From positions 36,769 to 100,768 of the forward strand of contig ADNK01000461.1 in NCBI GenBank assembly GCA_000320545.1: a DNA stretch of 64,000 nt, given 5' to 3'. Made by a program: the position numbers and the translations under genes. Under the pieces are notes generated by a model. That model saw only the letters and a program-made list of their open reading frames with translations, had not been told where the DNA came from and searched no databases. The DNA is from Bigelowiella natans CCMP2755 (Eukaryota; Protista; Cercozoa). Of this stretch, positions 1 to 64,000 are shown piece after piece (the stretch's first letter is position 1; each line of letters begins with the position of its first letter).

Positions 1-363
1 TTCCGCGAAATATTATAATTTAGTACAATAAAACAGTCCTTTTGCCGATGATCTTTCAGGTGTAAGTACTTGGGAGTGTGTTGCTAAATCAGATTCAGAA
101 TGGTACTGTCATATTTACGCATAAGAAAGGAACTATTTGAGTTAAATAAAATAACCGCAGGTTTCGTTTGGAAAAGGGATTGGATTATCCTTTGAAATTA
201 AACAATATGAGATATTTCTACAGGTTGTATCGTAGGAAACAGTGAACTAGTTTTGGTTGAATTCAGCTCGTGTGCTGAAGACTGCATGGTCACTGTCTTA
301 CGGATGATTGGTCTCAACAAATGCATGCTCGTTGCGTCAAAAATCCTTTTGTTTGGGTGTTGA
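1..363 (+). CDS. 3' end of a spliced gene, product unknown (partial)
   Basis: cag/GT-bounded segments read GVSTWECVAKSDSE and GCIVGNSELVLVEFSSCAEDCMVTVLRMIGLNKCMLVASKILLFGC, ending TGA 361-363. No family recognised. Confidence 0.4.
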
Positions 364-1480
364 CCTTGTGCAACTATCGCCATTTCTTCAAATTGAAACT
401 CACATCTTGAATGCCATGCACACACTTGCATGGCGAGCCTTGTCATTTGCAGCATTCTGGCATTCAGACATCACATTGCTAGATGTCGGGTGGGGCTGAG
501 ATTGGCCGCAATCGCAAGGGCCAGTTGCGCTCTTCAAAATGAACCAATCACATTTTTTTCTGACTGCGTTGGGGTCGCATCATTTTTCGATGAAAATGCA
601 GACGACCATGCTCATTTCCCCTCCACCCACGCCAGCACGTTCGCTCATTGCAGCGCTGGAGTTTGTGTGCGCGCGTGTGCACGCGCTGCTGAGTGAAATC
701 GATGCAGAATCATGCAAGTGATGCGTGAGAGCATCGCAAAAATGCAAGCGTCATCCACAAACCATCAATGCACATGCGTGCTGAGCACAAGCACGCTCAC
801 AGGTGGCGACGGGCGATGATGTGCACGCAGTGCCATGCACAATGCTAGAATGTGACAATTGCGCGCGCACTTTTTGGTCTAGCGCAGCGAATTTTTGTCC
901 AATTTCGGATTTTTTTGCAGATTCAGAACTGTCATGATCAGCGCTTTGAGGAGGTCTAGAGGTGTCAACCATTTCAATCAACAGCCAGTGCACTTGTTTG
1001 AAAAGTGCTCAAGTTTCAAAAAACCCATCAAAATTGCCATACTGGCGTAATTGTGCACCAAAAACAGCTGTTTCTGGGCGTTTTCATGCATGGTCATTGT
1101 GAAATTTGAGCACTTTGTGCGCGCGCGGTGCATTTTTGCAGTTGAATGCGTGTGCGTCCGCCTCGGCACGCAGAGGAATGTGGGGAAAAGAACAGTGCAA
1201 AAACTCCATTGCAAAAACCCACGAAACCTGCCATGTGCGGGGTTTGACCAAGTTGTACGTGTGATGACGATGCGATGTGTTGGCATCACAAGTCTAGAAG
1301 TGCATGATAGTCGACAACAACATCGGCAGTTTCGATCATGCCCTCGTGCGCACAACGCTAGAACGGCATACGATGTGTGAGGAAGATGTGCGTGCTGCGC
1401 TAGAACTGCATACGATGTGTGAGGAAGATGTGCATGACGCACATCACGCAATGCTAGAATGTCATGTGTGTCTCATCATC
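330..1480. other. TpA-depleted, TpG/CpA-rich island 1 (degenerate non-coding or mobile-element relic)
   Basis: Hand count: 15 TpA in 361-1460, 8 of them in CTAG. No TpA at all in 482-845. CpG abundant. Many spurious Cys/His-rich, Tyr-poor ORFs. Confidence 0.9.
1357..1440 (+). repeat. 42-bp tandem duplication, 2 diverged copies
   Basis: gctagaacggcatacgatgtgtgaggaagatgtgcgtgctgc at 1357 and gctagaactgcatacgatgtgtgaggaagatgtgcatgacgc at 1399. Confidence 0.9.
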
Positions 1481-1550
1481 AACACGACGGTAATACGTTC
1501 TTCCAGATGATAGCATGTAATTTTCTCCAGCAATCCAGTTCTAGACTTGC

Positions 1551-2168
1551 TCATTCATCCGCATCAGAACGTATCTGCTCAAGTTTGGTACCCACAATAT
1601 TGAAAAAGGCAGCAATGGAATCTTCCTCAATGCCATTAACAATCCTTTTCCCCACCTTAACCATCGGTTGTGCTACAAAACCCTCTTCAATCTCAACTCC
1701 ATATCCCTGGACCCATTTCCCCCCATATTCATTTATTATGGCTTCTCCAAGGTAAGATCCGAGCATAGACATCATTCTCTCTGCGCTGCCTTCACGAATC
1801 CAAGTTCTTCTGTTTCGGTCTATCAGATCATCGACATAAGCTACAGAGTCCTCGTCGAGTCCGAATTCAAAATTATTCCCTCCAAAAAGGCGCGCCATTT
1901 TATCAATAACGGCCTGGCTGTTCGCTTCAATTTGTTCTTGCACTTCCTCAGGTATATCAGCGGGAGTTTCAGGGGAGCATTTAACGCCAATAGACCTACA
2001 GCACAAGCACTTTGAGCAAACGGGAGCACAGCTGACAGAATCATGTACCTTCTGTGCCCAGTAGAAGAAGTGAGTGGGCGCCAAGAAACTTGTGCAAATT
2101 TTAAGGGACGTGGCAGTGGATGCTTGTGATGTGATACAGCCTAAAATGAACATTGGTATGTGATTTTG

Positions 2169-2250
<82 letters not shown>

Positions 2251-2407
2251 TATTGGTGAAATATTAACATCTTACCTTCATTCCGACGTATTTTACTTTG
2301 GAACTTGATATGGCACCGCTTGATCCAAGGATCACCAAAAATATGCTCACTGCAACGCAAACTACAGATCGTAATTCAAACCTACTTTTATGATGTGCAC
2401 GAAACAT
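1551..2407 (-). CDS. Bacterial-type DUF protein (DUF3806/DUF6278-like) with bipartite signal plus transit-peptide-like leader; 3 exons
   Basis: Exons 2407-2276, 2140-2049 and 1995-1551 join in frame through GT-AG introns: MFRAHHKSRFELRSVVCVAVSIFLVILGSSGAISS (hydrophobic signal), then KAVSHHKHPLPRPLKFAQVSWRPLTSSTGHRRSIGVKCS (basic/Ser-rich, no acids), then a domain with DEDSVAYVDDLI...MLGSYLGEAIINEYGGKWV...PMVKVGKRIVNGIEEDSI. Family name is from motif recall only. Confidence 0.8.
2171..2250. repeat. Palindromic compound microsatellite (CT)15(AT)15(AG)10 in intron 1
   Basis: Read directly; 2181-2250 is a perfect inverted repeat. Confidence 0.95.
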
Positions 2408-3078
2408 TCTTGTATGCTCTTCCTGGCCTGCCACAAACAGCAACGTGGACACGAGCTAACGGAATCCAGAATTGTGGGATCCGATATGAGGTGGATCACG
2501 GGAGAACCTCGAGATATTTTTGTTTATCAGAAAGGGGTACAAGGGTACTTGGTTTCACATATTTTCTGTACCCCTACGGTAGATCTAGAAATCGCCAAGA
2601 ATGCAAATAATCGTAGCATGCGTTTCCTCCCAGAATACCCCTTCTTACAGATTTATTTTGTGAATACGTAGTAGTCTATTTCCCTGAGGGCCTGAGGGGG
2701 GTGTCTTAAATCCTATACCCCATAATAATTTGTTGCCTTGATGATATGTTTTCATACCTACGACAACATATATATATATGATTTTTGGGCATTAACGAGG
2801 TGGAATCCCCAGCAAAAATGCAAAAATGTTATTGTACCGTACCCCATACATCATAAGCATTTTCCATGACAATTCTTAACAGCGACAACACCGATAGCCT
2901 AACTTCCGAAAAGATATCTGATCGTCACCCCGCGCCGACTCAACAAAGCATACACGTCGCCCGCCTCCACAGCCAACATGCCAACTGACACGGTAAACCG
3001 AAGCTGTGAACCTTGATCCCTGATATATTAAAGCTTTCTAAAGCATTCTTAAAGTGTAAAACAACATTTGTAATTGCA

Positions 3079-3460
3079 GGAAGAGATGGCTCAGATTCTT
3101 CTGCAAGCTGCTGCTCTGATTAGAAACACCGAGGGAAAGAAAAAGAAGCCTTCGCGACAGAGTGGAGTAAAGAAGCGATCACGCAGAACAGCGAGTACAA
3201 GAACAACAAGTGCAACACAACCATCTATTCGAAGTGGGCGAGTTTCTAATAGTAAGAGGCAACGGCTTGCTACCATCCCTCCAGCAGCCCAAGACTCCAC
3301 TCCTGCATCATCATCAGCTTCTACGACATCCTCAGAGCCTCCATCGCCTATTGGTATGGAGCCTCATATAGAGGATCAACGTTTAAGACAAACATCAAGA
3401 CAGATTGGAAGCAGGAGAGCAGGAGCTGTTGAGCTTGGGGCTTGGCTCAGTGCAATGTAA
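3079..3460 (+). CDS. Exon of a low-complexity basic/Ser-rich protein, unknown
   Basis: Acceptor ttgcag| before EEMAQILLQAAALIRNTEGKKKKPSRQSGVKKRSRR (NLS-like). 5' and 3' exons unresolved. Confidence 0.4.
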
Positions 3461-4149
3461 GTTTTCACAATCACAGCGATATGGGTTGTGCTTATGGTGT
3501 TGAAAAATCATTACTCAGGGAAAGAAATGGTCCAACTATTGCCGTGCATTAAGGCATTAACAAAATGAACGAGGTTTTGATTTATGCGGAGGAGGAAGAC
3601 GCAACGTTGCAGGTCGTGACAGCGACAAAACATCCCTGAGTACTCTTGCCACACTTTCGCGTTCAGGAATGATTGGGAAAATAAATCTTCCACAAGTAGC
3701 AAAATTAGTTGGGGCATATCACCTCTCAAACATGTACATATAGCACAGAAGTGGCTCGTAAGAGAAGAAGTAATGAACAGAATGAGCAATATAGGATAGC
3801 GTGAAACAGCCTTCATGTACAAACCAAGTATTTCCTTTGAAAATGTATTCATTATGAGGTAAAAGTTACATCTTTGCTTCACAATATTACGGAGCATGCG
3901 TATCCCATGTATATTGTACAAATTGGGGTTTCAGATGCTGCTAGTGCGTAGTACTATGCGGCGTAAGATGGAACCAAATTATATGCATTTGCTCGCTCTT
4001 TAATTCCAATCAAAGCTGCTCTGAAATTTGTGCGTGCAAGCAAAAGTTGTGAGGCATTTTCTCTAATTCTTGCTTTATGGGCCGATGCATACAGTGCGCA
4101 TATTTTATCATCATGTACATGTACACTTGTACACATGCGCATATGCTCA

Positions 4150-4945
4150 CCTAGTCATGCGCTTCATGAGGATCTAGGGATGGCCATTGTACAAATTTAA
4201 TTCAAATAATTCATTACATCCGTCGCTACATACATGCACTTTCACAGCACACATGCATGCGTGCACATTTTAGACATTTTAAATGGTCTAGTGTCTAGTG
4301 CAAAGTGGTGTGACTGTATGTACGCATCGCACGTGATCGACACGCGTATATATGTAGTACTGCTACCATAAATTCTAGAATTATTAGAATTAGCGGTTCG
4401 GAGCGTAATTCGAATTGTATCATTGCTAGCGTCAACCGCGCAAGTTCGTGTAAACGTGTCTCTAACTCGTTAAGCAATTTTGGAGTACATCGCTGGACGC
4501 AACCTCAGCGCAACTATTACAACAGGACTTTCTGGGCGCGCATGTCGTGGCTGTGTCTAGCTGCGCGTGCGCTCAACATTTACAAACTAACACAGAATTA
4601 AATAAATTCATTTGGACAAGTAACAATTAACCCTGCTGTTGCTAGCTAGCAACTGCGCGCATTTTATAATTTGGCACGACAAAATAGGCATATCCTGCCA
4701 CAGACTATGTGTACGTATATAGCTCTAGAGCTAGCTAACACTAATGTAGAGCTAACCTAGTAACATGCATGTTTCTAGCATGTTTGTTCGCTTGAATTGA
4801 CACACTACAGACTACGATACACGCGCTGCATGTGTGCGATGCAAGCACCTACACTATGAGCCGTAGTGTCAACCAAAAACATATGCCATGTGGTGCGTGC
4901 GCCATATAAACGGCTACGTACTACACGCCAACTGGTCTAGTTTCT
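4150..4945. other. CTAG/TGCA/CATG-rich intergenic tract
   Basis: About 14 CTAG in ~800 bp by hand count; lies between gene 3' ends. Confidence 0.7.
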
Positions 4946-4950
4946 CGCTC

Positions 4951-5847
4951 TCACGTATCAAATTGTGCAACATTTACACTTGACGAAATTTCTGCTACTT
5001 TTTCTCTTATTTTAACTGCCAATGAAGCAGATGATTTTGACAACTTTTCGTTGTTCCTATTTTTTATCGTCATTCCATTATGTGTCTTGAGGCGCTTGAG
5101 CGAAAGCTCGTACGTAGGAATCAAATGAATAGTCGGCCAAGGAGATCTGTTAGCAATGTGAGACATAAATGGCAGCCCCTTTTCCAAACAATGCTGAAAC
5201 TGGGGTGACCCGTCGTAGTGTGTTTCGTTTAATCTCGGATGAAAAGAGATCATGCTTATTGCTCGCAAGGCTGTACTTTCCTGTAAGATGTCGTGAATCT
5301 GGCGTTCCGTATGATTTAACGAGCTCCTATTATCTTCCAGCTGTTGACGTAATTCAACCTCTAAAGCATGCCCTACTCTCCAAGCTTCGATTTTCGACAG
5401 CAGTTCCGTGTTAACAAATCTTTTGAAGCATGAAGGATTTTCTTGGAATCCCCTCAGTCCGGGAATGACAACCATTGCATGAGGTACATCATTATTTCCC
5501 ATTCTAGCACGGACATCCTTTGCAGCCATTTTCACTGTGTTCGTGACCCTAGCAAGTAGATCCGGGGCAAACTCTGAGCAACTTTTTCCCTCTCTTCGAT
5601 GATCTAATCTTCGCCTCTCAGCTTCACCGTCTGAGTGTTTACAGACCACTATTTCCAGACTGCCGGTGGACACGTAAGGGCAAATATTGTAACGAGCAAC
5701 ACATGATCGAATCCATTTTTCAGTCATCTGCTCTACCTCTGACATAGTTTGCGGACAAAGGGTATAATGTGCAGCTCTTCCTTTCTTTATGTGGGAGGCA
5801 AATGGAAAGGAAGAAATAAATCTTTTGAAGGAACGTGGAGAAGACAT
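4951..5847 (-). CDS. DUF1415-family protein, intronless, with an N-terminal organellar (mitochondrial-like) leader
   Basis: 298-aa ORF from ATG 5847. Motifs TEKWIRSCVARYNICPY, MISFHP, IANRSPWPTIHLI and IKNRN match the DUF1415 pattern (W...V.GLNLCPF, SFHP, NRSPYP.LHL, ERN). Confidence 0.8.
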   Translation of the reverse strand: MSSPRSFKRFISSFPFASHIKKGRAAHYTLCPQTMSEVEQMTEKWIRSCVARYNICPYVSTGSLEIVVCKHSDGEAERRRLDHRREGKSCSEFAPDLLARVTNTVKMAAKDVRARMGNNDVPHAMVVIPGLRGFQENPSCFKRFVNTELLSKIEAWRVGHALEVELRQQLEDNRSSLNHTERQIHDILQESTALRAISMISFHPRLNETHYDGSPQFQHCLEKGLPFMSHIANRSPWPTIHLIPTYELSLKRLKTHNGMTIKNRNNEKLSKSSASLAVKIREKVAEISSSVNVAQFDT

Positions 5848-6237
5848 TTGGATCTATGAAAGGGTTTTCCCTCCTCCTCTTCCTCCTCCGCTACTATTCT
5901 CCTGCGCACCAGTTGTTGTCTTTGTTGTTGTCATTTTGGATTTTTTATTAAACCAATAAAATCCAATTTCGTCTTTTCCTTCTTTCTCTTTAACTGTTGT
6001 CGTAACAGTGTTTCTTGTTTGGATATATCTGTACAAGCAGTAGAAGAAGTAGTATCTAGATCTAAATATATCGACAACTATCTCACCACCACCAATTACT
6101 TACTATTCGTACTACAGTATCGTTGTCGTTAACTACTTACTACCTACCTCCATTACCAACCATCATAGTAGGGAAGAAGGAGCGAGCTCACACGAAAACA
6201 GAACTCATAACTATTGAAGCTCCGAGAATCACTAACA

Positions 6238-9099
6238 ATGCTCGGAGACAACCCCTCCTTCGACCATTCCCCCACAATCAACAACGCTCTTGCATCTTCA
6301 AAGAATCTTAGCTTTTCCCACATTCCCCAAGATGACGTACAAGAAGGAAAAGATCAACTTCTAGACCTTGATGAACATGGAAACCCTAAGAGAGAACCGG
6401 TTGTGACCTTTGTGATCTTTTCTAAATTAACTTGAAGTTGGTTGAAACACATTAATTGCAGGGTACAGCCGGAATGTTCTCTTGCATCATGAATCTAAGC
6501 AACACAATACTCGGAGGTAATAATAATCCTTATTTTATTCATGAAATTATGGTGTAACTCACAACATGCGTGGATGAACGTGACGAACAAGAAAAGGCTA
6601 GTGCTTACTGCTGTATTTCTCTGATATATGTTCATATTCATGAAGCTGGAATGCTGGGTCTACCTCATGCTTTCGCTTCCAGGTAGTAGATTTATTCGCT
6701 CATCATGGTTATATTGCCTTCCTAATTTGAAATTTAATTTACCAGTGGATACTTGCTTGGATCAATTCTATTATTTGTCTTTGCGCTCCTAAGTGGTTTC
6801 GGTAAAATACTACTAGTTGATACCTACCTTTGTTTATGCTTCAAAGAGATAATACTGATGCTACTACCACTGCTACAATTACGAAAATGTTAGGGTTATA
6901 CCTTTTGGCAAATATATCCGTGGATCATTTCTCTGGTGATATCATTTCTTCGTTCTATTACTAATGATTCTAAAAAAAATCCTGCAAATTTAGAGAAGCG
7001 CAATGCTACGTTCTACAATGTTGCAACGAAAGCCTTCTCACAGGTATGATGATAATGCACTTTGCTTCAAGATCTAGAATTATTGTTTCGATGGTATGTA
7101 TGTATGTATGTAGGGCGCGCTAGTTATTGATGTTGCGGTAGCAGTCAAGTGCTTCGGGGTTGGAACTTCTTATCTTATCGTCGTCGGGTTGCAGAAATAT
7201 TTTTCGAAAGATGATAAATGCACCCTAGTTTTACATTTCTCCGTATCGCTAAAATATACAGGGATCTCTTGCCGAAAGCATTCAGTTCAATGGGAGCTTG
7301 TAATATGTGCTCACAATCTAATTATTAAAATCTAATCATACGCTTATGTTGCCATGATTTTTCTTCATATGTGTCAATCGAACATGGTACTACTGTTCTC
7401 TGTGTAGCTGGTATCATTACAGATCGGAGATTTGTCATAACCCTTTTAATGGCTGGGGTGGTAGCACCGCTTTGCTGTCTTAAAAGTAATAGTATATCGT
7501 TTCTGTATAGAAATTTTTGTGCATGTGAAATAATCATTCGGGCAGTTTTATTGAAGAGTATATGCGTTTGAATTTTTAATTCCTAATATTCTATCTCCAG
7601 AACTTGATGCACTACGATTTACCAGCACGCTTTCCATTGGATTCGTTGTATTTGTGACCTGCATTGTATTCGCATATGCTGTATCCCCAGATTTAAAGGT
7701 TAGTGCCAAAACATATGAGAGAATGTGGCGGGAGTGGTATTTGACAGCATAGATTCTATTTAGATCGATCCTGAAGATGTTGGCCCAACACAAATGGTGA
7801 TAGGAAATGACGATACCTTCAAAATCTTGACAATATTCATTTTTGGGTAATGCATTGATCACCTAACTTGGTCTACTGTTGCTTTAAGTAAACACTCTAA
7901 GTAAACATGCTATCAACTTATTTTTCTTTAGGTATACATGTCATCAAAATATATTCTCAATCTGTAATGAGCTGAAAGACCTTAATAAACCCAGAATAAA
8001 TACTGTCATTGTTTCATCAAGTAACTCACTCATTCAACTATGTGATCTGTTGATGATCTTATTTCTGAGTGAATAATAATTCTAGTTTCTAGCGCACTAT
8101 TTGTGTATTTGGTCATCGCTATCTCTGGGTATGCAACATTCGGTTCAAAGGTAATGCCAAAATGAGCATCACCATCATCATCCTCATTATATCGTCGTCG
8201 TTGTTTTGTGTAGGTATCTGGAGATGCACTTGAAATGTATCCAACCACGCCACTCTTGACAGTTACGAGGTGTTGGTACACAATATGACAAAGAAGAAAA
8301 ATAGAAAAAGGAGACGACAACAACGACAATGACGTGAAATATGTTCTTGTTTGAAGAGCATTGTTTATTTCGTAGGGTATTCGTGGCAATTCTCGTTGTA
8401 TGCAGTTTTCCTCTGCAGGTTGCTTGACCATGAACCATATGTCTTTATGGCCAAGGGGCTGAATCCCTCTATTGTATCCGAGTGTTGCGTGTGTGTGTGT
8501 GTGTTTGTGTGCGATGTGTGTTTCATTCGATGTGAACGTATTCACCATAATTTGATTATCATATTTTAGTGTTTCCCATGCCGACATAGTACTGAACAAA
8601 TTGTCACTAGTATCCTCGGCGCACCAGAGGTATAGATTTGTATAATGGGGCTTGAGTAATCTCGTGACAGCAACTTTCGACATATTTACCACAGAGCGAT
8701 ATGATTAAGCAACGTCGCTGGTGGATCATTACAGCTTGTATTTGCATTTTGGCATGGTTTATCTCTATGGTTGTCACTAGTCTCGGTAATTCTTGATATG
8801 TAGGAAACTTTGCGTTTCATTTTCTACCACAAAGACACATTAACTTAAATCAATTATTTCTTCAAGGATTGGTACTTTCAGTGGTCGGAGCCACAGGATC
8901 CACTACAATCAGTTATATTTTGCCAGGTAAGATCCTTTTTGTGTGTACAATTTGCAACTACTAATTATTCGTTTTAGGTTTCGTTTACTATTCCTTACAA
9001 AGAGAATGGTCGATATTGCGTGTTCTCGCGTTTGCTCAATTTGTATTGGGATGCATTATTATTCCTTCAGCACTCACATTTATATTCTTGTATCAGTAA
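6238..9099 (+). CDS. Amino acid/auxin permease (AAAP, SLC38/AVT-like) transporter, multi-exon
   Basis: Spliced exons: GTAGMFSCIMNLSNTILG, GMLGLPHAFAS, FVITLLMAGVVAPLCCLK, LDALRFTSTLSIGFVVFV, VLSVVGATGSTTISYILP, FVYYSLQREWSILRVLAFAQFVLGCIIIPSALTFIFLYQ*. Confidence 0.88.
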
Positions 9100-9128
9100 A
9101 AATCTGATCTAAATGAAATGAGAATTTT

Positions 9129-9192
9129 GCTATGAAATCAAAACCTTATTGTAAAACATGGCTATGAAATCAAAACCTTATTGTAAAGCATG
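9129..9192 (+). repeat. 32-bp tandem duplication just downstream of the transporter stop
   Basis: gctatgaaatcaaaaccttattgtaaaacatg at 9129 and a copy with one mismatch at 9161. Confidence 0.9.
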
Positions 9193-9706
9193 CATGGATG
9201 TATACATATGTTAAAAATGTATTACAGCTCATATTTCTCTAACGAGCGACACTTCAATGCCATATTTGTTTATTTGGGAAGGAATACTACGTCTAAGCTC
9301 TAAGATTGTGCAAACAAGCATTTATTACGCGCGTAAGAAAATTAAAAAGTAGCGTTTTAATTTATGATACCGCAATACGTGTTCGCATCAGCGATGCAAA
9401 CTGTCCATGCCATATACAATGGGTTTGTCTACTATTGCACGAATATACACGAGTGTGATCACTATTTGCTAGCAAAGCGTATATTGCACATGAGGAATGT
9501 GCTAAATGCATGTGTTATGATTTCTTTATGCCTGTGAATGTTGATTAAAGTTCAGTTAGTGTGAATTTAATTAATTGGCTTCACTTTGCCAAATGATATG
9601 TGGTAGCTACATAGGCCAATTATAATGAATCGAAATCATCATGATGCGATCTTGCATGAGCTGATATTATTTTAGATTAGTCTAGGCCGCAATGCAATCG
9701 CCCCGA

Positions 9707-12700
9707 TTACGATCCCACATTCTCAGCAGGTGGAAAATCAGGAGTGAGAGGTCCACAACCACTAAATGCAATCTCGATCCAATTTGCGTTCTTACACTCC
9801 CATGCATGCTTGATTCTGCTGCCAATCTCAGTAATATTCCTTTCATTCCATCCCAGTAAAATTTGGATGCCTAAATGTGAAATGAGCAAGAAGATTTCTT
9901 CTAATTATGCTGAGGTCATATCCTCATGGATCATCAGTCACATTGTAGAATCTCTTCATCATTTCAATGTATTTGAGTCGGTCGTAACAATTTTTTTTCT
10001 ATGTTACATTGATGAAGAACGGCGATACTGACATCATCCTTTGTTATTCGGTGAGGCACGTGGTGCATTTCTGCTCGGACTAGAAAATCATTGTGCGCAT
10101 GTCCTACAACCAAAATGAACACTAAAAATCGAATGAAGGCTAGACTAGCAAAATAACAGCTCTCTTCTTCACCTTCTTCTTTATTTCTTTTCAGTCAATA
10201 CCTGTAAAATGGTTTTGACGTGCTTCTGTAAACGGATCTAGCACGTACTGGTGCTCTAACGGGAAACTAAACAATATTAGCATAGAAGAAAATATAAATA
10301 CATCAACTTCTCACGGAAACACGTATTTACCTGCTTAAATCATTTGGAGCTTCATTTTGAAATCCTATATCCGGAACATGCACTCCAGCGTAAAATGCGT
10401 GATTAACCCATTTTGCTAGCGAAGCTGTGCCTTTAAAAGTGTGCATTATGTATCAGTTTTGATTAGTATATAATAATTATCAGGCCAGGTGTAGAAAATA
10501 TTGGCGTCGAATCAGCAATCACAAGGTATCAAACGAGGGTTATAACTCCATAAAAGTTAAGGTACTAATCTCTATTCCATGCGTTTAAATTATAAATCCC
10601 TAACACTGTACTATTCTACACACATACAACAATAACAAACATACTATTCTGCAAGTTCTAAGTACATATCTTTCAAAAATAATGATCTGCAATTTTACAA
10701 CATACGAATGTAATTGTCGCCCATATGCGATATGATACATCCAGATGCATTATAATAGACGCCTCTTTTGTGCACATTTTCATCGTTTATAGCTCCATAG
10801 CCATGATGAGGCATTGTCACACCCGACGGATACCTATTGAAAATTTTAAGGGACGTAAATAGTAGCATGGGCAAAAATTTAGCTTCTTCTTCCCCTTCTT
10901 CTTCTTCTTTACTAAATACTGTCTGTATAGCCACTGACTACATATAACTCCACCAGAACAAGACGTTACTATAATTTCCTTATGGAACGCATTGTCACTA
11001 GTTTATTATCCTTTATCCTACTTCCCAGTTTTACTACTTTGAAGAGTAATAGGTTCACTATTTCAGTTTTAAAAATTAATAATACTGACTCGCTGTGATC
11101 CAGCACTTGAAAAGGTGTGATTTTACAGTGTGTGCAACCGTCATCATTTTCGAAATTCTTTTCCATCAAAGATGCATTAAACCAGGAGTACTCCAGGAAT
11201 GAAAGAGTACGAGCATCAGAATATTTTTTCTGCGTCAAAACATCTCGCAAGTCACGAAAAGAACCCAGAGGTTGAAAGAACTCATCAGCCTGAGCATTTA
11301 GTACCTAAAAGAAATCATCAATTGAGACATGTTGGCGTGTTTGAATTTTAAATTTTTATCGTCATCAGATTATAAAAAGTATGCGTGTTGTTACTCAGAT
11401 TCCAGCAGTATGTTGTATCTGTAAGATTTTATTCAGGTAGATAGCTTCCATGCTGATAAATAATAGAGAAGACCCAGTGATAGTGCTCTTTTGCTCGCCA
11501 CATGCAATTATCGTAAGCGCTGAGGTGCGAAATCTCGATCTCAAATCCTCGAGGGTGATATGGCCATGGAATAAGGCTTACCTGGAGTATTATTATTTAG
11601 TAGTAGTAGTCAATAGTAGCAGTCGTAGTGGAACCAGTGGCTGCAGCAGTATAGACAAACACACATTCTCACACAAACATACAAACGCACAAATGCAATA
11701 TTGCTATTGCATTTATCGGGGTGACGATTGTAGTGGTGAAAATCAGCGACTATTGCAAGGAAAAATTGTACACCATAAATTACTTACTTGCTCATACTCA
11801 TTATTGACCGGGAAAATTTATCTATCATTTAAGTACCGCTTCAAGATCCACGACCCGTGATAATCCTGTCCAAATTGCCTCGTACTCGTCTACAAAGAGG
11901 AAACTGCCGTTGGATTCTTGGCTACGGCGAAGATTGTTCGTTCTTGGGATCATATACACAAACACCTAAATCGAAATTTGCATGATCAGGCGAAAACAAG
12001 GACAGACAATACAAGAAATTGGACAGTGAATGACCCTAGCAAAAGCATTTCATATGTGAATGAAGCTATATCAATATTACTGAGGAAATTAAAACCAAAG
12101 GTACGTCGATCATCACACTGATGCATAACTTCTAACATTCTCCCTTGCAACAAATGATTGTGATGATAATGATGATAATAATGATGACGATAAAGATTAG
12201 GATGATGTTGAAATCACCTGTTCTACACCAACAAGTAAATGATATGCTATCCAGGAGATAATGCGCTCTGTTTCAGAGTCATATTGCGGATTGACTACTG
12301 TACACATCGCAAGCTGTTTATGTTGTTTTCGCTGCTGATAACGATGGTTTTCTCCTCCTCTCATAGTTGATAGAATTATGTTATTGAATTTATCATCGTG
12401 ATACTCTACTGTTTCTAATTTCTTGCTTTTTCCAGAATCAGCAGCTATGCTTTCATTTTCACCATCGTCGATATTACTACTGTAGTGTTTATAGTGGTAG
12501 CCTGTGTTTTTCTTTCTCTTTTTCGTCTCTTCTCCTTCCACATTGCTGATCTTCCTATTCTCATCGTCATACTCTCTTATCCCAATCTCCTCCTCGTGGT
12601 GATCAGAAGAAACAGAAGAAGGGGACGAGTAGACGGGATACAATCGATGTGGACAGATGAGAATTGGGAAATATCGCTCCTTTTTTGCCCGAATTAGAGA

Positions 12701-12795
12701 TGCCACAATAGGCTCTCGAGCTTCAAATTAACAAACCAATAGACAAGAGAATACATAACAAAAATTCGTGTTGATGTATGTGTGTAGTATGTGTG

Positions 12796-12847
<52 letters not shown>

Positions 12848-12969
12848 AGAATGCTTCTATGTGTGTCATCGCTCATCGAGATTTCAATATCTCCCAGGAA
12901 TTGTAGTAGAGAATCAAGTACCCTACATAATCATCACCACCTGCTATCTTCATTTTTGCTATCATTTTC

Positions 12970-13012
<43 letters not shown>

Positions 13013-13028
13013 GTGGGTGTGTGCGAGA

Positions 13029-13077
<49 letters not shown>

Positions 13078-14773
13078 AAATGACAGCGAGAGAGTGAGGG
13101 ATGAGAGAGTCGTGTGGTCTGAGTGAGTGTGTAAATATTTAACTTATAAAATGATTAATTAATCTGACTATTCCTATGTACTTGTTAGAATCTTGCGTGT
13201 GCTGTTTTCAAGCCGGCAGATAACGAACACATTAAATTGACACATTCTGGATATTATGAAGGGGGGGGGGTTGAGATTTTATACCACGCATTCATGTTAT
13301 ATGTGCGTGTTCATGAGTGCCTGCAAGTGCCTTACTGTGCGTAGGGACTGTTTATGTTAGTATAAATATACTATTCACAAACACACGCGCATAAATATTC
13401 ATATTTATATATAATCTTATCTACCTATAGTTGTCATAATCCTTGGGCGGGGCTGTTTGATCATCGTACTGTTCATCAAATTCATTGTGAAGTTTTACGG
13501 GCTCACAACGCGTCCTCTGTATTAGTGAGGGGAAAGATGGCGATTTTTTGCCCTCCCCCTCAATCGGACTGCGAGAATTGGTATCATCGGCACTAACAGT
13601 ATTGCCATGACTACTACTGTCTGAATTGTCCATGCTGCCGTATATTTCAACCTTAAGTTACATATAGCGTAAAATGAAATCATCAGAATGAGAACCCTTG
13701 AAGAAGAAGAAGAAGAAGAAGAAGAAGAAGAAGAAATAGAAGAGGGAGTGGATGTGAAAATAATAATGCGGAGTACATGGATGCAAATGAGCTATTCTTC
13801 ACTCCACCCATAGCTATTGCTGCTGCTTACTACCCTCAACACCACCACCATTTTAATAATTCTATTTAGTAAAAATTGAACAAATAACCTGAAAGGCATA
13901 CGCCGTGTAGTTCATCCGAACGCAAATAGGCGTTCTATCCCTGACAAGATGCTCTTCTGGGCCCGCCATAGGTGTTAATTGGAAAATAATTGCATCCTGC
14001 CAACGACTTGCAAATGCATCCAGTAATACAGGTACCGGCCATTGTGTACGAGCGTGTTTCGGCCATAGGAATGAAGGTCTCGAGCTTTTATTCTGCCACG
14101 AACAGCAAGGTATGGCCTCATGCATCCAGGGAGACGGGTAACGTCCACCACAAGAGGTTATTCCAGGAGCCGAATCGAGTAGCCCTTTGAAGAGCGATAT
14201 ATTCGCTTTTGGTCTTACTGCGGAGAGTGATGATTCTTTTAGTCGAAAGGGTCCAATTTGCTCAACAATGATGTAGCTCCTGTCATCCACCCAACGCTTT
14301 CTTACATTTGCTGTATCGTTACTGCCCTCATGATTCTGATAATGATTTTTCGATCTCTTCTGATAAGTTTCTCCTTTGTCGCTGATCGGCCTGTCGCCAT
14401 CAAAACCATCACTACCGGGGCTGTTTGATAGATAGTTGTCTTCTTTCCCTTCAATTGCTATTGTGCTAGATTCTTCTTGGTCCTCCTGTTTCTCTTTTTC
14501 ACCAATAATCCTACGGTTTATACGATCGACATTAATCTTCTTCTGCCCCCCTTCCTCCCGTTTTCCTCTCTCGCCCAGCACCAGCTCCACGGATGCACTA
14601 TTTAATTCGTCTTCACGCGAAATTTTGGGATTCACTTGCTCAAAGTCCTCATACAATACTCTCTCTCGTCGAAGCTGAGATATGATAAAAACGCATCCAA
14701 CTAGGGTTGAAGCGACTAAAGCTATGCCCATAGATCGCACCAGCATTCGGTTGGGACACGAGCTAAGCAGCAT
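9707..14773 (-). CDS. Glycosyltransferase family 92 (DUF23)-like type II membrane protein, multi-exon
   Basis: ATG 14773, then TM MGIALVASTLVGCVFIISQL. Catalytic exons: LAMCTVVNPQYDSETERIISWIAYHLLVGVEQ|VFVY, VSLIPWPYHPRGFEIEISHLSAYDNCMWRAKEHYHW|VLNAQADEFFQP, MPHHGYG. 3' end uncertain (between ~9.7 kb and 10191). Confidence 0.8.
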
Positions 14774-14979
14774 TCGAAGTAATCATAGAGGTATTCTCTC
14801 TCCAGCCAATTTCAACTCTAGATGAAGAATTCGATAGAAAGGAACTCCAGAATTAAACGTGGAGATTCAATTGGGTATCGTCGCGCTCTATTCCAGTCAT
14901 CACATCGAAGATGAACGGCGATGAATTCATCATTTTTACACGATAACGTGATCCTCCATCCCGAGTATTACTACTATTC

Positions 14980-16112
14980 TTCAACTTGTTCTGGACGGCC
15001 GAGATTTGTTCCAGGATAATCCGGGATTTGAATATATAACCGGCATTTTCGACCTCTCCAAATCTCCAGAGAGTCTCCGCAGTGTCGTACCCCATCCCAC
15101 ACCCCCCTCAGCAAGAGCCTGGCTCCTTGACACATTTGGGTGGGTAAACTATTGACTTTATCGCAGCATTGTCCAAATTTTGATTTATATATACTATCTA
15201 TATTGTTCAGGTAGTGAAAGGGAGAGGGAAACGAGCGTGGGAGCTTATTATCCGAGATGTGGCATTTGTTGCATTCCTGCATCAATCTCCACATATTTCC
15301 ACATGGCTTAGTTCTTACAACCGCTATATTTCTGGTGAATAGCCTGTACTCGATGGTTCTTGAATGATCAATACTAATGGTTTTCCGCCCCTATCCTGTT
15401 TCGCCTTTTCTTTTATAATACTTCACAGACCTGTTCGACACAATCTTGCCACGGAACTACTTTAGTAGCGCATCTGGAAGATTCTAATGTGGAACTAGCA
15501 CACCGAACAGAGAACCAAAAGTTAATGACTCTTCGAGGAGGTGCACTTATACCAAATGAATTTTGGCAGCCATGGAAAGCATTCGACAGATTTGGCAATT
15601 TAAATGGAGATCAGCATATCAAACGGCGACGGCGAAAGTAATGAATTTGTATTCGCGACAAATCGTGATCATTGCACGCTTAAAACCTTTCAATATTTCT
15701 TGGAAGTATTTGTCAATTATCACCGCCGCCTCGTACTTTATAACTTTCGAATTTATCTTCTTCTTTGTTGTTCAGAACCAAAAAACTTCGGAAGAGGAAC
15801 TTGATTAGGCCTAGACGATATGCGAAGCATGTTTGGACAGAACCGATGATGACTCCCTTCGGCATAATAGATTCTCCAAATCCAAAGCTTTTGGAAAAGG
15901 TTGAGCTTATGTCGTCGTCATCCTCGTCGTTCGCTTGTTGGTTCTTGTTGCTGCTGCTTTGCACATTCATTAGAAATTGTTGACGTCATCTAGCCCCAAA
16001 ATATTAAGTTTATCATTCCTACCTTGATTTTCTGACTCAGCCACAAGCAAATTATTTCAAGTTCTATGACTACTATTGGGATGGATTACCTCCTGTGTAC
16101 TACAGGTGTTGC

Positions 16113-16153
<41 letters not shown>

Positions 16154-17605
16154 CGACTACTGCTACAACTACCGCTTCTTACTGCCACTCCTTCAGCCAC
16201 AATCATCATCAATTATTATATTTTCCTGCTTCAGCAAAAACATACCTAATGTATCGATATTAGGCCATTTTTTCGCTGCACTCGAAAAGGGGACCATATG
16301 CTGAGTACATTTACACCTAAGCCTCGGAGGAAAAGAAGATGGCGCCGAATACATATGTTTTGGAGACGGATTTGGGCAGGAATGTTTGATGATGCCCCGG
16401 GGGTGAGTGACTTAGTTGGAGAGGTTGCTGTTGTATGTGGAACCAACAATAAATATACAGAAGAAGCAGAGAAATTTCGGCAAATTTTGCCGTGTAAGCA
16501 ATGAGATTCCGTGGAAACTAATCCCAATGGTACTTTTTCTTATACTATTTTAGGACAGTGTCACCAAGGACATTGATGTTCCAGTATCCGGCATTGATCG
16601 AGCAGATAGATATGGACACCAAGTTAACTGGACAAAAATCTATGCCGATTGGCCTTTTCAAGTATCAGAAACTCTTTCAACAAGCAACAAGTTAACATCT
16701 GTAATTCTAACATTTATAATATTTCTTTCAGGAAGAGATTGAAGAAAATATGGAAAAAGAGCTAGATCAATACGTAATGCGCGATTTCCTTCGGATTGTA
16801 TGTTGTCGTAGCTGCCCGATTGAATTCCTGTTTCTTTTCTGTCTAGTACCGTATTATCTTTTTTGTTGGGATATATTTTAGAATAAGATCGCGTCCATTT
16901 TCACCATTTATTTTACCGTTTTATATTTTTGTTAGGAAGACTACATTGTTCGAAGTTTTTTCTGGAAATGTTTGAGCTGGGGGGTGTGGATCGGGACCAT
17001 CGTCATGTTCCACAAAGTATTTAGAAGTAGTAGTAGGAGGAGGAGAAAGAGGGGAAGGAGGAATTGCGGTGTTGCAGTAATATGTGGATCCATCACATTT
17101 TCGGTGGAGCTCGATTATATTTATTTGAATCAATCGATGGTGAACTAACTTATCGTTCTTTCCCCTTCGTTCATACGCACGATATCATCAGCGGCATCCA
17201 TATGTTTCAAACCTGAAAAAATGGAGACGAGCGACCATAGGGCATTTTCTAAGTAGAGAACAACAGGCATTAGCTTACAAGGATGGAATCATAGGAATTG
17301 AAGATCTTGACTTCCGAAAGTAAGTCAGCAGTAGTTGCATTCATAAGTATTAGAAACAGCAGCAGTAGACAGAGGAAGTAGTAGTAGTAGTAGTAGTAGT
17401 TGTTGTTGTTGTTTTATAGTAAGCAGCTGTTGTCAAAATAATATATTTGTACCGCAACAGTAGCTGTTATTTACATAGTTGAGCCCGAATCTTAGTAACA
17501 AAATTTATCTGTCATAGGGTCAAGAAAGATGATTTCTTCAACCCACGCTACGATGATATTCTTACACCTGAAGAACGTGCCGAAATGGCAGCTAGAGAAA
17601 GTTGA
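14980..17605 (+). CDS. Multi-exon hypothetical protein
   Basis: In-phase GT-AG exons, e.g. LQLVLDGRDLFQDNPGFEYITG, FWQPWKAFDRFGNLNGDQHIKRRRRK|TKKLRKRNLIRPRRYAK, RRIWAGMFDDAPGVSD, ALAYKDGIIGIEDLDFR, VKKDDFFNPRYDDILTPEERAEMAARES* (TGA 17603-17605). Start not resolved; no family recognised. Confidence 0.65.
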
Positions 17606-17729
17606 TAGCCAGATTTCTTCATTATGGTTGTAGAAGCGGGAGAAATAAGTAGGAGGTGCCAATGACGACACTAATTGCCGGGAACAACACGGTAAGCTTG
17701 CTACTGTTACCGTTATTAAGATGTTGAGC

Positions 17730-19700
17730 TCCATGCACACTAGCGCATGAAAACCATGCAAGTGTGTGATGTGACAGAAAGAATTATTCGAAAATTTACA
17801 CAAGGAGCGAGCACATGAAATCAGAAATCATCGCTTGTGATCACAGCGCCAACAACTTCATTGTCATCATCCAGTGATTGAATGGAGTGTGTTTCTAATG
17901 CGCTTTCACAAATGGTTGATTTTATGTCGCACCTGCGCAGCCTGCAGCCTGTAGCCCTGCATGCTGCATTGCTTCGATCTTGCATGGCGCAACAACGCTG
18001 CAACGATGACATGCATGTGCGAGCTCAGTGCACCAATTTTGGATTTTTGTCAATGCTAGAATGCACTGAACCCACTCGATGATGGGGTTGCCTAGTTGCG
18101 TGTGTGAACAACTGTGCGCCAGTGTGTGCTACGCTTGCGACGCTGTGACACGCACGGCTAGACGGAGCCGCCTGCATTGCACCATTGCACTGTGAATACG
18201 CTTCATCACAGGCTGCAATGTGCGCAGGTGCATGTTTCTAGTCGTGGCTCATGCACATCGATTGCTAGATCGCACTGGATCGTTCGATTCATCTTGTTCT
18301 AGTGTTGTTCGATCGAGCTGCCGCGTGGCAAATCATCACAGCTAGACAGCCGCCAATCTGCTAGTCTGGCCATCGCATCGACTTGCGCTAGTTCGATTGA
18401 CAATGCCAGAATGAGAGCCAGCGCGAGGCCCGGCGGCCGCGCTAGCGCGGTAGCGAGAATCACAAGCAGGAGAATTGTGGAGAGAGAGTTTAGCAACTGT
18501 GGTCGGTCGCGCTGCTCGCCAATTACAGCAACACTGCGTGCTAGCGTGCAGCCTGCATCACTTAGCGCGGTCACACACGCAGCGCCAGCACGAACAAGCA
18601 ATGTGCGCAGCGAGCAAACGTGCAAAACGCGCATGCTGGCACTCTGGCACTGATCAAGAGCACGCTCATTGTTTCAATTTCGATGCAAACCTTGTGATGC
18701 GAATAGCCCAATTTCGATGCTTGACGAATTCATTCACACGCAGGGAGCACAGCCACAGCAGAGCTGGAGGGCCCCAGCTGGCCAGGCTCGGATCAGTGTG
18801 TGCGTTGTGCAACAACATTGAGACACTCAGCGATCACGCTAGCACGCCTCTGTTCTTGAAGAAGACTGACTGGTGCACACCCACCAGGCACAGCCCTGTT
18901 TTTCAGAGCAGATCCGCCAAAACAATGGAGCCATGAAGGCCACACTTGTGCATGCGCGCACGAACGTGTGCAGTCACACACACACACACGTTTTTTCATC
19001 CCACCCTGTGTCCCACAAAGCACACATGTTGGCATGTGTCCTAGACAGGGTGCACGAATGGAGCTACAAAGGCCATGTCAAATCACCTGTTGTGCACTTG
19101 GTGCGCGATCAGCCAGCTGCTCGCTTCCAGACTTTGTTGTTCTAGTGTTGGCCAAGACCCTGCTTTGTGAGACTTCTCGTGCCATCAGATCAGAGCATCA
19201 TGGCATACTTCTTTCTTGTGTTCTTCTCAGAGCACAAACTCAGTTGAACCAATGAATGAAACATCAAAACATTGATTGCGATGAGGGGAGTGGTTCGAAT
19301 TTGAATTGATCTTGGTGAAGACCAGTGCTCCACGCGAGTCGAATCATTTGAAACAATGACGTCAATGGGTGGGCATTTCTGCACACAGATTGAAATGCAA
19401 TGATGAAACATCGCAGGCAATTTTGCTTCTCGTGCATTTAGAAGTAAATCTCAAAAAATACATTTTCAATTTTACGATTGTGCTGAAAAACTGCTGCTTC
19501 CTGGAAGTCTCAAACATATTGGGACATTTTTGTGACAACCACCTCAAAACCCTTACTCTAAAACAAAATGATTAACATTTTACAGATTTGTAGGCTGTTT
19601 CTTGTGAATCATGGCTCATCACCTTGACTCAACAACTAAATCCAATGCTTCTTTTTGATGCACACAACAAACAATTGTTCTGGAACAAAAGAAGATCTTT
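17730..19700. other. TpA-depleted island 2 (possibly an eroded minus-strand gene and/or element relic)
   Basis: Hand count: 24 TpA in 18001-19440, 14 in CTAG, 7 more with TAG on one strand, only 3 with no TAG. CpG abundant. Confidence 0.9.
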
Positions 19701-19773
19701 TCGTGACGAAAGGAAAGCTGTAGAGGAAACTGCACACAACAGAAACACTTGTCTCTGATTTGCTTTTGTGAAG

Positions 19774-21232
19774 ATGGCGAGCGCAGGTTGGCTTGACACG
19801 CATAAAAGATTGATGATTAGGCATTCACAAATACAAATGCTGATGTGCTAATGTGCTAATGTGTTGTGTCGTTGTGTCGTGAGTTTAGCATTGAGTTGTT
19901 CAAACTACGAACACGTTGTACCACAGCATTTCAGACATTAGACAGTTGACATGTTTGATGCGTCCTCAAAAAATGACGCAAAGATTATGTAGGAGGACAG
20001 CAACAGCAACCAAATGAACCAGCGTGCTGCACGAAATGTGTTGATGGTCTCCAAAACATGGATCCAAATGCGCTCACATACATCTTAAAAGTGGTCAACA
20101 TCATCAACGCAGCCCTCCTTGCATTTTCTGGAATATGGGTTTTCATCACCGTAAATCCGAATCTTCTTCTGGTTCTGGCAGCGCTATATGTGATGTAATG
20201 TGAACACAATGTATTCCACTTATTTTGACATGAAAACCTGAATTAGTGCAACTTTGTGCTTTCCATCTGAAACATTGAAACGTTGTGTTCCGGTCCTCCG
20301 TTGTTCCCAGTACATTTAGTTTCGTCCTCCTCATGTTCGAACTGAAGCTGGAGAGTTGCAACAGATGCTTTCTGAGAAATATGGGTTTCATGTTCAATTG
20401 GACTGGGAGGCTCCTATTTTTCATTTTGTACGATTTAAATATTTCAACATGTTCTACTTTCACATGTGAATCACGGCATGTGTTGTTAGCGTTGGAACTC
20501 TTGCCTTTGGTCTGGGCGTCGTCGGGATTGGTATGGAATTTGGGACATAGCACCATGATAAATTTAAATGTTCGTAAATTCTTAGTGGCAGTTTAGAAAA
20601 TATGTTGTGATTTGTGTTCTCTTTCGGCCTCACTTCGCACAATGTTTGGCATTCTCTCTGGTAGTCATCGGTGCTTTCACAATGATCAACGCAGCGATCA
20701 ATGTGGCCATTGTGTGCGTCCATCCAACATTCTTTGCAAATCTACGTGAGAAAGCTGAGGCAGAAGTCAGAGCTGCGGTGGCAAGTGAGGCGGTAGTACC
20801 TGTGAGCGTGAACATCCACAAGATTACAGCAACCACAAGATTACATTCCTGTGATCTCGTCACATTGAACTGTCAAACTTCACCCTTAAGTGCTAGTTTG
20901 GTTACAGAAACGCCAAGGGGTTCTCGATCAAGCAGAGCGAGGGTTGGATTATGCAGCAGCAGCTGGCGTCACAGGCGCACAGCAGACCAAAGAAGCTGTA
21001 GAATGGGCTCAAGAGCAGAAACAGACACCGGGTTCAGCAGCTCTCCCGGCTGGCTGGAGAGAAGTTCGAGATGAGCAATCAGGTACATTCATGAAAATTA
21101 CCACAAGAATAGCAACGCAAACATGAACTAAAATGATCGGCAACTTGCGATTTTTATTCATTATTTACGAGACTGTTAAAAAACTTTTTGCTAAATTGAG
21201 AATGTGACAAAAACAGACACCATTCCACGCAC

Positions 21233-21273
<41 letters not shown>

Positions 21274-21471
21274 AATGTCATTTTCGAATGTGTTTCCATG
21301 TGTTTCTTGTTTGTAAATGCGTGCTGAAGACCATGATATGACTCAGGAAGCCCAAAATTGAAATGTGTGTAATTGTAAGAATTGATTACATGTAAATGTA
21401 AATGTTGCATAGGAGAGGCTTATTGGATCAATTCTGCCACTGGTGAGCAGACCTGGGAACGTCCAACATGA
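19774..21471 (+). CDS. TVP15: COPI-associated / TVP15-like Golgi membrane protein with C-terminal WW domain
   Basis: Spliced TM exons: ILKVVNIINAALLAFSGIWVFI, FVLLMFELK...MGFMFNWTGRLLFFI, VGTLAFGLGVVGI|VIGAFTMINAAINVAIVCVHP. The last two exons join in phase to LPAGWREVRDEQSG|EAYWINSATGEQTWERPT* (WW). First exon (ATG 19774) is tentative. Confidence 0.8.
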
Positions 21472-21719
21472 GGAAGGCGCAATAATGTTCACAATGTACG
21501 AATCAACAGGCATCATTGACAAAGCGCAGCATGCACTATTGCGCTGGCGTTCGCATTTGTTACATGTCAGCGGGACATCACTAATTGTGCAGTTCGTATA
21601 TGCACGTAACAGTTGTGTGTGCAAGTAGAAAGAACTACATCATGACTAGATGACGAGCGCAGAGCGAAGTCATAATAGACTCAGCAATGTAACACACATG
21701 TCATGTGTGTGGTACATTG

Positions 21720-22620
21720 CATGTCCATCATGAGTGCACCTCACTAGATCAGGATGATCATTCTAGCATTGAAAACGTTCAATCCATTCTTCATTGCACC
21801 TGTCTCACGCACGTCACGTGCTTGCGGGAACAATGCGACATCCAGGTGTGGGCTGCACGTGATCTGCGATCTGCACAAATGGGCGAACTAGCGAAACCCG
21901 GGAATTTCACGTGACGGTTTCGCATGTTTCTGTCCGCAAGAATGACTGAAGCAATGCAGCGGCACTGCACGATTTGTGTGCGAAAAAAAATGACACGTTT
22001 TGGCTTGGTTCGAGAAAAAAACTCAATTTTTGAATGTGCTGGAGGTCAGCTTGTCTGGTTGTGACAAATGAATGAGGCCTGAAAAAAAAGCGCAAAATTT
22101 CGAAGTCACTGAACTCAAAATTTCGCAGCTTTCTCATTTTCGTCATGCCTGGTGCTCTGTCTGCTGTCCATCAGGATGGTCATGTGCTCAAGCGTGGTGT
22201 TTTCAAATTCACTTTTTGATCATGCGTGGCCGCACTAGATTGCACCGAAAATGAGAGAATTTTCTGCCTTTTTTTGCCCTCCTAGAATTTTTGCGCATTT
22301 CGCCTACTTGCACATCTAGACATGTGTGCAATCCGCATTTGCGCATCATGCATCACACCAAGCTTCACATTCGCATGCGAGATGGGTGATGACAGCATGA
22401 CAACGTAACGTGCACATTGAGGTGCACATCATTTCAACTTCGCCATGTGTGGTAGCTCAGCGCAAGATTGACACTGCTGATGCACATGACGTGAAATGAA
22501 TTAGCGAGATTACATCTGTCGTGCATGCATGTGAAATTGTATGTGCAGTGTGCAAGTAGTTCATTTTGAAAAACTGACTATGCTAGCATTCATCATTCAT
22601 GCATCAACAACTTCATGCAG
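21720..22620. other. TpA-depleted island 3 (element-like non-coding relic)
   Basis: Hand count: 9 TpA in 21721-22500, 6 in CTAG. No TpA in 21891-22235 despite many A and T runs. Confidence 0.9.
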
Positions 22621-22650
22621 AGTGGCCGAAACCTTGCACGAAGCGTACAA

Positions 22651-23652
22651 CTAGGAACCAGTGCAGCATGAAAAAATCCCTGCGACGATTTTTTTAAGAA
22701 TCTTGCGCCCACATGGAATGAAAGATGCGGAATACCTGCATTAATTTATAGTTAATTTTCAGGTGTCACATTTGCTAAATCTAAAACTTCAATTACCAAA
22801 CTAAAGCACAGAATTGAAAGATCAGAGCTCCAATTACAGCAAGTACGTTCCATGGAGGTGGAACCTACATTAATAATATTATCAACTTAATTACGACTTC
22901 AAAATATAACTCAAAATTTTCTTTCTTACCACAAATGCACAAACCAACGTGATTGCCATAGAAACCAAGTAGATTGTGGTCGCAAGCCTACCGATCCAAA
23001 ATAAAACAATCCGAATAAATTAGTTACACACTAGAGCAGCGAGTGCAAATTAATGAGTGAATAGATACCATCTCTCAGAGTCCCACATCTTCTTACACTG
23101 AGCGCATGGGCCCCATAGAAAGCATGTCCTACATTGTGCAATCTAATTTGAATAATTTGAGGATACGAACATATTTCTCAGGATGAAATAGATTAGTTTT
23201 ATAACCCAGCCATTGCAACCAAGTTGCCCGATGTGTAGAGTGCAGCAAATATTTCAGGTTGAGTAGTGATTTTAAGGACGAAGATTCCTCCCTGACAGAT
23301 TTCATACATTGTGTTCCTTCAACAGTTGATATGGAACTACAAGATACGATTCCATACTAAGAAAGAGAGGAAGGTTCCAATTCCGAAGCATACTCCCCAG
23401 CAGATAATTCTCTGTGTATGTGTAAAAATCAGTCAGACATGAAAATATTGGAAATTGGAGAGACAGCACTTACTGTTTTAAGGGATAGTTTCGGGCAATG
23501 CTCTCCGAATTGGTCCACCCAGCTATCCTCCTATAAAGCAGCCACAAAATTAAGGACTTTCTTCTATGAAGAACATCTCTTGTGATCCACCATATTGCGA
23601 CCTCTTCTTCGTCAGAAAATACATTCTTGAACTTTCTCCAGATTTTCGCCAT
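22651..23652 (-). CDS. SFT2: Got1/Sft2-family vesicle transport protein
   Basis: Spliced: CPKLSLKT|RIICWGVCFGIGTFLSFL, PEIFAALYTSGNLVAMAG|TCFLWGPCAQCKKMWDSER, LATTIYLVSMAITL, YSASFIPCGRKILKK...*. Confidence 0.88.
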
Positions 23653-24375
23653 TGTACAGATCTGTCATTCCGGTAGAATTTTAATCAACTCTTCCCATCG
23701 TCCCGACACTTTTTCTCATGATGAATTCTTCCTCTATTCTTTCATTTCTTCTCCCACTCTGTCCTTCATCCTCTCTCCTTTTTCTTTATCACACCTTTCC
23801 TACAAGATTATATTTTCTGTCTCTCTCTCTCTCTCCTCTTTCGCCTGACGTCTTTTGGTAGATTTGGGGCGGGACCAACTTTTCCCAAGCGATATTTTAA
23901 ACGATACTACAGGCCTGTAACGATCTTAAAATCATTATTTTGCTACCATCGTTTAAATAGAGCGACACGTCTTGTTGTTGTCGCAACTTCACATAGTCTC
24001 GTTGCTCGTAAAGCTACGCACTATTTTGTCAGGGTTGTCCTTCAAAATTAAAAAAATGGCAACAAAATAACACGTGCATCATTCATTCATTCATGTGGAA
24101 CCGTTTCGACAATAATTTTAGGTGTCTTCTGGGAGTTCGTAAAAATTACATGTTACTCATCAGACCCAAACTAAAATATCGGCGTACTCCTGAAAAGTTT
24201 CCAAAATAAACCAAACAACTTTTGGTGATTTCTCGTTGTTCTTTTTCTTCTTTTTTCAATAACATAAATAATAATATGACTAGCAAAAAAAGTTGTCCGG
24301 TCCCGTTTTTATGCTGGTAATATCTACTCGACATAATACTAGTCTCTCGAGAGCTTCACTCGTCGTAGAAACACG

Positions 24376-24894
24376 ATGTCCAAGTCGGCCTTCTGGGTAG
24401 GACTCAAGGCTCTCCCCCTCCTTCACATCATCATCCTCACTTCCGTTCCTTATTTTTCGTCCTCTTTTCAATTTTTATCATCGTTTGAATTAATTCCCTT
24501 TTCATTTCAGTTTTCAGCTTTCAATGGGAGGGTCACTAAGACTTATCGAAAGCTTCTCCAAGAAATGCGCAGGAAAAATAAGGAATCCAAGTTTCTCCCG
24601 CAAGTAATCAAATCATTTAGGTCCAAAAAGAAGGACTCAAAAGTTCCAAGTAAGTACGAGATTAAACTGCAAAAATATGCTGAGGATTACTCCGTCATGC
24701 TAGCGTCATTGCACACATACGAACAACTTCTAAAAGAAGAAGGATGGGGAGAGCCGAGAAACGAGGCAGAAAAAATGAAAAATCTTGCGAATCACTGTGG
24801 ATTAGAGCTCCCAGGACATACGAGAGAATTACCTGAAGATGATGCTGGTGCTGGTCAAGCAGAAAGTGTGATTGAGAAGAATGAACCAGCATGA
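24376..24894 (+). CDS. FMC1: FMC1-like (LYR-related) mitochondrial complex V assembly factor
   Basis: In-frame intron 24397-24510 gives MSKSAFWFSAFNGRVTKTYRKLLQEMRR. C-terminal AEDYSVMLASLHTYEQLL...KNLANHCGLELP resembles the FMC1 C-terminal motif. Confidence 0.65.
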   Translation: MSKSAFWVGLKALPLLHIIILTSVPYFSSSFQFLSSFELIPFSFQFSAFNGRVTKTYRKLLQEMRRKNKESKFLPQVIKSFRSKKKDSKVPSKYEIKLQKYAEDYSVMLASLHTYEQLLKEEGWGEPRNEAEKMKNLANHCGLELPGHTRELPEDDAGAGQAESVIEKNEPA

Positions 24895-25019
24895 GTTCAG
24901 GTGGGGGAAATGAAATCAACAAGAAATGTGGTTGTGGGATTTTACTCAAAAAATATCTGCTCCCCAGCATACGTAGATGTAGCATCATCAGGCGCAAGAG
25001 AAATGAAGCATGCATGCAT

Positions 25020-25400
25020 GTCCATGTTATCTAGTTATATCTAGACATGTAGATATATAGATGTGTTGCGATGCGCAGTCCAGCACGAACTCGCGATGCG
25101 ATCGCAGCTAGCTAGCTCTAGAGCTGGTAACAGCTGGAATGACATGAGCAACATGTTGCTTGCCTGTGCGTGGCCCATAGCACGCCACGTTACGTGCCTG
25201 AATCATCGCAATCAACGACGACGCTCATCATGCATGTTGTCACGTGCAAGCAAATATGAGCTATTTATTAGCAGATGAACATGCTATAGCACTGTAGCAT
25301 GCATGGCGCTAGCTAGATGGCACACAGCAACAATGCGTGCGTGCGCTCGTGCCTTCACCATGATACCAAGAGTCTTTATTTATTTGGGCACAGCTAGACA
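25020..25400. other. CTAG-rich intergenic tract
   Basis: About 8 CTAG in ~400 bp (gctagctagctctagag, gctagctag) between two convergent 3' ends. Confidence 0.7.
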
Positions 25401-25585
25401 GCACCCCAAAAAATTCGGCTGTAACAATTCGTAATAATGTGCTTCACATCGACTGCAATTGTCTGTCTGCTGGGCCAATGATAATAATATTTCGCCGAAC
25501 GTACATCTAGAATATGTATCAGGGCTGCGCAATGTTGTTCGTGATATAATGTGCGTTTTCTTAAAACAAATTTATTATCCCGTAT

Positions 25586-28267
25586 CTAACTAGTATGGTA
25601 TTTACAAAGGGATGTAGCTTCTTTCGGGCCCGAAATTTCATAATATTGACCCGGATGCTTTTCCTTTGCATACAACCTCTGCGCATCGACGAGATTCGGA
25701 GAATTGTGATCAAAAAATACTATGAAGTCGCAGTAAGTTTCGTAGAACATTGTTGAACCCTGATTTTATCATTGATTACATTAGAATCTTGTGTGATGTA
25801 TGTAACGAGGCCAATGTCGAAAAGAAAGCAAGTATCAGTTTGTACTTACAATACCAACAATTGAAATTTTTTGTCCGACCTGTAATTGCAACACAGTAGC
25901 CAAAATGGATCGGATCCTTTCGTCGTACAACTCAACTGAAGATGAAAAACTCGCAAATATTCCGTTCCTATTACGCACCAATGCCTGCTCCAAACGATGA
26001 AGGAAAATACCAATATTTCTTGTCACACGAAAGCCTGTATTGATGCCGACACCCTGTTTTAACACAAAATTTATTATGCTGGAAACTATGGTAATTTATC
26101 TGAATAAAGAAGCTGGACTCTCCTTGTTTCTTCCTCATATATATTCTGCAACTAACTGCCTGCTGGTGTAGACTACTACCAAACGATAATGTGCTGTAGA
26201 TAGAGCATCACCCACGAGAAGAATAGCTCCAGCAACAAAAGTGGTTGTGTCCTTAATCCCGGCTTTATCATCATCATCACCACCACCAGCTACTTTTTGA
26301 AAGATAGTCTGCTGCTGTGTCAGTATTTTGGAGGTATCCGAAGCGACATTGACAGTCACGGGAAAGATTCCAGCCTCAAGTCTGCAGCAGCAGCAGCAGT
26401 CGAAGCAACAGAAACAGTATCCATGTATAAACAACAACAACGATAAACAAAAACAACGATATACACAACTCCAAATTCATGCAAACCAATCGCGTGCCAC
26501 CTCATATCCTAAGTATCTTTGCACAAGAACAATAGAACATATCTTTCTTACTTTCCATTGTGTTTCTTTGCTATCCTAGCCCTCATATCTTGCACATTTT
26601 TAAAGGGTTTTTTAAGTACTACACGACAAACTTCGAGAATAGTTTGCCAGGGAAGATGTCCATCCCCTCCCCCGATATTTCTTCTTTTCTCTTCAATAAT
26701 TTTGTCGCCCTTCTCCCGCGTGAATAAGAACTGCATTTGACAATGACCGAAATAGAATCTCTGACAAAAGTATATTGTAACATCCCCAACTTGTCAATAA
26801 TCAAAACGTTGTTAAGCGACAGAGAGAAGACAGTTTAATATTCTAATATCTATGTTATACAACCTTGAACACAGCAGTGACTCCCTCCACTAAGAACCCT
26901 ACATAGTAAGGATCTTGCCCTTGAGCGTCATCTCTAGTTTCAGGACATTTACCGCTCATTTCTTCGGCCTATATATCATCAGGAAGTAGAAGAATACAAT
27001 CAATGAACCCACAATTAGTGGAATACGGCCTCACCCATTTTTCTAAAGCGGTAGCATATGATGTGATTCATCAAGGAAAACATTTCTGGATTCTGCTACG
27101 CGCTGCTTTCGACGGCATAATACGGTTATACTCACTATTCGATCCAAAATTACAAGTAGTACAACGAATTTTCATCATCATCATCATCATAATAATACAG
27201 TAATGTTACCTTGAACGTAATGATCATTGAAACCTTGATATCAAATAAATCAAATGCATTCATTAATGCATCTTTGCTGAATTCCGACCCGTCATTACGA
27301 TACAAGTAACACTACTACAACATAGTTACAAAACACACCTGTTTCAATCCTTTGACGTGGTGTGTCGTCATGGACTTCCGGGTACTCCTCGTAAAACTTA
27401 GATTGAAGCTCTGTATATAGATGATTATGAACGATGGACAATCAAATCAATAGTGAAATCTCCTCCTGTATCGACTACGATCCCGATTGAAAAGGAAGAC
27501 ACCCAATAAATGCCTCGTAAGCGAGAGGTCACAGGTATTTTCTTTTTTGAGTAAAAGAATACATGCTAGTCCTCATTATCATCATCATATTCTTCTTCTT
27601 CTTTTCCCTCTTCATCAAAACTACCTGTAACGGTTCATGTAAAATATTTACCGAGCGAGCTACGGCACTCTTTGCACCGTCCGCTGCAACTAGAACGTCA
27701 AATTCTTGACAAAGAAATGTATCGTCGCTGCAAATGAATCCCCGGTTTTTTTTACAAATACGGACGCCGGTCTCTGTTCTGATATGATCATTATCCTCAT
27801 TTCTTCTTTCTTTCTTCTTCAATTCCTCCTTCTTCTCCTCCTTCCTCCCCACGATCTCTCTTTCTGTGGCATCGATTGCATCCGCTCTTCTTTTCACATC
27901 AGAGTCAGATGAAAGTCGTCTATTTCTAGTTGCAATGGCCACAAACGAAGACGATATAGGTAACGAAGACGAGGACGAAGACGAGGATGATGATGCTTTC
28001 AAATTGCTGTTTCTTCTGGTGGTAGTAGTCGTTGCATCACCAGCAGAAGTATCATCACTCGCATTGTAGTAGCATATGTGCTGAAACTCGCTTCCATATT
28101 CTATTGATATCCCAACTGTAAGCGCAACCTTAGAGTAGTAATGAATCAGAATATATCACTTTTGGTTTTCTCTTCTTCAATATCTTATCACACTCACTTT
28201 TGCAAGGAATCTTTCTAAGGAAGCAGCCCTGACTGTATAGGCAGTCCGGTTTCCACTGAGAGCACGT

Positions 28268-28299
<32 letters not shown>

Positions 28300-29404
28300 A
28301 GTGGAGTTCATATTATTAACAACTGATAATAGATTAAAATGAGCAGGAGGAACGGGGAGGAGATAGGGAGGGGGGGGGACGATCTCTACGTAATAACATA
28401 CGGGAATTCCGATAGCTTTCGGTCGCCAATTTGATGGAAGTACCCCAAATCTGAAAATATTCATTCGAAGACAAAATTTTACTTATACTTGGAGCTAGTA
28501 AACATCTACTCTTTTACATCTGAAAATCGCATATCTACACCATGAGGATTCATCTTCCTATTCTCAAAAAAAAAATAGTCTTCTTCATCATCATAGTACT
28601 AGTGATTACCTTGAAGGACGGTGAGAGTATTATACCATGGTGGAGGATACAAGTCGAACCAAATGTCTCTGCTATAACCGGTTCGCTTTTCCAGAACTGT
28701 TACCTTTTCTGAGAAATAGTTGCTCCATGCCTCGACAGCAGCTAGCAAACCGACAGGTCCTGCACCGACAACAACCACCCTTTGTCGTCGTAGTGGTGGT
28801 AGTTGTGGTGCCGATGGGGGGGATAGTGTATCTGATCTTCGCAGCCCTACGCTACGGACAATAGCGTTGATAAAATGTAAAGCCATACTTAACATCTTTT
28901 TGCTGTCATCATTATCCAAACAACCCTCAATCGCATTTACTTTGAACAAAGACTGAATCTGATGCTCGAAGAAGTGCTGTAAATCGTAGTCTTCTTCCAC
29001 TTGTCCTGCATGTCTACTCTTATTTAATATTACATTATACAGAAGGGATAACGTCGTTTGGTGAGTCGTCGGATACCGAAGATCATACCAAATGCGGCTG
29101 CCAGTAGGTTCTTTCTCTTCTTTTTCTCTTTCTTCGCCATATTTAGCTAGATCAAGGTGGTGAAACGCATCCTCGTTCACAGCATACTTCAGAAAGCTAA
29201 GTATCTGTGAAATAAAATCTTGTTCAGATGTCATCGATAATTCTATCTATTCGGCACCTGCGAACAGGGCTCCTCTGCCCCTCCTCTGCCTTCATGATGC
29301 TGCTCGGTGTAATATTCCAAGAGCAAGGATGCTCCAGCAGCCAAGATAGTCGCAAATACGATCGAAGACACGATGGCTCCCTCGTGCTCCCTCCTCCGAC
29401 GCAT
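25586..29404 (-). CDS. FAD-dependent monooxygenase, MICAL-like monooxygenase domain, multi-exon
   Basis: VVVVGAGPVGLLAAVEAW...VTVLEKRTGYSRDIWFDL (GxGxxG), FDVLVAADGAKSAV (DG motif), ILLVGDALSTAHYRL|GVGINTGF (GD motif). Last exon ends TAG 25588-25586. The 5' join between ATG 29404 and the 29234 ORF is unresolved. Confidence 0.82.
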
Positions 29405-29536
29405 GACCCCTATAGAGTGCTAGTTGGATCCTTCAACCATTGACTTTGATGATGATGATGATGATCGATCTTCCCTGATTGGGCATAGGTCTATGGTTGA
29501 TCATTCATTCATGTGGAGCGGTGCTCTCATTCTTTC

Positions 29537-29595
<59 letters not shown>

Positions 29596-29596
29596 G
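29537..29596 (+). repeat. (GTT)~20 microsatellite in a divergent intergenic region
   Basis: Read directly. Confidence 0.95.
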
Positions 29597-30187
29597 GTAA
29601 ACTAGGAAATTCTACCTAGATCTACCAAAACTATCATAATACGATTTTCTTTTTCTTCTCGGCAACTAATCTGCTGCTGATGCCTTTTTATTAAGATTAA
29701 CTTTATCCCCCCGGCTCGAATCAGTTGGGCCCTACAGGGCTAAATGTTGCACTAAACGAAAGTCTCTTCTATGTTTTGAATGTTGTTTTGTTTGAAAAGG
29801 ATAGGTCTCGTCAATTAAGATGATGATCAATCATCTACTGAATTACCTGCTGCTGCACAGTTGGTTGTGAGTGATCGATAGACTACTTACTTCGGCACCA
29901 ACCTTCTAACCCTAACCCTTCTCTCTTCCCACTAACGAAGAAGAAGCCACTTATATTCGGAGGCAGTCGCTGCACGCCAGAACAGTACTCTAGCTCTCTT
30001 GTAAGCATCAGCAGCAGTAGTAGGTGCCAAAATCACCATGATTTAGCTCAGCTTTGTGATGACAGCTTCCGATAATCCATCGTGATTTCACACATTATTA
30101 TGGGCAGGTCGGGATGCACTGCTATTGATGAGGCTTAGCGACCAATTCAAGCGACACTGGCAAGAGATACGAATAGAGTGATTCATC

Positions 30188-31444
30188 ATGGGAAACCAAC
30201 AATTGGGCCCTAAAGCAGTCCGAAGGGCTCCTACGGTGTGATCATTCTCCTAACTGTAAATCGGTGAATCATTATATCTCGTGCATGTCTTTGCTTAAGA
30301 CGAGTGCTATGCTAATATTGGATGTGTATTAGGACATTGAAGTCGCACTGTTAGAAGACCTTCAGCGGAGAGCAATGAGCAGCGTCACAGACCCACAAAA
30401 CAAGCCCATTGTGACGGTGTGTGCAGCAGCAGCAGCAGCAGCAGCAGCATGTTCTTCTTCTTCTCTGCCATCTCTCACCGACTCAAGTTTTAATCTCCCA
30501 TCGCTTCTTTCTTTTCTTGTTCCTCCTCTCCTCCTCCTTCAGGACCTTCTCAAAAGGTTTTGGAATGCAGTGCAAGGGGAAAAGAAGGAGTTTATCCCGA
30601 AGGTGGGTGGATATAGTTGATGATGATGGTGATGATGATGAAGAAGAAGAAGATGATTTTAACAAATGATCCTCCGGGAAAATATGATGATTGTGCCATT
30701 GTTATCGCTTAGGGAAAAGAATGGCAAGGAATGGGCTTCCAAGGTTGCCAACAAGCAACAACTACATCCATCCATCCTCGACTTAACTTCTCGCCACCAT
30801 AACGATGAGCTTCAATCTCATCTTTCTATTTTTTTGGGTATATGAGATATTATTTAACACCTTTTTACAGGCGAAGATCCGTTAACCGATTTTAGAGCAG
30901 GAGGTCTTCTCGCTCTCGAGAATATAGTATTTTTCGTGGAAAAGTACACGGATCTAGCCACAAACATGATCGAACGAAGGTACTTATACTACTGCTACTA
31001 GATATCTTGCTACTATTCTTATTGATCTCTCATTCCTTCTCTCATTCCTCCCCGTATAAAGAAACTGGAATGTGGTGTGAAAATGGTGTTTGATTCTTAT
31101 ATGTGTGGATTGATTAATTGATTATAGGGAGATGAAATTATCCGATGATGGCAGCTTCATGCAGGTGACTGACTGCTCCACTATAAGTTTCGTCGTCATT
31201 CCATCCTTGAATGATTCAGTTGTTGTTCATTATATGATGCTGCTTTGATCGATCATCATCATTTTCATCAGAATCTATATTGTTGGTAATCAGCAGTTTG
31301 TGTAGTAAATATTTTATCATTAACCATCATCAGAATTATCCTTGGTCAGCGGCTGGTGTAAATGTCACGCACACTGCCATGGCACTTTTCGGCCTCTCGG
31401 CAAAGGTGTCGTACCTAGACACACGCACGCACACGCACACATAC

Positions 31445-31494
<50 letters not shown>

Positions 31495-31787
31495 TGGGAG
31501 AAAAGGAAAAACAACAACAGTGGGTGGTGTATGTTGGGGAAAGGCATGACAAAAAACAACAACAGTGTATGGTGTATGTTGGGAAAAGACATGACAAAAA
31601 TTGCAAAGTTCCCCTATTTTCCGGAAACAGTAGCTGAAATATCAAGGAGGATTTTGAGAATAATCTTGCACCACCACTATCATATTCTCATCCTCTTCTT
31701 CGTCGTCATCATTACTTTTTAATTTCCATTATCATCCTTAAGATATGAAGACTACTGCTTGCAATTGATTCACTGTGTTGTTGTTGT

Positions 31788-31827
<40 letters not shown>

Positions 31828-32448
31828 CATCGCCAGGGCAAGACTACAACACCAACAAAGGATTTATCACAAAAAAACAAGCGATTTTGGGAGCTGGTCT
31901 CTTCATCTTCTTCTTCTTCTTTATAACGGAGAGAGGGGGGGGGGGGGGGATAAGAGAAGGAGAAGAAGAAGAAGGGGGAACTTAGTATTCACTGATATTA
32001 CTTACTACTGTTTCCTAGGCAGCAGCAGATCTAGTAGTTGTTGTTGTTGTTGTTAATGTTTCTTCCGCAGAGGATACATTTCGCAGCTGCGAACAACACA
32101 TCCACCACCCGTTGTATGTAGTAGCAGCAGTAGTAGTAGTAGTAGTAGTAGTAGCAGTAGTAGTACCTTTCATACAACAGGAACATTCAATCACATCACC
32201 ATCCACGTTTTCTGTAGCATTTTCTCTCCTCGAAGAAATTTGTCATATCCGGCGTGTGATTCTCCCCCCTCCTCCCTCCCTCCCATTGCGTTGTTTTGTT
32301 GTATTCTTCTTCCCTTTAGGCACTTTATTTTTCCGAAGTTTATTGCGTGGCGTTTAAGCTAATGGATGATAAGTACACGGGTAAGTAGTAAGGCGAAGCA
32401 AGAAGAAGACCATGTATGTTGTATATATGTGTGAGTGTGTGTGAGTGT

Positions 32449-32480
<32 letters not shown>

Positions 32481-32617
32481 TGTTATAGATAGTGCCTAAG
32501 AAGTATCATTAATGTAGTATCTAGGCCCACTACCTTGAAATATTCAACAACACAACATTTAGCAGTAAGATGGGTTGATTGCTTGGTTCGTCAATGATCT
32601 ACTGCTCTTCATTTCAC

Positions 32618-32650
<33 letters not shown>

Positions 32651-33160
32651 CTCAACATTGTCCATTATTTACCAGCGATCTCTTCAGTATGCGGAATTGA
32701 TGTCCACCTTGAAACAATATTTTCTACTTTTCCTATGATTTTTATAATTATTGTTTATTTGCTTTGCTTTTGGTTGGCAGAAATGAAGGCAACATACCTC
32801 AGTTTCAACAAGGTGCTGTGTGTCGTTCTCCTAAGAACCAAATAAGAAGAAGAGTAACCTGTGTGTGGGGGAGAGAAACAATAATAATAATACGGGTTGT
32901 GGTATAAGAGCGGAAGACAAAACGATGGCGACAGCGATAATAATAGATGGCGCTCAAAACCTTGAAAACGATCTCCTCTTACCCCCTTCCCCCCCCCTCA
33001 GGTCCTTGAGGCGGCGCGAGAAGAGCTGAACGACTTGTTGAAACATACGGGAGTCCAGGACATATTTAAGAATGTAGTTTGTTGATAGAATGTAATTTAT
33101 CGATTCAAGAAGAAGAAAAGGGTGCTGCTGCTCGTCGTGTGGGCAACCTTTGTATATGTA

Positions 33161-33208
<48 letters not shown>

Positions 33209-33440
33209 GCTTAAAAATGTGTAGGTATATTATGCTGCATAATACAACTTCCGCCTCGAATATTGTGCATAAAAACGTCTGCCCCGGAATAAGAATATAC
33301 TTGCAAGAACTCGGCACGTATACGCGCACACACACACATACACACACTCACTTACTCACACAGCTGCTTCTCCCCCCTCGTAGGAGCAGCAGCCGCTATC
33401 GCTTTTCCTAAATGAACGACGGGTAAAACAGCAGAACCTG

Positions 33441-33474
<34 letters not shown>

Positions 33475-33766
33475 ACCCCGCTTAATGATTCAGCACAGAA
33501 TCGATATATTACAACAATCATCATCATCATCATCATCGTTATTATTACTACTGCAGAGATCTGGTTCGTTTTCAAGCATTGAGCCGCAGCAGCGGTCACG
33601 ATCGAATTCTCCCCCTCGTGATGATAAGTATACAAAGGGTAATAATAATAATAATTCAACCCCTTTTATCATCATATTTATATGCATATCCATCGTGAAG
33701 TAATCAGAGATACTACTAGAAGATATTATCCGTTCTCATGTCAAATTCTAAAAAGCATATATATCA

Positions 33767-33798
<32 letters not shown>

Positions 33799-34683
33799 CA
33801 CAACTAAACAGAAACAAAAAGCAATGGCGAGAACGACAAGGGTACTGCTAATAAAGGGGGGGTTGATATGTCACCATCACACTACTAGTGGTTTTAGTAC
33901 TAGCACTTGTGCTAAATACTATTTACATCCATCGTCATCAAAATCTTCGTTGTACTATGATAGATCCTCTATACTTCTACTACTGCTACTACTGCTACTA
34001 ATAAGAGCCAGGCGATAAACCGAGTAAGACAATGGTAAAGCATCTTTTTGCAGTGCATAAGGTAATAATAGTACATCATCAACATAATAATAATAATAAT
34101 AATAATAATAATATTGATAACACAAATAAGTAGCACCACCACAAGCAGTATCAGCCATAAATAGCTGTTTGATCATGATCACCATTAGCCTTCCCTCTCT
34201 CCTACCTACTACCTCTGCGGCCGACCTATTTTCTCTTCTTCTTGTTATATATAATATCTAATAGCGCATTGTGGATGGATGTGAGCTCCTAAGAGTGGCT
34301 GAGGAGAAGCTTGCAAGTGGTGGAAACAAGGTTAGTACTCTCGTCGTAGTACAAGTAGCAGTCACCACCTTGGTTGTCAACTATCGGGCTTCTTTTCCAT
34401 AATTATAATATAATACGAAATCACCTTGGTTGTCAACTATCGGGCTTCTTTTCCATAATTATAATATAATACGAAATCACCTTGGTTGTCAACTATCGGG
34501 CTTCTTTTCCATAATTAATTACATAATATTGGTCGCCGGCATCGAAAACCTTGATGGAGGAGGAGGAGGAGATCACGACGTTGAACAAAAATCCGTATCT
34601 CTCTCTCTCTCTTCAACACACACACATACACATACACATACAAACCATCACATGGTAATTGCAAAACTGAATGCCGTCTCTCG

Positions 34684-34726
<43 letters not shown>

Positions 34727-35691
34727 CCCCCCCCCCTTCCTTCCCTCCCTTCCTCCCCCCTCTTTCTTCGCAGCTGGAGCTGAATTCTATTAGCACAAAT
34801 AGGAGTCAAGGACTTTCAGTAATTCATCAATTCGCCCCTCCCCCCCCCTGAAAATGTGATGATGATGATTAGATTGATTGTTCTGAAGGGAGAAATGGTG
34901 TAGTATTATTAGTAATAGTAGTAGTAGTAGTAGTAGTAGTAGTAAGAACACCGGTGCTGTTTGTTTGTTTGTTTGTTGTTGTATGCACGTGTCTGCTAAG
35001 CATCATCATAATAAAACCAGCATCATGAATCAATCGTCAGTGTTCTTCCTTCATCATCTTTTCCACCATATGTGTACTACGCGTACATGCATTGCATCAA
35101 TCAATCGTCGATGTCTCCTCATCCCTCCCTCCCTCAAGACAACTATAAAGGGGGAGGAGGGTGAATCTCTTGACGCTTTCTTCCATGATAACGAAACAAC
35201 AACACCGAAGGATGACAAGCAGCCTGAGCAAAAACAACAGGAAGCTGCTGCTAATGCCCAAGCTGCTGCTGCTGCAATGAGGTCCTCTTCGCTACTACTG
35301 CATAAGGCCAAAAGTTCTATGGAAGTTATTTCTGAATCATCATCACCACCACCGATGCAAGAAAAGGAGGAGGAAGAAGAAGAAAAATACCACAATGGCG
35401 CTACTACTGCTGCCACTACTTCCAAGGCTGCTTCCACCAACGATAACAATGATGAAAATAATCATAATAATACTTATAATAACAGTTATCATGGAAATAA
35501 AATCGAGGAGGAGGAGGAGGAGGAGGGTTTGGACGGGGATGAGAGGAAAGGCAGCGCTGTTATCGACGAGGGTGGGGGTGGAGGAGCGGAGCAGGAAAGT
35601 ACTCCCTACAAACCGATAAAAAATGAGGATGATGACGAAGAACAGGTCATTTTTATTTGGCAATGATCGTTATCGTCGTTGTCATCGTGGG

Positions 35692-35723
<32 letters not shown>

Positions 35724-35865
35724 GTAGTAACTCCTCCTTTCTCACGTAATAAATGATCGCATAAAAGCATAAATGAATGATCTTTAATCGTACTCAAGAA
35801 GAAAAAGAAGAAGAAGAAGAAGAAGAAGCAACCTTCCTTGGAGCATTGTGTGATTTGTATGCATT

Positions 35866-35911
<46 letters not shown>

Positions 35912-36084
35912 TTATATGTACATACACCCGTTGTTTTGTTTTAGATGCCATGCCGTGTTGCACGTGTGTTGTTCGATTTTGAGCCTTCGGTAGAGGGCGA
36001 CTTGAAGCTCACAGAGGTATTATATAGTACATACTTAATGTTGTAACAACACTACTCACTCATTAGTGTTTGAGATTGTCTCTC

Positions 36085-36121
<37 letters not shown>

Positions 36122-36499
36122 TTAGTACATTTGGACCATTACTATTAATAAGTACTAAATATTCAAGATGCATATCTCTCTCCTCTCTCCTCTCTCCTCT
36201 CTCCTCTCTCCTCTCTCCTCTCTCTAGGGTGACACGGTAATCATCCTTGAGTCCGACGAATCAGGATGGTGGCAGGTATTATTATGATGATGATGACGAC
36301 GATGACAAGTGATATACGTCATAGCAAATACTGCTGCTAATAATGATGATGATGATGATGATGATGATGATGTGGTACAATAGAGGAGGATAAGCAGGAA
36401 GATACACAGAACTAGTAGTGCTGTGTTGCATGCAGTAGTGGTACTGGTGGTGGCGGTGAAACAAACAAACAAACACCAATCACTACTTACTAAGCTGTG

Positions 36500-36532
<33 letters not shown>

Positions 36533-37191
36533 AAATCCTCTGCGTGTGTGTGTATGTGTGTGAGTGTGTGTTTGTGATAAAACGGTAATCATAAATCATC
36601 TATGAGGTGTAGTCGCCTATCCTTACTACACATCATCATTATCATTATCGTTATCATCAGGGGGAGGGTAAATCGGGTGAGGGCCGATTCCCTGCAAACT
36701 ATGTTGAGGTAGTAACAGTGATGATGATGATCATGATGATGATGATGATGATAAAAAAAACGAGAGAGGCCATTATAGACAACGAGGATGATACAAGGCG
36801 ACGATGATACTGATGACGACTGATGACGATGATGATGATGATAATGAATGCTTTGAGAGATACCATATATCACTATTTCCTCTTTCTATTCCTCCTCGAA
36901 AGGATTCTTGTAGAGTGCATTGTCATCACACATTATCTTATTACAGAATTTATAAATGTTGTATATTAATATCGTGCAGATATCATCAATCACCACTACT
37001 GTGTTGTGTTGTTGTGTGGATGTGAGTGTAAGATGATAATATCATGTGCTGTTAATTATAATAATATCGGTAGGAGTTTAAGAGGGTTTGGTTCTCTGCA
37101 CTCGCCAAGTATCAGGTGCTACGGCTGCGCTGCTGAGCAGCCCTCTCTCTCCCCTCTTCCCTCTCCCCTCTATTCTCTCTTCTCTCTCTCC

Positions 37192-37242
<51 letters not shown>

Positions 37243-37324
37243 ACTACTTCTACTACTTCTACTACGACTTCTGCTACTACTACTTATCTTTCATCTCTTT
37301 TTCTCTAGACACTACATAGTAATA

Positions 37325-37369
<45 letters not shown>

Positions 37370-37482
37370 ATAATTGTCTACTCTTGCTGCTGCTGCTGCT
37401 GCTGCTATACTGCTACTACTCCTCCTCCCAGTCTACCACTGCTTCGGAATTATCTTTGGAAGAGGGGGACATAATCAAGGTG

Positions 37483-37515
<33 letters not shown>

Positions 37516-38165
37516 GGTGCTAATGGTGAGGAGAGAATAATAAATAATAGCAGCAAATGAGGCAGTTGATCGATCATGGGTGGGTGGGTGCAAGAACGAA
37601 CAGATACATTAAAATATATGTGGAAGAAAAAGAAGAAGAAGAAGAAGAAGTAATAGAGACGTTATCGTATTGCATGTAATTCTTTGCTGTGCTCTTCTCA
37701 GTGAAATGTAGCATTGCTTATACAAGACAATTAAATACTACTACCCTCATAAATAAATAATACAAACGATTTATCTATATATGATCCTCCTCTTCCTCCC
37801 CCTCCCCCTTCTTTCCTTATTATTATTACCTACAACAACAACTACTACTACTACTACTACTACTTACTCTAGCTAACTGAAGTGGATCCAAGTGGATGGT
37901 GGAAGGGCATTAAACCGGTACTACTAGTAGTTGTAGTAGTAGTAGTATTTATAGTAGATTCTTGGACAACCACATCATCATATCATATACCATACAGCAG
38001 CATAAATAAGTTCTAAAAAACAAAGGAGGGGAGTTAGTGACTGACTGTGACTGTACTAGTACTAGTACTAGTAGTAGCAGCAGTAGTAGCAGTAGTTGTA
38101 CAGTAGTAACTTCGTGTTTTAGTTTCTGGAAGAGTGGATTTCAATTTTTCATCCGAGAAAATGGT

Positions 38166-38206
<41 letters not shown>

Positions 38207-38364
38207 CCCTGCTATTATATTTGAACAACACCTTTACTTCTCCACCCCTCCCCTCTCTTAATTCCCCACCCAATTAGTCAAACGGGGCTAGCGGATGGTT
38301 CCCGGCCGCATTCGTAGAAGGATGTCCGAAGACATTTAAGCGTAATATATAAATATATTTATCA

Positions 38365-38402
<38 letters not shown>

Positions 38403-38668
38403 CTATATATCTTTACATATTTATATCACTTATAGTTGTATCCCTTTCTCCTTTATTTTCTTGTCTGAAATTTGCTATCACTCATCTTTGCTCTCTTTTC
38501 TTCTTAATTCGTGGTAGCAGCTGCTACTGCTACTACTACTACAGCTACTACCACAAACACGACAAAAGGAGCGGCGCTCACTCTCACTGTGACCGATGTG
38601 GAAATGAAAAGAGAGAAGCGTACTAGCTTATCCACGGGACCGATGAATCTCTCGGTGGAAGATGAAGG
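30188..38668 (+). CDS. ELMO/CED-12 domain protein with low-complexity linker and two SH3 domains
   Basis: ELMO exons: DLLKRFWNAVQ, WQGMGFQ|GEDPLTDFRAGGLLALENIVFFVEKY, NYPWSAAGVNVT, WLAEMKATYLSFNK|VLEAAREEL. SH3-1: ARVLFDFEPSVEGDLKLTE|GDTVIILESDESGWWQ|GEGKSGEGRFPANYVE (35945-36708). SH3-2: ALAKYQ|STTASELSLEEGDIIK|LTEVDPSGWWKGIKP...GASGWFPAAFVE. 3' end may extend to ~39.4 kb. Confidence 0.75.
34366..34517 (+). repeat. 56-bp perfect tandem repeat, ~2.7 copies
   Basis: caccttggttgtcaactatcgggcttcttttccataatt... starts at 34366, 34422 and 34478. Confidence 0.92.
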
Positions 38669-39479
38669 GTAGGGATGACAATGATGATGATGATGATGAT
38701 GACTACCGCAATAACAACAACAACAACAACAACAACGTGAAGAGGAATAGAAGGAGGTCAAACGCACATACTTATATTATTATTATTACTACTACATGAT
38801 GAGACATACGTAGGCATAATAAGCTTGCATATATCAAACACTCTCTTCTTTTTGACATGACAGCCGGCAGAACAGAGCAGGAACCTTAGCCGAGTTTGGT
38901 TGTGACAACGAGGAGGAGGAGGAGGAAGATGAAGAGAGATGAAGAAGCAGCAACAGAAGGAAAACAACAGGAAGAAGAAGAAGAAGTAGAAAAAGAAAGA
39001 ACCAGAAGAAGAAGAAGATTAGGGCAGCAGCAGCGAGAAGGGAGGCTCTATATGCTGAGATCGAAGCTTCTGGTCAAGCTTCTCCTCTTCCTCCTCTCCC
39101 TCCTGCTACTACTACTACAACAACAACAACAACAACAACAACAAGTGCCACTACTACTACTACTACTACTACTGCAATGCGGTCGTTCGTACGTATGGAT
39201 GTGATTGTGGTTCTTACTACTACTACCATCATAACAGCTGCCATTTAGCAGCATGTATTGCATATAAGATGGTTGGTTACTACTAACACCGAGTGGCTCA
39301 CCGTTGCTATCTATCACAACTTACTACTACTCACCTCTGCATCAATCGATCATGCATGCTGCAGGAACACCAGGACCCATGCGGTACTACCGGTTGCTAC
39401 TACTTAGATGGGGTGCATTGTTGTTGTTGTTGTTATATTAAACCTCGAGTTGATTATTACCATGTACTATCTTCTCATG

Positions 39480-40050
39480 CTTTGGATCGATGCGTCTGAT
39501 ATGCATGTGGTCCATCAAGGCGTGACATGCTGCCAGTATGATGACATACGTGCCGTCGCATATATCTATACGCTATTTATGCCATAATATCAGTGAGATC
39601 GAGCTAATAATAATGAGGCTAAGCTAGTTAGCTAAGGATGACAGTACGTAGACAATGGTTAACATTTCTAGATTTGCTACTAGACTAAGCAGACTCTCTA
39701 GCTCTGACGACACAATAGACACCAAGCGTACGTCATTGTTTGCAGTACGTAGCAGCGGGGCAGTACTTGCCCATGCTAGCGTGCGACCTAATGATAGTTC
39801 TACGTACAGCTTGCATACGCGACAATAATAATCACAGCGTACGTAGATGCAATGCGCATGCAAGTGACCATGCTACGCTAGCTACGCGAATAATGGTCAT
39901 TTGTGTAACATTAGCCAAATAACCCAATCGCATCGTACAATACATATACATGCTACAACAGCTGCATGATGATAGAATGAGATGCATGTCAAAATGACAC
40001 GTCGGTCGGTCGATATATATGAAGCCGATCATGGAAATAAGTAATCATGA
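39480..40050. other. CTAG/CATG/GTAC-rich intergenic tract
   Basis: At least 6 CTAG, dense YR palindromes, no microsatellites; lies between convergent genes. Confidence 0.65.
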
Positions 40051-40407
40051 TTTGATTGCGTACCCAATCATTCTAGCAATGCTTTCATCAGGATCTGTGA
40101 TGATAAACCTTTTCCACCATGTGGATCAGCAGCCGTTATGCAGAGCCTTAATTTAACATGCGATTGTTGGCGATTTGCAAAGTCTTTTGTGAAAGTGCTA
40201 CACATATCTAGATATGCGTTTTGCTAATGATATCTGTCTTCCGTATTTATTTTTCTTTGAACGATATTAATGCTGTCCCTCGATTTGGATGGCCTCACCC
40301 CATTTTACTAATTTGCTGTGCGAGAACAAAGTATATGGTTTCCAGGTTCCTAGCCATACAACACTAGGGCAGTGTGCCCTTGAATATTATTATCGATGAT
40401 GTCCGTC

Positions 40408-41250
40408 TTATCGATAGTCGGCGTCCCTCCGAAAGTTCTTCCGCGGCCTTGAAGTATCAGCAATAACATGGCGATTATGATGATGATGATGATCTCTTCG
40501 ATGGGAGGCTGCTGCTGCTGTTGTTGTATGTCTCCATCCTCTCGATGAAGAGATGTCCCTACCACTTATGGCGTAGTTCCTATCAAATCGCTGAGACGGG
40601 GTACTGGTGGTGGTCTGGGGGGCATTGCGACGATGATGATCTCGATAATGATTATGACGCCTGTTTAAGCTCCTCCTCCTCTTACTGTAAATAGTGTTGC
40701 GGGGCGGTGAGCGTTCTTCGTTGGATATCATTCGAAAGGCTCTTGTAGCTTCAGCAGTGGCTATTGCAGCCCTTCGCTGGAGTTCTACGAGATCGTTATT
40801 GCCAGCTGACTGCTGCTGCTGCTGCTGCTCTAGCGTCACCTTTTCCTTCGCCTCCCACAGCTCGATGTTCTTTACGAATAATCGAGGAAAATCATATGAC
40901 ATCTCAGGGGGGAAACGGGTTCTGGCAAGGCTTTTCCTGGCTGATGTAGCCGCCTCCACGCTGTCAAATTGTACCTGACCAACAGCCGAAATTAGCGATA
41001 TAATAATGGAACACGACGTACATGTTATAAAAACCTGCTGTCCTTGCAATTTTGAGATGATTATGTGTATATGTATGTGTAGGAGGAGGGGGTTGTTGAT
41101 AAATGGAGGGAGGGGGAGGACGGACGGACGGACGTACGTAGCAGTGCTCTCGATTCCTTGAAACCCAAAAAAAGAGAATTCTGGCTTCTTCTTGCGCATC
41201 ACCGATGTATCCTGCGGCCCTAATGAGGTGCTCTCGAAGCTAGACATCAC

Positions 41251-41283
<33 letters not shown>

Positions 41284-41929
41284 ACGATGATGATGATGAT
41301 GATGATGATGAAAAATGGCAAGTCTCCTGAGCGCAACATGGGTCAGTATGTATGCATGTGTATGTGTGTGTGTGTGTATGTGTGTGAGGAAGGAATGAAT
41401 ACGCAATCATGCAAGTTATATCCTTTTCTATTCGTTTCTCTTCCTACCTCCTCGATGGTGAAGGGCCTTCTCAGGTTCGCTATGTACAATGTATCGCTCG
41501 GGGGTATGCCACTAGCCCGAGGGGGGGTACGTTGCCGAGTTTGACTCGATCTGCTATTATACACGCCCCTCCCTTGTCGTAGTTGGGATGGTGGCAGTTT
41601 GGATGATGATGATCGGAACAAGGAGGGACCTGCTGCTGCTGCTGCTGGACCTGCTCCTCCTCCTCCTCTTCCTCCTCCGCAGTAGTTGTAGTAGCTGCTT
41701 CGTAGTAGTAGTAGTAGTGGTGGTGGTGGTAGTAGGGACAATTAAGAAATACAGAAAGTATTAGTAGAGTATTATTATAAGCAAAATAAATTATTGTTGT
41801 TAATATGAATAGAGTCATCATCATCACTCCCACAAATGATGATGAAAATGGCTAGAGGTTATTATTGGCCAAAAGACAGCAAGCCGTCAAACAATAACCA
41901 ACGCGACCAAGAGACGTCAAGATATCACT

Positions 41930-42001
<72 letters not shown>

Positions 42002-43265
42002 AAGACATATACAAAATGAAGGCGAGTGTAACAAAAAAGGCTTTATTCCATCATCTTCATCTATCTACATCCATCCTATTTTATACCTTCCATCCACCCG
42101 TCGTTCAGTTTTCGATTGTGATGTTTTTTGAGTTGATGATAACGGCGAGGTCGTCTTCGCTCTGGTGCCATACAGCGTCTCTCCGTTTGATACGCCGGGG
42201 GGGTGAGAGAGCTCATTATGTGTCCTTGTCATGTTTGCAGTAGCTACCGTTTCCTCATATAACATAGCATTATCATCATCACCATCTCTGGTCGTCGTTA
42301 TTCTCTGCACACATCCCTCGTGGTGCTGAACGATGCTCCCTGTGATACTATCCATCGAGTGTGGAATAGGCTGCGTACTTGTTGGTTCGCGGTATATCTC
42401 CTGCCGAAGAATGGGAGGGGGCATTGGCAGTGACGTTGAAGTTTCATTTTTCAATATTATTTGTTTATTTGTTCCAATGGAGGAACCAGCGACAGCGGTT
42501 GTGTCTGATGCTGCTGCTGCTGCTACTGTTCTATCTTTTTCGGTTGCTGTCCTGCTAGTGGAACGGTTTGTATTCAACACTTCACTGTTTCCTGAAATGG
42601 GGAGGGGGGGGGGAAGAGGGGGAGCAGCAGCTGCAGAGGCAGCAGACCTAGCGGTCTCACACGCTTCACCCCCACCCCTTGTAGCGTAGAACACCGACTC
42701 AGTGTCAAGAGCAGTTGGCGTTACGCTAGTATCCGCCTCAAAATGATGATTCTCTTCTTCAATGATGGGCGACCTAGGACTCTGCGTTGTGATCTTGGTG
42801 GTGCTCTTCCCCTCTTCTTCATGTCTTCCTTCTCCTCCTTCTCTTCGCTGCTTCAGGGCAGATTGAAGGCGCTCGACCAGCTCATATTTCATCCCGTGAG
42901 TGCTATGATGTGTAGTATTATTATTGGCGAGAAAGATAATTAAGATTATGATGATGATGATGATGATGATGATGATGGTGATGATACAGAATGATCTTGA
43001 TGCAAGATATGCGTTTCTCTTTATCTCTTCCTCTCTGATGGCATCACCACCTCAATCCTAAAGTTTTCAGCTGGCTCCGGATTTCTGTGACTTTGAGCTG
43101 AGCGATAGGCACTATCTTGGGGGGGGAGCACACGACTCTTCTATCGCGTGGAGTGGGGAAATGCAGCGTATTCGCTGCTGCTAAGACCTTGAAGCACGAA
43201 AAAGCGAAGAAGTAAAGGTTTGAAGAACTTTGCACACTATAAAGGATCCACTGACTCGACGACAC
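40408..43265 (-). CDS. ACIN1: Acinus-like SAP + RRM protein
   Basis: SAP: IAQLKVTEIRSQLKTLGL...KYELVERLQSAL. Acinus-type RRM: PPSDTLYIANLRRPFTIEE ... VQFDSVEAATSARKSLARTRFP. Arg/His-rich tail. Start codon unresolved. Confidence 0.75.
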
Positions 43266-43448
43266 AACAAATAACAGAACGACCTACCATCAGCACCAGC
43301 ACGAAGAGGAGGCCATGAAATATGATAATGTGCACACGCTCACGACGGCGCCATGAACATCCTCGGGAAGAGAAGAAGCTCAGGGGCGGTGGCAATTTGA
43401 TGGAATTCATTTGGGTATCATCGAGTCCATGATGATGATGATGATGAT

Positions 43449-43530
43449 GAAGAAGAAGAAGAAGAAGAAGAAGAAGAAGAAGAAGAAGAAGAAGAAGAAG
43501 AAGAAGAAGAAGAAGAAGAAGAAGAAGAAG
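43449..43530 (+). repeat. (GAA)~27 polypurine tract between divergent genes
   Basis: Read directly. Confidence 0.95.
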
Positions 43531-43974
43531 ACCTGCTCCTCCTCCTCTGGGCTGCTGTTTCTACTTTCAGGATGTCATGCATGCACGTGGATAAATTAGC
43601 CTAAATTAGATCATTATTTAGGCTAAAGAGATCCAATTTATTATTGAAATTTTAAATCCCTATTTCCCTGTTGTCTTCTTAAATGTATTAGTGATAATTT
43701 TTATAATCACCATTTATATCCACATAATAACTGAATAAAAGGTTCTGTTTTTGAGGGAATCAAACACACGGCTGATCAACCTCTGCCTCCTCCCCGTCTG
43801 CACCACGGCAACATCACCGCTCATCTAGTTGCATAGGGGGACGCATAGGTAATATTACCCTCATTTTAGCTGATCGATCTGGCTACTGTTGACGTAAGAG
43901 GGAGGCATCATATTCAGCGTCTATCCTCAACGTCACGGATAAGCTGGGAAGAGTGCTGCTGCTGCTGCTGCAAG

Positions 43975-44024
43975 ATGCTGCCGGCCCTCGATCACCAGGT
44001 GTATGTATCTCTTTTGAGTGGTAA

Positions 44025-44076
<52 letters not shown>

Positions 44077-45637
44077 TGTAGTAGTAATAGTAGTAATGGA
44101 ATGATGGATGGGGAGTCACCAGCATTTGGCACTCTATGTATATTTTTGCCACTTAACTCTTCATCCTCCCGTCCCTCGTGCCCCTCCCGCCCCCCCCTTT
44201 CGTGCAGCTCGGAGACACCGAGATGAACGATGTGTGCATAGCGATACTTGATCCGAAGGGGTCTTTCTGCTCTAAGGAGCTCGATCTTCCTCATCAAAGG
44301 CTGCTGCCACCATGTACTTGGATTACTCCTATCGTTGAGGTAGTACTCCGAAGAAGGAGCCAAAAAATGATTAAGAGGGGGTTATTCAGAGCATTCTCAA
44401 GCAGCGCGGAAACGAGCGCGTGCGCACTCACACACACGCACGCACACACACACACACGCATGCACACACGCATGCACACACGCATACACTACACGCGATC
44501 AAGCTTACGTATGAGCATCATGATTCAAACATATATAGGGCGTTTTGGAGTTCGTTCGGATAGGAACCAAGACATGCCCGAGCAATTGCCGTTTCACATT
44601 CCATATGCACATAAACAACGGTTATGAGAGCGTAGGAAGGACTCTACGAATTAATGAGGAAGGGGTAACCGCAAGCAACCATGTGCTGCACCTGCAACAT
44701 AGTATATGAGGATGATAATGTTTTAAGGGACACAATAATACAAATTTGTTCAGCTACTACGACCCATAGTATCTTCTCTCTCCTTTATGATTTATCGCCG
44801 ATCTTTGTTCGATCTTATTCCTAACATCCATCATCCTTCAGGGCGTTGCGGCGCTTGAAAACTTTCTGTGCAACGAATTTCGGAAAATAAACAAATCGGC
44901 AGAAAAAAAAGGCGGGGGGGGAGGAGAAGGGGGAGGGGGAGGTACAGCATACGAATTTTATGCGACGGTGGTGAAGAAACTCTTCCAAGGATCAAAACTG
45001 AGGAAAATTAGCAGTGAAAGTAGTAATCGAATTAGTAGTACAACTAGTGGCAATAATACGAGGCCAGCAGTAAGCTCCTGCATTGTTGGGTCATGGGAAG
45101 TAAAGCGAAGGGTTATTATCATCTGCCCAGAAAAACATAATGATGATGATGATGATGATGACTCCAAGAAGGTGATTTCAGATAGACGATATCATTATCA
45201 TCATCATCATCATCATCATAATCATCATCATCATCATCGCTACTACTACTACTACTACTACTACTACTATATGTGGTGGTTATCATCGTGTCAGAAGAAA
45301 TCCACATTGCTTCACGTACTACTACTACTTCTCCTTCTTCTTCTTCTTCTTCTTCCTCTTTCGCTTCTTCTTAAGGGACGACTATTTATTCAGCTGATTG
45401 CTGCTTGTCACCATACATGATGCTTACTTCTCAGGACCTTGCTGAGGCCCTAAAAGACTTGGCTAACGAAAATGATTTGGAAATTCTGAGGGCGGGGGAG
45501 AGAATTCAAGTGGAAGTTGTTCGAGTCGTTGATACTATTCGTGATGTATCCTGCAGACAAGATGTGCCTATCATCATATCGCCGTCAAATCTAACGTGAT
45601 TATAGCACACCACGTCCACACACACACACACACACAC

Positions 45638-45684
<47 letters not shown>

Positions 45685-46230
45685 CCAAATACTGAGGGAA
45701 GATGTTGTGAATTGTACTCATGCTAATCCACACACACCCCTTATGTTAGATCGGGTATTATTGCAATACACTCGACGTCTTTGCCTCCTCTCAAAGTGTG
45801 ATAAGAATCAGAAGAAGAAGTTGTTGATGATAGTGATGATGATGGTGATGAACACTGTTGATACAGAACGTGAGGGTGGTAAAACACTATAATTTCGTCG
45901 ATCTCTCCTCTTCCTACTCCTCTGCACGGCTAGCTATAGAAGAAAGATAAGATATAACTATTTGGTGTCTGTACTCATCATTTGTTACGGTTTTAATAGT
46001 CGTAGTAGTAGTATAAGTCGTTGTTATAATGTCGCATTATAATAGTAACTGTGATGATAATAATACTTCTACACATTCTCTGCTGCTACTGCTGCTGCTG
46101 CTCTGCCCATATCATCTCGAGTATATACTTGTGTGATCAAAATAAATATTCCCCAAAGCAAATTCTCGCTGGTAGAGGAGAATGGTTGAGGAGGAGAAAG
46201 CATTTCTCCTTTTGCTACTACGTCAGCCAC

Positions 46231-46271
<41 letters not shown>

Positions 46272-46608
46272 AGCTTGTTTTTCTCCAAACACCATGCATC
46301 TACACTGCACACTGATGAAGTTGTTGTTCTTCTTCTTCCTCCAGGTATATAGTTGGATGAAGGCGTTGGCTCGTCAGCAGTTGTCTTTGCATCTCTGCGT
46401 TGTTTCTGGGGTAGGTTTAGGGATTTGATGATGATGATGATGATGATGATGGTGGCGACGACGACGTGAAGCATGATATCTTATTTAAACAAGCATGCAT
46501 TAAACTCTCAATACGTAGCAATGTCAACAACGATGCAAAGCGCCGAGATAAACATTGAAAATCCGAAGATTTGATATGGCCTGTATAATGTCTACCTGTG
46601 ACAAACAA

Positions 46609-46645
<37 letters not shown>

Positions 46646-46900
46646 CAGTGGGAGAGGACAAAACAAATACTGCCAGTAGGCCTGTGTGTGTGTGTGTGTG
46701 TGCCTTTTGCTGCTACTGCTACTCTTCGCATTATTTCATAAGTATTTTCGATGATATGATGATGATGATAATGATCATCGTCATCATCATCATCATCATC
46801 ATCATCATCACTTTCCGCTTGAATCTTTGAATCTGATGATACCTTTTTTGAGATGGAAACGCAATAATGTCACCACTACATGACAAATTCGTCGTTGGTA

Positions 46901-46940
<40 letters not shown>

Positions 46941-47076
46941 TAGATTCCCGTTAGGGAGCACGCCATTCATGCGACGACAAGCACAACTTCCTCTCGCTCT
47001 TCCAGCATCAATTTTCTGTTTCGTGATCCAGAAGCATCTAAGAATAGGACGGCATTATTGAAAGGTGTAGATGTGT

Positions 47077-47139
<63 letters not shown>

Positions 47140-47515
47140 CTTCAAACATAAGTTTTTCATACTGTGTTACATTTATTATATATGAATAAAATAATATCAC
47201 TTGGAGAGGCAAGAGAGACCTACCAACAAGTTTGACCGCATCATTTGCTACTATTACTGCTACTACTGCTGCTGCTGCTACTACTACCACTACTCTTTGT
47301 GTGGTCGATTCACGTCTTCGCTCCCAACACAGATATGATGATGGTAGAAGAAGATCAAGAGGAAGAGGAAGAGGGAAATGGTGGAACGTTGCATCTGATG
47401 TGGAGGCCGCTCACTGGTGATGGTGACACTAACAACACAATACTATCCGCATCCAAACCCTTCTTCTTCGTTTCGTTCTCTCTCTTTATATTCGATTGAT
47501 TATCCCTGCTCCGTG

Positions 47516-47553
<38 letters not shown>

Positions 47554-48187
47554 AGAATCAGCTTCCTCCTCCTCATCGTCGTCATCGGGGGGGGCTGGAG
47601 TGCGGACTGTACCGAGTTCAAGGATATTTAAGGTGGTCATAGTGGAGGATGATGGAAGTATAAGCGCTTCATCGTCGAAAAAGACAGTAGTACTCTAGTA
47701 GTTGATGATGGATGTTGAGAGGAGGAGGGGGGGGGGGGGTGCATGCCTGATTGCTATATATTCGTAATTAACTAATCCTGCTCATTCATCATCATCATCA
47801 TCATCATCATCGTCCCTTCTTTATTCTCTCTGCGTCTAGCATCTGCTCATCATTCTAAGCTGTAGCCTATTTCATGTTCCCTTCTTCTTCTTCTTCTTCT
47901 TCTATGGCTAAGCTCATTCCGTGGGGAGACTCTGACCCTGCAGCAGCGGTCAATAGTGGGCAACTTCGTAAGAAAAATAGAGAAGAAGAAGAAGAAGAAG
48001 AAGAAGAATAAAGAAGAAGAAGAATAAAGAAGGGCTAATGATGTTTGGGATTAAAGAGGAGATCATCGTTGAGATACGACTACAGTGTAGCCTGAAATGA
48101 TTTGTTTTCGTTGCTATGATTCGGCATGAAAGGCAGCTAGTCTTACCTATTGTAAATTGATGTTTAACACCCGTATACAAATAGAAT

Positions 48188-48227
<40 letters not shown>

Positions 48228-48464
48228 TTCATATGCATATTGTTTATCGTCTTCCAAATGGGTGGTGGTGTTCAAATTATTGAAGAAGGGAAAAGAACGG
48301 ATAGCTCCATTGCACTTCAGGCGCTCTCCGCGTATCTGAGAAAAGGCAAAAAGGTCGAATATTGCTGTTATTTATTGCACACATGATGCATGCAGCATTT
48401 CTTGGATGATGAAGTACATTCGTGCACAGCATTGCCTTGTTCTGCAGTACATCGTTTCGATATG

Positions 48465-48502
<38 letters not shown>

Positions 48503-48974
48503 TATAATACTACTTCTTTAAACGTTGAAAATCTTATTACTGCTTCGTCCGGTTACGAATATAATGGCGTGGTCATCTTCCTTCTTGCTATTTATCTATT
48601 GCTAACGCTCCCAGGCCAGTTTCGTGTCTCGTGGCGGTGGATATTCTTCATATACGATTCTTCCAAGAGGAGGGGGAAAAGGAAAAAAAGGAGAAGAAAA
48701 TCCTGGTAGCAACTTGCAGATGATGACGAAGAAGAAGAAGAAGAAGAGGGATGATGCCGCTGCTCTTCCAATTATATAATGTGTGTATGTGGTGTATGTA
48801 TCTTTATTTTTAATACGAGGTAGTTGATTTAATATTATCCATATTACAGACGACTATGTTTGGAACAAGGAGCCGTCACTTTTCCTCCATATGTTGAGAC
48901 CGAAAGGGTCGTTATGCGTTATTCGATGATACTAAATGCATAATAAGCACAATTCATACACACTATTTACACAA

Positions 48975-49010
<36 letters not shown>

Positions 49011-50538
49011 TCAACTGCACACAACCACGCACATCCACCACTGCATATGCTGTCTACTACTACTACTACTACTACTACTACCTCTTTTTCTTCCACATAA
49101 TATCATCATTCTCTTTCTATAGATGCCAGCTTAACAAGAGGCTATGGCCCCCTATATCATCAAAGGCTGCAGGCCAGGTATCACTACTAACATACTACTA
49201 TCACGTAGCATTGCAAAAGTAGTAACATAAATCTAACAAGTTGCTCAATCTCCTATTCTCCCATGTATTGGTTGGTGGGTAAGCTCCTATCTTAGAATGA
49301 ATAAATGACTTCTTTCTTCCGATTTACCTTTCTCTTTCTCTCAATTATATATTATTATCCCCCTCCCCCCCCTCACCTGACCACAGGCAAAAAGAGCAGA
49401 TAAAGGGAGACCGTGGAGCACGGACCACGAAGCTGCCATAATCCATCATTTAACGCAAATATGCAGGTGGTGATATGCCATGTAGAATGGCAATACCTTT
49501 GTATATACAACGTAAAAAAGGAGAAGAATTGGAATTGGCAATTATTTACATATTCTCAATAGATTTGATCTGACTTTTCTACGTCAGTGCGACGATTATG
49601 CAACTGCTAGTTATAGTAGCGAATGATACTAGTATTCAGAAACTCCTCCAGATCTTCTATTACGATTTGAAAGATCCTTCTCTTTTGTTAGATTGGTACC
49701 TTGGAGGAAAACAGATGGTTATATTGAGAAGAAGACTCGGCTGCTCAGTTGTTCGAAAAACCACCAGCACCACCACCACCACCAGCAGCAGCAGCAGCAA
49801 AGGACAAGGAACACTAATAAGATAGTGACATCGATGATGAAGAAGAAGAAGAAGAAGAAGGCCAAGACTGCTGCTGCTGCTGCTGCTGATGATGATGATG
49901 ATGAAGGTGTGCTTGATAGTAATAATAGTAAGAGTGCCATCATCGAGGATGACGGTGACGAGAAGGAGGACAATAAGGGGGGCATGGAGAGCATCATCGA
50001 CTTCAATCTCCTATCCCGACTTACTTGGCAGGTGGTCACAATATTAATATGTTTTAGCAGCACTCTTCTTGCTCATCACCACATCTATATGTCTCTTCAG
50101 CTCTTCTGCCTGATCTCATCCCCATCTTCTTTTGTTTCTGTGATGATGATGATATACAGGGTGAGGGAGGGGCGTGGGTTGAGGCGGAGGAAAAGGGCTT
50201 GCGACGTAAGGATTTCACGCTAATTATCATGTTCATCCCCCTCCTCCATCCTCCTCCTCATCATTATCGTCATTATAAATTGGTGTATCTTCGTTGTCTT
50301 CCTCATCGTCCTTACATCACACACTACGACGACGGATAATGGCAGAAATAGTGCAAGAGTCGTTATCGTACTGTCGTCACTTCGATGTGCTAACCAAGCC
50401 TCACATCTGTTCCCTGGTCAAATCTCTCAGGTGGTTGGTGTTTGTCTTTGCGATGACGATGATGATGATGATGATTGTGCATGCAACAATTAGCGTGCTA
50501 CTTCTTTAAGTGCCTATATATTTCTGTTTATGTATAAT

Positions 50539-50576
<38 letters not shown>

Positions 50577-51967
50577 TATTTTTATTTGTGTGTGTGCCTA
50601 AAATCATCCACCACCACTTTTCAGGTGTCTCACAAACAGCAGCAGCTTCCTCTCCCTGCTTCAACGCTATCCCCCCCCCAAGATCCAACAACAGTCGGAG
50701 AATCATCATCTGCAGGGGGGGGTGGAGAAGAAGTTACTACCGGATAGTACTCCTCACCTTCACCACTTAACGCACCATAACACTCCTACAATGGGGAGGG
50801 CATCTATGGACGTAGGCAGCACTACCACCACCAGCAGCACCTTCTCTATTAGTAACAGAGGGAGGGGGGGAGGAGGGCACAGCTTCCACCATCATCATAA
50901 TCATCAGAAACGCCTCCTTTTTGTCCGGGCGGAGAACGTTTTAACTAAACTTGCTGATCTGGTATATGCACTTGTACACACACACATACACACATACACA
51001 AATACACACATACACGCATAATTTGACTAACGAAGAAGCGCAGCAGCCACATTGATAACCTCGTCTTATCATATGTCAGGATTTTTCACTTCATTTTTGC
51101 GTTGGGTCTCTTTTGCTTTTTCTTCTTCTTTTTCTTTCTCCTTGGCAGATGGCAGGGTTTGGACGTATGCACAAAAGTGCTGAACCTTGCAAGACAGCAA
51201 GCACCATCATCAAGGTAGTAATAAGATGGCCATGCTGAGAGAAGAAGGAACATGAAAATTTGAAAGAGATCTGGAAGATACATTCAGTCGTTTACATGGA
51301 GTTGTTTATGATTTTTTTATAGATGTACTACTACTACTACTACTACTACTACCACTACATGCCTTGTATATTTAGTGGAGAGTAAGTGGCAGTGTGTGTG
51401 CTCATGTACTCCTCTTTATTCGCATCATCATCCTCCTTATACATAGATCGAAGCACTGAAAATGAGGCGACGATTACATCTCTTGGAACTACCACAGGAT
51501 GTTTGGCACATCTACACGCATAAACACACACACACACACACACACACACAATAATGCTTCATAATATAAATATGTAAATATATCAATATATAAATATTAA
51601 TGTGTGTGTGTTATGTCTTATCACAAAGGTACGAGACGTGCGTTCAGAGCCCTCAGGCCTACTGAATGATGTGGAAGAAAAGCTCCTTAAGGAAGCTTGG
51701 AGTGGTCTCATCCGTCTTGCTGGAGGAGAGAGAAGTCTTTCCGCAACAAACAGCAGTAGCAGAATAAGCACACATTCACCACAGCCCTCTCCCCCTTTGC
51801 AGAAGCTGCGTGACAAGGGTGGCAGAAGCATTAAGAGCAAGCCCCTCAATAGCAGCAGTAGTAGCAGCAAAACCACTAATAGACCGAATAGAAACACGAA
51901 TAAGAGGAGCAGGGGGGGCGTAATGAAGAGCGGCGGTGCAGTAGCTGGAAGAGATACTGTTAGGTAG
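43975..51967 (+). CDS. Large multi-exon hypothetical gene (could be more than one gene)
   Basis: Many short AG/GT-bounded open exons, e.g. LGDTEMNDVCIAILDPKGSFCSKELDLPHQRLLPPCTWITPIVE, LSPYMMLTSQDLAEALKDLANENDLEILRAGERIQVEVVRVVDTIRD, DFNLLSRLTWQ|GEGGAWVEAEEKGL. Last exon VRDVRSEPSGLLNDVEEKLLKEAWSGL...DTVR*. No family recognised. Confidence 0.55.
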
Positions 51968-51989
51968 CAGGTGAAAATCGTATTAAGTT

Positions 51990-52300
51990 TTCTTACAACA
52001 TGTCAATCATATAGCAACAGAGCAGTGCTGTGTGTATTCTAGTATTCTTAATGCTGCGTTCATCCATGCTAGCATGTGCAGCGTATGCACGACGTGCTTA
52101 TCATCCGCGGTGTACGCTATATGTTGTTAGAGTAGTCCGTACGTCTAGTTAGCTAGACTTAAGCCGCATACCTTCTAAATTCCTAACATTTTACATGTGC
52201 ATGGTGCTAGCAATACATGTAGCTTGGTGCGTGTACACTACTAGACTCATACATCTAGACATCTCATCTCTACATCTATATAGATGTACTGCCAGCTAGC

Positions 52301-52342
<42 letters not shown>

Positions 52343-52570
52343 AGTACCATGGCTAGTCTAGTAGTATCGCATGGCTGCAACGAATACCACCTGCTAGCAT
52401 AACAGTCCCATGCACAAAATGTTACACATGTTCAGTATGAAGCACACACTAGCGCATTTGTTCTATTAGTGATGCTGTGTTTAGTGATGGCATTGCATGC
52501 TTGGATGTCGTCAGCTTTGTCATCTCAAAAATCATAGTGCGAAGTGCATCAGGTAAACTAGCTTATAAGC
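51990..52570. other. CTAG-rich intergenic tract
   Basis: About 13 CTAG in ~570 bp between convergent 3' ends. Confidence 0.72.
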
Positions 52571-52714
52571 GCTTCGCTCCTCAGCAACCATAAGGAGATT
52601 GACACGGAGCGAGCAGATGAATGATGGTATTTCAGCTCCCCATCGTCTTCATACTACAATCTCATCGAAGTGTGCCTCTTCTTGTTGCTGCTGCTACTGC
52701 TCTTCATTCAATAT

Positions 52715-54852
52715 TTATTTGTCTGTTGATGCTGCTGCTGCTGCTGCTGAGGGACCAAAAGTTTCGCTGAACACGTTTTCTTTATATTTCTCACTCAAGC
52801 CTTCACTGAGCATACGCATAAAGCCTTTTGGACCGCAAACATAAAAATGCGCTTTCTTACCACTTTCGATGCGTTTCTCTTGGAGCAGTTTCTGCAGCCC
52901 AGTAGGTACAAGGCGGCCAAAGCCGACAGTTTCTCCCTCCACCCTCTTGTAAGAGAATCTTCCGGAAGACGACAACAAGCCATCACTTTCATTTGACGAT
53001 GATGGCAATATCTTAGAGAACTGGGTATGTTGATGCACCTGCCCTCCAGCTCCACGGTATCTTGTAACCAACTCCTTAGCTTCCTTGTGCAGTGTGTGAG
53101 GGAGGTCCTCAGGTGTGCGTGAGCCGTATACCCATAGCACTCTCGGCATTGATTTCGATATCATTGTCTTTGATTCTGCTTTCACCACGAGGTCGCTGAG
53201 GATGGCAAGAACAGGAGTAATTCCTATCCCTGCTGAAATAAACACTATGTCATTAGGTGACTCTGCCATGCGAGTGTTATGATCGGAGACGAAGTGCTGA
53301 AGAACGAAGTGACCCTGCGGCTCTCTCGCCTGAATGATGCTTCCTTCCTTCACCTCGTCATGGAAGTAGGCTGATACCTTTCCCTTGGGGATTATACGCT
53401 TGATTGTTAGGCGATAATGATGCTCAGACGATCCGCTGATAGTGTATGTGCGATCAAGAGGCTTCTCGTTCGCACCTCGAGAATATGCATGGCTGGATGG
53501 GTTGACAAAGATTGGGAGGTACTGCCCCGGGATGACTGCAGGGAGAGGACGGCTCTTCTTTGAAGACGATCCCTCGCTAGTTGAACCCCCTTCCTTTCTT
53601 GCCTCCTTGTGCTTCGCATCACTTTCATTTTGGGATGATGGTGAGAGTGCCGCACGAATAAGGAAAAACGATTTGACGTCCTTTGATTCTTCAACTACTT
53701 TCGCTACTTGGAGATCGATGTAGTCGTGGCGTGGAAGCCATGACACAGATAATGCATCAGATCGTTCCACGATTTTCTTAACTTCAAATACAACCCAATT
53801 GAAAGATTCGGGGTAGCGCGCGGTTTCTTTGCTTATGGCAGATTTTTGAAGAGAAGATATTTTCTTCCGATCTTCTGCATCATCCGCCCACAAGATCTTT
53901 CCATTCCCTATCATTTGCAGCACTTTGCCACTTTGGAAATCCCCAAACCATAATCCTAACTTTCCATTCTCCTGTACGTTACTTAGAGATTTGAGCATCT
54001 GGTTACCAGGGAAATCCGGCCACATAATTGTGGAATTGTTAACGACTCTTACGAAGCCAGCAGGACCTCCTCGATGAGATGCGTCTACACCCGTCCGAGG
54101 ATGACCAGTGCCCATGAACATAGTTGTCGCGGAGCTCATCATATTTCGATGATCTTGCGAGAAGGTTGAGGAGACTGATGTCACCTTGGCCTCTCTGCGC
54201 TGATCCTGTGGTCGATAGTGCCATGTGCGTTCTGTGATATACTGAGGGCAGTTTCCGAACGAAACTATTGGGCTTGAGATCTGGATGTGCCCCGATTTCG
54301 AAACACCAACCACTCCATTTAATCTGTTTCGTCTTCGCGTGTGCATCTCTATTCCCAGCATGCCAATTGGGCGATGAGCCTTTATGTTCTTCCACACTGG
54401 ATCCCCGTGAGTAGCCAACTAGTGGATGAAAGAGGAAAACAAGATTAATGTGATGATGACGACTGGCTGTTGCTACCACTCAAGAAGAAGAAAAGATTCA
54501 AGCTCACCTCATCAATCCCTGTGAATGTCACATCGTTCGGAGTTGCAACCATCAACTGTCTCCCTGGCTTTGCTGTTGTGACGGAGGCCCAAATCTCTCC
54601 ATTGTCATCGATCGTGGCTAGCACCGTGAACGGGAGTTTGTTGTAGAACTCCTCATGCTGTTTTGGAATGAATGATCGGAAATAATGGGCATTCTCATCC
54701 TCTTTCTTTCCATAGTACCGCATCTGCATTTGGTAGGTAGTCTGGTGGAATACCCCCATCTTCTTGTGCACAAATTCTCCGAGTTTGTCCTTCCCTTTAC
54801 CTGGGTCGCTACTCGATGTTGTCTTCTTTGCAAGCGTTTCCATCGTTTCCAT
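52715..54852 (-). CDS. Pyridoxamine 5'-phosphate oxidase-like (tandem FMN-binding split barrel) fused to ferredoxin-NADP+ reductase-type FAD/NAD-binding module
   Basis: FIPKQHEEFYNKLPF..ATIDDNGEIWAS, GMLGIEMHTRRRNRLNG, SFGNCPQYI, VDASHRGGPAGFV...PDFPGN, then RTYTIS, FISAGIGITPVLAIL, YVCGPKGFM, SETFGP. One 89-nt GT-AG intron (54507-54419). An extra 5' exon cannot be excluded. Confidence 0.88.
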
Positions 54853-55354
54853 CGTCAATATCACAATCGAACAAGGTAGTGCTGCGTGTAGGTGTGAGTA
54901 TTATGTATCAGCTGCTTTCTTTCCAGCTTGGATTCTGAGGATGGAGCTATTTCGGGGAGGGGCAGGAAAGGATGGATGCTCGGTTGTAAGAAAGGAAGAA
55001 GACTGACAACAGAAACATAGGCAGATTCTACTCTGCGACATCTACTTACCATTCATTTTCCAACAATCTGGGTTCCGACTGCAAGAAAGGAAGAGGAGTC
55101 AGGGTTTTGACTAGTCTAGAGGATTACGAAAGAGTTGTCGCATGGTCAAAATCTTCGACATTACATACAAACCATGTGTTCCAGGAGAAGAATCCACTGA
55201 TCTCATGCTTCACTTTCCTGGAAAGAATTGAGAACTTTCTCCGAGAGGTATTTTTGCCTGCGACATGCAAAATATCATGTCGCATCCCGTAAATTTAAGT
55301 TTCTTTCCTCTGCCCGGGCGTAAATTTCTCGGAATGTGAAGGCCAAAATTCACA

Positions 55355-57837
55355 ATGGACGTCACAGGCACACTTGTGTGCACAAGGTAATTATTTATAT
55401 GTTTATTTGGAGAAAACGAGATTGACAATTCTTTTGTTACATTTTTTTAAATTTTAGATGTACGTTCAAAAACTTGGATGTGCTCAACTATTGTGAAATG
55501 TGCGATTTCGACCTCACGGAGATAAAGTCGCGTGAGAAGAGATGCCGAGAGGCTGAGGATGTCGCCCTTGCTAGAAAACTAAGCAACCTTCGCTCTGATG
55601 ACTCCAAAAGTGACCAAGAGGAGAATGATTTGGCTTTAGCACGAAAATTCAGCCAAATTAACTTAAAAAGTAGCCAAGAAGATAGTGATTTAGTTTTGGC
55701 CCGAAAACTAAGCAAAATTGATAGTTCCAATGACAAGAATGGAAACAGTAATGACCCCAAATTCCGTGAAGAGGACGACTTGGCCAGAGCCCTCGAAGCT
55801 AGCTTACTTGAAGATAATGAAAAAAAGGAAAGGGAACTGTCAAAAACAATCACTGTTGCAGTGGACTTTTCTAACCTTTCCAGCGAGTTCAAGGCGTTCG
55901 AATCGTTCTATTGCTCCTATTGTACCGAAGATAACGTTAAACTAGAATCGGCGGGAATTCGGCCAAGTTGTGGACATTCGATATGTGTCAAGTGTTTCCA
56001 AACGAGGGCCGAATTTTCTCTTCGAAGAAATCGGCGACTTTGCTGTCACATTCCTGAATGTAAAGCTCCAATATCCGGGAAGATAATTAAACAGCTTACT
56101 CAACATGATAAATTCCACTCTGCCCTAGTAACTAAAAGATTAACAAGAAAAATGAATCCTCCAAAGAAACCTGAAATCTCAAAAGTTGAACCAGGAGACA
56201 GGTAGAATGAGAGCATTTGGATGAGTAGCCCCCCCGTCGCTGAGGTATTTTACATCATCAATCAATCAGATTTGCGGTGGTCTGGTTCACGAAGAATGAA
56301 TCTGCTGATTCACCAGTTGATACTGTCATCATCCAGTCAACGTGTGGAAACGTAATATGAAAAACACACTTGCTGTGGCCTTATGTTGTGCTACGTGTAA
56401 AGGACAGGTCAAATTTAATATAGAATATCCAAACAGGTGATCATTCCAGACGCTCAAAGCCCCCAGATTGTTCCCAACCTGAACAATGATACAGAATATA
56501 GATTTGTTGCAGCTTCCCTCAATGATGAAGGAAGCTCTGGATTATCAGTGGCCTCGGATCCGGTTGCGAAGAATATTTGTCATTTTATACTAATTTCATA
56601 ACAGCGTTGATGTTTTTGGTGGTTCATATTTCCAAGGTATGTCCGTTTGAAAGCAAGTTGGGAGATCCCCGCTCCATGTTTAAATCTTTAACGAGCCTAA
56701 AAGACTTCGAGCCGCAAACTGTCGTTGACTTTCTAGCGAGAAACGAAGCTTCTTCGATGCTGTCGTTCCACATTTCCGACAATCATACCTCGAGAAACCT
56801 CCTGAAGAAAATAAACCAAGCTATAAAGAAGCGAGAGGTTAATCAACTGTGCTTTGAGTTTCATCAAGCAAGTAATAAGTAAAATTACTATGTTTTTACT
56901 TCTTTCAGGACATTAAGCTCTATGGTGGCCTTACGAGTAATAAAGCTGTGGAAGGAACGGAAATATGTGTGAATCCAGTCTTAGTCAAACAATTTATTCA
57001 GAAACAGGTAGTAGAGATCATCATCCGTCTATTTTGTGTATGTATGCAGTCGTTCCTCGTCGTCATGAAACAATGAGATAAACCTCAAATCGTCGTCATA
57101 AATTTGAAACAGGCGGAATTTCGGCGTAGGGGAATCCCTTGTAAAGCAACCTTCGCATTTCATGGGACGGCTGTCCAAAACATTAAGAGCATCTGCACCA
57201 CGAATCTCGACCCTGCTAGAGTTGGGAAAAATTCGGGGTGAGATTAATTGATTTACTCAACGGAAAACTTAGTAACATGGATCTGATGTGTTAAAAGGAA
57301 TCGGGGATACTACGGAGCTGGGGTGTATTTTGGTACAAAACACGTTCGTTGTAACCATAATACCTTCATCATGGCTCTTGTTCTTGAAGGCAAGCGAATC
57401 AAAGTTCCTTACAAAGTAGTAATTTGGATCAATACTCACTCGATTAGCGTTTCATCATCCTCATCATCGTGTTGACTTTGCTTTACCAGATCGGTGTGCC
57501 CTTGAGGAAAGGCTATCAGTCACATTATGGAGACAACAGGAGTTATGGCCGAGATGAGTTGGTTATTTTTGATAAGAACCAAATCATACCGATTGCTGTC
57601 ATACACACAAACAAAAATCAAAGGACTCTCCAAGACTACGATTTTGAGAACCCTTCGAAGAATATGAAGATTAGCCACCGAGTTCCCCCACCGCCTGTTC
57701 GGAAATTTGTTCCCCCACCTGTTAGAAAGGTCCGAATCGAACCTTCACTTCGCAAAGATAAACCAAAGCCTCAGAAACAATGGTCGTACGCCGACTTTTA
57801 TCGTAAAAAGTTTGGATCTGCTCGTTCCATCACGTAA
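55355..57837 (+). CDS. Multi-ubiquitin-binding (NZF, 3x MIU, UIM) + RBR-type RING + PARP-like ADP-ribosyltransferase
   Basis: Spliced LVCTR|CTFKNLDVLNYCEMC (NZF). EDVALARKL, ENDLALARKF, DSDLVLARKL (MIU-like). EEDDLARALEASL (UIM). CSYC..CGHSICVKC..CHIPEC (RING). AFHGT...ICTTNLD, YYGAGVYF, DELVIFDKNQIIP (H-Y-E ART triad). Confidence 0.82.
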
Positions 57838-57939
57838 GCAGCAACGTAGCACAGAAGCAGGCCTCAGCAATTGGGCCACTCAACTACTGTATATATTCAA
57901 TTACGAATTGTAAATATATAAAAAGAGAAATTGTGATGT

Positions 57940-58700
57940 AAATTCGTCTAAGAAATGGCACATATCTAGATGAGCGAAACAACAGTAGAAAATACGCCAG
58001 CGCGTATTTCTTGGGAATAAATTTACAATTGCAGGCGTTTCCATCTTTAATTATACTAGTATACCTTTAGCAAGTCTGCTAAATGATGCTAGGATGTGCA
58101 ACTAGTCGCCACTGTAGACACTATATGAGCTACAAGCTATACATATAGTTTACATATAGTATGAAATTTAGCTATATGCTGCAGATACATGCGCATGTCT
58201 TGATGTAGCATGGCAGCGCGCTAATCTCAATCTAGTCAATTGCGGCGCGGCGGCCTGTCTGCTGCGCGTGCGCTTTAGTATAGAACAGGCACAGAAATCT
58301 CTGCTACCCAGCTAGCCAGGCTAGCAGGCGCTACTCACGGTTATAACACTAGAATATCTAGACTAGTCAGTCGTAGATCGACACATCAACGCTATATAAC
58401 ATTAAGCTCTCCTCTCTTGCTAGCGAGCAACAACGCTAGAACGTGAACGTTTGACATACATGCTAGCATGAGCACGAAGCTAGGAAGGCTAGAAGGCGCG
58501 TGGGAAAGATTGCGCCTAAGAGCCGCATATGTACGCACAAGCTAGTAAGGTGTAATCAACAACGTGTTGATGCTGTCTAGCAGTGCAGATTTAGATACAC
58601 CAGCAAACTGCACATGTCTGCTAGATGAATGCCGCTACTATGATAAGATGTTTGTAGAAATTCATTACTAAATTTTGCTGTCATACTCTAAACTTTTTGT
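57940..58700. other. CTAG-rich intergenic tract (strongest in window)
   Basis: About 18 CTAG in ~740 bp by hand count, against ~3 at uniform tetramer frequency. Confidence 0.75.
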
Positions 58701-59109
58701 CTGCATGTAACTTCGAAGAGATATTTCCTTACATTTGTTCCGTGAATGAGAACGAATCTGCAAGGAATGTAACGATAGGTGAAGCACAACTGCGCTGACA
58801 CGTGCACCGCATGCATATATGTGCGGGTATGCATAGCGGGTGTATGGTCACAGGCCTAGCGCGTCTCGGCAAAAATCTGAAACATCATAATTGTGTTCTC
58901 CAGGCGCTTCATATTCTCATCCGTGTATGAATCAGCTTGTACCATGTCAAACGCCAACTAACAAGTAGTAGAGAGATGAATGAGTGAGGTAGTTTCACAC
59001 AACAGCTCTGTGTTTGTCGGTCATATCTCTTGCCGGCGAAAAATGATTGAGTGAGCGGAATATGGCATCTCTTTCTGATGCCAACTATGTAGAGTCAACA
59101 TCGGTGTGT

Positions 59110-59147
<38 letters not shown>

Positions 59148-59479
59148 GTGCGCGCGTTTTATGTGTGTTGTTGTGTCTGCAGCCTCATAACACGGCGCAT
59201 GAATACATCGAAGGTAACGTACAGAAAATGGCTCAATCAATTTATTCGAAATGCCATTTAGCATGCCCAGCACCGATAGTTTTTGGTAAACTTCCTGTTA
59301 TAATCAATCATTGTTTTGCTATTCTTAACAACATAAATTAATATGCTATCAATCTACAAATACTCTTACTTTCTCTCTCTTTCTTTCTCTTTGTATCCTT
59401 AACCCCCTATATCATTAACCACATAATACACTATGCACACATCCATAGCTCCATCAATTGTGTGTGCGTTTGTGTGTCC

Positions 59480-59896
59480 TATACCGCCGCTATTTCCAAA
59501 ATCCCATTTGGAGTTGTCTCGAAGTTAAGAAGATACTGACTCTGCAACAGAAAACATTTATTCGCAAACACACCAATACACACACGCACGCACACACACA
59601 CACACACATGAAATGAATCAAAAAATGCAGGATAAAAAGCAGTACCAACACGTTCCCACGATTACATACAACCCCCGATGATGTTTGATGTGATAAACAC
59701 AAGCGTTTTTTTGCAGACAATATTTTAGGTATAGCCTTGAATGTAAGTATGAGGGACTACCTGATCTCGTACGTTCAATGCAGCAGCATCAAGAAGAATC
59801 CCCCCCATCATCACGTCATAAGAGAGCAGCTGTGGGGCGAAGAAACCGTGCTTCTCATGGCTATTTGAATATCATTCGGATGGAAGATATTATTTT

Positions 59897-59937
<41 letters not shown>

Positions 59938-60006
59938 TAGAGTGTTTATGCGTGTACGTACGTCGGTGAGTGTGTGTCTTTTCTGTGCGTGTATTATTCG
60001 TAAATA

Positions 60007-60043
<37 letters not shown>

Positions 60044-61383
60044 CACGATGATGATGACGAAGAGCATGGGTGCTTGTTACTACTTACAGATTCTGCATTG
60101 TCCTCGATACTTGAAACAAAGTAAATCCAATCTCTCTCAGGATGTATTCGGCCCAACATGACAACGAAACTGCTGGCAGTGGATGTGCTATAACATCTCC
60201 TCCTCCTCCTCCTTCTTTTCCTCCTTCTAGAGGTAAAGCTCCGTAGGCGTTGTCCAACTCTCTCCCCAGGATTCTCCCCCCCCCTGCTACCATATTTTCC
60301 TGGATGGCACTATCATCTCTGCATTTGACGTTGTTGTTGTTGTTGGTGTTGTTGCGAGGGCCGTAGCGAGCAATATCCTTTGTAACGATTTTGCTCCAAT
60401 TCCAAAAGAGAGCGGAGAAGGGCGACGAGCAACAAAGGAGGGAGGAGAAAGAGGACGAGGGTGATGATGCTCCTTGCTCCGACACATTCTCTTTTCTTTT
60501 CCTTCTTCCTCTCTCTCTTACGAAGAGAGTAGTGCTGTTTGACGAATTAAGAAGGCGCTCTTGGTAGAGGTTCTCCGGGTGAAAGAGCAAGAATGGATAT
60601 CTGCAGGGAAGGGGGAGAAGGAGGAGGAGGAGGAGGGATGTGTAGTGGTGATGACAATGATATAGCGAAGAACGACATGAGTAACGATGATGATGACGAG
60701 CAATGATGGCGGTTGAGAGGTGAGGTATACTACTGTTTGTTGCAGTTATACATAGCAGAAAAGCAGAATGATCTAAGAGTAGTTGAGTCAATTCAGAGAT
60801 TCTTTTCCTTTGAAGAGATCATCCATAGTAAACATCTTAACCCTCATCGATGTTCTCAATCAAACCGCATCGTCGTTGTTTATAGAGCTATTACATTCCG
60901 GATTATCATTCATTATCATTATTAGTTCCATCGCAACATACTGTGAGCTCTGTTCATCCGGAAATTCAGCCGCCGCATGGCGGACAGCCCTTCGCAATAT
61001 ATCAAGGCTCTGGGAGGAGGAGGAGTGGGAAAACGAAGAACAATTACTTCATATCGGTGAAGAATCGTCTTTTTCCCAGGGGGTGATGGGGTGGTGGCGT
61101 CATATGTAGCATACGCTATTTGTGCACAGAATTTTCTCAAATCTGTCCTCTACAACTTTCTTGTAACTCAAGCCCACAACAAAAGAAGATAAGGAACATA
61201 GCGCAACAAGCAACCAACCTCTTCAATGAACTGTGCTAAGGAAATGGAGGGCACAACTCTTTCAACGAAGCACGGCCAGCCATTGTAGCTGCTCAATCGT
61301 CCATATCTGCAGTATGAAATGTGTGTGTGTGTGTGTGTGTGATGTTCCATCGTTCAATGGCATATTAGTAATGTATATTACAC

Positions 61384-61440
<57 letters not shown>

Positions 61441-61720
61441 AGGCGGGGGGCAGGAAGAATACGAAAGAGGAGCAGAAGAAGAAGAAGAAGAAGAAGAAGA
61501 AGAAGAAGAAGAAAAAGGGGGAAGAAGAAGAACCAAAGTTGCTATAGTAGCAGTGCAGCATACCTCTGATCAAGGCTCACAAATCCTCCTCCTCCTCCTC
61601 CTCCTTCTCCTTCTCCACCACCTCCTATCTTCCTCAAAAAGGCATGTTCCATGTCACGCATCATCCACAGAAGGTCAGAGATATGCCTACAAGTAGTAAA
61701 CAAAGGCAATGGCTGCTTAC

Positions 61721-61758
<38 letters not shown>

Positions 61759-62538
61759 ATGTTGCTGCTGTTCTTAAATAAGCATTCATGATGGATTAGA
61801 CGTGTCTCTCTGATACAACCAATGATGTTTTTCTTGCTTCATCATCATCATCATCATCATCATCGTATAGTCCTACTTGTCATATTCCCTGTTCTCGATA
61901 AAGACTTTGATAGCCACCTGGCATATGAGGAGGGGGGGGAGAGGGGAGGAGGAAGAGGAATAAGGAAGTCAATAGATCTTCTAAAAATAATTACACATAG
62001 TTTTGATTTCTGAGCATCGAATTGACTAGGAGTCATGTCACACTAGTTTTCATTGCACGCACGCCACACAATGTATATATAAATATGTAATGTTTTAGAA
62101 ACCGTCTCATCCGAGGTGTTATCACGGGCCTGAATAATGACTTTATGGGGGCCAACACCCAAGAGTCTTTCAAAGATCAGAAATCGTTGCTGTTCTGCTT
62201 CCCTTTCCCCCACTAACCCCCTCCTTCTTCTCCTTTTTGCTCCTGCTCTATTCATATCTTCTTCCACGCTTTCAGGCACCATACCCGTCGATCTATTATG
62301 CTTGTTATGCTTATCTCCTTCTCCTCCTCCTTCGGTACTACCACCACCACCACCACTACTACTACTGCACCCCCCCCCAAGCTGGGGGTTTGTAGAAGGA
62401 ACATACGAAACAGGGATGGGAGGGAACTGGCCACCACTTATTCCGATGTCAAAGAGCTTCCTCATGCGGTGGTAGAATCGAACAAATGGCCTGCAGTACG
62501 TGCACAATAAGTAGCAAAGGTAAGAGCAGCAGTGGTAA

Positions 62539-62571
<33 letters not shown>

Positions 62572-63027
62572 CTGCCTGGGAGGGGATAAGGGTGTTGCTG
62601 ATTGGTTGCGAGGTGTATGCGCGAGAGAATTGATATGCTGCTGGAATATGCAAGAAAAGAATTATACGCAAGCAATAAGACGATAGGAGGGAATTATCAT
62701 ATGCTGCATATACCACTATTACAGATATTGTACATTATAACATGTTACATCATATTATTACCTTGGGTTGCTGACGTCGATGCGTGCCCCCCTCCCGTTG
62801 ATGCCGCTGCGTCGCCGAATTCGGTATAAATAGGAGGTGAAAGGGCTGCTGCTGCTGCTGCTGCTGCAACGGTGGAGGGCAGGATCTAACGTTGTTTTAC
62901 CATCGCCAGCCTGGCCTTTTGCCTAAAATGAATATGATGATGATGATGATGATGATGATGATGGTGATGATAATAGTGAAATGAGAAGACTCATCAAGTC
63001 AATGAATTTCACGTAGAACACGCACAC

Positions 63028-63067
<40 letters not shown>

Positions 63068-63865
63068 AGCATCATATTCGTAACATCATCATCCCACCTC
63101 ATCGTTCTCATGATTACGTTGGAGCAGGAACAAGGGCGATACGTCCTGCGTGCTTCGATCGAAATGGAATAGTACTACAGCCGTGTTTGAAAAAGGGGGG
63201 GGGGAGGAGAAAAGGAGAAGACGGACAACAAGAAGGACAACAAGATTTATAGGAAGAAGAAATGTAAGAAAATAAATGCTAGCAGATGTAAGTTTGGAAA
63301 CATAGATTTTACTACTACTTTGACTACTCTCTGTCGCTCAATCTACCATCTAACAACACCAGCAGGTATGGAAACCTCCTACCGGATTCCAAACGCGATT
63401 CAGCTGCATTGTGAGGAGAAAGAGAGGTCCTTATATCCCTGTCTACTTCAAAGGCGTCGAGGAAGTGTGAAACAAACCACGTGCTTCTTCTTCTTCTTCT
63501 GCTACTCCTCAAAGAAGAAGAAGAAGAAGTAGAAGAAGTAGAAGAAGGACCCGCTCCGATATGTGTCTTTGTAATGGATGTAAGTATGAAAAATAATCAT
63601 AAACATATTTTTATACACAAGTACAAGCACAAGCACAAGCATACACCAGCAACAAATATATATATTGCAGCATCTCTTACAGCCCCTCCTCCCTCCAATA
63701 CCAATGTCCCCTTTTACTCTACCTTTTCTTCCCTTGTTGGTCCCCCTCCTCCTCCTCCTCCTCCACTTCCATCCAGATGCTCATCAGCATTATCATCACC
63801 ATGATCTTCCTCAAGATGTGTCAGTATAGCGTTTGCTGTTACATCGCCCAAAACGGGACCCACCT

Positions 63866-63897
<32 letters not shown>

Positions 63898-64000
63898 TCA
63901 AGAATAACAATGATGATGATAATAATTATAATAGTAATAAGTATGTTCTAAGAAATCTGAAGTGCTGATTTGTCCCTCTCCCCCTTCCTCTCTCTCTCTC
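59480..64000 (-). CDS. Multi-exon hypothetical gene, 5' end outside the window
   Basis: Minus-strand exons bounded by GT/AG, e.g. TWFVSHFLDAFEVDRDIRTSLSPHNAAESRLESGRRFPYLLVLLDGR, PFVRFYHRMRKLFDIGISGGQFPPIP, CWAEYILREIGFTLFQ, ILLDAAALNVRDQ. Product not identified. Confidence 0.5.

What the first reader, a model, noticed from the sequence alone, without database searches (positions are those of the whole stretch)
17730..19700. Candidate undescribed genome-defence mutator: reverse-RIP (TpA to TpG/CpA) hypermutation island
Seen: core 18001-19440 has 24 TpA in 1440 bp. The three island cores together have 48 in ~3320 bp (~1.4%), against roughly 6-7% expected from base composition (my estimate). 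TpG/CpA are in great excess and CpG is retained. Six-frame ORFs here are Tyr-poor, Cys/His-rich and overlap heavily, as expected if TAY becomes TGY/CAY and TAA/TAG stops are erased. Edges are gradual over a few hundred bp. Established: fungal RIP and 5mC deamination drive C to T and create TpA, the opposite. I know no described eukaryotic process with this polarity and context. Inference: targeted adenine deamination (TadA/ADAT-like or via 6mA) or a mutagenic thymine modification (5hmU-type) acts on silenced or repeated loci. Sequence alone cannot separate A>G from T>C.
Basis: partly seen in the sequence, partly recalled or inferred. Interest (0 to 1): 0.92.

Follow-up and report, generated by a model that had tools for sequence, protein, structure and literature searches.

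The report
TpA-erased hypermutation footprint, Bigelowiella natans
The island is real and looks like the scar of a mutation process that turns TA into TG or CA, but a 2026 preprint already showed this process experimentally in the same alga, so this is one more example and not a new discovery.

Summary
Window 18001-19440 has 24 TpA where base composition predicts 83. Three cores (249-1358, 17798-19440, 21800-22500) hold 45 TpA in 3454 bp. TpG and CpA are about 1.7x expected and CpG is kept.

The window is Bigelowiella natans nuclear DNA (Bigna1 scaffold_7). A 2026 bioRxiv preprint (10.64898/2026.01.13.699255) showed in mutation-accumulation lines of this species a mutator that makes almost only A>G/T>C changes at TpA. 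It also scanned the genome for the same low-TpA, high-CpA+TpG 1-kb windows.

New here:
- The footprint is one 4.7-kb domain (17798-22501). It encloses a conserved, spliced host gene that is itself partly hit.
- Against an 86%-identical homologous contig of normal composition, TA>TG/CA outnumbers the reverse 30 to 9. Every other transition class is symmetric.
- Half of the surviving TpA are CTAG, and TAG contexts are under-represented in the preprint's own mutation table.
- I found no viral, transposon or repeat signature.
- The cores' surplus of CpG/GCGC and CTAG is unexplained.

The parts
17798..22501 (.). Whole TpA-depleted, CpA/TpG-enriched domain (4.7 kb)
   Evidence: Maximal low-TpA segment: 129 TpA in 4704 bp. 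[quoted passage not shown]
17798..19440 (.).
   Evidence: 27 TpA in 1643 bp, 14 of them CTAG. GC 0.52, rho TA 0.28, rho TG+CA 1.70. ORFs have no Pfam, PHROG or protein homologues. The left edge is sharp, within 100 bp.
19735..21503 (+). Conserved spliced host gene (membrane domain like COPI_assoc plus C-terminal WW). Approximate coding exons: 19995-20195, 20315-20428, 20491-20545, 20650-20790, 20890-21083, 21412-21468
   Evidence: tblastn of the Partenskyella glossopodia orthologue P0125 recovers the exons. L001 aligns to 19735-19789, 19982-21083 and 21411-21503. Exons have TpA 2.2% (rho 0.34) and introns rho 0.55; TG+CA rho is 1.41-1.73. Six other ORFs in the window have rho TA 0.59-0.91 and TG+CA rho 1.02-1.20.
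21800..22500 (.). Core 3: near-saturated DNA downstream of the host gene
   Evidence: 7 TpA in 701 bp, 4 of them CTAG. Rho TA 0.14.
249..1358 (.). Core 1: separate island downstream of the intronless 200-aa gene at 1551-2153 (-)
   Evidence: 11 TpA in 1110 bp, 5 of them CTAG. The neighbouring gene matches P0130 at 100%.
18056..18545 (.). Cluster of surviving CTAG sites
   Evidence: 11 CTAG within 18050-18550, where 1.5 are expected from the window background (Poisson P=6e-7).
18051..18063 (+). Copy of the 13-mer CAATGCTAGAATG. Other exact copies are at 840-852 (+), 1449-1461 (+) and 21759-21771 (-). CCAG variants are at 453-465 (-) and 18401-18413 (+)
   Evidence: All 4 exact copies lie in TpA-depleted DNA. 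There are 11 matches at <=2 mismatches against 2.7 expected, and 0 of 100 shuffles reach 11.
664..686 (.). Alternating pyrimidine-purine tract that mixes TG, CA and CG (a second one is at 18947-18962). Possible fossil of a (TA)n/(TG)n microsatellite
   Evidence: The tract is a perfect alternation of purines and pyrimidines but has mixed base identity. Most background tracts of this kind are pure (TA)n, (CA)n or (TG)n. Only two examples, so anecdotal.

Best explanation
The island is a fossil footprint of the TpA-directed A:T>G:C hypermutation that operates in the Bigelowiella natans nucleus.

Proposed mechanism. Within a bounded 4.7-kb chromosomal domain (and a separate 1.1-kb one at 249-1358), TpA dinucleotides were converted one at a time, on either strand, to TpG or CpA. 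Non-coding flanks ran almost to completion. The conserved host gene in the middle kept the TpA sites that selection protects and took hits mostly at synonymous positions.

Context. The process prefers TAH. TAG is hit about 0.35-0.5x as often, so the palindrome CTAG, which reads TAG on both strands, is the main survivor.

Shown versus inferred. The composition, the context hierarchy, the asymmetry against a homologue and the published mutation spectrum are shown. Adenine deamination by an ADAT2/TadA-like enzyme (the preprint's candidate is Bn78255) and episodic, domain-wide targeting are inferred. What marks the domain is unknown.
For: 1. Organism. ORF 52715-54418 is jgi|Bigna1|86045, model estExt_fgenesh1_pg.C_70322.

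2. Published experiment in this species. 230 of 231 mutations in two hypermutable regions are A>G/T>C. The authors report all but a handful at TpA and about 1000x the normal rate. They also made a genome-wide scan of low-TpA/high-CpA+TpG 1-kb windows. The island's windows pass those thresholds.

3. Transition-only budget. Total pyrimidine-purine steps are 0.280 in the cores and 0.248 +/- 0.022 in the background. TA falls from 0.073 to 0.013, while TG+CA rises from 0.142 to 0.212.

4. Simulation. Applying TA>TG/CA to the window's own background raises the tetramer-spectrum correlation with the cores from r=0.29 to 0.77 and reproduces GC of about 0.48-0.50.

5. Polarity test. L001 is an 86%-identical homologue with normal composition (TpA 6.1%). 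TA(L001)>CA/TG(window) occurs 30 times against 9 in reverse (p=0.001). All seven other transition classes are symmetric, and non-TpA transitions are 28 vs 31. Only 23 of 68 aligned L001 TpA remain TpA in the window.

6. Exon hits. 10 of 14 are synonymous.

7. Context hierarchy among survivors. DTAH is at 0.057x background, CTAH/DTAG at 0.146x and CTAG at 2.2x. My hand tally of the preprint's Table S2 gives TAA 71, TAC 56, TAG 23 and TAT 76. TAG is 10% of hits against about 20% of TpA contexts in the window background.

8. Strands. TG equals CA, with no strand-coordinated runs.
Against: - The cores themselves could not be polarised, because I found no homologue of the intergenic DNA.
- L001 has no outgroup. 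Whether it is an orthologue or a diverged paralogue is unresolved.
- The simulation reaches r=0.77, below the sampling ceiling of 0.915 +/- 0.027.
- A strict TpA mutator does not predict the surplus of CpG, CGC and GCGC (CG 0.056 vs 0.033) or of CTAG (23 seen, at most about 10 expected even with full immunity).
- No TpA mutation was recorded on scaffold_7 in 3132 generations. By my own arithmetic from the preprint's numbers, about 3-5 would be expected if the roughly 140 remaining TpA mutated at the viral-region rate.
- No foreign origin is visible, unlike the preprint's validated targets.
Confidence: 0.8

Rival explanations
1. The cores are old insertions of foreign or mobile DNA, such as giant-virus, virophage or transposon remnants. 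Either they arrived already TpA-poor, or they were the true targets and mutation spilled over into the host gene between them.
For: The preprint's validated targets are viral, and its low-TpA gene models are enriched for transposase and reverse-transcriptase domains. The cores share short motifs found almost nowhere else in the window. Their tetramer spectrum is not fully reproduced from host background. They also lack the microsatellites that are common elsewhere.
Against: No Pfam, PHROG or protein homologue for any core ORF. No similarity between cores and no terminal inverted repeats, even when transitions are scored as matches. The purine/pyrimidine skeleton is within the host range. An intrinsically TpA-poor donor would not explain why the native gene between the cores shows the same directional change.
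Confidence: 0.12
2. TpA is avoided by selection, not removed by mutation. Examples would be avoidance of TATA-like or AT-rich elements in regulatory DNA, or of UpA in transcripts.
For: UpA/TpA under-representation in expressed sequence is widespread (PMC3829696, seen). The islands lie next to gene ends. CTAG and a 13-mer motif are retained, as functional sites would be.
Against: Depletion is strongest in the non-coding cores (rho 0.14-0.28) and is strand-symmetric. It is matched by a gain in TG/CA at a constant pyrimidine-purine total. Other intergenic DNA in the same window is TpA-normal. The species has a measured mutator with exactly this signature.
Confidence: 0.05
3. A general GC-enriching process, such as GC-biased gene conversion or a recombination hotspot, produced a GC-rich island.
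For: GC is 0.47-0.54 in the cores against about 0.41 around them. CpG and GCGC are enriched.
Against: AA, TT and AT odds ratios are unchanged or higher (1.07-1.20), and CC/GG fall to 0.55-0.59. The gain is therefore context-specific and not a general AT>GC shift. Against L001, only the TpA class is asymmetric.
Confidence: 0.03

Closest known systems
TpA-specific hypermutation of integrated viral DNA in Bigelowiella natans (Mettrop et al., bioRxiv 10.64898/2026.01.13.699255, 2026)
   Same: Same organism, same dinucleotide target, same products (TpG/CpA) and both strands. The compositional signature is the same, and the island's 1-kb windows pass that paper's thresholds.
   Different: This locus has no viral or transposon signature and encloses a conserved host gene. 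No de novo hit was recorded on its scaffold. At most two consecutive 1-kb windows qualify, so it may fall short of the paper's three-window 'cluster' rule. The CTAG/TAG context effect and the CpG surplus are not discussed in the paper.
[quoted passage not shown]
   Same: Domain-wise, dinucleotide-context transition hypermutation that leaves compositional islands with erased coding capacity.
   Different: RIP needs duplicated sequence and a sexual cycle. No duplication was detected here.
A-to-I mRNA editing by ADAT2/ADAT3 (TAD2/TAD3) in filamentous ascomycetes
   Same: An ADAT-family adenosine deaminase with a strong requirement for U (T) at position -1 (PMC11156358 abstract). This matches the TpA rule and the preprint's ADAT2-like candidate.
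   Different: It acts on RNA hairpin loops, not DNA. UAG and UAA stop codons are frequently edited there, whereas TAG is the disfavoured context here. It leaves no heritable footprint.
APOBEC3 and ADAR hypermutation of viruses and retroelements in animals
   Same: Deaminase-driven, context-dependent clustered transitions used against foreign nucleic acid.
   Different: APOBEC makes C>U on single-stranded DNA with strand-coordinated clusters, and no strand coordination is seen here. ADAR acts on double-stranded RNA. The comparison of neighbour preferences rests on my own knowledge and was not tested.

Membership tests
B. natans TpA hypermutation footprint (Mettrop et al. 2026) | Sequence is from the B. 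natans nuclear genome | tested here: met
   ORF 52715-54418 is 100% identical to a cluster that contains jgi|Bigna1|86045, model estExt_fgenesh1_pg.C_70322. B. natans transcript contigs match at 99.8%.
B. natans TpA hypermutation footprint (Mettrop et al. 2026) | [quoted passage not shown] | tested here: met
   Met by windows starting at 1-801, 17801-19501 and 21101-21901.
B. natans TpA hypermutation footprint (Mettrop et al. 2026) | At least three consecutive qualifying 1-kb windows (the paper's 'cluster' definition) | tested here: inconclusive
   At most two non-overlapping windows fit within 17801-20500. The result depends on window phase in scaffold coordinates. The paper's Table S10 was truncated in the held copy.
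B. natans TpA hypermutation footprint (Mettrop et al. 2026) | Directional A:T>G:C change confined to TpA | tested here: met
   For 19735-21503 against L001: TA>CA/TG 30 vs 9 in reverse (p=0.001), with the other classes symmetric. The cores have no homologue and were not testable.
B. natans TpA hypermutation footprint (Mettrop et al. 2026) | Both strands affected (A>G and T>C in similar numbers) | tested here: met
   TG 366 vs CA 364 in the cores. The neighbour-run test gives z of about 0.
B. natans TpA hypermutation footprint (Mettrop et al. 2026) | Elevated de novo mutation rate at the locus in mutation-accumulation lines | tested here: inconclusive
   The paper's Table S2 lists one scaffold_7 mutation (A>T at 216274) and none at TpA. 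About 3-5 would be expected at the viral-region rate (my arithmetic). The window's scaffold coordinates and callability are unknown.
B. natans TpA hypermutation footprint (Mettrop et al. 2026) | Target of viral, transposon or other foreign origin | tested here: not met
   No Pfam, PHROG or protein homologue in the cores. The enclosed gene has a chlorarachniophyte orthologue and spliceosomal introns.
Fungal RIP | C:G>T:A transitions that raise TpA and lower CpA/TpG | tested here: not met
   The opposite is seen: TpA rho 0.21 and CpA/TpG rho about 1.7.
Fungal RIP | Target is duplicated sequence | tested here: not met
   No duplicate within the window in normal or purine/pyrimidine space. Genome-wide duplication could not be tested.
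GC-biased gene conversion / generic GC island | AT>GC shift in all dinucleotide contexts | tested here: not met
   AA, TT and AT rho are 1.07-1.20, and CC/GG 0.55-0.59. Only the TpA class is asymmetric against L001.
ADAT2/TadA-type adenine deamination | T (U) immediately 5' of the deaminated A | tested here: met
   The loss is specific to TpA. This fits the family but does not prove it, because T>C chemistry on the other strand gives the same footprint.
ADAT2/TadA-type adenine deamination | An identified deaminase acting on DNA at these sites | not testable with these tools
   The preprint's candidate Bn78255 is not in this window, and no biochemistry is available.

The most novel reading that the evidence does not exclude
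The mutator is not confined to foreign DNA. It swept a native 4.7-kb domain that includes a conserved, still intact host gene. It reads a three-base context (TAH), so CTAG palindromes are effectively immune. The CTAG-centred 13-mer CAATGCTAGAATG, found only in the depleted DNA, could then be a cis element tied to targeting or protection. If so, the process shapes host gene and promoter evolution as well as defence, and the context rule gives a direct biochemical test for the responsible enzyme.
Probability: 0.3. Interest if true: 0.65.

Novelty: already known. Interest (0 to 1): 0.4.

Why it matters
A heritable TpA>TpG/CpA DNA mutator in a eukaryote is remarkable, but it was reported in 2026 for this species, so the finding confirms it and does not discover it. 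This locus adds three useful details:

- The footprint can cover native DNA and a conserved host gene. That bears on whether the system is purely anti-viral.
- TAG, and above all CTAG, is refractory. This is a testable specificity for the candidate deaminase.
- Saturated islands carry extra CpG that a strict TpA rule does not predict. This hints at a slower second step or at unusual ancestral sequence.

Tried and rejected
- Rfam and tRNA scans of the window found nothing.
- blastn of the islands against the window gave only microsatellite hits.
- The same search with purines and pyrimidines collapsed, so that independently mutated repeat copies would still match, gave only alternating microsatellites.
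- Long terminal inverted repeats were suggested by nested short inverted pairs. Local alignment scores fell within shuffled controls, with or without tolerance for transitions, so I rejected them.
- Pfam and PHROG scans of core ORFs gave nothing credible.
- A protein search with the longest core ORF gave no hit, not even to a gene model of the genome itself.
- Exact-product look-ups of two genomic ORFs found nothing on record.
- The first metagenome scan with the 155-aa ORF failed, because its patterns came from intronic read-through. The second, with an exon alignment, returned only a 51%-identical locus (L002), too distant for DNA polarity.
- I looked for a sister-lineage transcript of the gene next to core 1 to polarise that core. 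Only 52-63% relatives exist.
- The 3' tail of L001 could not be aligned towards core 3.
- A test for strand-coordinated runs of TG vs CA found none.
- The fossil-microsatellite argument rests on two tracts, too few to count as evidence.
- The preprint's cluster table (S10) is truncated in the held copy, so I could not check whether this island is listed.

Full report
**1. The observation**

The window is 42% G+C and overall mildly TpA-poor, with an odds ratio of 0.81. Positions 18001-19440 contain exactly 24 TpA in 1440 bp, where base composition predicts 82.9.

A log-odds segmentation finds two strong low-TpA segments. One is 249-1358 (11 TpA in 1110 bp). The other is a broad 17798-22501 segment (129 in 4704 bp) with near-empty cores at 17798-19440 (27 in 1643 bp) and 21800-22500 (7 in 701 bp). 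In the three cores:

| Dinucleotide | Cores | Rest of window |
|---|---|---|
| TA | 0.21 | 0.85 |
| CA | 1.72 | 1.15 |
| TG | 1.66 | 1.19 |
| CG | 0.90 | 0.77 |
| GC | 1.55 | 1.05 |
| CC/GG | 0.55-0.59 | about 0.92 |

The six-frame translation is Tyr-poor (0.08x) and rich in Cys, His and Ala. TAA stops have almost vanished: 4 TAA, 34 TAG and 62 TGA.

The affected domain extends to about 22500. Several edges are sharp (within 100 bp), not gradual.

**2. Where the window comes from**

ORF 52715-54418 is 100% identical to a protein cluster that contains jgi|Bigna1|86045, model estExt_fgenesh1_pg.C_70322. Its next relatives are other chlorarachniophytes. Bigelowiella natans transcript contigs match the window at 99.8%. 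The window is therefore B. natans nuclear DNA, and the model name points to scaffold_7.

**3. The process is already described in this species**

A literature search found bioRxiv 10.64898/2026.01.13.699255 (Mettrop et al., version of April 2026). Its main results are these:

- In 15 mutation-accumulation lines of B. natans, 231 of 302 nuclear single-base mutations fell in two integrated viral regions. These mutate at about 6e-7 per site per generation.
- 230 of the 231 are A>G or T>C, and the authors report all but a handful at TpA (their table flags one; by my reading four more T>C sit at ATG or ATT).
- The authors cut the genome into 1-kb windows and took Rho_TpA<=0.43 together with Rho_CpA+TpG>=1.52 as the long-term signature. 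They found 124 clusters of at least three such windows.
- They proposed an ADAT2-like adenine deaminase, Bn78255.

Windows starting at 17801-19501 and 21101-21901 (and 1-801) of the present sequence pass those thresholds. At most two consecutive windows fit, so the island may or may not be one of the 124 clusters. The relevant supplementary table is truncated in the held copy.

**4. Anatomy of the locus**

The two cores flank a real gene on the + strand. tblastn with a Partenskyella glossopodia protein (P0125, MMETSP1318) recovers six coding exons between 19995 and 21468. They encode a membrane domain resembling COPI_assoc and a C-terminal WW domain split by an intron. This is a native, conserved, spliced chlorarachniophyte gene.

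The gene is itself marked. Its exons have TpA 2.2% (rho 0.34) and its introns rho 0.55, with TG+CA rho 1.41-1.73. Six other ORFs in the window have TpA rho 0.59-0.91 and TG+CA rho 1.02-1.20.

The cores are intergenic. Their ORFs have no Pfam, PHROG or protein homologues. There is no Rfam or tRNA hit. The islands are not copies of one another in ordinary sequence space, nor after collapsing purines and pyrimidines, which a transition-only mutator leaves unchanged.

**5. Is it mutation, and in which direction?**

Three lines of evidence point the same way.

- *Transition budget.* The total frequency of pyrimidine-purine steps (TA+TG+CA+CG) is 0.280 in the cores and 0.248 +/- 0.022 in background 1-kb windows. 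Within that total, TA drops from 0.073 to 0.013 and TG+CA rises from 0.142 to 0.212. Transitions alone would do this.
- *Simulation.* Applying TA>TG/CA to the window's own background until TpA reaches the core level raises the tetramer-spectrum correlation with the real cores from r=0.29 to 0.75-0.77. It also brings G+C to 0.475-0.50, against 0.497 observed. The fit stays below the sampling ceiling of 0.915 +/- 0.027.
- *Comparison with a homologue.* A 1301-bp contig, L001 (JGI sample 3300017007), aligns to 19735-19789, 19982-21083 and 21411-21503. Over 1169 aligned bases it is 85.9% identical, and 231 of 251 codons encode the same residue (92%). Its composition is normal, with TpA 6.1% and rho 0.74.

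Only 23 of the 68 aligned TpA in L001 are still TpA in the window. Thirty are CA or TG. Strand-folded, TA>CA/TG occurs 30 times against 9 in reverse (binomial p=0.001). All seven other single-transition classes are symmetric, and non-TpA transitions run 28 vs 31. In exons, 10 of 14 such changes are synonymous.

L001 was found in a single sample that is not one of the four B. natans samples carrying the control gene. It is most simply a sister-species orthologue, but a diverged paralogue is not excluded. There is no outgroup. The argument therefore rests on the context-specific asymmetry and on L001 having the normal composition.

**6. Context beyond the dinucleotide**

Of the 45 TpA left in the cores, 23 are CTAG. 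Relative to background density, the classes fall as follows:

| Context class | Density relative to background |
|---|---|
| DTAH | 0.057x |
| CTAH or DTAG | 0.146x |
| CTAG | 2.2x |

If each strand acts independently, the first two values imply a TAG rate of about 0.35 times the TAH rate.

I tallied the trinucleotide column of the preprint's Table S2 by hand. Folded onto one strand, the 226 TpA hits are TAA 71, TAC 56, TAG 23 and TAT 76. TAG makes up 10% of hits but about 20% of TpA contexts in this window's background. I could not normalise by the context content of the viral regions themselves.

The same bias explains why GpC doubles while CC and GG do not rise. The preprint does not mention any context beyond TpA.

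TG and CA are equal and randomly interleaved, so the hits were independent and not strand-coordinated.

**7. What the model does not explain**

- *CTAG surplus.* Even with complete TAG immunity, a background-like ancestor would leave about 10 CTAG. There are 23 (P=5e-4), and 11 of them lie within 500 bp at 18050-18550 (P=6e-7).
- *CpG, CGC and GCGC surplus.* CG is 0.056 against 0.033, and CGC is 3.4x. A strict TpA rule cannot create CpG. A slower second step from CpA/TpG to CpG is possible, since Table S2 lists three T>C at ATG among 211. The gene region shows no such asymmetry against L001 (7 vs 8).
- *Shared short motifs.* The cores share CAATGCTAGAATG (4 exact copies, plus two CCAG variants), CTACTTGCACA and CACTTGCATG. 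These could be remnants of a common element or functional sites.
- *The domain boundary.* Nothing here shows what delimits the domain.

**8. Activity now**

The following is my own arithmetic from the preprint's numbers. There are 210 TpA hits over about 5984 callable TpA and 3132 generations. That gives about 1.1e-5 per TpA per generation, or a TpA half-life of roughly 6e4 generations.

At that rate the roughly 140 TpA left in the two domains should have yielded 3-5 hits. The table lists none on scaffold_7. The many TpA that persist in the gene's introns also argue against continuous exposure. The domain therefore looks like a fossil of one or more past episodes. This is an inference, and it depends on the region having been callable.

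**9. Verdict**

It is no longer undescribed, and the locus gives no support for a repeat or foreign target. The most likely reading (about 0.8) is a footprint of the known B. natans TpA mutator on native DNA.

The main rival (about 0.12) is that the cores are unrecognisable old insertions that attracted the process. Selection against TpA and generic GC enrichment are unlikely.

Novelty: already known, with incremental new detail. Interest: 0.4.

Noticed in passing
window 1-64000, densest at 29000-52000 and 59000-64000: Very high density of pure di- and trinucleotide microsatellites: 110 Tandem Repeats Finder rows, many at 100% match. The three TpA-depleted cores contain none.
   Followed up: partly
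window 2171-2250: Compound microsatellite (CT)15(TA)16(GA)n lying just beyond the start end of ORF 1551-2153 (-).
   Followed up: no
window 34366-34517: Perfect 56-bp tandem repeat, 2.7 copies at 100% identity.
   Followed up: no
window 52715-54418 (-): Gene fusing a pyridoxamine-phosphate-oxidase-like domain to a ferredoxin-reductase-type NAD-binding domain. Apart from chlorarachniophytes and Diplonema, its relatives are almost all bacterial, which suggests an old bacterial acquisition.
   Followed up: no
window 19790-19981 and 21084-21410 versus L001: L001 lacks these two B. natans introns but is collinear through four others. It is either a partly spliced transcript or the two lineages differ in intron content.
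   Followed up: no
window 44429-44489, 52303-52343, 59104-59157, 63018-63066: (CA)n/(GT)n microsatellites outside the islands carry interspersed CG or end in (GC)n. Transitions from CpA/TpG to CpG in alternating tracts may therefore be common genome-wide.
   Followed up: no
window 30353-30592, 43327-43591, 54051-54712: Three weaker low-TpA segments. The second is mostly a (GAA)n array and the third overlaps coding sequence. They are probably unrelated to the hypermutation signature.
   Followed up: no
Supplementary Tables S6 and S8 of bioRxiv 10.64898/2026.01.13.699255: Two adjacent scaffold_7 gene models, aug1.7_g3611 and aug1.7_g3612 (jgi|Bigna1|128903 and 128904), appear in the preprint's low-TpA gene tables. 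Their numbering is near gene 322 of scaffold 7, so they may lie in or near this window. I could not verify this.
   Followed up: partly
Supplementary Table S2 of the same preprint: Within TAG-type contexts the reference-strand counts are lopsided: 3 A>G at TAG against 17 T>C at CTA in the giant-virus region. Gene orientation may explain it.
   Followed up: no
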